Source of the DNA: Schizochytrium sp. TIO01
Taxonomy: Eukaryota; Protista; Bigyra: Labyrinthulomycetes
DNA: 64,000 bases
Direction of reading: 5' to 3'
Assembly: GCA_004764695.1 (NCBI GenBank)
Contig: SMSO01000005.1
Span: 682,001-746,000, forward strand
The translations under genes and the position numbers were made by a program. This document shows, in pieces, positions 1-64,000 of this stretch. Within the stretch, counting starts at the first letter, position 1. Each line of letters begins with the position of its first letter. The notes beneath the pieces are model-generated. The model was not told where the DNA came from, searched no databases, and saw only the letters and a list, made by a program, of their open reading frames with translations.

Positions 1-425
1 AAAGTGCAGTCTACCTACTGGCGCCTAATGCCTACGCTAGTCAACATGGCTACATAAACCAGCACACTTGGCTTATGTAACGTGATACGAATCACCTCGG
101 CACTTTACCTAGTAGGTACATAGGAGGCCTACTACATACGTCTGAAAAGGACAAGAGAAGAGGAGTACTAGGCCTACTACTATATAGATTAAAGCCCTTC
201 CTTTTCTCTGTCTCTTATCTCTTCATTCCCTCTCTTTATTATCATGCCTTTACTTTACTACCATGATAGTAGGATATGATAGTGCATAACAATGCTAGGT
301 AAATCAAATGATTCTGTTCTTAAAAAGAATTAGTACCCTAGCCTAGCAAAACCATGGTAGGGTAGGGACCTAAATATCAAACAAGGTTTGCAAGCGACCG
401 TCCCTCCGATAAAGATCATCGATAC

Positions 426-2075
426 ATGGCCAGCAACCAGGCCTTCTCATGCCTCGACGGCGTACGCGCTGTTGTGCGTGATGGCTGGGCTGGCTGGAAA
501 CTAGCAAAAATTCCAACCCCTCATGTCTCTTCACCTTCACCACAAGATCAGGACTGGGTGGTTTTAGACTGGCATGGTGAAGAGGGGCCAGCTACTTGCT
601 GGTTGGTGGTCTGGCGCGATGGTACTTGTCAGCTTCGGCTCGATCGTGGCCAAATGTTCCCATTACCCCGCGTCGATGATATATCCGAAGACTCAATTCC
701 AACTGCTTCTTCGTCTTCATCTTCTGAAAAAGTAATATCACCAGTTATCGATACGCCTAGTATTACTCATCTTGATACGAGTTCTCATGTCCCTCACAAG
801 CGTGAACATGACTCTCTGTCTCCATCTGATAATCCATCAAACGACGTGACCTCTAGCTTCACCCCGACTAGAAGCAGTACGCCTCAAAATAACCTGATTA
901 GCCTCGTGCAGTCCCTGCTGGAATGTGCTGCAGAGCAAGTGAAGCAGCTTCCCCTTGAATTCAAGGATGTCCCTGGCCGTGATGATCTTGTCATTCGTGG
1001 CGATGCTGCTTTTCGTCGACTTGGTGAAGAAAAGACTCTCATTGGACCAGTTGTGGGTGCTATCCGTTCCAGAACTGAAGCTGATCTAAAGATTATTGAA
1101 GACCCAGTCGCCTTTGGTGGTCATTGGATTGCCGAACTTTTGGAAGCACAACCTGTCAAACGCCGGCATACAGACGTTGAAAAGTGTATTACTATCAGTG
1201 ACGAACAATTGGATATGTTGCGGACTACTGGTCTCCTCGTTATGCCGAATGCTCTTGATGCAGCTCTGGTAGCTACCCTTCGAGATGAGGCTCGCGAAAT
1301 GAGCTTGGCAAGAAGTGCGCATGGCCAACATCCCTCCGTTCGCTCAGACAAAGTGGCTTTTGTTGAATTCGGAGAAAGTGACGACCTGGAGCATGCTTTC
1401 GCAATTCTCGAAGATGCTGGAGCTCAGGTTGGATCGTGGCGCGGCGCACCGCTTATGCGGCCTACGCAAGGCATGGTGTCGCTCTATGGGGATTCAGGTG
1501 CGCACTATGCCAAGCACTTCGATAACGAACGTGACCGCCAAGGATTTTGGCGAAACCATAGAGTTCTAACTGCGCTTTTGTATTTGAGTGATGAGGGATA
1601 CTCCTGTGCTTTGCACGGAGGTGAACTTGTAGCAGAAGACACCAACGCCACAACTCACTCGATCGACCCGACACCTGGGACACTTGTTCTTTTTGATAGT
1701 CGGGCGATAGAGCACACGGTTATGCCCATTAAACACCACAGCCAACAACATGATGAAAAAAACACAGACACTGAGCCTGACTCGGCTCCAGCCATACCCA
1801 TCATACCTCACGCACAACGATATGCAGTTTCGCTTTGGTTTGTTGCCACTACGATGCTTGAGTCAGACCCCTTACCCCCCTCCGGTATAAAATCACGTCC
1901 TCCGCCTATCATCCGGGAACCTACACGGATACTAAAAAGCTCAGAATCTGATGACGGGGAACGGCCTGCCAAAATACCAAGGGTGGTTGTCTCAAATTGC
2001 TTAACACAAGATGACGACCAAACCGAAACGCAGGAATCTACTGCATCAGGATTTTCTTTCAATTTTCTTGATTAA
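426..2075 (+). CDS. 2-oxoglutarate/Fe(II)-dependent oxygenase (EGLN/prolyl-hydroxylase-like domain) with long N-terminal extension
   Basis: 549-aa ORF with HxD...H...R motifs: YAKHFDN, LTALLYLS, HGGEL, PTPGTLVLFDSRAIEHTVMP, RYAVSLWF. Confidence 0.85.
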   Translation: MASNQAFSCLDGVRAVVRDGWAGWKLAKIPTPHVSSPSPQDQDWVVLDWHGEEGPATCWLVVWRDGTCQLRLDRGQMFPLPRVDDISEDSIPTASSSSSSEKVISPVIDTPSITHLDTSSHVPHKREHDSLSPSDNPSNDVTSSFTPTRSSTPQNNLISLVQSLLECAAEQVKQLPLEFKDVPGRDDLVIRGDAAFRRLGEEKTLIGPVVGAIRSRTEADLKIIEDPVAFGGHWIAELLEAQPVKRRHTDVEKCITISDEQLDMLRTTGLLVMPNALDAALVATLRDEAREMSLARSAHGQHPSVRSDKVAFVEFGESDDLEHAFAILEDAGAQVGSWRGAPLMRPTQGMVSLYGDSGAHYAKHFDNERDRQGFWRNHRVLTALLYLSDEGYSCALHGGELVAEDTNATTHSIDPTPGTLVLFDSRAIEHTVMPIKHHSQQHDEKNTDTEPDSAPAIPIIPHAQRYAVSLWFVATTMLESDPLPPSGIKSRPPPIIREPTRILKSSESDDGERPAKIPRVVVSNCLTQDDDQTETQESTASGFSFNFLD

Positions 2076-2839
2076 ACCTGGATCACGCTTTGATCTTTAG
2101 TATGTACTCGCTGTTGAAATAAATTTGCTTTCGTTCAATCCTAATATATTGATTCGAGATGCTATCTAAATTTCTCAATCTGAATACAAGGTAAACCAAC
2201 AGATGTACGTGCTTTTCTGTCTTTTCATTCTCATTTCTCCTAATGTCAAATTCTTCTTTTCCTCCCCTTCCTTCCACCTCCCATTACTCTAGAGAAGCTG
2301 AACCTCCATCCTTGTTGAATGCTAACAATTACCGTCGCGCCTTTCTGTCATATTTGTTGTTCTATTTAGTCTGGTTTCGGTATTAGATCTTAACCTCTGG
2401 TCTGGACATCCTAAAATTTGCAGTTTTTTGTTTTGGGTTTATAATTAATTTACTGCGCCGTATCTAACTACGAAACCATCAAAGGTAGTTAAGTCTTACC
2501 ATGTTTTGTCAACCCTAAGTGCATGCAGGAATTATGTAACGTAGTTTTATTTTTTAATGAATAAGAAAGAGCAATGAAATAGAAAGAAAGAAAATCCTAG
2601 TACATACCTCCAATTTAATATGGTTCAATCAAGAAATTAGCTCAAGCAATCAACTCGAGCAAAGACTAGATTGGAATCAATACAGGAAACTAGGAGCAAA
2701 AGCATGAATGGAGCTATCTTGTCAACTATCTACCCCGACTGACTCTGGATCTTGGATATAGGATTTAAGCTCTTTGAATAAGCTCTCTTCTACAAGAGAA
2801 CCAAAACATTGTCGAAGAGTTTGGACAGTCATATAGATA

Positions 2840-5800
2840 TTATGCCGCAACAATGCCGAATCGTTTTCCAGCTCGTGATTCTGGATCTGGATGAAGCTTC
2901 TGAGCCTCGTGTTTCGCAGAAGCTTCTGTACATAGACCGAGTGCAGTACACTCAGCGATTGCCACAAGGAGAAGATTTTTGCGTCTCAACGCATCAGAGC
3001 TTTGCTTCTTACTTGCGACATCGATGGCAGACTTGCGCTTTTTCTTCGGTTCAGTCTTCTTTCTTTCGCTTGAAACAGAGTCATTATCATCATTGTGAGC
3101 AAAATCCCCCGTATTTGAAGCATCACTAGTGGACACATTTTCGTTTTCGAGCTTGATGTCCTGAAGCGCGTCTGAGAGCTGTTGTTGCAAAATGCGAGGC
3201 AGACGTGACGACAAGCCTGTGGTTCTACCATTCGCACTTAGAACTCCACGAGGCTCATCTTCTTCATCTTCTTCTACTAAACCAGACATTTCAACCTCCT
3301 CTGCAACGTTATGTTGAGAAGCAGAACGATGCAAAGTCAATTTCAGAAGAGTTTCAAGAACAAAAGGCTCGTCCCGCATCTTGGTGAGTGCGTTTGTCAA
3401 ACGCACCAGCTGAGGCTCGAAAGTGCCTCCAAAAAGCTCACTTCGAAACCCATGAGGATTGTTAGCAAGAAGATGCTGTAGACAACTCAATGCAACTAAA
3501 AGGTCCATTGTCCGATTACCCTCTGCGTCCGAAACAGCAGAAGACCCAGGTTTAGTTTTGCTTCCACGCTTCTGTGCCTTGCTAGGACGGCCCTTGCCTT
3601 GACTCGCCAGTTTTGTTACAGCCTCTAAAGACACGATAATGCTGTTTACAATTGTATCAACTCGCCCCCATGTGCATAGACATTCCAAAACAGGACCGAG
3701 GTCTCTAACAACATGTGTGAGGAACTGGGAAGGCAGACCACTTCCGCGGCTTGTGTTTGCAGATTTGTATTCACCATATGTAATTTCAGGCTCATAAAGA
3801 TACAAATCTGCTGCTACCTCTGCTGCGAAGTCACTTTCACATGGAAGTTGCCCAGCTACCTCGAGGAGTGCAGGCATGTCACGCTTAGAATCAAGTCGAC
3901 TAGAATTCGCTACAGGGCGAATGAAAGAGTCATATCCAAAAGCTTCCTCCATCTGGCCACGCGCTGTTTTATAGCGAGGCGAAGCAAGTTGAGTGGCAAT
4001 ACTTCGCCAAATTGCCGCAACACCTCGTAATGCGCTAGTCAAAATAGGAGATCCATCAACGCCCAGTGTAAGAGCTTTAGACTTGGAGCGCGACTGCTTT
4101 GACGAGCTTGTAATTCCAACTTCGTTTTCAATCCACTTGCCTAAAAGCAAAGCCAATTTACATGCAGAACCAATAGAAACATGTTTGTGCACATTGGTGA
4201 AAAATGCAGTTGCTGCTGCAGCATGGCTTTTTAGCAGGGAAAGTGCACGGGAAAGTTGTTCACTTCCCTTCGCACCTTGCGGGTAAAAAGAGTCTAACAG
4301 CAGCTTTGACAGCTTGCTCCCAAGCGAAACGTCCATGGCAAGCCGTTCTAAAAGATGATCCACTTGCACAACTTCGTAGAATTTAATCGAGCGCATACTT
4401 TTAACACGAATAAGCAAACTAAGCAACGCATTTCGGACCTGCCGCGATTGATCGTGGATCAGCGGACTTGTGTGCGGCAAGATGTCATGCAGTGCACCAT
4501 GGGTAAGTGGGTTCTCGCTGATGAATTCTAATCCACGCAAAACTGCAACGCGTACTTCTGAGCTGTTTGCGTCCCGAAGAAGATCTCCAACAAGAGTTGA
4601 AAGCAATGAAATCGTTGCCTTTTTGGGAATAAGCTCCCAGTAAACAGAGAGCATTCGACATGCACCTTGCACTGCTGCCACACGAACTTGCGGGCTTTTG
4701 TCCCGAAGCAAAGTTTCAATTGCTGAAAATTGCTTTTGTAAAACTTGATCTGTCTCGGCTACGCTAGCGTCTGTGTCTTGGAGAGGAAATGCTCGCGCAA
4801 GAAGACGTGTAGCATTGAATCGTACTGTAGGGTTAGCAACGTTGAGCGCACGCCAGAGAATAGGATTGTAAAGGCGCAGAAGCATCGTATCGACCCCACG
4901 GATGTGTTTGTTGTCATGAAAACCAGCAGTAAGAATGGTGAATACGGTGCGTGCAAGATCTGGGTCTGCAACATGTACACCAGCATCCATAAGATCCTGA
5001 ATCATTTCAGTTTCAATCACAGATACCATTCCATTTTCACCCATCACAAAAGCTGACTGCCAGGCGCGAAAATATACATCTGCATAGCTCTCAGCAAGCA
5101 TACTGGATTCTTTGGGGGACGCATACGGTAGTTGAGTTTTAATTGTGAGATGAATATCTGCAACGAATTCCTCGTTAAGGCAGCATATCTCGCTCAAAAA
5201 CTTTCTGCCATCCTCGTTGAAAAGGTATAACGGACTTAAAAAGCATCGCAGAAGCAATTGTTTCAGCGTGAGACTGCTGTCGTCATCCAAATCCAGTAAT
5301 GAAAGCATCTTCCGAATATTGAATACACGCTTAACATCCGCACGTTTGGCATCATCCTCCAGACTAAATATAAGCAAAACTGGCAGAGCATGGGTGACGA
5401 GTTGGCCCTTTTCGGGAAGGTCAAGGGTCCACCACAACTCGCAAATGCGACAAACCTTCCACTGAAGATCTCGTGCACTCTTCACGATAAAAAGAGCATC
5501 ATGAAGGAGACGCGTGCAACGCTTGAGCCCAAGCGATACGCCTTGTAATGCGTTCGCCATCCCGACACCCTTTGTCAAAGCACCTCTACTAGACTCTTGC
5601 AAACCAGTAAGCCAAGCAAGGATAATTGTCGCAATTGCTTCCAAACTGTCTGTTGCAAGGCGGCTTTGGTCCTCAAGCATGGTCAGTACATCTCGGGTTG
5701 TATCCGCCAAGCTTTCAAAAAGTCGGGAAACTACGGGTGATGTCTTACTCTCAAGCTCTTGCCTGAGAAGGATTCCTTTGCCTTTGGCAAGATACTGCCG

Positions 5801-6022
5801 GGAGAACCCAGTCAGCAAAGTTCTGCATCGGTTCACAGCATTCGTAGCATCAGAAGTATCGCTATCCTTTATCTCAGCAATGTTTTTGCTCATCAAAGAA
5901 GCCCATGCAACAACGTCTCTGGCTTCCTCCTCTTCCTCCTCCTCCTCCTCCTCGTGGTCTGACATCTTGACTTCTGCAGAACTAGACTCGTTTTCCTCTT
6001 TGTTCCTTGTGCGCCGGCCCAT
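2840..6022 (-). CDS. NCAPG2: Condensin II non-SMC subunit CAP-G2 (HEAT-repeat); likely start MGRRTRNK at 6022; C-terminus may continue in another frame to 2722
   Basis: Motifs typical of CAP-G2: GVDTMLLRLYNPILWRALNVANPTVRFNATRLLARAFP, QKQFSAIETLLRD, VRVAAVQGACRMLSVYWELIP, IKFYEVVQVDHLLERL. The ORF track starts further upstream at 6163. Confidence 0.85.
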   Translation of the reverse strand: MGRRTRNKEENESSSAEVKMSDHEEEEEEEEEEARDVVAWASLMSKNIAEIKDSDTSDATNAVNRCRTLLTGFSRQYLAKGKGILLRQELESKTSPVVSRLFESLADTTRDVLTMLEDQSRLATDSLEAIATIILAWLTGLQESSRGALTKGVGMANALQGVSLGLKRCTRLLHDALFIVKSARDLQWKVCRICELWWTLDLPEKGQLVTHALPVLLIFSLEDDAKRADVKRVFNIRKMLSLLDLDDDSSLTLKQLLLRCFLSPLYLFNEDGRKFLSEICCLNEEFVADIHLTIKTQLPYASPKESSMLAESYADVYFRAWQSAFVMGENGMVSVIETEMIQDLMDAGVHVADPDLARTVFTILTAGFHDNKHIRGVDTMLLRLYNPILWRALNVANPTVRFNATRLLARAFPLQDTDASVAETDQVLQKQFSAIETLLRDKSPQVRVAAVQGACRMLSVYWELIPKKATISLLSTLVGDLLRDANSSEVRVAVLRGLEFISENPLTHGALHDILPHTSPLIHDQSRQVRNALLSLLIRVKSMRSIKFYEVVQVDHLLERLAMDVSLGSKLSKLLLDSFYPQGAKGSEQLSRALSLLKSHAAAATAFFTNVHKHVSIGSACKLALLLGKWIENEVGITSSSKQSRSKSKALTLGVDGSPILTSALRGVAAIWRSIATQLASPRYKTARGQMEEAFGYDSFIRPVANSSRLDSKRDMPALLEVAGQLPCESDFAAEVAADLYLYEPEITYGEYKSANTSRGSGLPSQFLTHVVRDLGPVLECLCTWGRVDTIVNSIIVSLEAVTKLASQGKGRPSKAQKRGSKTKPGSSAVSDAEGNRTMDLLVALSCLQHLLANNPHGFRSELFGGTFEPQLVRLTNALTKMRDEPFVLETLLKLTLHRSASQHNVAEEVEMSGLVEEDEEDEPRGVLSANGRTTGLSSRLPRILQQQLSDALQDIKLENENVSTSDASNTGDFAHNDDNDSVSSERKKTEPKKKRKSAIDVASKKQSSDALRRKNLLLVAIAECTALGLCTEASAKHEAQKLHPDPESRAGKRFGIVAA

Positions 6023-6253
6023 GATGAATGAGTATGGTAAGCGCACTACGAGATAATTGATAAAGGCGTAATTGCAAACCTCACCTCTTGCGTGCCCAGT
6101 CTTGGCCTCCAAAACTTTCTTGGCGCGCGGTCGAGGTCGTGTGCGAGTTGTCACAGTTTTCAATATGATAGATTGGTTGTTGATATCTGCTTCAATTTCG
6201 AGTTTTCCATTGACGGTTGCACACGATGATGCGGACTACTATGTAACCCAATA

Positions 6254-6291
6254 ACTACTACTATTACTACTACTACTACTACTACTACTAC
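6254..6291. repeat. (TAC)n microsatellite
   Basis: actactactattactactactactactactactactac, directly visible. Confidence 0.9.
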
Positions 6292-6320
6292 ATAAATATG
6301 TAGCTACCTACATACTTTCC

Positions 6321-6828
6321 TGCCTACTCCTCTGGTTAGCATGTCAAAGAACGAATAACATCACTCTTCTCTAGGTAGTAGGCATAGGCCACTCTTGTCA
6401 ATCCATTGATTTAGGTGCAAAGTCAAGTTTAGGACAAAGTCAAGTCAAACAATCACTCATACCGGAACTACATTACAGACATGGGTCTTCTTCTAGCTTT
6501 CTTAATTTTTTTAAAGGTAATAAATATCTCAGCGTAGATCATTTTTTCCTCTTTTTTTTTTAAATCTGTATTTTGCCTACTCCTCTGGTTAGCATGTCAA
6601 AGAACGAATAACATCACTCTTCTCTAGGTAGTAGGCATAGGCCACTCTTGTCAATCCATTGATTTAGGTGCAAAGTCAAGTTTAGGACAAAGTCAAGTCA
6701 AACAATCACTCATACCGGAACTACATTACAGACATGGGTCTTCTTCTAGCTTTCTTAATTTTTTTAAAGGTAATAAATATCTCAGCGTAGATCATTTTTT
6801 CCTCTTTTTTTTTTAAATCTGTATTTTG
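6321..6828. repeat. Perfect 253-bp tandem duplication (6321-6573 and 6574-6826, plus 2 nt)
   Basis: tgcctactcctctggttagcatgtc...taaatctgtattt occurs twice head-to-tail; no differences seen, including the 10-nt T run. Confidence 0.95.
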
Positions 6829-9800
6829 AATTAACAATACTTACCAATCGAAACTCCCACCTAGAAGTGATAGCTAGCCCCAAATATCGTGCACGAAGTC
6901 AAACGGTGTTGGTATTCTCCAGGCAAGCCCTTAATAAGGGGATAGCAAGATAAGATAGACTTTCGCTTTCACTTTCGCTTTCACTTTCGCTCAGCTTTCA
7001 CTCACTTAAATTTCACAAAAGATAAGTTTGGCCGTTCCAGAGTCTGGAAACCTGCTTCCTCATGCTACTCCATAAAATAGAGGAAAATTATCTCTTACAG
7101 TTGTCCATGGCATTGTGTTTTGGGGGGGGGTCTAAAGCAAGGATCCAAAGACCTAATTTTGCGCAGATATAGATGGTTTTCATGACCACTTTACAATTCA
7201 TGAGCAATAGTTCAATGTTTTTTTTCTTTTAATACTTATATAATTGCAAGCCTCAGAAAACATCAGATGAAGCATGGTAACATCATTGATAAGCATATCT
7301 TGCCTAGCTTCCTAGGTTATCTTTTGGGAGGTTGTCGAGGGCTTTTATATACTTGTGTTGATTCTTTCAATTAAAAACATTGTTCATAGCTGTCGTTTCA
7401 GGAATGAAAGTGCATTTAAACGTGTAGGAACAACATTCTTCTTTGGGAAGGAGACAGCTCATTCCTTTTCTATTTGTTTCATTTCCTCTGCAATTCACCA
7501 CAAGTGATTCTCATGAGATGGAATAGAAAAGGGTTGAACTTGAATTCATAACCTTCTTTGTATTATGGTGACTTGCGGTACTGAAAAACCATGGAAAATT
7601 GTAGGACTAAGCTTTGCGAGGATTGAAAAAAGGAACGCGTTGTTACATATGTGATGGAACAAAGCAGGAGCTCACATGATAAGAATGTGACAGTGTGAAG
7701 CAATTCACATGATAAGTACTGACTAGTATTCTTAGATGGATGGACTGAAGCTGCACAATAAGTTTTGTTGTAAGATGATTCTGGTCAGCTTGAGGTTGAC
7801 TGTGAAGATGGAGACAAGGGACTTGATGAAGATTTCACGAAGGTTGATTTAAGAGTTAGCAGACTGCTGTCCTGAATAATGAATTCCAGGACAGATGGAT
7901 TCATGTAGTAATTAAGGAGAAAAAGACATTCTTGAAAGGTGTTAGAGATAATTGATGGGGTTAGGTTAATTCAACCTCTTCAGCCATCGGTTCAAGCTAC
8001 ACCATACTTGGATGCAGGTATTGTGTAGTCACACCTTTGATTCTTGACTCTGGCAGCCAGATTCATACTCTTGCTCTATTGTAAGCCATATATCTACGAG
8101 GGTTTCACAAAGGGACGTCAAGAAATCTAGCAATTTTTTGTCCACTAGTTCCTTTGATTGGAGATCTCAGCAAGTTTCCAGTCAAAAAGGAATTGTGACA
8201 GCAAAACTAAGTAAAACACCAAATACACCAATCTCAAACAAAGATAAGTCAAACGTTAACCCTGACACCTGGATCATTTCAGCACAGAAACATAAGACCT
8301 GTCTTTAAATTGTGGGCCCAAGGTAACTCGATTCAAATATAGATACCCCAATGCAAATACGCCAAGATAGTGAGAAGGAAGCTTCCAGTCTGAGAGTATG
8401 GAGAAAAGCCTATAGTGGCATTTAAAGCCATGAATCACGATGTGAATAATTTAAAAAATACTGTGGAAACGATATGTTGCTACAGAGCCACTCAAAAGAT
8501 TTAAAGGAATCAAGCTAGTTAAATTCATAGATAGATACATGAGTCAATTATTCACAATCATCACTCAGAGACCTAGCTTATAGCATAACCAAAAGTTTCA
8601 GTAGTTCTTCATCCGAAAACACATGTAATATGGTACCATTATACGCAAAAGATGCGGGGGAAAGGATACTACGCTCAGTCCTGATTCCACAATTTCAACA
8701 GAACAATTTCATTCCTCGAGTCGATTAAAACCAATTCCACCATACTGGCAATGCTCGATGACACAATACTATAATTATCGATAGGGATGAAAGCCCAACT
8801 GTAGCAATACAAACAACTTTAAGCCTGAAGTTCTAACATGAGTAATTTAGATGCACTTATTAACGGCTATGATATCCACCTTCACGTGGGCATGCTCTTC
8901 CATAGATGCTATCTTGGTATCAAAACAATCACGACAGACTGAGTAGATTTTCTTGCTTTCCTCCTTCCAGTTTTACTGTTACCGGAGGTCCGTGCACGAG
9001 GTTCTTGAAGTTTTTGGGCTAGCTCCATGCTTATAGAAGGAGGATTTTCGGACTTTGGCTCAAACATCCCAGAGGTATGACGAGTTGATGTGGCAAGATG
9101 TATGCATCTCAAATCACAAAGTATGACATAACTCTCTTCGAAGTACAAACCGCTCAAGGACCAAGAACGGCATTTTGCACTGTTGTATATTAGTAACCGA
9201 ATGTAAAATATACTCATATCTCATCTGGAGATCCTTTGCATAAGAGTATAGCACTGAACTACAAAAGTTCTCACTGGACATACCTGACACAAACGCAATC
9301 CAATTAATTTTGTTTCATGGATCACCAATACTCACTTAAACTACCATATAGCATATCCTTTGGTAACAACAGTACAAAGTAACAAACATAGTAGGTGTCG
9401 CGCTTTGAATATTTTCTCTGAAAATATGCTGTGAGTTTATCTTTTGAGCCCGTTGGCTTCATTCCTTTGTCTCCGAAATATTTGTTCTTCTATCCATCCT
9501 TAATACCTTAGAATTTCCACTAAATATTATCGTCTGCAATACCCCTTCGATTCATGGTCTCAGCACACCTTTGTTGTCCAATACAGAGAACAAACAACAA
9601 CCTTTGGAGTGTATCGATGGGTGTAGAAGAAGTGTCTCATTTTCCGATAAGTTAAATTTGAAATGTTGTATAGTGAGCATATGTAATTAATGAATTATTT
9701 ATAAATCATATTTCCTAGACTTAAGATACTGATTTCGATGCTGAAGATATTCGAGATGTTTCAATCTGAAAAGAAATCATATTTCCTTTAATTCTGTTTA

Positions 9801-12800
9801 GCTAATATCACTCCAACAACATACACATTAACGATCTTGCATCACTAAAAATGATATGGTTAGTGTATTTAAATAGTGCATTAATTTGATTGAATTATCT
9901 ATCTTCTTATATTGTATGGATGTAGTGAAGTCCAACTAATAGCCATGATATTGAAACGAAGAGCTAAGAATGTATAAATTTGGCATGAATGTACGTGTAG
10001 ATAGGATCATGATACTGTGCCGAAAGCCATGTGTAAACGAGCCGGAGTCCAAAGTTAATAAGTCTTGACAAGATTCTTTTATTTTAGGCCGCGCATGTGA
10101 CCTTGGAATGGATACTCTGGAGATCAAGACGAAGGCTTTTATTTAAACTGCTGACTTAAAAAGTAATATTTAGAATTAAACTACCAGGGATCATCCACAT
10201 AAATTCGTTTATCTTAGGACTGACTTTGTATCGTCGATTAGGTTGTTTGTTTGAAAGTGTAACCATATCATATCGATCAATACTTGAAGTTGGCGCAAAC
10301 CTACTCTGCAGATAGATGCATTTATTCTTTCTTGTTTTCTTGTTTTTTTTTTTTTTCTCGACGGCGAACCCAATAATTAATTTGCTGTACAGTGTTTTAT
10401 GTATATGCCATTTAAAACAAAATTATCTCGAATTTATTTCATAGCGTATCAAATAAACAAATTATATACAAAATATATTAAAAAGCTATTTTTATTTTAT
10501 TTTATAAAATATAACTTTAAAAATATATATTTATATATTTAATTTTGTATAATTTTTATTTTTTTAATAAAAATATCATAAATTGTAATTTGATTATGTC
10601 TGTGAAGGAAGCTTGTAGCTATGCATTAATATACTAGTAGCAAACAGTACTATATATATACATACATATTGATTGTATTGTATATATGTTAGATATATGT
10701 TATTAAAATACATTTTAATAATACTTGCTGTATCTCAAATAAATTGAATCGTTAGATATAATTTTTTCCACAAATTCTTCTTTCAAGATGATTACAACAA
10801 GTCACATAGTATATAAATATATTATATGATATATAATAGCTTCTTCCGAAAATAAAGAAAGATTTAGTTAGGAGATGGCTCCATATAGTTTTTTTAATAT
10901 TACACGCCACGACGTAATTTAGAGGGCTTCCTGAGACTGACCAATCTCAGTCAATATTATATTATATAATCAGGAACTTGTCTTTTGTTCACTGTTGTGT
11001 TTTTAAAATTCAACTTACTTTACATACAGGCAGGCTTCTTTGTTTTAAAAATTGATCGTCTTCCTGTACAAGTTTGATACAATGTATATAAATAATCAGA
11101 AAGGTTGAGCGAGAGAAAAAACACAACAAACAGTTATATATGTACAGACTTGTTCTGTAAGTTTTTTTATGGGCTCCTCTAGCAGCTCGCTTAACGTGAT
11201 CTTTCAATCATATTAAAGTGTCAGATCGGTGCCATCCATCATCCCCTCAGTGTATCTAATATTGTTTGCAACATCTATTTAGAATACTCATTTTACTTAC
11301 TTACCCACCCTGTATCATATATATTTATGAGGCTTGCTTATCACCTCTATAAGTAGTGCATTGCAAATTTATTGTGTGTTGGAAAATGGGTCAGTCAGTC
11401 CAAGCTCATACCACGTACATGAGAAGCTCGAAAATATTACCTTGCGTTGATCATTACATCGATCGACGTTGATACTTTTTTTTCACAACCTCTTTAGGTT
11501 TGCCTGAATCAAGATTCTTTTTAATTCTCTGTTCGATACTCAAAAATGCTTAACTTATTGTCTCTTTGTACATTGTCAATATTTAAATGTGCAGTCGTCC
11601 TTTAAGCATGTTGTTTAATACGTCAGCCATAATCACCGTCTGTCTATACAAAGCCCTGCCCAGTCTTGGCTGAGTTGAGTCTCTTTGTAATCTGCTGTTC
11701 TAAATTGAGAGGCTAGCAATACATGTTGATCTATCTATGCATATGCATCTGTCCTTTGTTATTACTACTTTCTACCTTTACACAGATTCCTATACTGAAA
11801 CCTCGTCTATTCGAGGGATAATATCTACAATCAGTTTTGCTAAAATGTATGACTACATGCAACTAATTTGTGTTGGCTTAGCAAAGCACAGATGCCGTTT
11901 GATCAATTGGTTGATGCCGTTGTAGCTACTACTATTTGCACTAGTTGTTTAAGATGTTGAAGTTGTCATTTTCACGAGTATTTGTGTTCTAATGTCTCTG
12001 GACTCTACATTGTGTTACTTGGATGAAGGTTCTCAACAATTCAAATTTCACGTATTGGATGCATTCCTGTATATAGTTAGTTTACTAATGCATTCGTCTA
12101 GGTTCTATCCCGTCGATGACTAGCATTATATCACTTTATGAATATTGCTCAATCCCTTATCCGGACACTTACTCAATGGCTGATACATGTTATAATTTTC
12201 AGAGTCTTCAATGATGAACTATATTCTCTGGGGATATTTTCTCTTTAAAATGCGTTGAATGGTTATTCTCATACGGTGATCGCAAATGGACCTGCAATAG
12301 GTTAGGTTAGTTTTAAGGAAGATCCTCAGCAATTAATCTTAGGTATCCCGCCCGTTTGAATAACACGTGACCCAGCTTTGATGAAGATATAGCTTAATAA
12401 GTCTAAACATGTAACAGTCAGCTATGTGGTTTTTCTTTAAGAGTCGGACGTTATATTGTTGCAAATATACTGTTAGGATCTTCTAAAGGTAAATCTGTCA
12501 GCTGAAGGTTGGCTAGCAGGGTAAGGAGAGAGTTCGAAAGACTTAAAGGAGGGTGTCCTTTTTAGGAAGGCTCAGTCAGTCTTTGTGTCTAGAAACTTAT
12601 TAATTTCATTATATTAAAACTAGAAAAAAAAGACATTATCTGTAATATACCAAGTTGAAGAAGTTTGAATAACGCATCATTGAAGTCCAAATTGTGACTG
12701 TTATCAGACCGATTTTATGCAGAATGTATGTACATTTTCGAGATAGGAAGTACTTGGCACATTTAATTGTCTATTTCTATTTCTACATGAACTTTAGTTC

Positions 12801-13419
12801 ACCAGGACATTGTAATGTCAACATGTCGCTGAGTAAATATTTCTACGAGTTTTGAATTTTTGGATTAAGAAGACAAACTCTCTTCAAGCTAAGGATCAAA
12901 TACAACAAAGGTTGGGAGTATGTTTGGCAAGTAATAAATTTGCATGACTCAAGAAGGTTGGAAGGATGATGATACGTGAATGACATTGCCAGACATTTGC
13001 TAACAATAGAGCAGTATTACAGACAAGAAAACAATGGTATTTGTTTAAACTCCTACTAATGCTTGTCAATCGCAAGATAGGTAAGGAGAGCAGATGATGT
13101 ACCATGAGTAACATATATATCATTATACTTAGGCAAGCTATCTGCATAAATAGTGTTAACAACTGACACAGAAGCAGAATCGTTTAATATGCTGATGATG
13201 GCATTTCATGAGTCCAGATCAATTTACTCAAATGCCGTATGCGGTAAAACGAATAATGCACGGACAATGATATTCCGCTTCAAATTTCGAAACCAAGGGT
13301 CAATTCTTTGATAAAGATCCTTCTAGAAAAAATAGCAAGGTATATATTGAATTAGCTTTTCACTCATAATTTTTTGAGAAACACAAGAGAGGTTTTGATA
13401 GGCTTAAACCAAGGGGGCA

Positions 13420-14331
13420 TTAATGGATGCATGATTCGTATGTGGGAATGAGGTAACGAATATTAATGTAGGCATCGGGTCCACCGTACGTCTCAAACAG
13501 CTCTAACGTGCGGTTGATCAGGTCTCCCAAGTTATCATTCTTTTGTTGAGAGTAGTCGATTGCATCTCCAATGTTAACATTCTTGTTCTTGAAAATGTTG
13601 AACACAGGTAGAATTTGGCGATAGTATGGGACGAGAGCCTGGCCAATCATTCCTCCATCATCTTGGTTCGTGTCAGCAAGAACAAGGGCTTGCAAAAGGC
13701 GAAGGACACGAACCATGACGCTCGGGTCTCGCGTGTTAAGAGCGGTTTTGATGGGAATGATGAGCTGAGGAATAACTGGGAGAACCTTGCGTCCACCAAG
13801 GCTCACCATATCCTTTGCGCCTTCCTCAGCAAGAAAGCTATAAGGCATTTCAACCTCACGCAAACCATCAAAAAAGAGTGGAAGGTAATGGTGGTAGTCA
13901 AGACGCTCTACAGGAACCTTCCAGGCAATCTTTGGTACAGAACCATTCTGATCAACATTGACTGGGAGATCACCGCGTTCGTAGAAGCGACGAAACGCAG
14001 TATTTGGTGGATTGGATCGTTTCTTATACGCCTTGTTGGTCGACTTGATCATGGATTGATTATCAACAGGGATTTTCTCGCCCATTTTACGAGTCGCTTC
14101 AACCGGGCTTCGGCCCCCAGTACCCTGGTTTTTACGGAGAAAATCAGTTGGCATTGGGCGAATAACCTTACGCTCAAAGCTAAAAGCACGAACATCAACT
14201 TCACGTTTTTCTTCTGAGTCGCCAATCTGATCAGGGACGTATGCAGTTCTATCAAAAGGAGAACCCGTTGCAACGTGGTTCTTTTCCCTCTCGGTGAGTC
14301 TATAGTTAGGACGCTTGATTGATTCGCTCAT
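13420..14331 (-). CDS. PACRG: Parkin co-regulated gene protein (axonemal inner-junction protein)
   Basis: Highly conserved [84 protein letters not shown]. Confidence 0.97.
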
Positions 14332-14920
14332 CTTCGTTGCTCCAGTTAGTAAAGGTGACCAAATATAGCTCTAATTGCACGAAATTAAGTACTAGAGCTT
14401 GTAGGTGTCGTCGAATAATTGTCCTCTCTCGATACACAGGTAGTTCGCGACAGGGACCCTCCGATTGTGATTATAAAGTTGCACAACCAAACCTCACACG
14501 AGCAGGCGAATGACTATGCAAGTAATCCAATCCTCTGGAGGAGTGAAGAGCGAAGCACCACACGATAATTGCTCACTTGCTTGCAGTTGCCTTTCTGAGA
14601 TATTGTCACTAACAAAGAAAGACAGTCGATAAGCTACGTTTCTGCAGCAACAGTACACAAGCAAAGAACTCTAGGCAAATTTGTCAATGACAAATCAACA
14701 CCTGAGCAGGTTTTACTTGAGAACTGAAATACACACGTACTACCGGATCCATAGCTTATACATAAAAGAATCTAGCGCTTACCTCCACTATGGGCACTTT
14801 GATTCCTTTTTGCGATTCCTCTGTGTCTGCTTGATGCCTTAAAATTGATTTCCTCAACGGATAGTATATTCCGTCTGAGTATGCATGGTTAGTAGTATTT
14901 TTAATTTTTTAATTTTTATT

Positions 14921-14961
<41 letters not shown>
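14921..14961. repeat. (AAC)n microsatellite
   Basis: About 13 perfect AAC units. Confidence 0.95.
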
Positions 14962-14962
<1 letters not shown>

Positions 14963-17534
14963 AGCAACATTTAAAATATAATACGTTTTCTTAGTAAGGT
15001 GAGAACTGATAAATTTGTGCATAGCAGCAGGGCAGATAGAGGGCTGCACTAATCCCCTAACCTATGTCAGACCCTTCTGTTTAATTAAGGAATTATCTTT
15101 TTCCATATTTAAAGACGACGGTCTTTTAAAATATATATAGAATACCCGTGAAGACATTAGTCAAGAGTTCTTTTGTTAGCCTATAAAAGAATACATGGTG
15201 ACTGAGAAAGACAGCAATGTGCAGAGAGACTTCACTACTGACATCATGAGAGACAGAGAAGAATGTTTTGGACGCCAGGCAATCAATTCGAACTGCCTAC
15301 AACCAGTTATATGTTTTATGCCAACAACAAGTTAGGCATAACTAGTTGAAGCTAACAGCCTCCGCATTGTCTCTTTGCTTGCTCCTTTATCTATAAACTA
15401 CTTAACATACTGGATCTAACTCTTAGCGTGGTGATACTTGATTTTTGTACAGCTTTGAATCTACCCTCATGTCTGTCCCTAGAAAGTATAGATGAGGTGC
15501 GGTATGACTGCCGAAAGCATATTTTAAGAGCTTGATTTCGTCTCCAGGTACTGCTACTACGGTAGCTGTGGTAATTAAAGCTAAATGAGGATGTGTAAAA
15601 TTAATCAGAGGACCTTCATGCATGCGCTCTTGGATAAACAAATTGGAAGACCTCACTTTAAGGGGTAGTACTTTCAACGACCTAACTAAAATTAAAACTT
15701 AACATCAGAGTCATCATTTTCAGAGTTGCTATGACGATGAACGTTCAGGTCCAAAGAACCGAAACACATTGTTTTTCCTTAAAAAGGAGAAACAAAAAGA
15801 GATAAAATATATCGAGAGAAATAGATCTCAAAGATTTGGCCTGCATATTAAAAAAACAAAAAATTGCATTTGTTAAATGGATGTACACAATCCAGATGCG
15901 TAAACAAGGGGGCAAAAATAAACTTCTTATGAATAACTGATTACTTTACAAGCAAATTCAACTCGCTGCGCGGAAGGTTCAATTATATGATTGAAATTGA
16001 GCCTTTCGTATTTGAGCTGTGCTATGAACTCGAGATAAAGTTCATATTTTGAAGCCTCAAGAACGACTTTCTCTGAAACATGCAAGAGAATATAGAAAGT
16101 TGTGATACTGAAAAGAAAGTCATGTCTCGGTGTAATGGCCTTGAGGAAAGCACTTCAAAGGGCAGATGCCACATGTGTTTGTCGAGGCTGGTTGCCTGAA
16201 TAGAGAAGCAAGTTGTTTTAACAGTCCCCACTTTTTGCATCTGTCCAAAAAAAATTGTCAGCACCTGATGTCGAGCTTACAGAATGTTGCCTATGTTGCT
16301 CATTTGCACCTGGTGCTAAAAGAAAATGTACCCACTTCAAATACACATGTCAAAACATTACATTCAGGCTAGCTACCCATATCAATGAAAACTAAAGCAT
16401 GCTTGCAAACAAGTTTTGAAAAGTACAGCTTTTGCTTGCCATTTAGTTATGTCAAACACAGTGTAAGTAAGCCCTTAACTACTACACCTGCAACCTACCC
16501 TGTGTTGCGCTTCTATGAAATGATAAATAGTATTACTACTACCCTAGTTATTTGTTAGTAGCACTTAGAGGCAACCCTATCAACCCTATAAAATAAAAAC
16601 ACTCAAGCCAAAGCAATCATTATAGTAGTAGAGGTACCTTGCTCACCGTTGATATTTCCCTACGAAGTCAGAAGCAATTCCTATTGGTCCCTTGATGTGG
16701 GTAGAATTTCAAGCCAAAACAGACGCGCATGCAAAAACAGAGCACTCTTATTTGTTAGAGGCTGCTCTACTATTATCTTGGTTAGGAGATTTTCGTAAGT
16801 GTAAGATTCGATCTGTTTCTTTTAAACTAAAACCGAGAAACAGAACTCGAAATACAAGTCGCGCGTCTCAATTTAATTTGGTATAAGCGACGTTATTTCA
16901 CGACAAGGGGCTGACTGTACGAGGCCAATCACTGCATCGGACTCCGAATGTAAGGTAGGCCCATAAAAAATAGAATTATTTCTGACTATTATTGTTATAG
17001 TAATTATTAGATATTTTTAAAATTAATCAGAAACAAATAATTAATTTTTTTTTTGGAGGTAGTACTATTATTAGTAAGTAATTCAACCGTGTGTGTTAGT
17101 TCTCTGGTCAGTGAGATATGTTTTATCTTCATTAGGCGAGTCCTGTGGGTGATGTAGGTATGTGTGCATAGTGTAACCAAAGATAACGTGGTGCTATTCT
17201 CGTGCTGTTGAAAGAGCAAAGTTGACCAGCACCCGATTCGATTTAAAGAACACTGTGCGCGTGCCACATCTCACCTCCTCAATCAGGAAATAAGGCCCCA
17301 CGAGCCAACTTGCTTATTATTAATCTCTGGATCTGATTTACCTTCCACTGTACGGGTACTTCTGTAGAAAAGTAAATGAACAGAGAAATGTGATTTTCAT
17401 TATCCAGTCTTGCTTTAGATTCGTTGGAAGGAAAGGAAGAAAGAAAGAAAGGAAGAAGAAGAAACCAAAGCCGGATTAGAAGTAGGTGGAGGAACAAATT
17501 CTTCTTGCCCCAAAGATCATATTTAGACTTAACT

Positions 17535-17577
17535 CTTCTTCTTCTTCTTCTTCTTCTTCTTCTTCTTCTTCTTCTTC
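17535..17577. repeat. (CTT)n microsatellite
   Basis: About 14 perfect CTT units; explains the poly-Leu spurious ORF 17424-17702. Confidence 0.95.
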
Positions 17578-20500
17578 ATTTATGTCAAATAATAAAAAAT
17601 GTTAAAAAAGGAACATCCAACCTTCCCTTGTATTTTATTTCATCGTTTATCTGGAGGAATAAATTTAAAAGTATGATTGTGGGAGTTCAGGAAAACATAT
17701 AAGAGAATTCATTAGAGGTCACGGATGTTTAAGATCTTTAACCCTCAAGGTTGAATTAAAAAAGGGAGCTCAATTGTTCGTGTGCGTTCGTCTAATGGCT
17801 GCAATAATTCATTCGGGTACGGTGAAGTTTGGAGCGGGCAAAAAATTCGCAGCACAACCTCAGAAAATTATCTTGAACCCGTACTTTGCTTAAAGGCTAA
17901 TGCTGTAGTTAGAGCTGGCTCTAGTTAGCGAGCAGTACTTCAGATAAAAAAAAATTGAATTGAAAAGTCGATGTGCTGTTTTCTTAGAATTTGAACATCT
18001 CAAGTCTGCATTCATTCTGAGATCAATCCACAGATTGATCAAATTGATGTCTATCTAGTCATTCTGGATTCTTTGCACAAGCTACAGAGTCTGACGATTA
18101 AGGCTTTCATTCACCCCATTATAGATAACTGCTATCTAATTATAGAGATAGAGTCGAACCGTTGCCACGTCAAGAGTATGATTATAATATATGAAGGCCT
18201 AAAATTTCGAGGTTTTGCCATGAGAGAATGGTGAAAGCAAATGAAACATACAGATGCAGAGCTGTGGTAGTTACGAACGTGCGGTAATTGCATGTTGACT
18301 TTCTTTAATCAAGAGTGGTGTTCATTTAAAATGAGAATTATCTAAGAAGGATTTTTGCCAGCAACTTCACTTTTCCAAACTCCAAAAGAAAAGACCGAAA
18401 TGCTAGTAGAGTAGGTCTCGATTAGCCTACTAGTCTTATGATGATGAAACCAAGTTTCATTCGGAATTCCTGAACCTCAATATCTCGCAGCTGCACTGTG
18501 CTGGTTTTCCCCGCGTCAGTCGTGTTTGCTATCTGATTGATCCTAAAACATTGAAGGCAGCAGTTCAAGAATGCCTTTACGAAGAGTGAGTGGGTACACT
18601 GGCTATAATAATGCGGCAATTAGGTATCAGGTGCACTGCCTTTCTGAGTTTCCGATTCAACTGGGTTCTTCCTGCTCGCAGCGGAAGAGGAGCGTCACCG
18701 TCGAGACCACCTTTAACCGCATTACTACTACCTACTTGAGCCAATGCAGCGATCTTTGTGCTGTGTATCATCCGAACAGCACCTTTTGACTGGCGTGTTA
18801 GAAAGGATTCATGAACCAATCATAACTCGTGACATTTAGTCCGAAGAGTCGATACCAACTACAATATTGTAAATTAAGTAAATCAATTTATTCAGCCTTT
18901 AAGGGATTACACAGAAGTGGCAAGACATTTCGGCACAAGGTTGGCTCGCAAAAGTGTTTGTCAAGGATCAGTTTCTCAGAAATACTGTTGAGATAAGGTC
19001 TATATAGCTAAAAACAGCTGGTATAGTTGAGCTGATAAACAGCGTCTACTTTCTAGCAAGAGGCAGTATGAGGTGGCGCCAGAGAAAGTATCTAAATAGC
19101 CTGCATTAGCGTGCCCTCTGTTAAGACGGGAAATAGATTGTTCGTGTTGACAACCAAGTCCTCACTAGATCCTTGTTTCCTTGTGGTGACGACTCGACTC
19201 ATATTCTTTTTTTTCAACGAGGAGGGAAGGTCATCTTTTTTCCCACAAAGTTTGATGACTAAAACTACCTGCAATAATACTTCTCCAAATGATGAAACCG
19301 GCTATAACATTCGCTCTTCAATTCAAAGCCTGTCTTTTATGCGCTGTGTATTATCTTTAGTTTGGAGATGTTTAGAGAGCTGTGCGATTTGGGGTCCATG
19401 AGCCGACCACTCTTCAATTCACATCCAGTGGTAAGCACTTCATTTTCTAGCTTCTCAGTAATGAAAATATTATATTAAAAACATTTTTATATTTTAAGAA
19501 AGAGAGAATAATTCTATTGTCTTATAGTTACTATTCCCATTACCCTGAACAATATTGTGCTTCATTTTTTTAATTAATTAAAATAAAATAAAATCACAAG
19601 GACATTTTCCTTCAAGAATTCTGAGTACCTACCCTTACATTTATCTTTAGTAAAAGGGCAAAAAGGAAATTCATTCTGGTGTGCAACAGCCCTCGAGCCA
19701 GCTACTTCATCACTCGAGTTGATTTGACTTTCGCAGCTACTCACGCAGTCTGGCGAGTCAGAGGTAATACGCTTACCCCTTACCCTTTTGCCTTTTTAAA
19801 AATAAAAGATTCATATGAGACTAACTTTCTCCGCAAACCAAGAGAGATTAATAAAAATAGCAAATATAGTACGTTCTTTGGAACAAAAGAGAAAAAGAAA
19901 GGGAATAAAAGAAAATAAATAAGTGTCCTGTCGAGACCGCGTAGGAAAGTAAGCTTTACACTTACTAATTTATAGTATATGTATTTGTTTGCAGTCCTCA
20001 AAACAGTTGGCCGACAGAAATAGGTTTACTTGCTTCCACTAGGTGCACACTGTTTGACACTGCCTGAGACTCGATGGTTAGTAGGTAGGTATGTAGGACT
20101 AAATGCAGCCTTGGGTAGGGTCATGCTAAGAGTAACAGCCTGAGGATCCGCACACGGCGACGTCACGCCGATCCAGTGGATAACTCCGCGGAAATGTCGT
20201 GTGGAAGAAGCTCAACGTTTCCTTGATGAGATGCTTTCTATAGGTTTCGAATAAGAAACGAATGACTTCTATTAAAGCCATTGATCGTGTGATGGCAAAC
20301 TATTTGTCGTATCTTACGAGAGAGAAAAAAATTCTCTCAACTTTTGAATCCTCCTCTGTGGCGCCTTAAATTAGAACCACACTGAAATTGGAGAATCATA
20401 TACATGATGACACCATATGTCATGACTGAAGCATTCAAGTCCACCCATTTATCCCTTGTATGACTGCACCAAAAGTTTCACGATAGGTACCAAATGAGCC

Positions 20501-23500
20501 TTGCCCCTCCCTACTGTCCTTTCCTTCATAATGAGCTAGCTGTTCTAAGTCGGCTCACCTTGCTGATTGCTCTACTCTCAGGAGCAACAAGATGGTTTCA
20601 TGATCTACCTCGATGCGTTTCAGTAATTGCCGTTCTTCCTTGACTGGTGCGCAAGTCATTGCTTCTAAGCATTCCCTAGATAGAAGGTAGTACTATCCAA
20701 CGCAGTGTGCTCGGTTATGCTTTCAAACCTATCATGGCGGTACTTTGGATGGCCGCAAGATCAATCTTTGAGTTGGTGTTGCTCTTCAGGAAGGACTACT
20801 TAGGTAGGAGGAGAAGAAGAACAAGACGAGCGAAGCAACATTTAAAACTCACGTCAAAACATGGGGATAGAAAAACGTTTCCCCGCATGAATACAAAGAT
20901 TAACCTGAAGATCTTATTGGGTTGCTCGCAGGGCAACCCGAGATGGTTTGCTTATTCTTTCAAGAGGTGCTCCTATTATTTTTCACCATCTACGCATAGT
21001 CTACCTTGCACAAGGATAGAATGCTAAACAACAAATTTTCTGCTGTTCTGAACACACCAGTCCTTAGTAGCTATCTTTGGCATGGGAATTGAGGTTCAAT
21101 TACACTGTCTTGAAGCAAGTTGGAGAAGTACCTATGCTTAAGAGACAATAGTTTGCGCTCATTTTGGTCATTACTTGACATCCAATCAAAAACCTGTATT
21201 TAATTAAGAAACTTTTCGTTTCCTCAAAATATCCCGGACCAGCTTGGCTACAAGGTAGCATACTAGTGTATTTGAAGGTAGTCTTTATTTTGAAGAAACG
21301 CATTACGCACCACACACATTATTCATGAATGGGTGGTTTAGGCAGATAGAAAAGTCTGAATACTCGCTAGGCCCGGCTACAAGCACCGCAAAGTGTTATC
21401 TAGGCAGTTCAAGATTATCATGATTTTCACGCAAGTTGCGAGGTATACTCTGATAAAGCCATCTAAGTTATCATAAGCTCTATTACGGGCGACCCTAGGA
21501 TTTTAGCTGCTTTTACAAGTGGCAGCGCGCCAAGTGAGATTTGGTGAGTGAGATAAGCAGCTTCAGAAAACTTGTACTCTAGAAATTCTGTGGCTCTGAT
21601 CGCGAGGTACCTAGAGACAATCAGAAGCATGTATATAAACTAAATTAATAGGGTTTCAATATGGCTGGTTTCTAATTTGATACTCAGCAGACCTGCGCTC
21701 TGTCCTATCGCCACATCATATCAGTCTCAACAGTAGTAGTACTAGGTATACGGAGGAATAAAAAAGATTGCTAATAAACACCACCTAGCTTGAAAAGATA
21801 GAGGGAGGAGAGAGAATAAAAACTGCTCGGAGCGCGGAGGCTTTTAGAGTTGGACACGCTGGACAGCAGTTGCATGTTAAAATAATGCGCACACCCTCTA
21901 GTAGTTTCTATTAGCTTTCCTCATACTCATAGCCGCAGGTAGATCAAAGATCCCCATGAGGCCTAACAAGCTGACTATTTCGCTTTCGCATGCCAGACTC
22001 GGAGGCGAAATTAAGCACAACTGCACTCGATTATCACCAGCTCAAAGTTAGTCATTTCTATGCAATATAGAGTCCGAAATAAAGTATTAAACATCTATGA
22101 TATAATTAACGGAGTCATCATCTAGCTCCATCGTTGTCAGGTCACGTGTGTATTAAGCATCTGCTTACCGCGAATAACTTTCTGGAGCTTTGATTTAATA
22201 GTACGCTGCTTCAAGTTCTTTGCACTTTGCATTTATAGAAGCTCAAAATAACTCTTTAAGGTAAGAATACAAAAGAGCAGTCCATACTTTCCATATTCTC
22301 AAAGGCTCGAGTTCAAGCTTTCTCCTTAAGGTTGGATGCCGTGTGATGAAGAAATACTCTTCGTCAACTGTTTTACCCAAATAGTCGCGCACGTTTGGGA
22401 CAGGTAAGTTTATAGAAGGAATGAAAATGTCAGTTGTTCGTAAACAATCGATTGCATAGAAGTTAGCTGCTCCAGGTAATAACCAGTATACCAAACCTAC
22501 TTGGCAACGCCGGCTGGTAGATCATATTGAATCCCTCTTGTTATATTAGGTGTAAACAAGAAAGGGCGCACGCCTTCAGTTGTGCCAGCTGCAGGTCGCC
22601 CAATTCCACAAGTATAAAATTTAAATTTAAAAAAGAAGAAAAAAGCTTTTACTTATTTATTTCCACTGCCAAGTCATCATGATATTTTAATTTTAAAATA
22701 AATAATAAAATGTATTCATTTATGGTTTTAATTCCTTTAAGAGGAGTAAAACAGGGCTTGTTACATATATGTAAACTTAAAGTGAAGCTTGTATCTGTGT
22801 ATTTTCATATGACAGACTGAAAATATATTTAGTTAATGGTTCTTAAAATATGATTTGATTCAATCGCTAAAAAAGTAGACTTATTTTTTGAATGATTAGA
22901 TACATAATACAGTAAACGAGGAAGGTTTAATAATAATAATAATAATAATATTTTTTTTAAATAATAAACCATACAAAAACTTGACCAAATCCATGCTATT
23001 AACTTCTTGAAAAGTCAAAGCCTGGCCAATCAAGGTGAAGACACTGCCGGGCGTGACAGATGATTTGTTTGGGCCGTGCTACAGTCATTCAAGCTACAAA
23101 GTATCCGAAACACCGCAAATACTCTCCATTGGAAACTAAGAAAGTACATTAGAAAGAAAGCTTGGAGGAATGCTTCTACTCCAGAACGAATGTTAGCTTA
23201 TTAGTAAACACAGGAAATTATAATCAGCGCCTGGTTAAAACGCATCAACACCGTTTCAACGTGGCCTGGAATAAGCTATCGTTCTATCTATCTACCGAGT
23301 AAACAAGGGAGGTCTTAGTCTAAAATTGGTGTGTTTGCAATGTTCCGAAAAAAAGTAGATTAGTTCCCAATAAAAAATCTGCTAGAAGGAAAGGCAATTC
23401 AGAAGAAACTACCAAACTTATTTCATTGATATATTGTTTGCGTAAAACAAAGTGCAAAATCTGGGTAGTAGGTTTCAAGAGTTGCAGTTGTTCCTATCTA

Positions 23501-26500
23501 CTATAATAAATCCAGAATTGTGAGTACTTGCAGGGTCTGCAAATGGTCAGAGTGTTGAGAGTATGAAATTTCGCAAATTCATATTCTATTAGTTGGTTAG
23601 TGTATCGAAAAACATGTCTTCTGTCGTTTGTTAGTCATTCTATGGATCAGTGTTCGTTTAGCCGAAACATATATATGAAAAAAAGGAGATTTCGAAGTTG
23701 TTTTGCTGTTGATATACTAATAAGATAAGACAAGAGTATGGACAGAGGCATTTATGATTGTTCAGATTAGAGAGCTTTGAATAAATATGGGGAGCATCAA
23801 AGTATCAAATGTGATGCGAAGTCTCTTTTCCTTAGGTTACTTTTCAGGCTTAGATCTCTAAGAATTCATCCTGAGGAGCTTCTTTTTAGGTTCACATATG
23901 GTTTATCTATGTATACATATAATATAGGCGAAACATATAAAGATGACTCAAATCAGTCACCCAGGAATGTGCAGGTTTTAGCTACTAGAGACTCCAAATT
24001 TGTTATTATTATGGGAATTGATTCTCCACATGCTGCTGTACTACCGTATAATATCTAAAAATAAGCGTGAAATTGATCTTTTAGTTGACCTTGATTTCGA
24101 AGTTGCAACAAATTTTAAAACAAGTTAGTCTCTTATGCTGGTGCCATAGTTCAACATTTTTCGGATTCAATTAGAAAGGATAGTTCCTTTAGATTTGAAC
24201 TGCTGTATCGCAAGGTTTGAAGCTTCGGATTAAGAAATCTACTCTAGCTACAATATCTAGGCTACTTATCATGAGAAGCCAAGAAACTTTTGTTGCTTGT
24301 ATAGAGTGCAAGGATCCTGGCCTATTTAATTTAAATGGACAATTCAAATATCAACCTTTCTATGCGTTGAAGACTAAAAAGACCAAAGTTAAGACTGCTT
24401 TCTTGCTGTGTTCTCCTCTCCATAGAGGATTCTTACATATTTTACATTTTTTTTTCTCTCAAAAGTTACATGTGTCCGCGAAATCATCCGTAGCCGCGAA
24501 CGTGGCTTTAAACAATGATGTTCGATTTCACTCGTATCATGTTATCAGTCTATTTCCATGCTTCGTGCCTTGCTTGGAAAGGATAGGCGAGCAGAAGAAT
24601 CTGCCAAGTTGCTGCTATTTCTTTGGCAGAAACCTTCTCCTATTCAACGAATGTTCGTGTTGTACTGCTAGAGCAAAGACACGCTATCTCAGCAGCCTGA
24701 GAGCAGAGTCCAACAAAGAAAACACAGAAGAAAAGTGTTAACTATGAAAGAAAACAAAGAAAAAACTCAAATAGTTAAAATACTAGTTTCAGCATTATTT
24801 AAACAAAAACTTTGAATTCATGATAGGAAACATGATAAAGGTTCCATGACTATTAGGCTTATACTAATGTGTAAAGTTATTATTATTATTAATTTAAATT
24901 AAATCAAGAAAAGGATTTCGATCACTAGAAAATAGCCGAGCGGATAGTCTTGATGAAAGCAACCTTGTGGAGATAAGTTAAGAGAGAGAAGATACCTGGT
25001 CTAAATTTTATAATCCACAAAAGCATCGAAATCAAGAAGTGTCAGCAACCTAAAAAGGAAGCTCAGTTCCGGCCCTAGAGCTCAGGGGCAAGTTGATAGC
25101 TTTTATCTTTCTACCTTTGACAAAAAATCAAAACATTAAAAAGGAAGAATGAAACTTTGTACCTGTCCCTATTTAGTTAGAGCGACCAGAAATATTAGCT
25201 ATGTATACCATAGATTATCATAGAGTATTATATTTCGAATTTATTTTTTCTCAACTCATTAGAAATAAAATTAAATTAAAACTAGTAAAAATAAATTGAA
25301 TAACTGTTAAGAGTAACTACCAAAACAATAGTTATCTGTAAAACAATTATATAAAATCAGAGGAGAAAAAAGTAAATATAGAAATATAGGATATTAAAAA
25401 AACACAATACTTACCTAGTGCACTGTGTTTGTCATTGCGTTCATTCAACATCCCGGGCTCTCCAGATTCTTGTCCTTGGCTCTTAACAGTTGTTACTATC
25501 TAGAACCAATGTGCTCTCGTTGCTCAGAATCAGTGTAGATAGCCAGAAGCCTCCTTAAGATAGAGACGGACTTAGGATGACTTAGAACCTAAAATATTTG
25601 GCAGTGATTTTTAATTAAATATAAAACAAAAAGTGCTCGTGCTATTGATAACTTGCTGAAAGCAGAACTTAAGTGTATGAAATATAATATTGGAAGATTT
25701 TCAGTTCCCAATGCTTTGCTTTCCTCAACAACCAATTTTTCAATGCCTCAGGTTCGTTCAGGATTTCCCGCATAGAGGCTTTAGTTAGCGATGTGTAACT
25801 TACAATATATATATACTTATACATATAGTCTGGACTTTCAGCCTCGCAATAACAGCTATTCGCCTCAAACTACAGCAGAGCATCCATCAATATTGAGAAT
25901 AGTAGAGACGCGGCTTAGGGCACTACTGTCTGGTTGATGTGTTAAAGTTCGTTTTATTTTTATATTTTTCTAAAAGCCGTGCCCTGGTAGAGACTCAAGT
26001 TTTCTATTGAAAAATTCCAGCAGAGTTGTTGCTATCGGGGAGTACACTGTCAGAATTTCTGAAAAGGCATGATGAATGATGAATATCCATCAGGACCAAC
26101 CATTCCAACAAGCCTCTTTAGAGCGTGTATCACACAAGCTTGCTTTATTATGTGTGCAGAATCGGTGTCAGGTGAGTACCGGAGAAAAGATGTAATGCCA
26201 CTGAGACCTAAAACCTGGGTCAGACTTACCGTCATTCAAGCTGCTCGATTGCGTCTCGGCAAACACATTTCAAAACCGAGCTTCTTTATGTCTTGTCTAT
26301 CTGTTGCGGAGCACTGTCGGAAGTGAGTATATAGCTTTTGCTGCTCTTGGTTGTTGTCGTATGTATGCAAGGTGTAGACTATCTTTCTTGTGTCTCAGTA
26401 ACGCAGCCTTGGCAACGGCTCATGAGTCTTCGCAAATGCTCATTGGCATGGATTTAGACGTCTCAGTGCGTTTTAAACTTGCTGCCATATTGGGATCATA

Positions 26501-29500
26501 GAAAAGCCTTGAAGTCGCGAAATCTAAGATTCCTAAAGCAAAGAAAATAATCGAAAGTAGTCAGAGTTATGATCATCATAATTGTGTCATCATCTACAGG
26601 GGAAAAGCAAAATAACATGACAATTTCTTTAAAACAAGGTCCTACCTACCTGATACCTACCCTACTAGCGACTCACGCTCACCAGTTGATATGTAGTAGT
26701 TACCTACTCCTAACAAGTCAACAAACTCAAGCCTAAAGCTAAAGTTTGCACACCTCTGTGATTTCTAAGAAGTTTTATATAACGATTTTTACTTTCCTGA
26801 ACCAGACTGCTTGTAAATAATTAAATCAGCGGAGAGGCTTTACTCTTGTCTAGTTTTGGTAAAGGTTTGTTTACTATGAGGATTCGATTTCTAAACTTGC
26901 TGGCTGCAGCGACTGCATGAGCCGAGATGGCAGTGACGGCGACGAGTCATCACCCAATGCTGCAACTGGTTCACTGCTTTAAGTGCTCGCCCTGCTCGTC
27001 ACAAGTTCCGAGTGTTGTTATTCTTCTACCTGATCCTCCCGATCTTCTCAGCAAAATTGTCCTTTCCTTCCACTAAATATTTCTCGCATTTGCCCCCTAT
27101 ACTTAAATTTGGCCGCGTCTTCTTGGCAGTACCACCACTGTAGTTTTCATTTTCAATTTCATTTTTATACAAAAAAAATAAAATGAAAAAAGTTGAGAAA
27201 GACGAAGGCGCAGAGCGTGCATACGCTACGAGCAATATTTAGCTCACTTTGATCAAGGTTCGTGCGTCATGCTAAGCTCAGAGCCAGTGAATGGGTGGTA
27301 CTGAAAGTGTTATACTGGCAATGTTTTCCTTGCACTCACATCTCATTTCACCATTTTCTGCAATACCATTTATGTTTTCTTTGTTAAGAATAAATGCCAG
27401 TGGGCTACTAAAAAAAGTAAAAAAATGCTTTTAGTTGTAGAACTACTCGGATAGTATAGTATACGCTTTTCTACAGGTTGAAACGTTTGCACGCATATAG
27501 GGACCTTTAGTTCTTTCTCAATTCTTCTTACTTACCTAGTACTAAAGTGAAACCTAGCTAGAACTCCTACAGTGAACAGTTTTATTCATTCTTTTTGAGA
27601 TAAAAATTTAGAAAAAATAAAATAAAAATAGAACGGAAATGAGAGATGGAAATGATTATTTTAATGACTTTTGGTGGTTCCCGCAAAATAAGCAATAAGC
27701 TTTGCTCCCGAGCTTTTCTCTAACTAAGTGAAAGCCAAAGCTATCTAAACTAAGCAAGAAATGCTGCCATGGACTGACTACCTACCTACCTACTCTCCTC
27801 GAGTATTATCTTATGCTTCCGTGTTTTTTAGCTAATTATATATGTATATATTATTCTTATTTTAAATATTTCTTTACAAACGTAGTACAAAAACACTAAT
27901 AAAGCACCAAGAGAACAAAAAAATCTTTTAAATATTTGTATGGGTAGCAGTCTATTGTACATGACAGAATCTGAATATATAGTCTAACTTGGTAACTTGG
28001 ACAGCAAAATCAATGAGTTTTATATAATTAATTTGCACTTCCACCGATGCAGATTTGATATACTAATTAGGAGAGCAACAGCTCGTAATTTATAAGTTTC
28101 GAAAGTGTTTGTTTGCCTACTTTGCTTCGTACATGTTAGAATTAAGTTAATCTCATGCGAATCTGCTTCTCTTCTTAAGAACTTTGATAATTTGGAAAAA
28201 CAGAGTCATACCCCACATTTTGAAAATACAACCTATATCTTTTTGCCTATACTTTGTCAAAATTGATTGTGCTGGTCTTTGAGCATCCACTAAACAATTC
28301 GGCATATTGATAGCGTGGGAGACATTCTTTCGGAGAAACGCTGATTTAGGTTTGAGTTGATGACACGTTTCCTCGCACAGAATGTAATATTATCGAATGA
28401 CACACAAGCTTCGTCGCCGTGTTTAGTTTTTTTTGTTATGCTGAAGGGAAACAATCATGTGCTGTAAATAGCTCCACGTGTCTTATAGCTATTAAGTTAA
28501 AGGCGTGTATGTGTGCTTGACTAAACGACACATGCACACCCTGCACTTGTTCAAATTCGAAGCGGATGTGTGTAAGCATATGAATTCTCCTTTGCAAACA
28601 TATTGCTCTGCGAATCATATTGCTATGCTGAAATTGAGAAGAAAGGCATCTCCAAAAACTTTCCAGCAATCTTACACAATTTTAGCAGCTGCACAGTATT
28701 CAAAGTTTATGCTAAGGGTAATGGCGAGATGAAGTGTCAAATATGCAACCCCGGATTCTGTTAGAGACCTGTTAAACGAAACTCCAAGGGAGTCTGCTCA
28801 TGTGATATAAGGAATTTGTTATTTGCTTCGTGCTTATATCCTACGCCTTACACTCTCAGGTACACCCAAACACATTCATAATATTCGTCATTCCATGGTG
28901 GTAAACATAAATCATCGACATTTATATTGGAGAATTTTGTCTATTTTTTTAATTTTTTTTATTAAAGAAGCAGGGATTCGGAGCTAGCCAAGTAAAAGAA
29001 ACGTTTATTCCTCTAGAATTTTTTTCTAGACAGGGATTCCAAAATTGTTTTTTTCCCTTGATTGCAGCAAGCGATTTCCATTAGTTATTGATGTAGCTGA
29101 TGAGTCGGGTAATTTTCTATCACTTCAAGTGTAGTATTAATAATACGAGTAGTTGCTTTTAGGTTGTTGGTTGAGTATTTAATTAAAAGTGTTTCAGCTA
29201 AGCTGTGTATGCAATACCTGTTCGCACCTGCTCTTTGGAACTCCTCACACCTTTTCCTACGAAGATCCTCAGGCCTATCTTCAATTAACGTTGATTGATC
29301 GAAGAATGAGAGGTTGGAAGGTACTGAGTAGCAAGTACTGAGTAGTAGTCTCATGACTGGATTAGTTTTGCATTGCAATATCTACGTAGTGGGTCGCGGC
29401 CAATCGCAGTAAACTCTACAGCTGTTGCTATCGCCGTCATAACCACAACCACCCATTTTCCATCAAATCGCTCAGAATCTGATCCATGAAACTCGCCTCA

Positions 29501-30588
29501 GGAAAGAGACAGTGGCACCAAACTATACGAGGCGAGAGTGGACTGACTCGAAGTGAGTGGCCGCATCGATGCCCTGCTCGGCTGATGACAAATCAGATTG
29601 CAATTTGATGAGAGGCGGTTCAGTCAGGCAATGCTGGTGGGCAGGATGTTTAGATTCACCGGAGATGGATGGAGTGATTTGCACTCTCACATAACCAGAC
29701 GATATTCGATTTCTTGATTTCTTGCGAGGCTTTGACATGCTCGGCTGAATGCTCAATTAAAATCCTCAGACATAGTATATATGATATGCCATGCCTGGTT
29801 ACATTTATTGGTTGGCTCCTTCGGGCCCATGCTCACACTCAACCCAGCGATCTTCGGATTGGTCCAATCTTTGTTTGAACGCTCGATGCAATTTGCAGCT
29901 GCCTAAAGTTGGGCGCACGCGTTCTCAGGCTCAATCTTTATGGTGCTCACGCCAAAAATGCAAACAAGGGAGGGTACAGTCGAAACCTGAAAGCAGCCAG
30001 TAGCGGACATGAGGCATGGATTTGTCTTATTCGCGTAACAGTCTTAGGAACACGCGCAAAGAGTCGCACCTGAAGTTCGCGTCTCTTACCTACCACGAAT
30101 CAACATGATGGATTTGGCTTGAAAAGTTTTTAACTGATTACCTCTCCCTGGTGTGAGTGATGGAGCTATGTATTTAAGGCATTAGGTAGGAACTAACCAT
30201 CAGCTTTGATTTAAAATAATTTCTTTGTTTTCAAAAGTACATTTCTTAAAGCCTGGAAGATCGCTCCTAGCTGCGAGGCCTACTCACAACTCACAAAATC
30301 TGCGAACAGTGTAAAAGAAATGAAATGACTAAGACCCTTCAACTCTGCAACTGCTCGATCAGGTTCATGCGCAACTCAGCTAGTAGACGATTGTTCGGAT
30401 TTCGTTTGGAGAGATTGAGCAAAGCATTGAAAAGGTAATAGGGGAAGCAAGAATGATTTGAAGAAGATTGGTGATCTCCTTTCAAGCCCCCCTTTTTCCC
30501 CCTTTTTTTTAAAAGCTTCATAAGTTAGCTTGGAGGAGGAAGAAGCTTGGCGGCGATAAATAGGCGATCTTTTGCGGCTAACTACCTT

Positions 30589-30620
30589 TGACATGACATG
30601 ACATGACATGACATGACATG
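30589..30620. repeat. (TGACA)n pentanucleotide microsatellite
   Basis: About 6 units of tgaca/catga. Confidence 0.9.
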
Positions 30621-33022
30621 TAAAAAACTTAAGAACTATCAGAAGAGCACTGAGAAGTGTACTCTATTAGGCCAACGTCACCACTTTGGAAACAATCTGT
30701 GGTGAAACCTTTGCTATTGCTAATACCACTACTCACTACTACAACTTAATTAGATAATACCTACTAACCGAATACAGCCAAGAGTCTGCGTAATAAAATA
30801 CTAAATAACTCGACTAATGTTTTGCATGCTACAGGGACAGTAGTGGGTATCATAGAAGAACATTAAAGTACAAGGACAGACCTCGTAATAAATAATAATA
30901 ATTATTATTTCGACTGTGAAGACCTCGCTCCCTATCTATAGGCGTATACATATATACGACCAGAGGGGAGGCTGTAGTAGTAGGTATTCTGTTCTTTTTA
31001 TATATTTTGAACGAGACTTCAGAAAGAAAAAGAAAGAAACGGAGACACGATGCATTAGCTATTATAACTCTTTCAAAGCTTCGCTGGCAATCTTGAGACC
31101 GACGTGATGATATATATACAAAGAAATCGTTTGATTTGGCAATTTAAATTCTTCATTTCTCCTTTCACAAAATGAAAACACACAACAAGTTGCATGGCAA
31201 TTCCTCAGTTCTGCAGTATGTAGATATTCTACATCATCTAATAAATCAGGTCAGACAATTAATATGGTGCGCGAGCAGTTGCCCTTCTTTGGACTGGGTA
31301 GTATCATAGACGAGGTGCGAAAAGTTCATTGGCTCAAAGAGCTTAAAGGGTACGCAGGATGGCGCAGAGTATATTGATTCTATGCATACTGAACAACACA
31401 AACCATTCAACTTTTGTACAGTGCAAATGCATCATGGTAGGACATTTTACCTTTTAAGAAGATTAGTTCAATTAAAAAAATATATATATAGATAAAAGAG
31501 AAGAAGCTGATAGTATCTTCATATTCTTGACACTGCCGCTTTCCTCGAAACAAGGTCTTTGAAAGGAACGAATAATAATGTTTTCCCTCAAAATATTACA
31601 GAAATGAACATCACATGACAAATTGAAGTTTTACACTTTAAAATGTACATTAAAAAAAAATTAAATTAAAATAATATTAAAAATACTAACTTAAAATTGC
31701 AATTAAAGACTCTCAAGGACAGGATATCACATGAATATATTTCCTGGCTGTGTTTGCTTATCTAATATTTGGGTAGCTACCAATTACTATTTTGACCTGG
31801 AAATTCAGCAAAACTATTTCCTACTGAGAGTAGCCTACGATCATATGATGGTAGGTTTCGATACTGCCCTGGTTTGATTGATTTGGGTTGGAAACTTCAT
31901 TCGATCGATTGCGGGGTAAAACTTTGCCCTTCTCTATTGGTCCAGACCTTATGAAAGCCGCTATGCGAGAGTTTTCATGTTCAAACTGTCGTGGATGATG
32001 ATGATGCAACAGCTGATCTCAAATTATTTGCTGCTCGCGAATTCCAATAGTATTACAAGTGTTTCCAGTCTCAAGACTTTTAGACATGAACTAGTAAGGA
32101 CGTATGTAATAACAGTATTAGGTGAAGTAATACCTCATAGCTTTCAAATAGAGATAAATCCAATGATGGAGTGGCTTTGTCAGGGATTAGCGAAGTGTGA
32201 CTTTGTAGTAATAGAGAGTATACTAACATAACTACCTATTTTAATAAATACTAAAAAAGTGAGAAACCTAGATAATTGAAGCGTCACGCGAAAGGGCGCG
32301 TAAACTCTTACAACATTTGCAACTGCGTTGTGCCATACCCACCAAGAGGTAGAGACAGTTCAGATTAGGATTCACAATTAACGTTAAACTGTACCTTAAG
32401 GTCGCAAAAAGCCACAGCAGCGGCAGCTCTTGATAGATGAACTCATGCCGATTGCTCGCAAAGCTGGTTGTGCGCGCAATAAAATTATTGTCGTTCAAAG
32501 TGAAGGATTCGAATAGTTGTTCGTCTCCTTCAAGGATTGATTCTTAGTTTGGAAAAAAGTGACCTTTTAAACAATATTTTTTACAATTAAAGTTAAAATT
32601 ATCGAAAAGCGTGTTTTTAAACAAAAGCAATTTAAAAACTTGAAGAGTAAAAACCATTTCTCACCAGGTAGGAAGTATTACCTCTTTCTTAGTGTGACAA
32701 GTAACACATTCTCAAAACACTGAACGTCATCCAGAAATTCTTTGCGTATAACTATGATTTTCAATTAAGTTGCCCGGAAAAGAAACAACAAGAAGGAATC
32801 ATTTTTCAAACAGTCAAGCTCGCAATTTGGAAAGTATAGTAGTACCTGCTATAACGAAGTGCTGACGCTTCTCCGAAGGTCAGCAAACCCGAAACATTGG
32901 AAGGTTCACGCAACACGAGCAATTCATTAGACCACTTGTACTTTGTCTCATCTAGCGAACTTTACAGCGCTGTCGATCTAGAGGCAGGCACTCAATAACC
33001 AACCCAAAACATCTATAGCAGA

Positions 33023-34417
33023 ATGGACGATGATCTCGTGTTGCTTACCGATGACTCGGTTGCATTCTTTGAGCCTACTTATGAAGCAATGGGCAATGCA
33101 CAACACAGTACTTCCCTCAACGAACAGCATCTGAGTCTCGTCGATGTGGCTAGCGGTGAGCACCAGCAGCAATATTTCTCTAGCTTAGACCCTATGCAGG
33201 ACTTGGATTATCAACAAGATGCCAATACAGGCAGCTCTAGTACCGTGGGTTATTTTGGCAACCATAACCAACAATATCAGTCAAAATATAACCAGCAAGC
33301 CTTTTCTCTGGAATCGCATGAAAGAGTCGACTTCGCAAACCTTGAACATCAGTATCAGCCATCCAAAAGAGATGTTTTGTATGAAGGTTATCCTTCGCAC
33401 GCATCGGAATACTATTCACAAAATGTTTCCCATATATCACCCTACCAATATTCACATAGTATTCAAGAAATTGGCTACATTGAGCCTATTCCTCTCGAAT
33501 ATGGCGAATGGGAATATCAGGGTACCATGAATGGGGCACAACATTCTAGCTATGCCGCTGATAACTCTGCATTTGAGCAGGTGCCCCTCCAGGATTCCCA
33601 GTACCAAGAGCAACACCAGCATCAAAATACACTCTCTACGTACAGCCAAGAGTTCACAGAGCATCATTCGGTCGCAAATACACTGTCGCATGCTCCAGTA
33701 GCTCGAGCGAATGCGTCTTTTGACGTTTGCTCCTCGTCCTCGTCCTCCTTCCATGATGGTGATTCTACTGACGGTGAGTGTGCAACTGAAAACCGTGTCG
33801 ATCAGCAGCAACGTCTTCGTAAGCGCAAAGCTTCAGAGCTACCGGGCTCCGAAGCATCCCTCGAAGCACCTGCACAGCGAGCTTGCTTTACATTTAGTTG
33901 TGCATCAGAAGAGCTACAGCAACAGAGTCGATCTTATGAGCAACAGCAGGAGATTCAAAAAGCGCAGCAACAACAGGCACGAGAAGAAGCCCTGCGTGAA
34001 TTCCAGCAAATGACATACGAAGAGCTTCAAAAACGCAAGGCTAAGGCAAGCGCTGATTTGGAAACGACGAAACATCGTCATCGTCGGGGCCTTGTGTGCC
34101 CCAAATGCACTTTAAAATCGCGTGTCAAGTTTATGCAACAAGTACTTCTTGACAAAGCTGAAAACAACAAATTCCCTGTATCTCCTTCACATGCTGTTTC
34201 ATCGTTTCGGTTTTCTAGCGGAACTGTGTCCCCTACCAACATCACTGCGGTATTACCATCTGTGAAGCGTGTAACCTCTACTGATGGAACCGGAAGTGTT
34301 GGATCTATACGAACCGATCTGGCTGAGACTGAAGATCCTTTCGTCTTTGACTGTATGGCTTCATCAAAAGGTTCGATTCCTGTAAGCTCCTCTTTCCAGA
34401 CAACCTACTCCTCTTAA
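33023..34417 (+). CDS. Uncharacterised Gln/Ser/Tyr-rich, probably disordered protein with a basic patch and CxxC (possible nuclear regulator)
   Basis: 464-aa ORF in an otherwise ORF-poor region; RLRKRK NLS-like patch, coiled segment, HRHRRGLVCPKC. No family recognised. Confidence 0.65.
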   Translation: MDDDLVLLTDDSVAFFEPTYEAMGNAQHSTSLNEQHLSLVDVASGEHQQQYFSSLDPMQDLDYQQDANTGSSSTVGYFGNHNQQYQSKYNQQAFSLESHERVDFANLEHQYQPSKRDVLYEGYPSHASEYYSQNVSHISPYQYSHSIQEIGYIEPIPLEYGEWEYQGTMNGAQHSSYAADNSAFEQVPLQDSQYQEQHQHQNTLSTYSQEFTEHHSVANTLSHAPVARANASFDVCSSSSSSFHDGDSTDGECATENRVDQQQRLRKRKASELPGSEASLEAPAQRACFTFSCASEELQQQSRSYEQQQEIQKAQQQQAREEALREFQQMTYEELQKRKAKASADLETTKHRHRRGLVCPKCTLKSRVKFMQQVLLDKAENNKFPVSPSHAVSSFRFSSGTVSPTNITAVLPSVKRVTSTDGTGSVGSIRTDLAETEDPFVFDCMASSKGSIPVSSSFQTTYSS

Positions 34418-35031
34418 AAGTAGCACTGTACCTTGTTTGTATTCTTTACCAAGATTACAGACCGCTTTCTTCGTTTATTTCCTTTCAAATTTACTATATA
34501 ACGGGGCATTACGATAACTCGAAAATGTATCTGATCGCCCTTGACTACTGCCTTTTATCTATAACAATACACCTACTTATTGCCTTTTGCCAGTTTTTAC
34601 CTTTCTGTTGATATTTCTTATAAACATATTTATATATAGACTTCTCAAAGCATGATCTTCCAATCTTAATGATAGTGATTATGTCTCCTGTGTACTTTTA
34701 GCGTGCTTAGACTCAATTTCTATGACCCGATTTTATAACTTATACAAAGTGCTCATATAACAGACGGAACGAACGGAGGAAGTTTACTGCCTTTGTTCCA
34801 GACTAGCAGATTCACGCTCCGTTTCGCTTATGCTTCTGGTAACGATGAGATGGAACTCGAATTTTGTTAACGCCTCTTTGAGATTGTCGAAGCATAAATG
34901 ACTCAGGAATCAAGCTTGAGCACCTTAAGTCTTTCATCGGATCGGATTCATATCTTATCAGAGTTATGCCATTGTTGCAGACTTTTATGTCCGCACGCCG
35001 CCTTGAATATATGATATAGATTAATGAATAA

Positions 35032-35652
35032 TCAGCGAGCCTTTCTTGCAGCCATTAAATGTCTTGCTTTTTGTGTTCGCCTATACTCGAAAAGGCTTAC
35101 AAGCAGTGCACTGCCGATGCTTAAAAGGCATCCAATGCCATGGGACACAGATATGAATACACCGGTTCTACGATCGAGTTTCCCATGCAAGCTTTGCCAG
35201 AGAGGCAGCACGACCCAACCTAATGCTGCAAGAGCTACCAGAATTGCTGACCCGTAAGAATAACCTGCCAGTGCCCATCTATGCCGAGCTGGTACGACTA
35301 AAGTGCAGACACACAAAGCAAACATCAACACCCAAAGCAAGATGCCTGCACCCCATTTCACAGGAAATGGGGCCTCGTTGCCCAAGCTAAGGACGTAATA
35401 ATTAATAGCTAGACTTAGACCTGCATATAATGCGTGCAGGCTGACGAATACCCGGCAAAGACCTTGCAGTGCTCTCTCATTGGTGGTGGCTTGGCTGCTC
35501 AGCTCTTGGCTAGCTAAACTATCCTCCTCACTGAGACTCTCTCCATACGTAAACTTGGCAAGCTGTTGCCTTCTTCGTTCTTCTCGTTGCTGCCTGGCTG
35601 TATCTGCAGCGTGCGCCCTGCGCAACAAAGCACTGCCACGCACGCGCACCAT
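35032..35652 (-). CDS. Small multi-pass membrane protein (~4 TM), unknown function
   Basis: 206-aa ORF with four hydrophobic segments after a charged N-terminus. Confidence 0.65.
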   Translation of the reverse strand: MVRVRGSALLRRAHAADTARQQREERRRQQLAKFTYGESLSEEDSLASQELSSQATTNERALQGLCRVFVSLHALYAGLSLAINYYVLSLGNEAPFPVKWGAGILLWVLMFALCVCTLVVPARHRWALAGYSYGSAILVALAALGWVVLPLWQSLHGKLDRRTGVFISVSHGIGCLLSIGSALLVSLFEYRRTQKARHLMAARKAR

Positions 35653-38600
35653 TTCTGCTTATTCTGTGTTCGCAGATGGTTTGAATGGTATCTATCACTT
35701 ACTATTTCAAAGGCAACTACTCCAACTTAAAACAATATTTTTTATTTTTTATTTTTTTTTAACTGGGTAAAAACACCAGCTCAAACAATTCAGATTTATC
35801 CTCTGGGTTCTGTGGTAATTAATGCCACACTCTCACAAGTAAGAGGCAGCTCTTCAATTTATAATTTGTAAACATTAAAACATTAAAACATAAATAAAGT
35901 ATAACTTTTTCAGTAAGCAACGAAAACTTAAGCCAAAATAAAGACCCATGACATAGGTGGTACTGGTATAAAGAATGTGGTAGGGTAGAATCAGGTGCAA
36001 CTAAAGGTGCCTAATATCACTCTCACTAGTCAGAGGCTATTAATCCTTTTCTTTAGCTTTAACTTCGAGTCATGATGCTTGCCCACAGCTTTAATCCCAA
36101 CAAGGACCAAAACTCTCAAGCAAAAGAAAAACAGCGTATGCAACAACGATACATGTGTGATCTACTCTTTGGCCATACAAATGTTTTTCACGAGATTTGT
36201 GGATCATATAGTAAAGTCCCATGTAAAAATAGTTGAACCAGCTGGGATATTTGTGACCATGTCCGGCACTTTCTAAGGTTATATCTGCACTTTCTAAACT
36301 CTACCCACTATATTGCTTTCGAGGAATGTTGTACTCTAATGGTTGCCGAAATTCCCGCGAAGGTTCTATTTCTAAAGGCATACCCAGCGTAACGAGAATT
36401 GTAAAGTTTCAGTAAAACAAGTCTCCAAAGTATTGGAAATTGGTGCATGCTAGCAGATTTTGAACCAAAGCTGTTCATATTTGTGTTTTGCTACTAACCT
36501 TTCTCTCTCAAGTTCCTACATTATACGGCTCTAGTTTCTACCTGCTCTTTATAAGGGGTGCGCTAAAGTCGTCGCACCAATAATAATCCGAAACTTCTTT
36601 GCAAAGGTGTCGATAGTCGATACCTCATGTAATTTCAGTAATATCGCACGATCGTCTTCATTAGTCCTTACCCTCAAAACTATCCTTATCTTTCCCTCCT
36701 TCTCTGTGGTTTGAGCCAATGCCCATATGTTTCGCAACAGAAGTCGTTAATCGTCTGTTCCGCTCGTCTGAAAATGTGTACAGAACTATTGGATGACATA
36801 TTCTTATACTTTGAAGTAAGGTGCTGGAATTTCACGAGACATCTTGATGGTCCTGATTGATAAGAAGTTGCTCATACTCTAATTATGAGATTGATCATGT
36901 ACATTAAACATGACGAGGAATAAGCTACAGGATAAATGTTCTAATTCTGTGCAATGTTAACTTTCTGGAGTTCTGATGCATCGCTTGAGGGCCATAAGAA
37001 TACACGCAGTGCATAATTTATTTAATTAACTAGCTTGATAAGTTCTATTGCTTTAAATCCATACCACATACCAGGCCAAATCTACTGGCTTGTATGTAGG
37101 ACGCTCTCGCTCCAGTCTTTTTTGTATTTTTTGTTTTCTTTCTTTCTCTCTTTCTTAAGTATGTGCTGTTTGCTGAATTCGCTATTACTAAAAGGCTGGA
37201 TCGAGTTCGTGCACCGACAAGAAGATAAACCATATTTGCATTTATACTGGGTGCAGATACCTACCTACCATTAGTAACTTTACGAGAGTGATTATAACAT
37301 GTGAAAACCTAGACATGATATCTTATTCATAACCCACACACATGCGGAGCCTGGCTTCGAGCAAGCCATGTAAGCCATGCGAGTAGGCAGGGCACTAAAT
37401 GGCAGTCTAACCCAGCTTTAAAAAAACAAATAAACTTTAAAGTGTAGGCTAGGAGTATAGTATAGGTATATAATTCATTAGTTTAAAAACAATCATGATA
37501 AATTATCACAAGTGAAACATTAGCTGCCTCTTGCTCCACCACCTCTGGTCAGCCAAGCAAATTATTCTCAGATGCTTTGGGCAATGTATTAAGGTATGCA
37601 TTGACCATTTTGTGTATAAGTCGAGTGAACAATTGCTCACAAAGGGGCGTCATTATTATTCACCTAGCATTGGGTGGCTGACACTGGCGCATGCCAATAA
37701 TGTTGTTTCCTCACACTTTTGGAGGCTTCCCGTATCGTCTCTTTAGCTGTCCTCAACTCTCGGCACTTTCAGCACTGTCCTCAGCACTGCCTTCAGCATC
37801 TCTGTCAGTCAGCTCTTAAGGCGACTTCACCTTCATGGAAGTGATAGCTCCGCTTGAGAAAAAGGTCGCTAGTTCGAAGAAGTTAATCTTCTTCTGTTCA
37901 ACCTTGGAAATCAGTCTCACAGGTCAGTCAGACTTGTTTTTTAAAACAAACAAAAACACGTTCTCTCCTATAGCTTGCTACTCAGCTATATAGCTAGCTA
38001 CAATTATGCTACTCCTATCAATCCTTTGATGTGGACTAGAAACTCGAGTCAAAGCAATCTCTAAAATTCTCGTCTACATTAGTAGGTACCCTGACTACCT
38101 AACAACCGTCATGACGGCAGCATACTGAACAAGTTTCCGGTGCCTCGCGTATCTCCTGTCTCCATTTCCTGCCGTCTTGTTTCTTTCTCTATTTGATCTT
38201 TGTAGCTTTAAAAATTAGAATGCCGTCTCAACTATATCTAAATTACTACTAATAGCAGTGGTATAGACCCTGAGTACTTAGGCCATGGTAGATTAATAGT
38301 TGAAGATCTGCTGGCTATTCGAGTTGGGCACAATGGCTCCGGCTGGAGGAGCTATCTGTTCGTAGTATAAAAGCCCTATCATGGACTGGGGTGCTGAAGC
38401 CAGTCAACTGGTTGAAGAAGATTATTACTGGCTGCCTACGAGTAGAGGTTTTGCAATTTGCAAGCTAACGTGATCTATTCTGAGGCTTCTTTTTTATCTA
38501 AATTTTACATTTCTTTGAGTGAAGCAAAATGAAAACCTAAGAAATGCATTGTCTGGAACTTGAAAGCGCTACCTGTGGCTGGCATATATTGGAGAATGAC

Positions 38601-39226
38601 TCCAAATCACACAAGAGTATTGGCAAATACTGCCGCCGTTAGTACGCGGCTAGAACTTCAACCTAGGTTATATAAAGAAAGAAAAGTTTTAATATTCATT
38701 AAATTAAAAAATGAAAGAAAAAGTTATAGCAATAGGAGTAGTTAGAGGTACTAAGGTGCGGACTTCCACCTAGTAGTAGTGTGAATAGCAAAGGCCTACC
38801 AGTGTGCTATTGTTTTGGTTTGACCCAAACTAAAAGATTTTGAACTCATTACCTCAGACTGAGAGTGTCTATGCGCTTCCGATACCCGTGATCCGTGGAC
38901 GCAGAGAGAGAGAGAGAGATCGAATGGATTATTTATTTTTGTAACTTAGTATTAATACTACATAGTACTGGGTACAATGATTGTTGTTTGAAGAGAGGGT
39001 GCATGAGCCAGCAGCAGACTCAAGTTTGCAGTGGTATCCTTCTAACAAGAGGCACGTCCTATGATTTACTAACTCCTTTCTGCTTCTTGAGAACTTATCC
39101 CACGGCGCGCAAGTAAAACCCCAAAACATCAAGGCTCAGAGCACCGGACGGTTCTCTATCGAACCAGGTGCCTTTCGTTTCCCTTGCCTAGTTTATTGAA
39201 CGTCGTAAAAACGAACAGGTAGAACC

Positions 39227-40276
39227 ATGACCGGCACCAGCAACACTCAGATCGTGGTTCAAGTTCCCAAGAACCTTCAAGGCAAGGTCATTGGCAGAGG
39301 GGCCGCTACGCTTAAGGATATCGAGAGCGACTATGGTGTCAAGCTCCATATGCCAGCACGGGATTCTGACTCAGAAGACGTCACCATCGAAGGTCCCGCT
39401 GACAAATGCGAATTTGCGAAGCGTCGCATCCTAGACATCATTGGTCAGGCTCCTGATGTCACCACCGACGCACGTGCTCAAGCACAAAAGCTGTATGATG
39501 AAGCAGATCAACTTTTTGAGGCTTCTCGTAACGCAGGATCCCCTGACGAAAGCCACAGGCTCAAAGATGAGGCATTTGCCAAACGCAAGGAGGCAGAGCA
39601 GGCAAATGAACGTGCTGCCCAATCGATTTTTCAGCACAAGAATGGGGGCTACGGTCTTGATCAGATGGATCTCCACGGGCTATACGTGAAAGAAGCCATG
39701 CACTTTGTTCAGGAGAGGCTGCAAAAGGTTGATGCCCAGCTTCGGGCTAAGGAGATGGACCTTGTCATCATCCCTGGTCAAGGCATTCATTCATCTGGTG
39801 CTGCCAAGATTAAGCCAACAGTAGCAGAGTACCTTCGTGAAAATGGCTACCCATTTGTTCTTGACGAGGCTGGAGGTCAGTTCACGGTCTCATTCAAGGA
39901 GGAAACCCCCGAAGGCGAGACCCCCGAGCAACCCGAGCACCCCACTGCCTCAGTCGTTCAGTCTTCTCATCAGGTTCCTGTCGTCAAGCCCGATGTTCCA
40001 TCTCAGCACCCAACTGCTACCCCCGTGCAGCAACAACAGCAACAGCAGCAGCAACAGCAACAGCAACAGCAGCAAAGCTCAGACAACAATTCAGGAGAGC
40101 TTGGCTGGTGCGAGCTTGTCTTCAAGTGTATCTCACTTATATTCCAATCTTCTTCAGATAGCGATAACAAGGACAACAGCAACAACAAGTCAGCAAACCA
40201 GCGTAGCGATAATGTAACCAGCGGACAGGACGCCCCTCAGACGCAGGAGACCTCCCGCAGCCTTGCACAGGTATAA
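39227..40276 (+). CDS. KH-domain + DUF1771-like + Smr (small MutS-related) endonuclease-domain protein
   Basis: KH GxxG loop (GKVIGRGAATLKDIE), helical AAQSIFQHKN segment, Smr signature MDLHGLYVKEA...IIPGQGIHS...IKPTVAEYL; polyQ tail. Confidence 0.9.
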   Translation: MTGTSNTQIVVQVPKNLQGKVIGRGAATLKDIESDYGVKLHMPARDSDSEDVTIEGPADKCEFAKRRILDIIGQAPDVTTDARAQAQKLYDEADQLFEASRNAGSPDESHRLKDEAFAKRKEAEQANERAAQSIFQHKNGGYGLDQMDLHGLYVKEAMHFVQERLQKVDAQLRAKEMDLVIIPGQGIHSSGAAKIKPTVAEYLRENGYPFVLDEAGGQFTVSFKEETPEGETPEQPEHPTASVVQSSHQVPVVKPDVPSQHPTATPVQQQQQQQQQQQQQQQQSSDNNSGELGWCELVFKCISLIFQSSSDSDNKDNSNNKSANQRSDNVTSGQDAPQTQETSRSLAQV

Positions 40277-40660
40277 AACTGATTCAGACACATGTCTAGC
40301 TTCATCTGAGCATGATCTTTTATTGCATTACATGGGTAGCAAATTGTTCGGGTATAATGTCCACACATTCCTCATGGCTGTAATCCGCATGGTTGATTCG
40401 AGAGTTATCTTTTGTGTATGGATCGCCCGCGTGCATGTATGGCTACGTGCGTCATCTTTGAAGGTAAAAGAAAGAAAATGCATATTTTGTTTTAAGTTGT
40501 TTCTTCTTGCATACATTACCTCCTCTCACCAAAAGACGAATTCTAAAACTTTCAATGATTTGGCCAAGCATGGCTTGGAAGCATTGTGATCTACTTTACT
40601 TGGCAATCAAATGTTCGCTTCATAATCAAAATCTTTACTTTCTCAAACTGTACAAGCCCA

Positions 40661-41185
40661 CTATTTTCTCTCCTTTCGGATTTTAAGCACTCCACCATGG
40701 AAATTGCCATCCTTCCAGTGGTGTATATCATCGAATCGCCGCTTTTCCTTCGATGCAGTTTGCCTGCGCTTCTTGCGTTCGTGGCCAGTCAGCACACCTG
40801 AGCTCTTGATTTCCTTCTGTCGCTTCTCTTCACGCTGAGCGAGCGTTTTGTTACGCGAGAACATAATTTTCAGGGGCACCTTTGCCTGCTTTTCAGCTTT
40901 GCACCCAAGCCGAGCAAGCTTTGCAGCCTGATACGCCTTTTTGTCATTCTTGCTCATTCCACTTGCGCCAAGCTCCATCACTTCATCAAAAGTTGCCTCT
41001 CGCTCAAGTCGGGCCTTTTTCTGGGCCAGCTTCTCTTCACGCGGATCTTTGGCTTCTTTATTGGCTTCCGCGTCTTCCCGTCGTTGTCTTTTACGAGTAT
41101 TGGCCTCTTCTCGAAGCACGCGAGGAGCGGAGGGTTCGTCAAAGACCACAGTCTCTACGCGAGCACGAGACCTTGGCTTGCTCAT
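40661..41185 (-). CDS. Faf1/DUF4602 (C1orf131)-like SSU processome assembly factor
   Basis: Basic 174-aa protein from ATG 41185; LGCKAEKQAKVPLKI...REEK...GVL...GNFHGGVLKI matches the Faf1/DUF4602 C-terminal pattern as I recall it. Confidence 0.65.
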   Translation of the reverse strand: MSKPRSRARVETVVFDEPSAPRVLREEANTRKRQRREDAEANKEAKDPREEKLAQKKARLEREATFDEVMELGASGMSKNDKKAYQAAKLARLGCKAEKQAKVPLKIMFSRNKTLAQREEKRQKEIKSSGVLTGHERKKRRQTASKEKRRFDDIHHWKDGNFHGGVLKIRKERK

Positions 41186-42508
41186 CTTTCGTTGTTCCTG
41201 GTTCAAATGGACTTCGAGCCTTGAACACTTGGTGGACAGATTCTTCTGCCTCTCTCTGAATCTACCTGAAAATTAGATATGTGCTGCAGCCGCTGGCTGC
41301 ACAAGGTAGGTAAGTTCGCGGCTTAACTTAAAGACTGGTAACAACCCTCGCGCCCAAGTTCTTCGAAGTACTTGGCTTTAACTTGACTACTGTAGTTCTT
41401 CTTTCAATCGAAGAGGCCTCTCCACCACTCGCCCAGTATATTACAACTAATTCTTTATTTCTTATATAAATATATATATATATAGAGAGAGAGGCACATA
41501 TGAGCATATATATCACAAATTTTAAATTTAAATTATGATGATAAAACAATACGAATAACAATAATAATAACTTTTATTATTATAAAACTACTGTACCATT
41601 GATATAATTTTATAGCCCTTCTCAACCAGCTATACTCAACCAGACTCAAGCAAACATAGAACCAAACTTTTCAAACATTCCCATTTAATATCCATTGCAA
41701 ACGATTCGCTTGCTTCCAGGCGAAAATTATTGCAATAAGCAAGAGAAGTGTAAAAAGCACTATACTAACATGATGCTCGCAAAAGCACAGAAGAGCGTAG
41801 CCTAGGATACTTCCCAATACCTAGCCTATTATTTTAAAAAAAATAAACGCCAGCCAGCAAAATATAGCGATTTTTAAACCATGTGCAGAACCAACTATCC
41901 CGAAATATGTGTCACTTGTACGATTTAAATGGTTCTAAATTTAAATAAACATATGCCAAGTCCAACAATTTGAGTTGGGTATCCATTCATAAGAGAGTGC
42001 AGCTTTGGTAGCCTAAATAGCACTCTACCAGAGATGCCGTGGGGGATAGTCGTGTGTAATATTTGGAAAATTTCAAACACGACCAAGCTGAAAAAGATGC
42101 GATTCTGCAATGATCATAAAACATATATAAATATATAGGTTTATTTTAAAAAAATACAATGCTAGCGACATGTGACCCAGCAGATCAAGACAGAACATCA
42201 CAAATTCAACACCGATACCTTTCATCAATTATTACTATCAAGAGTGTAGCAAGAGAAGAACAATATTTTGTTTCGAATCTTTAGTTGTAGTGTATTAGGT
42301 AAGATGGTTTTCATCCCCAGTGTGGTAGTCGCATTTATAGGCTTGTACTCGTATATAAGTCAAAATCCTATAGTGTCCAGACTTTGGGGTACATGTGATA
42401 CATACTTCAAAACTATTCAAGTGTTACCCAATTTGTAATCGTTCGCCTCAGAGGCAAACTCCAAGGAGGTCTTCAACTAAAAATAAAATTTAATTTTAGA
42501 AGCAATAA

Positions 42509-43219
42509 TTACACAAAGTAGTTCGGGAACCACTGAGTAGTGACGAGCCGACGGAGAAGCGGGTAGGTATGAGACCAACTATCGTAATTAACAATCGTGG
42601 TATCCACAAGATCATCAAGCTTGCAAAACTCAGTCTCTACAACAGCTTGCTTGAGACGCATCTGTAATTGCTCTTCAGTTTCTGACGCCCGCCCACGCAA
42701 GCGAGACTCTAACTCCTCTAAAGAAGGTGGGATAATGCCTGCACATTTCGCATTTACTGGAGATGACTTTATACTCCGGACTCCTTGCATGTCAACATCT
42801 AAAAGAACAATTTTGCCTTCATCATGAACTGCTTGTAGTGTTTTAAAACTTGTCCCATACATATTACCATGAATTGAGACATGTTCGACAAAATCCCCTC
42901 TTTCAATTCCTTGTAGCATAGCCTCCTTGGTAGTGAAATGATAATCTACGCCATCAACTTCACCATTGCGAAGAGATCGGGTTGTATGGCTCACAGAAAA
43001 CCCAAACTTGTTCGGAAACTCTTCCAATAAAAGACGAGAGAGGGTTGACTTGCCAGCGCCGGAAGGACCACAGAGTAAAAGCACATCCGGAGTGCTACCT
43101 GTATCACTACTCATTCTCTTGAGCTGAGCGCAGCGAAACTTGTGACCTGTTCTTGCCATTTGACTTGTTGCATCTCGAACATAGCCTGTCTTTGAAACTA
43201 CTCTTAACAATGCCACCAT
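42509..43219 (-). CDS. GUK1: Guanylate kinase with probable mitochondrial presequence
   Basis: P-loop GPSGAGKSTL, FSVSHTTR..RNGEVDGVDYHF, HGNMYGTS, LLDVDMQG, PPSLEELESRLRGR; Arg/Ser-rich N-terminal extension. Confidence 0.96.
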   Translation of the reverse strand: MVALLRVVSKTGYVRDATSQMARTGHKFRCAQLKRMSSDTGSTPDVLLLCGPSGAGKSTLSRLLLEEFPNKFGFSVSHTTRSLRNGEVDGVDYHFTTKEAMLQGIERGDFVEHVSIHGNMYGTSFKTLQAVHDEGKIVLLDVDMQGVRSIKSSPVNAKCAGIIPPSLEELESRLRGRASETEEQLQMRLKQAVVETEFCKLDDLVDTTIVNYDSWSHTYPLLRRLVTTQWFPNYFV

Positions 43220-43946
43220 CTCCGTCTTTACCTTCTATCCTGTCTCTTCTCCTAGTTTATGATAGCTTAAGCACTTGGGTGTCTTCCTCAAGAAAGCCCG
43301 GCGTGAGCTCTTGTGATATCCTGTCGTTCGGTTGCTTAAGAAGGCCAAACCTCCTTTACCTTCAGGAATGGAGAACATGAAAAACCAGCAATTGATATGT
43401 CACTATCATTGTCATTTGTAACTCTTAATAGCTATTGTTAGTGCATATAAACCCTTCATTTCATACTATGGAGTAATAATTCCTTGGACTTGTGTTCATA
43501 CATACCACTAATAGTACCTAGGCAGGATACATACCGACATACTTATATACATAATTTAAATGATTTATAAGGGTGTTGCTTTTGAGAGTGTCGCTTCTAT
43601 ACACTTGAAGAACTGAGAATAGAGCTTTAGTTTTCATAGTCCTGAACCATATACCCTATATTTTGCAAAACACTGTCTCGCAAAACACTGTCAAGTACTT
43701 AGGGTTAGGTGTGTAACACACGATCTACATCGGTTCGTCTGACAGAACTATTTGCTGCAACAACTCCTCTTCGACTCCAGCTTATGAGACTGTTTCCTTT
43801 CCTTTCTCGCTCATCGATAATTTTCTCAGCTGCACGGCTCTCTTCAAATCTACATATGTAAAAGCCTACAAACCCGGTTCAACCTTCTCCTCTTTGCCCA
43901 TGGTCCTGGATCCGATTCCAAGCTCAGTAATCAGGGAACGTAGACA

Positions 43947-44045
43947 CTTAGAGATTAACCTATAAAATTTGCAAAACTTGCATTTCCTATGGTGAAAAAG
44001 TGGGCTACCTCCCAATCGCGGGTTAAAAACTAACCGGCGACTCAA
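43947..44045 (-). ncRNA. Putative omegaRNA scaffold (3' part) of the deleted copy
   Basis: Hairpins UCGCCGGUUAG/UUAACCCGCGA, UGGG/CCCA and UGCAA/UUGCA, homologous to those of the full copy. The 5' boundary is unknown. Confidence 0.55.
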
Positions 44046-44610
44046 AGACAATTCTTAAATGACGCCATTGGATAGGCATCGTAAAAGGATGTCTTTGGCT
44101 GCGTGGATATCACGATCGGCTACGTGTTTGCATTTCTGGGGGTATTTGAAAACCGCGGATGCTCCGAGCTTGTCATGGATCGTAGGTACCACCACCCACA
44201 TTCAGTGCATTGTTTTGAGTTGCAGTCCTCTCTGCAAATAACCAATTTGCACCACTGGTAGGGGAAAAGCTCGGCTTTGTGAATGAGCGAGCTAGAGGTC
44301 ACCAAATTGGTGTTGGGGACCCTCGTTTTGATTCGCGGAGGACACCCTGGGGTAGATAATGGCATAGTCAGTGCTGCGTTGCTGTGTCCGCTGGAGCAAA
44401 CCGCAGTTATAGGTGCCCTCAACGTCATCAGCTGCGAATATACGATTGCCTCGAAAGGGCTTGCTGAGACGCCAAGCTTCTGGTGGAGGTACTTTGCTGG
44501 CTTGTCTTGTAGGTTTGCTTCACTTGTAGTGTTTGGAGCTTGGTGGTTCTTCGGCCATTCCATTTTCTTACCTAACCTCCACTAATTAACAATCACATAA
44601 ACAATGATAA
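43947..44610 (-). mobile_element. Non-autonomous, internally deleted IS607/Fanzor2-family element (diverged relative of the 44967-47113 element)
   Basis: Shares the left end (exact ccattttcttacctaacctccac), TnpA N-terminal remnants (KPAKYLHQKLGVSAS; IIYPRVSSANQ), a Fanzor C-terminal remnant (HKAELFP..WCKLVICRED..SKQCTECG) and the right end (aaaatttgcaaaacttgcatttc) with the full copy. About 1.46 kb is missing at ~44291. Confidence 0.88.
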
Positions 44611-44966
44611 ACTATTTCATTTTTATACAGAATAGTCAATACTATTCGGAGGTCATCAAAGTTCTCACGTTTTCATAAGTACAGTAAAGTACAGTGGAAG
44701 AAACTTCATATTGATAGAAGTCTTTGAGTTTAGCAGTTTGTGCGACGAACATATAAAGCCCAGAATCTGAAAATACTACCCAGGTAGGTACTACTAGTAG
44801 TTAGTATTTATGTTTACCTACCTAACCTACCTACTACCTACCTATACAGCTTGCACTATCTCCTAGGTAGTCCTAGTATTAGTAGTATTCATGTTTTCAT
44901 TTTGAGAGATAGATCATCATAAGGACGAAATGTGAGCGCTACCTAATCCGTTAAGAGCCCAATTCT

Positions 44967-45060
44967 CTTAGATTTTAAACTACAAAATTTGCAAAACTTG
45001 CATTTCATAGAAGGAGCTAAGACTCCATCACGAGCTAGTTAGACTAACCCGCGACTCAAT
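44967..45060 (-). ncRNA. Putative Fanzor omegaRNA scaffold (3' part), overlapping the Fanzor stop codon; guide would continue into the flank below 44967
   Basis: 11-bp hairpin UCGCGGGUUAG/CUAGCUCGUGA with G-U pairs on the minus strand, GGAGU/GCUCC hairpin and UGCAA/UUGCA hairpin. Position at the right end matches the known TnpB/Fanzor layout. Confidence 0.65.
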
Positions 45061-47066
45061 GAAATGATTTTTTAAAATCATGTCCTTGGATAGGTAGCGT
45101 AAAAGGATGCCTCTGGCGGCATGGACATCACGGTCTGCTACATGGTTGCACTTGGGATTAGGGCATTGGAAAACCTTGGATGCGCCGAGTTTATGGTGGA
45201 GGGTACCGCACTCATTGCATGTTTTTGAAGTGTAACTCTCTTGGCAAAGAAAACAAGCTTGCACCACGGGAACATCTCAGCCTTGTGAACGAGAGCCTGG
45301 CGGAACCCAAAATGGCACCAACGACACATCATTCGAACAGACTTCTTGGATATCCGTCGCTCCATCTTCCTACTCATCTTAGAGGTTTCGAATTTAGGCA
45401 AGAGAATAACACGATAGTTTTCACAAAGCCAAAGTGCAAGCTTGCGATGAATCTCAGTGGTCTTGTTCTTGATCTTGAGTTGGGCGCGATAGAATGCGCG
45501 CTTCAAGGGGGTGTTGAAATTGTCTTTATCACTGGATGCAGTTTTCTTATTATTTTCTTGAGCTTTATCAATCCTGCTCTGGATCTTATCAACGCGGCGA
45601 CAGAGATAGAATATGGTTCTAAAATCTTTCCCTGTGCCCCATTCAATGGCGCGGCCATCAGCGTCATACATCGTCTGAAACGAGCGAACACCTGGATCTA
45701 GAGCAATGACACCATGGTACGCCTTGGGTGCCTGGTCCATTGGACGCTTTTTTTCTTCTCGTAAGAAGCAGAAGTAGACATGCCCAAGGCGATTCATTTG
45801 CACACGCATGGCGTTCGAAATCTGGTCGGGGAACTTTTCTTTACGTGTTCGGAATTTTTTTAGAAAGTCGGAGGTCTTTGATTTCTTCAAATTCCAGGTA
45901 CGTGCATTCACTTCGAAAATCTGTGATTCATCACGCTTGGTCCGAAACTTATAAAAAGATTGCTCATGAACTTTCTTTTGTACAGCGAGTTCTTCGTTTT
46001 TGGCTCGTCCCGAGTTAATAGCCTTGAAGAAATCCAGAATCCCGGAATCACGGATAGCCTGTGGGACCTCGAGAACCCATTCAGGAGCACCATTCCTTTC
46101 TTTAGATCGAACGGCTTTCTTTTCTCCATAGAGGGCACCATACGTTTGGGGATTCCCATCTTCATCTACTAAAACCTGCTTCGTCTTGGAATCCTTTTTG
46201 ATGCACGCTTCTTGATGCAATTTGATGGCTTCTTCCTCGCCCTTCGCCACGTCTCGATGAAACGCAACGCCAGTATTGTAGGCTCTTCTGGTGACACCGA
46301 ACCATTTAAGCAATTGTGTACGCTGATCTTTAGTAGGGTATACCCTAACCTTTCTGGCACGGACAAGGTCATATTCTTTCTTGGTGGTCTTGCGCGCCTT
46401 CGTGCGAGTTCGCTTCTTCCTCGCTGCGTCGTCGCCGTCTATTTTGCGCTGCTCGTTTTCCGTGATGCGATGCCACAAAGACAGTGATAATTCCGAGGAG
46501 GTCTTTGGTGAAGGTGTCTGAGTCTCCGGCATGTGCATCTTGGCCGTGTACCACGAGTTTGACATTTTTTCTTTCGAAAAGGTGTTCCAGGAGGTCGACT
46601 GCGATTCGCGCAAGTCGGTCGCGGTGCATAACCACAACTTGGCCGATTCCTCCGCGGTCGCAGGCGTCCAGTAGGGAGCACAGGCCTTGGCGTTTGAAAT
46701 TGACCCCACTACCGATGTCTTTGTAGACGGCGGAAGCATCTGGGTAGGCGCGCTGGAGATCGCCAATCTGGCGTTCGAGGTCCTCCTTTTGCTTGGCCGA
46801 GGACACTCTGGCGTAGATAACGGTACATCCAGAGTTGCGTTGCTCGCGGCCGGCGGAACCGCGATCAAAGATGCGCTCAACATCGTCGCTGGCGTAGATG
46901 CGCTTTCCTCCGGGGAAGCGCGCGCAGCGCACGCGTCCGCCATCGGCCCAGCCCCGAAGGGCGCTTGCTGAGACCCCAAACTTCCGGTGAAAGAACTTTG
47001 CTGGTTTGTATTCGAGGTTTGCTCCACTTGCAGTGTTTGGAGCTTGACGGTTCCTCGGCTCCCCAT
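45028..47066 (-). CDS. tnpB: Fanzor2 / IS607 TnpB-type RNA-guided endonuclease, frameshifted at ~45250 as assembled (642-aa ORF 45138-47066 plus C-terminal frame ending 45028)
   Basis: RARKVRVYPTKDQRTQLLKWFGVTRRAYN (OrfB HTH) and RuvC-I VIALDPGVRSF. RuvC-II region NYRVILLPKFE lacks the canonical Glu. The shifted frame supplies LCQESYTSKTCNECG...FQCPNPKC (alternative Glu and Zn finger) and RuvC-III ADRDVHAARGIL. The N-terminal KLWLC.TD...SNSWY segment resembles Fanzor2. Confidence 0.92.
46369..47066 (-). CDS. tnpA: IS607 TnpA serine recombinase (MerR-like HTH + catalytic domain), nested in an alternative frame of the Fanzor ORF; ATG 47066 is one base out of frame as assembled
   Basis: The frame is open upstream of the tracked GTG at 46932: YKPAKFFHRKFGVSASALRGWADGGRVRCARFPGGKRIY (HTH), then VIYARVSSAKQKEDLERQ, KDIGSGVNFKRQGL, VVVMHRDRLAR, DLLGIITVFVASHHGKR. 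Confidence 0.92.
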
Positions 47067-47401
47067 TTTCTTACCTAACCTCCACTTCTTATCAATAACC
47101 TAAATAAACATAATATATGCAATCATATCGAAATATAAGTTATCGAACTTTTAACGGTTTTGTTATGCTGATTACATATTAATATTAAATACAAATGACA
47201 GAATGCATGGGCTTTTCTAGCATGCGAACAGCAAGACCCAGAAATAACATAACATTTACTACAGTGTTTGAAGAAAGGCCCGGTAATCAATTGATCTTCA
47301 CTCGTCGGAGGGATTTCAGACACGCAGCGGGTTGCCGCCGCCCTGTTGGCACGGGGTTGCGCATGCCTACAGCAAGCGTTTACAAATAAAGCCACTTTAC
47401 C

Positions 47402-50400
47402 ATGCTGCGACGCAAAAGACTAAACCCGACGCCTCAGGAGGGCGCAACAAACGAGGTTGATAATAACAATGATGCCAAGGCGATAGGCAAAAACACTGAC
47501 GATAATGAAGAAGGAGGAGTCAGCAATGAAAGCTCGTCCGGCGAAAACGATAGCGAAGACGAAGATTCTTCCGAAGACGATAGCGACGACGACGACGACG
47601 ACGATGATGATGATGATGATGATAGTGATAGTGAAGGAAATCGCGACGAGCTCCCAGATGACCCAGAAGAAATGGAGCGCCTCGCTCGCGAGCAATGGGT
47701 CGAGCGAGGTTACGATCCTGCTGATTTCACTGTTGACAAAATGTATGAAATCTGGGCTCGTGAGGAAGAAGAAGGACTTGGGCGCGCGAGAGCCTCCAAT
47801 AATCTACAGCGAAAGATGGAGCTGCTTCGTATGAATGATGAAGCAAAAGTAGTGAACACTAAGGAGCTAAAGGATTTGGCCAGAGCCAAAGCAGAGATTC
47901 TAAAGAAGCAGGCCAAGTCATTAGCGATGGACGCGAAAGACAGGGTGACGCCTGCATTTGTTAAACGGCATCTCATGTTACGAAAGTATGAGCAAAATGT
48001 TCGCAACCGAATTCAAAAAGCACAACGCATGCATGATAAACGTCTTAAAGTAAAGCAGGAAAAACGAGAGGCGCGAGTTCGCGAGCTTGAAGAACAAGAA
48101 CTTTTGAGAGAACGTGTGCAACGCCAGGAACAATTTAAAGTACACCTTCGAGAGCAAAAAGAAAAAGCCCGACTTGCTGATCGCAAACGTGTCTCCAAGC
48201 TTATTTTAGAGCGTCGAGAAAAAGAACGAGCTGAGCGTGAAGCAGATGAGCTGAAAGCACGTGCCGAGCAGGAAGCACGTGAGCACCAAAGAAAACGTAA
48301 TCGTCGTCGACGTGATATCCAAAGTTGGCTTGCCACTCATAAAGAGGGGAAAGCTGAAGCCATAAAGCTAAAGGCCAACCAAGAACGCATATTGCTTGAA
48401 CAAAAGACGTTGGTCAATGAAAAATTCGAACGAGAGACCCACTATCATCAGGTTCGAGAAGATGCAGAAGCGAATGGCCTTCCAAATCTTGCTCCGGGCA
48501 TTCCTGGAGTGTTCATGAAGCCTATTGGTGCAAAAACAGGCGCACCATTTGGAACTCATTCAGTCGATAGGCCTGCTTTTGTCCAATATGATCCTGAATT
48601 AGACGCACAAACAGTAGAGCCACCATTCTCAAGCTCTGATATTTCCCTTGATGTGCCCTTATTAGAAATTCGTGTGATGGAGGCGGAGTCCGAAGCAGCA
48701 AAGTACTTAAGTGAATGTGGCACTAGGAAGTCAGCAGTAGAACGAAATGAAGCTGCGCAGAAACACCTCAGTGAGCAAATTGCACGACTTGAAGCAGACA
48801 TCCGTCTCGTGGAAGAGGAGCAAGGCAACTTTAATGCCTCTCTTATTAAACCGCCAAGGCGCGAACCCAATCAAAGTGAGATGGACAGAATGAATACGCT
48901 CACTATACAAAAATTTAATTTGAAAAGCAAACTTGAGGAAGAACTGAAGCCGCAATATCAACGAGTGTGTCGGCAACATCAGCAACTGATGTCTGACTCT
49001 TTCCAAGCACAAGAAAGGAGTAGTATGCTTGCTGAAGATGCCCATGCATGGAGACTTCTCCTGGATGAGAGACTCAATACACAGCCTGAGCTTCCAGTTG
49101 TTATAGGTCGTGCGTTGAATAAGGTCGAACAGGTCAAAGACCAGCCTGCAGCAGACCCTATGAAATCCTTTCATGGAGTAGTGCAAAAAACACGTGCAGA
49201 GCTTTTAAGGCACGCTGCGTTAGAATTGGCAAAACATCAGCATGATCTCACACGCATTGCACAGAGAAAGCATGCAGCACATGAAGAAACTATTTATTCA
49301 AAGGCAGAGCTTGAACTAGCAAAATCAAGGCTTGCTCTTGCTCAAGATCGTATACAGAAGCATCAGGAGTCCAAAAAACGATTTGACCTTATCATGGCGA
49401 TTGAGACATTTTTTCAGAAGGGAGGACTTAGTAATTTGGCAAAAGTAAACCATGAATTTAGTGGAGTTCTAGATTGGTGGCAAGGACATCAACCAGAGGG
49501 CACTCAAAATGTTGAACTTGTGGAAGATACCAGCTTCAATGAAGAATTGGACAATGATTCGCATCAGCGTAGTGGGGTAATGTCTGGTACAGAAGATAAA
49601 TATGGAACTATCGAAGGTATAATTCAACTCCCAAAGCACAAATTGTATCGCGTCACTTTAACAATCATACGCTTCGTCCGTCCTGAATTCATTGGCCAAA
49701 CTCGCATGGATGCTACAGATCATATAAACATTCGATTAGGTCCTTCATTACAGCAGCTCAACCTTGTTGGGAAATTCTCTAACCTTCCTGGTCTTCATCA
49801 AAACAATGGTGATTCAGTTAAGCATGTCGCAACTACTCTAATCGCAGGGTCACACGTGGCATATAAGTTTGACTTCCGTAACTCTTCGTCTCAGTGTGTT
49901 CTCAAAGTACAAAATGGGTGGTTCGAATTGGAAAAGGGCGAAGGTCAGACCTATGGAAATGTAGAAGCCAAACAAATACTCTCAGACTTTGTCCGTCAAA
50001 TCCGCATTGAACGGTTTCAAGGGAAGGATCGAATAAATTTTCTATTAGAAGAACTAATTCGCGCCCGAGAGTCTTCTCTTTCGCATTGGGATTCAGCAAT
50101 TTTTCAAGGTACCATGCAACGATTTGAAAGGTCACACTTCTTGCGTATGCTCGAAGAGACGCTCAATAATGAAATCGAAACACGGAAAACACAAGACCTG
50201 CGGAGAAAAGCGCAGCGTGATGCTTTACTCAAGCTGCACGAAGCTGAGGAGCTTAAAGATGAAAAGCACGGGCCTAAGGCGCTAGTCCGTCGACATGCAG
50301 GCAGAAATAATAACACTGATTATTTAGAAACTAAAACACCCGTATCTCCCCCCTCAGCATCAGAGAATATTGCTGACAGCAAGCCTTCAGAGAAACTCGC

Positions 50401-53400
50401 GTCTAAAAGGTTCAGTTTAGCACGTGCACAGTTTCAAGAGCTATTGAAGCGCCGCACTCAAAACAAGCGCCACCTTGAAGCTATGAAGAAAGAGGCAGAG
50501 CTAGACGAGAAGATGATTTTGGCAAAAGAACGCTATATCAATCGTAAGCGTCGAGGCATGGATGGCGCTTCTGCAATGGAAGCTGGGCAGCGCTTATTAG
50601 GTCGAAAGCTTGAAATTTATTTTCCAGACATGTTGCGCTGGCGTGTGGCAAAAGTCGTTGATATGAAAGCTACCTGGGCTGATCAGAATACCCGACTTCA
50701 GATCATACACAAGGTTGAATACTCAGATGAACCATCAGAAAATGAGAGTTGGGAAGATATTCTCTCGCGTCGTTTTGTGGAGCTGAAAGTAGACGTTGGA
50801 GATGTAGAAGCAAGGCGTAAATTTTTAGAGAAGGCATATTTAGAACAGCAGCAGGCTGAGAGAGAAGCCCGAAACCAACGTTTATATGAAGAGCAAGAAG
50901 AAAAAAGGGTAATCAAACTTCCAGGCTAGTCAACAAAAAGAGGAGCTTCTTACCCAAGCAACTGCGGAGATAGCTGCAGCACGTGACCGGATCAAAAACG
51001 AAAGTATTTTCGCGATCAACACAAGTGAACACATAGGAAATTTGGTTTCTCAAAATGCCTCTCGGATTCGGGATGATCTTCTTAAAACAGCACAAGCTGA
51101 GCTGGGGAAACAAGCAATGAGTCGCCAAATGAAGAATAAAATATTTGACACAGCTCAAAGCGAAGCTGAAAAGGCATTTGCTGAAAAGGCAATGAAGACC
51201 GCAGAGATTGATATCCGTGAAAAGTGGCAGCATGCCCTGAAAACGCTTAAGCAAAAGCACGCAGATATCGAGGATGCCTTTGAGTTGAAAATAAAGACTA
51301 GAAGAGAGGAAGAAGCAAATGAGCTACTCAATAAGCGCGCTGTCGGACAAGCAGCACGAAAACGACAGCGTTCGGAGTTAGGCAAGCTTCTTGCTGTTGT
51401 TGATATTGATCGGGCTCTTCCACCTATCGTACGCTGCGAGCACCGCCGTGTACGCTACTGGGGAACGCAATATAAGAACGGAATTCGTTGTCTTCGATGT
51501 AATGCAGAAATCTTAAAGTCACACCTTAATGTTTCTCAGGCATGGGAAGGTGGGGTGGATCTTGGCGCTGCAATCTCACTTCATCGTCGCTCTGAAACTA
51601 GATTCATTGCTGCATCTGTGGACCAGGAACTGGCCATTATGAAAGAAAGATTACGTGTAGAGAAGGAGGATCGTGCAATTTTTCTTGCTACTTGTGAAGT
51701 TCCTGGTGCACAACTTGCCATGAACTTAGAAAAATTTAACGCACGACATCTACTACATCAACAAGAAGAAGGAGCTTTAGGGACATTAACCGTACCATGG
51801 AGCGACCCAACCCCTTTGAAGACATTTTATACTCAGAGAAGGGCGCTAAGATCGGACTATATCAATCACTTCGCTCGCGTACGCAATTTCAAGAGCAAAA
51901 TTTTGGACCTTCAGAGAACGCGCGAGGCTCTCCTTCGTGAACGTCGAGAGACCTCCAAAGCGTTGGAAAATGCACATTTAGACAATTTCAGTATCGAGAA
52001 GCATACTTTACAACTCGAAGAAGAGTACCATCGGGCTCAATTGCTCCTTAAAGAGCGTAAAGAAGCTATGAAGCGGACCGAAGAGCTCGAATCTAAACTT
52101 GAAGAAACCTTAGAGAAACGAATCCAGACTGAGCTCGCCTATGATGCAGCAAGTCGTGACCTTTTCAAAGCAGAAACTAACCTTGAAGTTCGGGCAGAGG
52201 AATCACGAGGTGCACTTTTAATGAGCAAAAAGATGCAAGACGAAGCCGTTCAAGCAGAGACTATGCTCACAAAACATAAAAAAGATTTAGACCTGGCGAA
52301 TAGAAGTCTTACAAAAGCTGCTGAAATACTTCACACTGTAAGATGGCAGCAGCGCGGAATGCCTGTACTCTGGTCTCCCTGGGCTAAAAAGCTTGGAATG
52401 GCAGTGATTATGTTTTGCCGACCTGCCAACCAAGAGAAGAAGCCTGGTTCAGTTGACATGGTGAAAATAAGACTCAAGTGTGGTAAGAGTCAACTCATCT
52501 TTTTGCATACGCCTCTTCAGCCCATTATTGAAGAAGAACTTTGTCGCGAAGCAAGGGAGAGACCACTTATGGAGGAAGAGGATGTACGTTCGGCCGAGTA
52601 TCAGCTTGAAGAAGAGAAATTTCGCCAGTCAAATCTTGAACAAATGCGGAAAGAGGAAAGCATTCAACGAGAAGTTGAGCGTCAAGTTTTTCGCGAGCTC
52701 GAGGAGGAACGTTCAGTCGAGGAAGCGCGGGGTGAAGCCATGCTCAATGCTCTTCATGTTCTTGAATTAAAATGGAAACGAGCCCAGCTTAAACGTTTAG
52801 CTCGCGAACACGTAGACAAAGAGCATCTTGCGCTGGTTGAAGCTCTTGCTAAATATGATATCGAGGGACCAACAAAGACGCAACCAAGAGCCCCAGAACC
52901 ATATTCTAAATCAAAGCGGCGTAACCTTCGTCGTCAAATTTTCCTTGAAATGTGCTCAACTTTTCAAGATGAGCAAGCGGATCTTGCAGAGGCGGAAGTT
53001 CGTGTGCGTTTCAAAGCCATCCGTGGTGTTGAAGATCAAGAAACTGCACTGAACTCCATTTTAGAGGAGATGATAGCAAAAGAGACTAAAGCCATTGCGG
53101 AGGCCTACTTTGCTAGCTCCCTTGATACGGCTCAGCGCCGTATGGATGAATCCAATGTATATATGCTAGCTCAGCAACCAAATTCAATTTCGTTAGCAAA
53201 AGGAAAAGGATCGAAATCAAGAAAAGATCATAGAAGCTCCTCCGTAGGAATTCATTTTGAGGTGTATCGCGACTTATCGCGCTTGCGTCGCTCACGGCGT
53301 ATTGAGTTGGAACGCCTCTTAGCGCACTGGGCACATCACAATGAACTCGATAAAGCGCGTGCTGCTGCTCAGAAAGCTTGGGAGGCTCGGGCAGAGGAAC

Positions 53401-55169
53401 GGGAGCGTGAGGAAGCAGAGAATGATCTTATGGAGATGGAAGATTTAGCACTGCATCAATTTTATCTTGCAGAACGGCAAGCATACCTTGCTGAGCGCTG
53501 GGCAATGGCCGAGGAAGAGCAAAGCATGCGCGCATTTTTACAGGAGGAAGCGATGAAGGCTATGAAATCTAAATATGATGTTGTTGGTCTTGAACCCGAG
53601 GAGAAAACCCAGAAACAACTACGACGGGATGAAATTAAAAAAATCGTAGCTGACAGACAACGTGCGAAAAGGGAGCAGAATCAAATGATTGAAGAAGATG
53701 AGCTTGGTCACCATATGCGCCTTGAGTATAATCGTCAGATGCAAAAGCTTCTTTTGCAGCACGAAATGGGTCTCTCCGGAGAGCAACATGATATTCAAGC
53801 ATCTGGTCTTGATGAAGCATCCCGTGCACTAGCAGCAGCTATGGCACGGGCTCACCAACGTGAGATTGAAAAACAACGTCGCAAGCTTGAAGAGGAGGAG
53901 AGGAAATATGCTCGACGTGTGAATCAAGCATTTTTGGAGAAAGTCAAAGTTGAGCTCCTTGTTTTGAAGCTCGAAGATGAGGTTGCGCGTTGGCAAGTTC
54001 TGCATCAACGGAGGAAGGTCCTTTCGGTTCGGGCAGGGGTTTTCATGCATAATAAGGTTGATGTGGAGAGGAAACTTCGTCGAGAAGTCGAAAATCAAAG
54101 GGCAGTAACTCAGGAGGCTCGAGCTGCTGCAGAAATGACACAGACTCAAGTCGATGACACACGGCCAACCATACGTCAAGCTCAGCGTGACCGAGTTGCT
54201 ATTTTACGTGATACAGAATATGTGAATTCAAATGTGATGCACAACAATATGAATCGCTTCAAGACTCAAGATTTATACAATCAACTTCACTACCAGTTTT
54301 TCTATATGCTCAGTGTTCAAATCGCAAACGCAGCTGAGGTAGTAAGTTTGGAAAGAAGCGCTAGGAAAAACGTGGAAGCTCTTCAAATGATCTCACTAGA
54401 AATTAGTGCCAAAAGAGCTGATTTAAACCGTATTGAGTTAAGTTGGAGAAGAAAAGAATGGCTTCGGTTACGGAGGTCGCAGCTTTCTACTTTATTCTTC
54501 AGTAAGTCGAGACGCAAGGCTTTGGAAAAGTCATTTCACGGCTGGAGTGAGCTTGCTACATGGCAGAAGCGAACCAGACATTCTTTTGAAGTGCGTATGG
54601 GGCTACAAAAATACTCTACCGCTCTTGACAACACTTTCCAACAAACGACCCTAGAAGCCACACGGAATGTGTCTAAACCTGAAACTCAAACAATTATGCG
54701 ACGCCACCAGAATCGTAAAGTGCGCTGCCGTCACTGCCGGCAAGAGTACCTTGAATCTGGGAACCATGCCCAAGCGTGTACTTATCACCCGGGGATTTAT
54801 GAATTGGCCTGTCCTCGGAGCTGTCTTGTGAACAAAAACGTAGGTAAGCAGACTGGAGGCCTTGACACCAGATGTGCTGCGCACTATCGACGACGCTGGA
54901 CATGCTGTGATAAGACAAAGGTAGTACCCTTTGGGGCAGATGGTTGCCAACAACGGTGGCATATTCCTGAAAGCCCGGATCCAACATATGAAAAGCTAGT
55001 TCGTGATGCGACGCTAGGAAAAGACCGCAATGACGGGATCATTCAACGCGCTGAAGATAAAGTTCAAGCGTGGAAAACGTTAGCCAAAAAGGAGCGTCTG
55101 CGCGACCTTGATGACATTCGAGCTCGATTAGCTCGTGACCGTGAAACTGCCGCTCAGTACGACTCGTAG
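47402..55169 (+). CDS. Very large coiled-coil protein (~2,590 aa if one extra base at ~50915 is removed) with Tudor-like domain and C-terminal CHORD/Btk-like Zn finger
   Basis: ORFs 47402-50929 and 51042-55169; the second frame is open from 50913 and so overlaps the first. E/R/K/Q-rich heptads throughout. LLGRKLEIYFP...HKVEYSD is Tudor-like; CRHC...CTYHPG...WTCC...GC...H is the Zn finger. Confidence 0.75.
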
Positions 55170-56171
55170 CTTAGATTATGCGTCCTTTGCTACTATCCAT
55201 CTACTTAAGAATAACACAGCATGCATTGATACCACCATCATTGTTTCGTACTTTGCGGTAACTCACACTCTTGCAATTAAAATAGTTCTGAAAGGACACT
55301 ATTGTGTCGAAGCTAAAACAGGACCCCACTAGACAATTTATATCTCAGCGTCAATCTAATTGAGGCTAGACGAATTATTGTGAGGAAGAGCAAATATTCT
55401 TCTGTATCTTCTTTAGTTTTTGTTGCTGTAATTTTAATTTTTCAGCTTATAAATTATCACCAAAAAGCTCAATAGCTCCCCATTCTCTAAAATCTCATCA
55501 ACAGAGATTCTTCAAAACTTTCATTAGTTTTCATGGGTGAGATTTTGTAGTGAAGATTGTGAAGTTTGGAACATTTTCCTGTTGTTCGCGGAGCTCCTAT
55601 CGCTGTAAACAACTGTGCATTACGATACATGGCAAACCCTGCTTGTATATGTTATTCTTATTTTGGTTGAGGCTAGGTTGATGTTGATGCTATTGCTATT
55701 GCTGAAGCAAATGCAACTTACACGTTGCAGCCTTTGCAACGTTAGTAGGTTTAACACAACACTTCCTACTGAACGCAAAACTGCAACCAAGTCATCGTAA
55801 AGTTGTACCATTGAGCAATTTGGCTGATGGAAGTAGCTTTGGTTCATGTTTATTTTACAAATGAATTTTATAACATCAACTCACTCGGTTAGAGAGTGTT
55901 GCTTTTTCTCTTGAATGATATGCTTTGACATAATTTCTTACCCACGTAAAAGAGTTGATAGGAAGAGTGAGAGACCTGGGTAACGCATGTGTTAAAAGAA
56001 CTACTAGTTTGGGCTAAGTACTCATTGCCTACCTACCTAGTAGGTACTATAACAACATCTACCCTCTACCCTACTACTGAGTAGGTAAAGTCATCAGGAG
56101 CAAGAAAGAGCACAAGCAAAATCAACTATACGCTGCTTCTTAGGGAAGTAAACAATCAATCTACTGAGCAA

Positions 56172-57134
56172 ATGGTCGATCATCTTGAAAAGGTTGCATG
56201 TAGCAATGACAAACACGAGCGAGGTCCTGTCAAGTCGATCTTAGAGACTGTGGATGGAGAGATTGCAACTGTTCGTCTTGCCAGAGATACTGAGCAAGAG
56301 GCAAATCAGCACGCTGCTGGAGCTCACCTCAGCGAAACTTCAAAGAATACTTCACATGTAACCCTCACATTTGCACAAAGTCTGGATGGAAGCATATCTC
56401 GCATTAAAGGCGAGCCTGTGGCTATCAGCAGTCCCGAAAGCTTTGCTTTTACTCATGCTTTGCGAGCAAGGCACTCAGCCATCGTTGTTGGAATTGGCAC
56501 CATGCTCGCCGACAACCCATCATTAACAACAAGGCACGTCGATGGGGAGGACCCAGATCCAGTGATAATTGATGCTAATCTTCAAACCCCTTTGAGTTGT
56601 AAACTTTTTACTGATCCACGATGCCGGAAGAGACCACTTCTTATAGCTTTACAAAAAAATCAAACAGCAAGTGAATCATCGGAAGATCAAAGTATGAGTC
56701 TTAACACTCACTCTCAGGGCGAAGTAACTAGTAGCCAATATACAGCCTCATGCAAGACAACATTCGAAACACGAGCAGCTGCATTACGTGCACTGGGAGC
56801 TGAAATCGTGTTTTGCGAGGCTGATTCTACTAATCCTGGACGTGTTTCTCTAGAGGGAGCTCTGAGAATTCTACGGCAACGATTTGATAGTATTATGATA
56901 GAAGGTGGAGCTGGGATTATTACAGGGATTCTAACTAATGAGACCTGCGTGGCCCAGGTGGACCGCGTTATTCTAACAATTGCACCTGCGTTCTTCGGGG
57001 GGTACAATTACATGCAGCAACTTGCATCGGAAAGAGTGAGCCGCGCGTGGAAACCCGATTTAGTTGAAACAGCCGGAGGGGACATTGTCCTCAGCCTTGC
57101 TCCTAGCAGCTCAGGCCAGCTTACGAGCAGCTGA
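56172..57134 (+). CDS. RibD C-terminal/RIB7-type pyrimidine reductase (riboflavin biosynthesis)
   Basis: VTLTFAQSLDGSI, THALRARHSAIVVGIGTMLADNPSLTTR, PVIIDANL, SIMIEGGAGII, ILTIAPAFFGG. Confidence 0.92.
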   Translation: MVDHLEKVACSNDKHERGPVKSILETVDGEIATVRLARDTEQEANQHAAGAHLSETSKNTSHVTLTFAQSLDGSISRIKGEPVAISSPESFAFTHALRARHSAIVVGIGTMLADNPSLTTRHVDGEDPDPVIIDANLQTPLSCKLFTDPRCRKRPLLIALQKNQTASESSEDQSMSLNTHSQGEVTSSQYTASCKTTFETRAAALRALGAEIVFCEADSTNPGRVSLEGALRILRQRFDSIMIEGGAGIITGILTNETCVAQVDRVILTIAPAFFGGYNYMQQLASERVSRAWKPDLVETAGGDIVLSLAPSSSGQLTSS

Positions 57135-59492
57135 CTCTGCGGTTCGGGTTGATTCAGCGAGAATTGTCAGGACATCTGGGAGAAGTGCGCAAACCACCAT
57201 ACGCGGAGGACTGTGGCTCTTATGAGTTGCTGGGAAATATCTCATAAATTGGTCATCTGCCTTTAGGCGAAGTGCCAGCGGATCGACGAGAAGGGCTGCC
57301 GACTCTGCAATGTCTGGAGTAAGCTTATCGCTCAAGAGCTTGCGGGCAGCTTCCGAAGTCAAAGTCTTTTCCGACACAATCTGCTCGAATCTTTCGGGCA
57401 TTGTAATGATTGCATAATTAGATAAAGGATTAATCTCATCTATCACATTTGCTTGCATCGAAAGAAACTGTCTGTCTTCTTGTGACAGTTGCGGCACAGC
57501 ATCGAGCTCAACTAAGCAATCGCTAAGCTCAAGATGCTGAAGTGCCTGGAAGAGCATTGTCTGAACACGAGGGGGGAGCTCTGTGCGAGCAAATGTAAGC
57601 TGTTGAGAAGGTCCAGACTGGTTATCAAGGACAAAGCAAACAATAACATCAGCCTCACTTACAGTCTCCGAATTGGTAGCTGCAACAGATTTGCCGGTTG
57701 GGCTGCCCACAGAGACTGCAACGAGCGCCCCAGGGATGAGATCTTGCACAAGGCGTGCAATGTGAAGATGAATGGCTTGAACAATGCGCGACTCCTTCGT
57801 TGCGCGACGAAGCAACTTAACAGTGTTACGAGATTCATCAAGTTCCGTTTTTTGGTATGTCAAATCTGCTTCCATAATAAGGTTATCAAAGCGGAAAGTT
57901 GTATCATCTTGCAATGCAGGCTGGCCCCAATTCGAAGCACGCTCTGAAAGATCATCTACAAGATCACGCAGCACAGACACAAAAGTGGTGGCAGAGTTGC
58001 CAAACTGAAGCTCACCAGGGGCAGAAAACGCAAGACTCGAAAGCTCCTCGCAGGCGTTCACCAAGTGGCTCCATGCGGCATGGTCATGAATCGATGCACT
58101 CGGCAGGCGCAATCGACGGTACTGCTCACGGCGCACACTTAGATGAAGCTGCACAATTGCAGCTACTGGTGCGCCCGAGGCATCGGTGGTTGTGCGTTCT
58201 GAAGGGAGCTCCGAGGTGTTTACCAAAGACTCAGGCCAGAGGCGTGTTGCAGCTTGATGAGCAGCAAATACCTTCTTACTGAGTTTGTGACCCTCCACCA
58301 AGTTGTCAAGTTCGGCCATGCTTATGCATACTCGTAGGAGGACTTTGGCGGCAAGAAGTTCATCTGCAACGCTAGCAAAGTGACTCAGGTATGAGCGGGC
58401 TGCGAGAACTTGAGGATCGCTCTCATCTGCCTCTTTTAATGCGAGAGAAAGATTGATAAATTCATGAATCATTTGAGAGGCAGGAAGTTGCACAAGATTT
58501 TCGACAGCAGGTCCTAGTTTACGGACAAGTGCGGGGCTCTGCAAAACAACTGCGCGGAGTTCGTACGCCATTCGAGGTACAACTACGCGTTCTAGCCCGG
58601 ACTCATGAGTGCTTAGAAGCTTGCGATGCAGTCCGAAAAGACGACCATAGGCGGAGGGTGGAATCGGCGAGCGCTTGTTGCTTTCCTCGGCCTCTTCAGC
58701 AAGTTTTCTACCGCCCTCGCGAAGGAATGAAAGGTCCTTCTCGGTTACGCGTTGAGATCCCGATTTCTCTAAAGCAGTCAACTTCTCATCGAGTGAGCGC
58801 AGAGATTGTTGCATACCATAGGCGTGCGAGACCTGTTCGTCTTCAAGCAGCTGTTTCACTGCGACCAAGGCTTGATGCAGCTGTGAAGAGAGAGAAGGGG
58901 CATGCGCAGACCCTGAGCTAGATCCGCTAGTAGCCGGGCTTGTTGATTCATCCTGGTTGCTAGCTCTGCCTGCAGACATGACAGCGCTCAAGCTCTTAAG
59001 TTGGCTCGCGAGCTGGACGCGCTCCTCTTCGCCTTTGCCCTCCAGGATCTTCTTGGGGGCACCTTTGCCATCCAGGGTCTCGCCAGATTGTTTGGAGCTG
59101 TCACCCTTGGTCCTAGTCTTGCTCTGGCCCTGCGTAGACTTCGAAATATCCGCCTTTCCGTCGCTATCTTTGCTATGGTGGTCTGAAAGAAGTCTTAACC
59201 CCGCCTCACTAAGTTTGGGGAGACCTCTCTGACCTGAAGGAGATACCGATGCCAATGTAACCAAGGCCGCCACAAGGAAGAGAACGCTAATGCCAACAGT
59301 AACAGACTTGGACCCAGGTTTGTCACCATCGGCAGTAGAAGAGGAGGAGGGGAAGGGGCGCAGACCTCTTAGAAGAGCACCTGTGGTACGAGAGAGCCAA
59401 GGCAGAAACCCGGGAGGTGGGTCTCTGCGGTAGAGCTGACCTGCGAAGACGAAAAGTTCGCCATCCTCAGGACCAGGACCAAAAAGACCCAT
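57111..59492 (-). CDS. Uncharacterised protein (~793 aa) with one N-terminal TM segment and coiled-coil
   Basis: Long ORF; first ATG is MGLFGPG at 59492; hydrophobic VTVGISVLFLVAALVTLASV. No family recognised. Confidence 0.7.
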   Translation of the reverse strand: MGLFGPGPEDGELFVFAGQLYRRDPPPGFLPWLSRTTGALLRGLRPFPSSSSTADGDKPGSKSVTVGISVLFLVAALVTLASVSPSGQRGLPKLSEAGLRLLSDHHSKDSDGKADISKSTQGQSKTRTKGDSSKQSGETLDGKGAPKKILEGKGEEERVQLASQLKSLSAVMSAGRASNQDESTSPATSGSSSGSAHAPSLSSQLHQALVAVKQLLEDEQVSHAYGMQQSLRSLDEKLTALEKSGSQRVTEKDLSFLREGGRKLAEEAEESNKRSPIPPSAYGRLFGLHRKLLSTHESGLERVVVPRMAYELRAVVLQSPALVRKLGPAVENLVQLPASQMIHEFINLSLALKEADESDPQVLAARSYLSHFASVADELLAAKVLLRVCISMAELDNLVEGHKLSKKVFAAHQAATRLWPESLVNTSELPSERTTTDASGAPVAAIVQLHLSVRREQYRRLRLPSASIHDHAAWSHLVNACEELSSLAFSAPGELQFGNSATTFVSVLRDLVDDLSERASNWGQPALQDDTTFRFDNLIMEADLTYQKTELDESRNTVKLLRRATKESRIVQAIHLHIARLVQDLIPGALVAVSVGSPTGKSVAATNSETVSEADVIVCFVLDNQSGPSQQLTFARTELPPRVQTMLFQALQHLELSDCLVELDAVPQLSQEDRQFLSMQANVIDEINPLSNYAIITMPERFEQIVSEKTLTSEAARKLLSDKLTPDIAESAALLVDPLALRLKADDQFMRYFPATHKSHSPPRMVVCALLPDVLTILAESTRTAESAARKLA

Positions 59493-60500
59493 GGTACTAC
59501 AAACTGAAGACAATGAAGCAGGGAAAGAGACGACCTCAGTGAGATTAAACAAAGGTTCGGGGATGGGGAGCAATACCGAGTTGAAACGACGGGATCTGAG
59601 TGGATTGACCTGACACGGCAATTAGGTCGAGACTGAACTGAGATAGAGAAGGGAAAAGAGCTCGAGAGGTAGAAGAGGTGAAGACAACTCGTATCTGCCA
59701 GACGAGGTCCTTTGTTGCGTAGGTAACAATGATCGAATAGGTAAAAAGTACGTCGCAAGATATCCACAGGAAGATAGAGGCCCAAAGAATACCCACGGAC
59801 AGCGAGAAAGAAGTAGGGTAAAAGTAGCGAGACCTTTTCGCTTAAATACTGTCGAACTCTAACCCCTTCTTTTCCAAGCACTTGAGGGTTGTACGAAAGA
59901 GGCTAACCCGCCAAAACAGATGACAAGTAGAAAGGATAGGTACTCAGCAACAACGCAAATTGCAGCTTTCCAGCAAACTAAGCGAAAATAGCTAAACTAG
60001 TATCTAACTATCCTCTTTCACACAGTTGAACACAGGGAGGAACGAAGAAGACAAGAGAAGGAGAGGAGTGCGTGAGTGCTACCACACGCGCTCCTCGTTC
60101 TACCTTGCTCACAGAGGGTTCTCGCTTTCAATGAATGTATGTGCGTCTCCTTCTGTCCTTCATGCGACAGACATTGGAGGCTTTGCATTGCTTGTATTAT
60201 GTAGTCCTATTACTAAAAGTTCAACTAGCAGGACGCTTTCTATCTATTTCATAGAAAACTTCTGAAGGTATAGCCTGGGTATGATAGGCCTGTATCTAAC
60301 TACTACCTAGACCTAGACAGTCTTTACTTAGTATACTAGCCTATTTGCATTAGGTAGAGAGGTTAGGGATAGTGCTGGATACTAGCAAATGCAATAGGTA
60401 TATATACCACTACCTACTACCAGGGTTGTGATAACTATGCTGTTCGCGTGTGATCTTTGTTGAAGTGGTTTTGGATCCATCTATACTTCCTAGTTGGTGT

Positions 60501-60536
60501 GTAGGTAGGTAGGTAGGTAGGTAAGTAGGTGGGTAG
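60501..60536. repeat. (TAGG)n microsatellite
   Basis: gtaggtaggtaggtaggtaggtaagtaggtgggtag. Confidence 0.85.
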
Positions 60537-62538
60537 ACACTTCATTTTTAACATTAAATCATTGCTTTCATTTTGTCCACGATGCCTCAAACCTCTACCA
60601 TAGTACTTTTGGAGGAATTTCTCTAATGTGTATTTTCTGAATTTAATTCAATGCAAGACTAGGCTGGTGTAGAAATATCATATTTTACTAAGTCTTGCTG
60701 GATAATTTACTGCATTTGACTACGATGCGCGATATTCTCCAAAACCTACCTTTGATGTTGTTACTCATGACAATATTTGTCTTGAAATTAAACACCATGA
60801 ACTCGCTATGTGGACTCAGCATACAGCTTACAACTTGACGAAAACATGGTATAACATCAAAGCTGAATTTTTAATACATAAAAAAAAGAAGATACGTTCA
60901 GGTTTCCCTGCAGGCACTTGAGTCAAGGTGTGAGGCTAGGTTCAAGATAAGTTTTTTTTACGCATGCAACGTCTACAGTAGCTGAAATGCTTTCAAGAAA
61001 TGATGTCTGTTTGTAAGAATCGTTCTATATATCAAGTAGGATAGAATAGTTTCACTTTCTCAGGTATGGCGAAGAGGCCTGAGACCATCAGGCTCAAAGG
61101 TCTTGGGGATTTGGGCTTCTTCTTAACTGAAAAGGAATCAAAGCCTGGCATATTTACGCGCACTTGGTATCATGGACGAGATTTTAGAGGAATGATGAAG
61201 AGACCAAATAATACTGGATGAAATATCTTTAGAACCATGTATCTAGATGCAAGACATAGTAAGCTTGGCTCGTTTCGTGCAATATCTCTTAAATTCATGT
61301 AGATACGATTGTCATTCTTGCTTATAAATAACACATTGTCTATACAGTACTCGACAGCGTTTTGAAGAAACTACTAGTTATGGTCCTGGTACGCTCATCA
61401 ATTAAGGAATAGATATTTAAAGAATATGTAGGGAGCGCAGCGTTACTCATGTTGCATGCGCTATTGGGGAAGAACTACGTACCAAATACAAATTACACAA
61501 AGTATATATACAAAAATCTCAACTAGCACTTCAAGGTCTCATATTGCAATCTGGAGAGCTTGAATTAAAGAATACGAATGAGATTCTGTTTTTTTCCAGC
61601 TCTTTTTTCTGTTTCCAAAAATAAATAAACGAAATGAAAATCAGACTTTGAAAGCTTACCATTGTGACACTCTCCCGGAGCTAGCAACTCTGTACTGTAT
61701 ATGTATTGAATGATCTCCCTGCTGCACTATTAGGTTTACTCTCAATATACCACGTAGGTAAGTTCTCCATATTAGAAGTTAACTACTGCTAAATGTATCA
61801 ATACTACTATTACTATGACTAAAATTACTAAACTTTGCAAATAGAGTTAGGATAATTTGTCCGGTGCGCCGGTCATGGCAAAGGGGGTATATAAGAAGTC
61901 TCGGTGTACAACTATTGTGAACTTCTTTTTCGAAACGTTATTTATCATACAATCTCGATTTGCTTTTTTGTGTATATTATTACATAATACCCCTCCAACT
62001 TACATTTTGGGGTCTCCTGAGAATGTTATTGTTAAGCACACCCTGGACTTATCGTTCCTTTTTAAGTCGATAATTACTCTTGGCGTTGTTTAGCTATTCA
62101 TGAGCATCTCTCAAGGCACTCTTACCCAAACCCCATCTCCCTTCAACTCTTCGCGTAGTGCTTCGCACTGAGGCAAGGCAGAGCGAGAGAGTCTAGCAAG
62201 AGGCTGGCAGGCTGACTGCTGATCACTGCGTGAAAGCTGAGCAGCACTCGTCAGACAAAGACTCGTATTTTCTCCACACAACGGCAACAATAAGCATAAG
62301 TTGCAGCTTGTCTTGGCCCCTTTCGAAATCAGTTTTGTTTAGTTTGCACATCCATTGCAGGTTGTGTAAACTATTTCGTGACTCATTTGTACCGACGGAT
62401 CACAGCAGTCTAGCCGCAATAATTTATAAATTAACAGGCTTCCTCCTCAAACTGAGTGCTAAAAACAAAGCAAAGTCTGCATATTTCTAGCATTGAAAGA
62501 AGCTAAGCTAATCAATTCCTTAGAAACACCAAGAGAAA

Positions 62539-64000
62539 ATGGCATCCAGTCATGGCGTAGCAGCCCCGTTGCGTGCTCGTCCTGTAGTTGGACTTGAGGA
62601 GGCAGATCCTATCGAGCAGTTCTGTGAGGAACTGGCGGTGCTAGAGCTCGCGAAAAGATTACGCAGTCGTGATGATGTAGAACAGTTTCTCCACGCAACC
62701 CGTAGCGCGTTGTTTAAGGCCCCTACAGTGGAATTTGATCCATTTACTTTACCTGACATCCTAGAGATTGGGTCGCCAAAGTCGATACTAGGACCTGATA
62801 TCGACGAACCATTGCTATCGACCTGTCCAGAAGATACAAATCTGCCCATGAACGTGCGACTTGGTGTCGAGGTATTTTTGCAAATGATTTCTGCGCTGGA
62901 TCTTGCGAACAATCCTCATGCCCTGTCTGCTCTTCTTCGCAGGCTGCCTAATATGCTTCAGGAGTTACCGCCATTATCCCTTACAGATAGCTGTATGGTA
63001 GCGCGAGAGGTTTATATTGATACACAAATGCGCTTGGCAAATCTCTCTGGGAATGATGGCCATGAGCTTGATAACTTTCAGAAGCGCAAAGCAAAAATCG
63101 CTCGCGAGCTAGAGCGTCGCAAGCGCATGTCAGCAGCTATGACAGCCAATGCTGGGATTCCTTCTGCAGTCTCCCGAGTATTAGAAGATGCATACTATGG
63201 TACAGTCTCAAGTGTGCGCCATCGTAAACACCAGAAACAGGCCGCTGGGACTTCCAGAAAAGTTTATACTGGACCTGCATTTCTTGAAAATGACAGCCAC
63301 TCTCATCAAACAGACCTTACTCATGGAAACCTTTTATCAACTTGGCTCGGGCTCAGTATTAAACGTGGAGCACTTTCTGGCCTAGCCAAAGTCATTCGTG
63401 TTCTTCTTCATCATGGATCTACCGTGAACGCGACAACATTCTTAAGTAATACCAGACCTACTGAGCGTGCAGAGTCGGAGGAGGAAACTAAGTCTCCTGA
63501 GGCATATGATCGTTCTTCAATGTCTGTACGTTGTGAGCAGGAAAGTCTAATCACGGATTTCAAAGGCCCTTCTTTATTACAGCAAGAGGCTAGTGAAGAT
63601 CTTGATGTCGAAACTTTTCTCCGAGAAATTGCGGTGGTTCAAACCAATACTGTATTGCAAGCATTCCAACCTCCTGAACAAGGAGATATTGGAGGCACCC
63701 TTTTCACCTTTGGTAAAGGTGATCATGGAAAGCTTGGCCATGGCAAATGCACAGAAGTTGATCCTAACCCACAACCACACCTTCATGAGCACTGTCCAGA
63801 TGGTTACTGCACAGAAAACATCAAGTCTCCTCGAATGGTTCTTGATCTTGAAAGCGTATCAGTATGCAAAGTTGCTTCGTTATCAACTCACTCCGTTGCA
63901 CTTTCAAGCGAAGGCGTGCTTTATACCTGGGGTAATGGTGACAAAAACAGACTTGGACATGGAACTACAGCTAAAGAGTACTATCCTCGGATAGTGAACT
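62539..64000 (+). CDS. RCC1-repeat protein (HERC-like), 5' part; runs off the window edge
   Basis: ATG 62539 (MASSHGVAAPLRARP). The same frame at the window end reads GTLFTFGKGDHGKLGHG and HSVALSSEGVLYTWGNGDKNRLGHG. Probably absent from the ORF track because no stop is reached. Confidence 0.88.
   Translation, partial: MASSHGVAAPLRARPVVGLEEADPIEQFCEELAVLELAKRLRSRDDVEQFLHATRSALFKAPTVEFDPFTLPDILEIGSPKSILGPDIDEPLLSTCPEDTNLPMNVRLGVEVFLQMISALDLANNPHALSALLRRLPNMLQELPPLSLTDSCMVAREVYIDTQMRLANLSGNDGHELDNFQKRKAKIARELERRKRMSAAMTANAGIPSAVSRVLEDAYYGTVSSVRHRKHQKQAAGTSRKVYTGPAFLENDSHSHQTDLTHGNLLSTWLGLSIKRGALSGLAKVIRVLLHHGSTVNATTFLSNTRPTERAESEEETKSPEAYDRSSMSVRCEQESLITDFKGPSLLQQEASEDLDVETFLREIAVVQTNTVLQAFQPPEQGDIGGTLFTFGKGDHGKLGHGKCTEVDPNPQPHLHEHCPDGYCTENIKSPRMVLDLESVSVCKVASLSTHSVALSSEGVLYTWGNGDKNRLGHGTTAKEYYPRIVN

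Follow-up and report, generated by a model that had tools for sequence, protein, structure and literature searches.

The window, i.e. the whole stretch of 64,000 nucleotides analysed from the genome of Schizochytrium sp. TIO01, contains one copy of an IS607-type Fanzor2 transposon, assigned here to family A, which adjoins an older element of a second family, B. The features are listed below: all are located on the minus strand.

44965–47170, minus strand: family A IS607-type Fanzor2 transposon copy, about 2.2 kb, with CAGC... at the left and ...CTAAGAG at the right end.
47067–47170, minus strand: left-end non-coding region, identified by copy alignment, with a 12-nt deletion private to the window copy.
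46369–47066, minus strand: tnpA, coding for an IS607-family serine recombinase (Pfam Resolvase), with its stop codon at 46369–46371.
45028–46943, minus strand: Fanzor2-type nuclease gene, found as open reading frames in two different frames; the first ATG of the long frame is at 46941–46943.
46377–46424, minus strand: basic NLS-like stretch ARKKRTRTKARKTTKK, recognized in the sequence directly upstream of the conserved nuclease core.
45696–45698, minus strand: codon for the RuvC-I catalytic Asp (DPG motif), within ALDPG at 45690–45704.
45238–45240, minus strand: codon for the relocated (alternative) RuvC-II Glu, in QESYTS; invariant in the homologues and corresponding to the Glu of NEYLTT in 9b0l.
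45127–45219, minus strand: C4 zinc finger and RuvC-III Asp (CNEC at 45208–45219, CPNPKC at 45148–45165, Asp of DRD at 45127–45129; Pfam PF07282).
44965–45059, minus strand: omegaRNA-like module with three conserved hairpins (covariance model R1, 104.6 bits), terminating at the transposon boundary.
44945–44964, minus strand: putative guide template of a read-through omegaRNA, in the flank directly 3' of the right end, proposed by analogy to IS607 TnpB/Fanzor (PMC10711439).
43945–44684, minus strand: older, internally deleted, non-autonomous family B element, with CTGT... / ...CTAAGTG ends, adjoining the window element.

In the window copy, the open reading frame of the serine recombinase spans 46369–46932 on the minus strand and matches Pfam Resolvase at 1.6e-20. 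It contains the catalytic motif YARVSS (46798–46815), aligned with the corresponding motif of ISC1926 TnpA in PDB 6dgc, and a remnant of the HTH, FPGGKRIY (46894–46917); the catalytic Ser reported in a preliminary description of this DNA is present. TnpA is 232 aa long in intact sister copies. The protein from one of them (L004:1530-2228) matches Resolvase at 5e-20, shows weak MerR/HTH_17 matches at residues 28–66, and scores 144.9 bits against NCBIfam NF033518 (IS607 transposase; cut-off 110 bits), covering model positions 4–187 of 187. The best PDB matches of TnpA are catalytic domains from the same family. Judging from the sequence, the domain order is the inverted one of the IS607 family: the MerR-like HTH is N-terminal, and the catalytic domain of the serine recombinase comes after it.

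The first 190 or so codons of the nuclease gene lie within tnpA, in the +1 frame of the latter. Its diagnostic motifs, as first read (ALDPG, ILLP, QESYTS, the C4 zinc finger, DRD and the basic NLS-like stretch), are all found at their positions. Across 14 aligned homologues, Asp and Gly of DPG are invariant, while Pro is present in 13. The canonical Glu site is occupied by ILLPKFE (45387–45407), aligned with ICIGKLNV of 9b0l, and six residues separate the relocated Glu from the first zinc-finger Cys, in QESYTSKTC. The combination of DPG and alternative Glu has been defined as a fingerprint (PMC10711439), and the N-terminal NLSs of Fanzors are functional (PMC10530073).

Profile searches, proposed as a check in the preliminary description, give matches to TnpB-type models for the nuclease, as they do to Resolvase for TnpA. 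Pfam matches are HTH_OrfB_IS605 (PF12323), PF01385 (weak) and Cas12f1-like_TNB (PF07282). The NCBIfam guided_TnpB model is covered from position 2 to 388 of 389, with 94.7 bits, slightly below the cut-off of 100; with the IS607_TnpB model, whose cut-off is 350, the score is only 62 bits. The best PDB match by sequence is the mimivirus Fanzor2, 9b0l (2e-18), with no Fanzor1 chain at E<=1. The same protein is the best Foldseek match (2e-17) of the AlphaFold model, whose quality is moderate (mean pLDDT 63): TnpB (8h1j) comes next, and SpuFz1, a Fanzor1, is matched only at about 1e-4. A protein atlas search indicates the TnpB family, nothing further. By sequence and fold scores, the nuclease is classified as a Fanzor2-type protein of TnpB-like fold, nearer to Fanzor2 and IS607 TnpB than to Fanzor1. 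Its architecture is that of TnpB: HTH/WED-REC in the N-terminal part, then a split RuvC, whose parts II and III enclose the zinc finger.

The extent of the element is defined by 23 aligned copies, whose similarity ends abruptly at the points corresponding to 44965 and 47170, the flanks being unrelated. Of the limits originally proposed, 44967 and 47113, the former is in agreement with this result (at most 2 nt apart), while the latter falls short of the left end, where about 100 nt of non-coding DNA, conserved among the copies, also belong to the element. CAG is found at the left boundary in 16 of 20 copies. Neither terminal inverted repeats nor target duplications are present in the flanks of about 20 copies, and the CAGT... 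and ...CTAAGAG termini are not inverted repeats of each other. Both junctions feature the same dinucleotide: AG/AG in family A (C-AG-T... / ...AAG-AG), TG/TG in family B (C-TG-T... / ...AAG-TG). The ends of both families, as aligned, obey the matching-dinucleotide rule of IS607 elements. A single comparison, the reconstruction of the empty site of one copy (L007), fits an insertion at a pre-existing CAG, and also fits other crossover positions. No clear TnpA-binding repeat emerges from the 6-mers common to left and right ends.

The right end had been described as coding for a structured RNA, and conserved hairpins, with some compensatory changes, are indeed found. When 27 distinct copies are compared over 19 base pairs, 92.4% of the cells are paired, versus 24–55% when partners are slid. 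Eight cells, from four pairs, are altered on both sides, a number reached in 3 of 500 shuffles; the z-score of the minimum free energy is -2.6. The structure is common to families A and B, despite an overall identity of only about 67%: at the right end of the family B element, R1 matches positions 43945–44045 with 93.1 bits. RNAalifold, run on plain MAFFT alignments, recovers only part of the structure, with hairpin 2 misplaced by indels; the covariance-model alignment was used instead. An Rfam search of the right end retrieves no matching family. The right end is a conserved, structured, omegaRNA-like non-coding region, from which a putative RNA would be produced.

The system had been regarded as complete, a definition which does not apply to the window copy, since both genes carry private frameshifts. 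In tnpA, a 1-nt deletion at 47059/47060 (codon 3, GG to G), absent from every sister in which the region is present, places the ATG (47064–47066) out of frame with the recombinase; no alternative ATG is available upstream of either the HTH or the catalytic Ser. In the nuclease, a 2-nt insertion within 45243–45258 (TT to TTTT at about 45250), absent from 22 of 22 sisters, comes after the codon for the RuvC-I Asp and before that for the relocated Glu, so that the Asp falls in one frame (ORF 45138–47066) and the Glu, zinc finger and RuvC-III in another (45028–45267). Each of the two indels shortens or lengthens a short homopolymer run, and the closest sister, L002, is intact at 98.9% identity, as might be expected if they were assembly or polishing errors in an intact, autonomous copy. 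This reading is unlikely: the same runs are read correctly in other copies of the same assembly, and the window copy, in addition to its private 12-nt left-end deletion, differs from L002 by 24 substitutions and 5 indel events, an ordinary decay pattern. Most likely, the window copy is a non-autonomous, decaying element. With its two ends and its RNA module preserved, it could yet be mobilized or protected in trans.

Other members of the family are better preserved. The 64-Mb genome, whose nearest relative with a name is a thraustochytrid, contains at least 23 near-full copies, 81–99.8% identical, spread over 10 large contigs with unrelated flanks; in 9 of them both genes are open. Two copies, L006 and L007, differ at 5 of 2203 nt, and near-identical copies at unrelated loci support, at the family level, the recent mobility first suggested for the single element. 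A subfamily, defined by a 294-bp insertion which disrupts tnpA, is found at 5 loci, and one copy interrupts the left end of an element older than itself. Nuclease homologues derived from MMETSP transcripts are 90% identical (the best being P0001). Right-end RNA modules number at least 140, mostly within old, internally deleted derivatives. The family B neighbour joins a left end and the 5' part of tnpA to the 3' part of the nuclease and a right-end RNA module. The nuclease might alternatively be seen as a domesticated host gene, no longer mobile. This is extremely improbable, given the high copy number, the near-identical copies at unrelated loci, the conservation of whole-element boundaries and the decay of copies by frameshifts. 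Very probably, as judged from the copies compared, a multi-copy IS607-type Fanzor2 family has recently been active in this genome, its intact members featuring TnpA, Fanzor2 and a structured right end, with the window copy as one defective member. The proposal of a candidate new programmable nuclease may apply to the intact sister copies only.

Giant viruses commonly carry Fanzor2/IS607 elements (PMC3627910, PMC10530073), and the top structural match of the nuclease is a mimivirus protein: the element might accordingly belong to a segment of giant-virus or mirusvirus DNA that has integrated, or lie on a chimeric or contaminant contig. However, the flanking genes are cellular, as anticipated in the preliminary description, which placed the element among ordinary nuclear genes: they code for a guanylate kinase (closest named match from Hondaea fermentalgiana, 70% identity), a KH/Smr protein and a RibD_C protein. 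The spread of the copies over many contigs, each with its own flanks, also argues against a viral or foreign origin, and the 140 or more decayed right ends indicate a long residence. Such an origin is very improbable, and the element is regarded here as a resident of the protist chromosome.

A mechanism may be proposed for this family by analogy with its relatives. TnpA would excise and insert the element by recombination of the matching AG at both ends and at the target, which would leave neither inverted repeats nor a target duplication. Transcription through the right end would generate an omegaRNA with a 3' part that corresponds to the adjacent flank. In complex with this omegaRNA, Fanzor2 would cleave the donor site left empty, and repair of the cut from a filled copy would retain the element.

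The arrangement of the two genes deserves separate consideration. In this clade the nuclease frame is open, in +1, across all of tnpA. Chances appear evenly balanced that the genes overlap fully instead of standing in tandem, and that the nuclease gains in this way an N-terminal extension of about 190 residues, disordered, overprinted on tnpA and ending with the NLS-like stretch, with one capped mRNA giving both proteins by leaky scanning. The divergent copies in the genome, L022–L030, are too decayed for a test of frame conservation, and metagenome loci were used; a scan of viral contigs gives one weak locus only. In L004 and in the metagenome loci L033, L037 and L038 (33–44% protein identity), no stop is found in the +1 frame over 181–228 overlapping codons; synonymous resampling expects 1.7–4.5, the probability of zero stops being 0.15, 0.028, 0.018 and 0.004. 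The extension is kept in homologues of 618–642 aa from other sources. Third-position variation in tnpA is half as frequent inside the overlap (12/191) as elsewhere (62/469; P=0.01), and in both L004 and L037 the first ATG following that of tnpA is the nuclease ATG. Against overprinting, amino-acid conservation in the +1 frame (24.5%) shows a small excess over the +2 frame (20.8%), disorder is predicted for the extension, and in other Fanzor2 lineages the genes are short and do not overlap. L031, a metagenome Fanzor2 locus which lacks tnpA and probably has an intron, was considered as a keeper of the N-terminal motif and discarded: no tblastn similarity is found there. A search of the protein collection for a close TnpA partner of the MMETSP nuclease transcript finds none, the best match being 61% identical. 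If the proposed layout is true, the overlap would show how a two-gene element from bacteria became suited to translation in a eukaryote, with both genes expressed.

The association of TnpA with Fanzor2 had been presented as rare and near-ancestral. It is neither, because Fanzor2 has been known from the outset, in 2013, in IS607-type elements with TnpA, and the pairing is usual for this group (PMC3627910; PMC10711439; PMC10530073). The closest parallel in structure is the IS607 element of Acanthamoeba polyphaga mimivirus (L79 / ApmFz2, 9b0l), which shares the TnpA and Fanzor2 pair. Common to both nucleases are DPG, the alternative Glu position, the zinc finger and a basic NLS region near the N-terminus; a non-coding RNA is conserved at the right end of both elements (PMC10530073). 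Yet, core identity to 9b0l is only about 20%; the mimivirus element is present in three copies in a virus, while dozens to hundreds of copies are found here in a protist chromosome, where the putative nuclease has a frame open over the whole of tnpA, unlike that of the mimivirus element. The elements described by Bao and Jurka in 2013 (ACa-1/2 from Acanthamoeba castellanii; chlorovirus PBCV-1 A625R-like) also combine a TnpA_IS607-like recombinase with Fanzor2 and are without inverted repeats or target duplications (PMC3627910). They differ in host, a labyrinthulomycete in the present case; a homologue annotated as "transposase A625R" (P0014) is 46% identical, and identity to any homologue outside the nuclease's own species is at most 49%. 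Bacterial IS607 TnpA/TnpB systems (ISXfa1; cyanobacterial pro-Fanzors) share the matching-dinucleotide recombination and the guide RNA derived from the right end, and pro-Fanzors also the DPG and alternative-Glu fingerprint (PMC10711439). They are prokaryotic, with genes either separate or slightly overlapping, and without NLS. A search of the literature available for this analysis retrieved no paper tying Fanzor to labyrinthulomycetes. The IS607-Fanzor2 pairing is already known, and what is possibly new is the overlapping layout in this clade.

To our knowledge, the roles of Fanzors in their native eukaryotic hosts are largely unknown, most of the work having been carried out in heterologous cells or on viral proteins. 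The useful find is the family with its intact sisters, the window copy being an ordinary decaying member. The genome, from a marine protist of a culturable type, features a young family in which the genes for TnpA and Fanzor2 are found intact, defective copies which may be mobilized in trans, and many old RNA modules. It may offer a natural eukaryotic system in which to study RNA-guided homing, the choice of TAM and the dynamics between transposon and host.

All motifs listed in the preliminary description lie at the coordinates given there, and a Pfam profile search matched Resolvase, HTH_OrfB_IS605 and Cas12f1-like TNB. The feature is real, but had been over-read.

Features of the window copy (window coordinates; the last six are located as sequence motifs)
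46369-46932, minus strand: serine recombinase ORF (Pfam Resolvase, 1.6e-20)
45138-47066, minus strand: long nuclease ORF, 642 codons, HTH_OrfB_IS605 domain in its C-terminal two thirds
45028-45267, minus strand: short ORF, 79 codons, Cas12f1-like TNB zinc-ribbon domain
45696-45698, minus strand: Asp codon of ALDPG
45238-45240, minus strand: Glu codon of QESYTS
45148-45219, minus strand: C4 zinc finger
45127-45129, minus strand: Asp codon of DRD
46798-46815, minus strand: catalytic YARVSS
46377-46424, minus strand: basic stretch

The naming as IS607 TnpA plus Fanzor2 is correct, by NCBIfam, PDB and fold matches. Intact TnpA scores 144.9 bits on the NCBIfam IS607 transposase equivalog model (cut-off 110), with the whole model covered; among solved structures it comes closest to the IS607-family TnpA catalytic domains of ISC1926, ISC1904 and IS1535, and a weak MerR-type HTH precedes the catalytic domain. 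By sequence, the best solved relative of the nuclease is the mimivirus TnpB-like L79, a Fanzor2 (PDB 9b0l, 2e-18). Its AlphaFold model has a mean pLDDT of 63, with the core mostly at 70-90; a fold search with this predicted structure ranks 9b0l best (2e-17), followed by TnpB and Cas12f, with Fanzor1 at about 1e-4. The Fanzor fingerprints of Yoon et al. (PMC10711439) are DPG in RuvC-I and an alternative Glu six residues ahead of the zinc finger: both are present, and conserved in 14 aligned homologues, the Glu being invariant. The canonical Glu position is occupied, in the window copy, by ILLPKFE.

The system had been described as complete: the window copy is broken in both genes. The nuclease is divided between two reading frames by a 2-nt insertion within 45243-45258, private to this copy and absent from 22 of 22 sister copies in the alignment. 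The recombinase frame lacks a usable ATG, and tnpA codon 3 carries a 1-nt deletion: the window reads ATGGGGAGCC, while all sisters with the region read ATGGGGAGGCC. With these private frameshifts, a private 12-nt deletion in the left end, and 24 substitutions plus 5 indel events relative to L002, its nearest sister, the window copy is read as a decaying one. In both this copy and L002 the T/A run following LSKDMI also contains additional bases (window 45028-45093, minus strand); the usual TAA stop is thereby lost, and the nuclease frame, extended by 17 codons in the window copy and 18 in L002, runs into the right-end RNA region.

In the own genome (64 Mb, 37 contigs) a DNA search detected 23 near-full copies with identities of 81-99%, together with more distant families. 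In nine of them (L002-L009, L013) both frames are open: tnpA encodes 232 aa, starting at an ATG two codons before the one that has lost a nucleotide in the window copy, and the nuclease frame is open over 601-638 codons. The subfamily formed by L004 and L006-L010 is 98-99.8% identical; L006 and L007 differ at 5 of 2203 nt. The nuclease has two close matches among proteins derived from MMETSP transcripts, one of 601 aa and one of 617 aa (both 93-94% identical in alignment; the 601-aa one, P0001, 90% in the search); their transcript origin means that the family is transcribed in the source organism or a close relative. A 294-bp insertion disrupting tnpA is common to five loci.

Copies with the 294-bp insertion
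L015, L017, L019, L021, L024, after element position ~115: HTH-coding part of tnpA

Because these tnpA-disrupted copies occupy different places, the spread of their subfamily implies mobilisation in trans. The insertion holds five CTAAC repeats (telomere-like CCTAA units).

The intact copies keep the nuclease frame, which is +1 relative to tnpA, free of stops from upstream of the tnpA ATG to the end of that gene; the first ATG of the nuclease frame is the next one after that of tnpA.

Overlapping genes in the intact copy L004 (+1 frame)
L004:1530-2228: tnpA
L004:1654-3510: nuclease

Three metagenome loci (L033, L037, L038; 33-44% protein identity) have the same layout. Across the four elements no +1-frame stop occurs in 181-228 overlapping codons, where synonymous resampling predicts 1.7-4.5 (P(0) = 0.15, 0.028, 0.018, 0.004). 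The N-terminal extension is kept in homologues of 618-642 aa from other sources. Among the nine intact copies, variation at tnpA third positions within the overlap is half as frequent as at third positions outside it (P=0.01), and the entire overlap shows half the variability of the nuclease-only part (P=0.001). Against overprinting, the +1 frame hardly exceeds the +2 frame in amino-acid identity (24.5% vs 20.8%). The extension is predicted to be disordered. Nucleases of other Fanzor2 lineages have about 400 aa and, to judge from contig and protein sizes, these lineages appear to have a separate tnpA; no mention of the overlap was found in key Fanzor papers. We give about an even chance to the reading that the N-terminal extension is overprinted and that leaky scanning on a single mRNA yields both proteins. 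A GC-rich Fanzor2 relative at 44% identity, with no tnpA beside it, lies at L031:1481-3805 (metagenome contig Ga0209390_10020585); its frame is interrupted for about 150 nt, between the RAYP... segment and the GVTRRAYN motif, by what looks like a spliceosomal intron.

Similarity among copies stops sharply after ...CTAAGAG, at window 44965, in agreement with the right end first proposed; it starts at CAG(T/C), at window 47170, placing the left end about 55 nt farther out than had been described, for an element of about 2.2 kb. Comparison of copies and flanks revealed neither terminal inverted repeats nor a target-site duplication. In family A, to which the window copy belongs, the left junction reads C-AG-T and the right one AAG-AG; in the related family B they read C-TG-T and AAG-TG. 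A matching dinucleotide at the two junctions is the signature of transposition by IS607 serine recombinases (PMC10711439, PMC6188088), and the junctions of both families display it; in one divergent copy the dinucleotide may be CG at each end. Almost all copies have a C 5' of the dinucleotide, with an A before it in 9 of 16, and an A or T directly follows the right end in 20 of 21. If the recombinase model holds, these adjacent bases come from the target, which makes them candidates for a preference in target or TAM. Locus L007 has a family A copy within the left end of an older family B element; the flanks of this copy, once joined, align to the left end of the family B element in the window, where the matching place reads CTG (CAG on the other strand). 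The comparison fits insertion at a pre-existing CAG without proving it.

The last ~95 nt ahead of the right boundary are predicted to fold into three hairpins. Among 27 distinct copies of both families, standard pairs fill 92.4% of pair cells, vs 24-55% with slid partners, counts that lean towards structure, the alignment being model-guided and fitted to the model. Changes on both sides occur at four pairs (8 cells), a result matched by only 3 of 500 shuffles. An Rfam search of the right end gave no family match. The module is a putative omegaRNA-like RNA.

A covariance model of the right end has at least 140 matches in the genome, a lower bound, as 150 of 21,021 first-look candidates were scored. 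The extra matches sampled are for the most part short elements, measuring 456-794 nt between the ATG motif and the right-end motif (for example L067, L070, L075, L078 and L079), with one common internal deletion junction and a mutual identity of only 59-71%: they are interpreted as a MITE-like, non-autonomous derivative of the Fanzor2 transposon that multiplied in an ancient burst. One element of this kind lies in the window, beside the full copy.

Second element of the window
43945-44684, minus strand: internally deleted, non-autonomous family B element, keeping the left end, the tnpA 5' part, the nuclease 3' part and the right-end RNA module

This older element, with ends CTGT... and ...CTAAGTG, is separated from the full copy by about 280 bp; the spacer (44685-44964) contains a short run of TAGG/GTAGG-like repeats (44800-44890, minus strand). 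Elements of the superfamily often adjoin or nest: besides the A and B pair of the window, a short copy lies about 200 bp from a full one at L005:662-1297, and the nested arrangement of L007 is found at L007:3710-5000. Such clustering may reflect target preference.

The cellular setting claimed for the element is borne out by its neighbours, which encode a guanylate kinase, a KH/Smr protein and a RibD_C protein, all cellular; the closest named guanylate kinase is that of the thraustochytrid Hondaea fermentalgiana (70% identity). Retention of TnpA had been presented as rare. Fanzor2 was defined in 2013 as the Fanzors of IS607-type elements with TnpA, from protists and giant viruses (PMC3627910); the pairing is thus the norm for the type, and the rarity argument does not apply. 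RNA-guided activity, NLSs, structures and the IS607 origin of Fanzor2 were described later (PMC10530073, PMC10711439, PDB 9b0l). A literature search turned up no paper that connects Fanzor with labyrinthulomycetes; both the host lineage and this family appear new for Fanzor2 elements of IS607 type. The value of the finding lies in a young family with intact copies, abundant derivative elements and a possible overlapping-gene layout.
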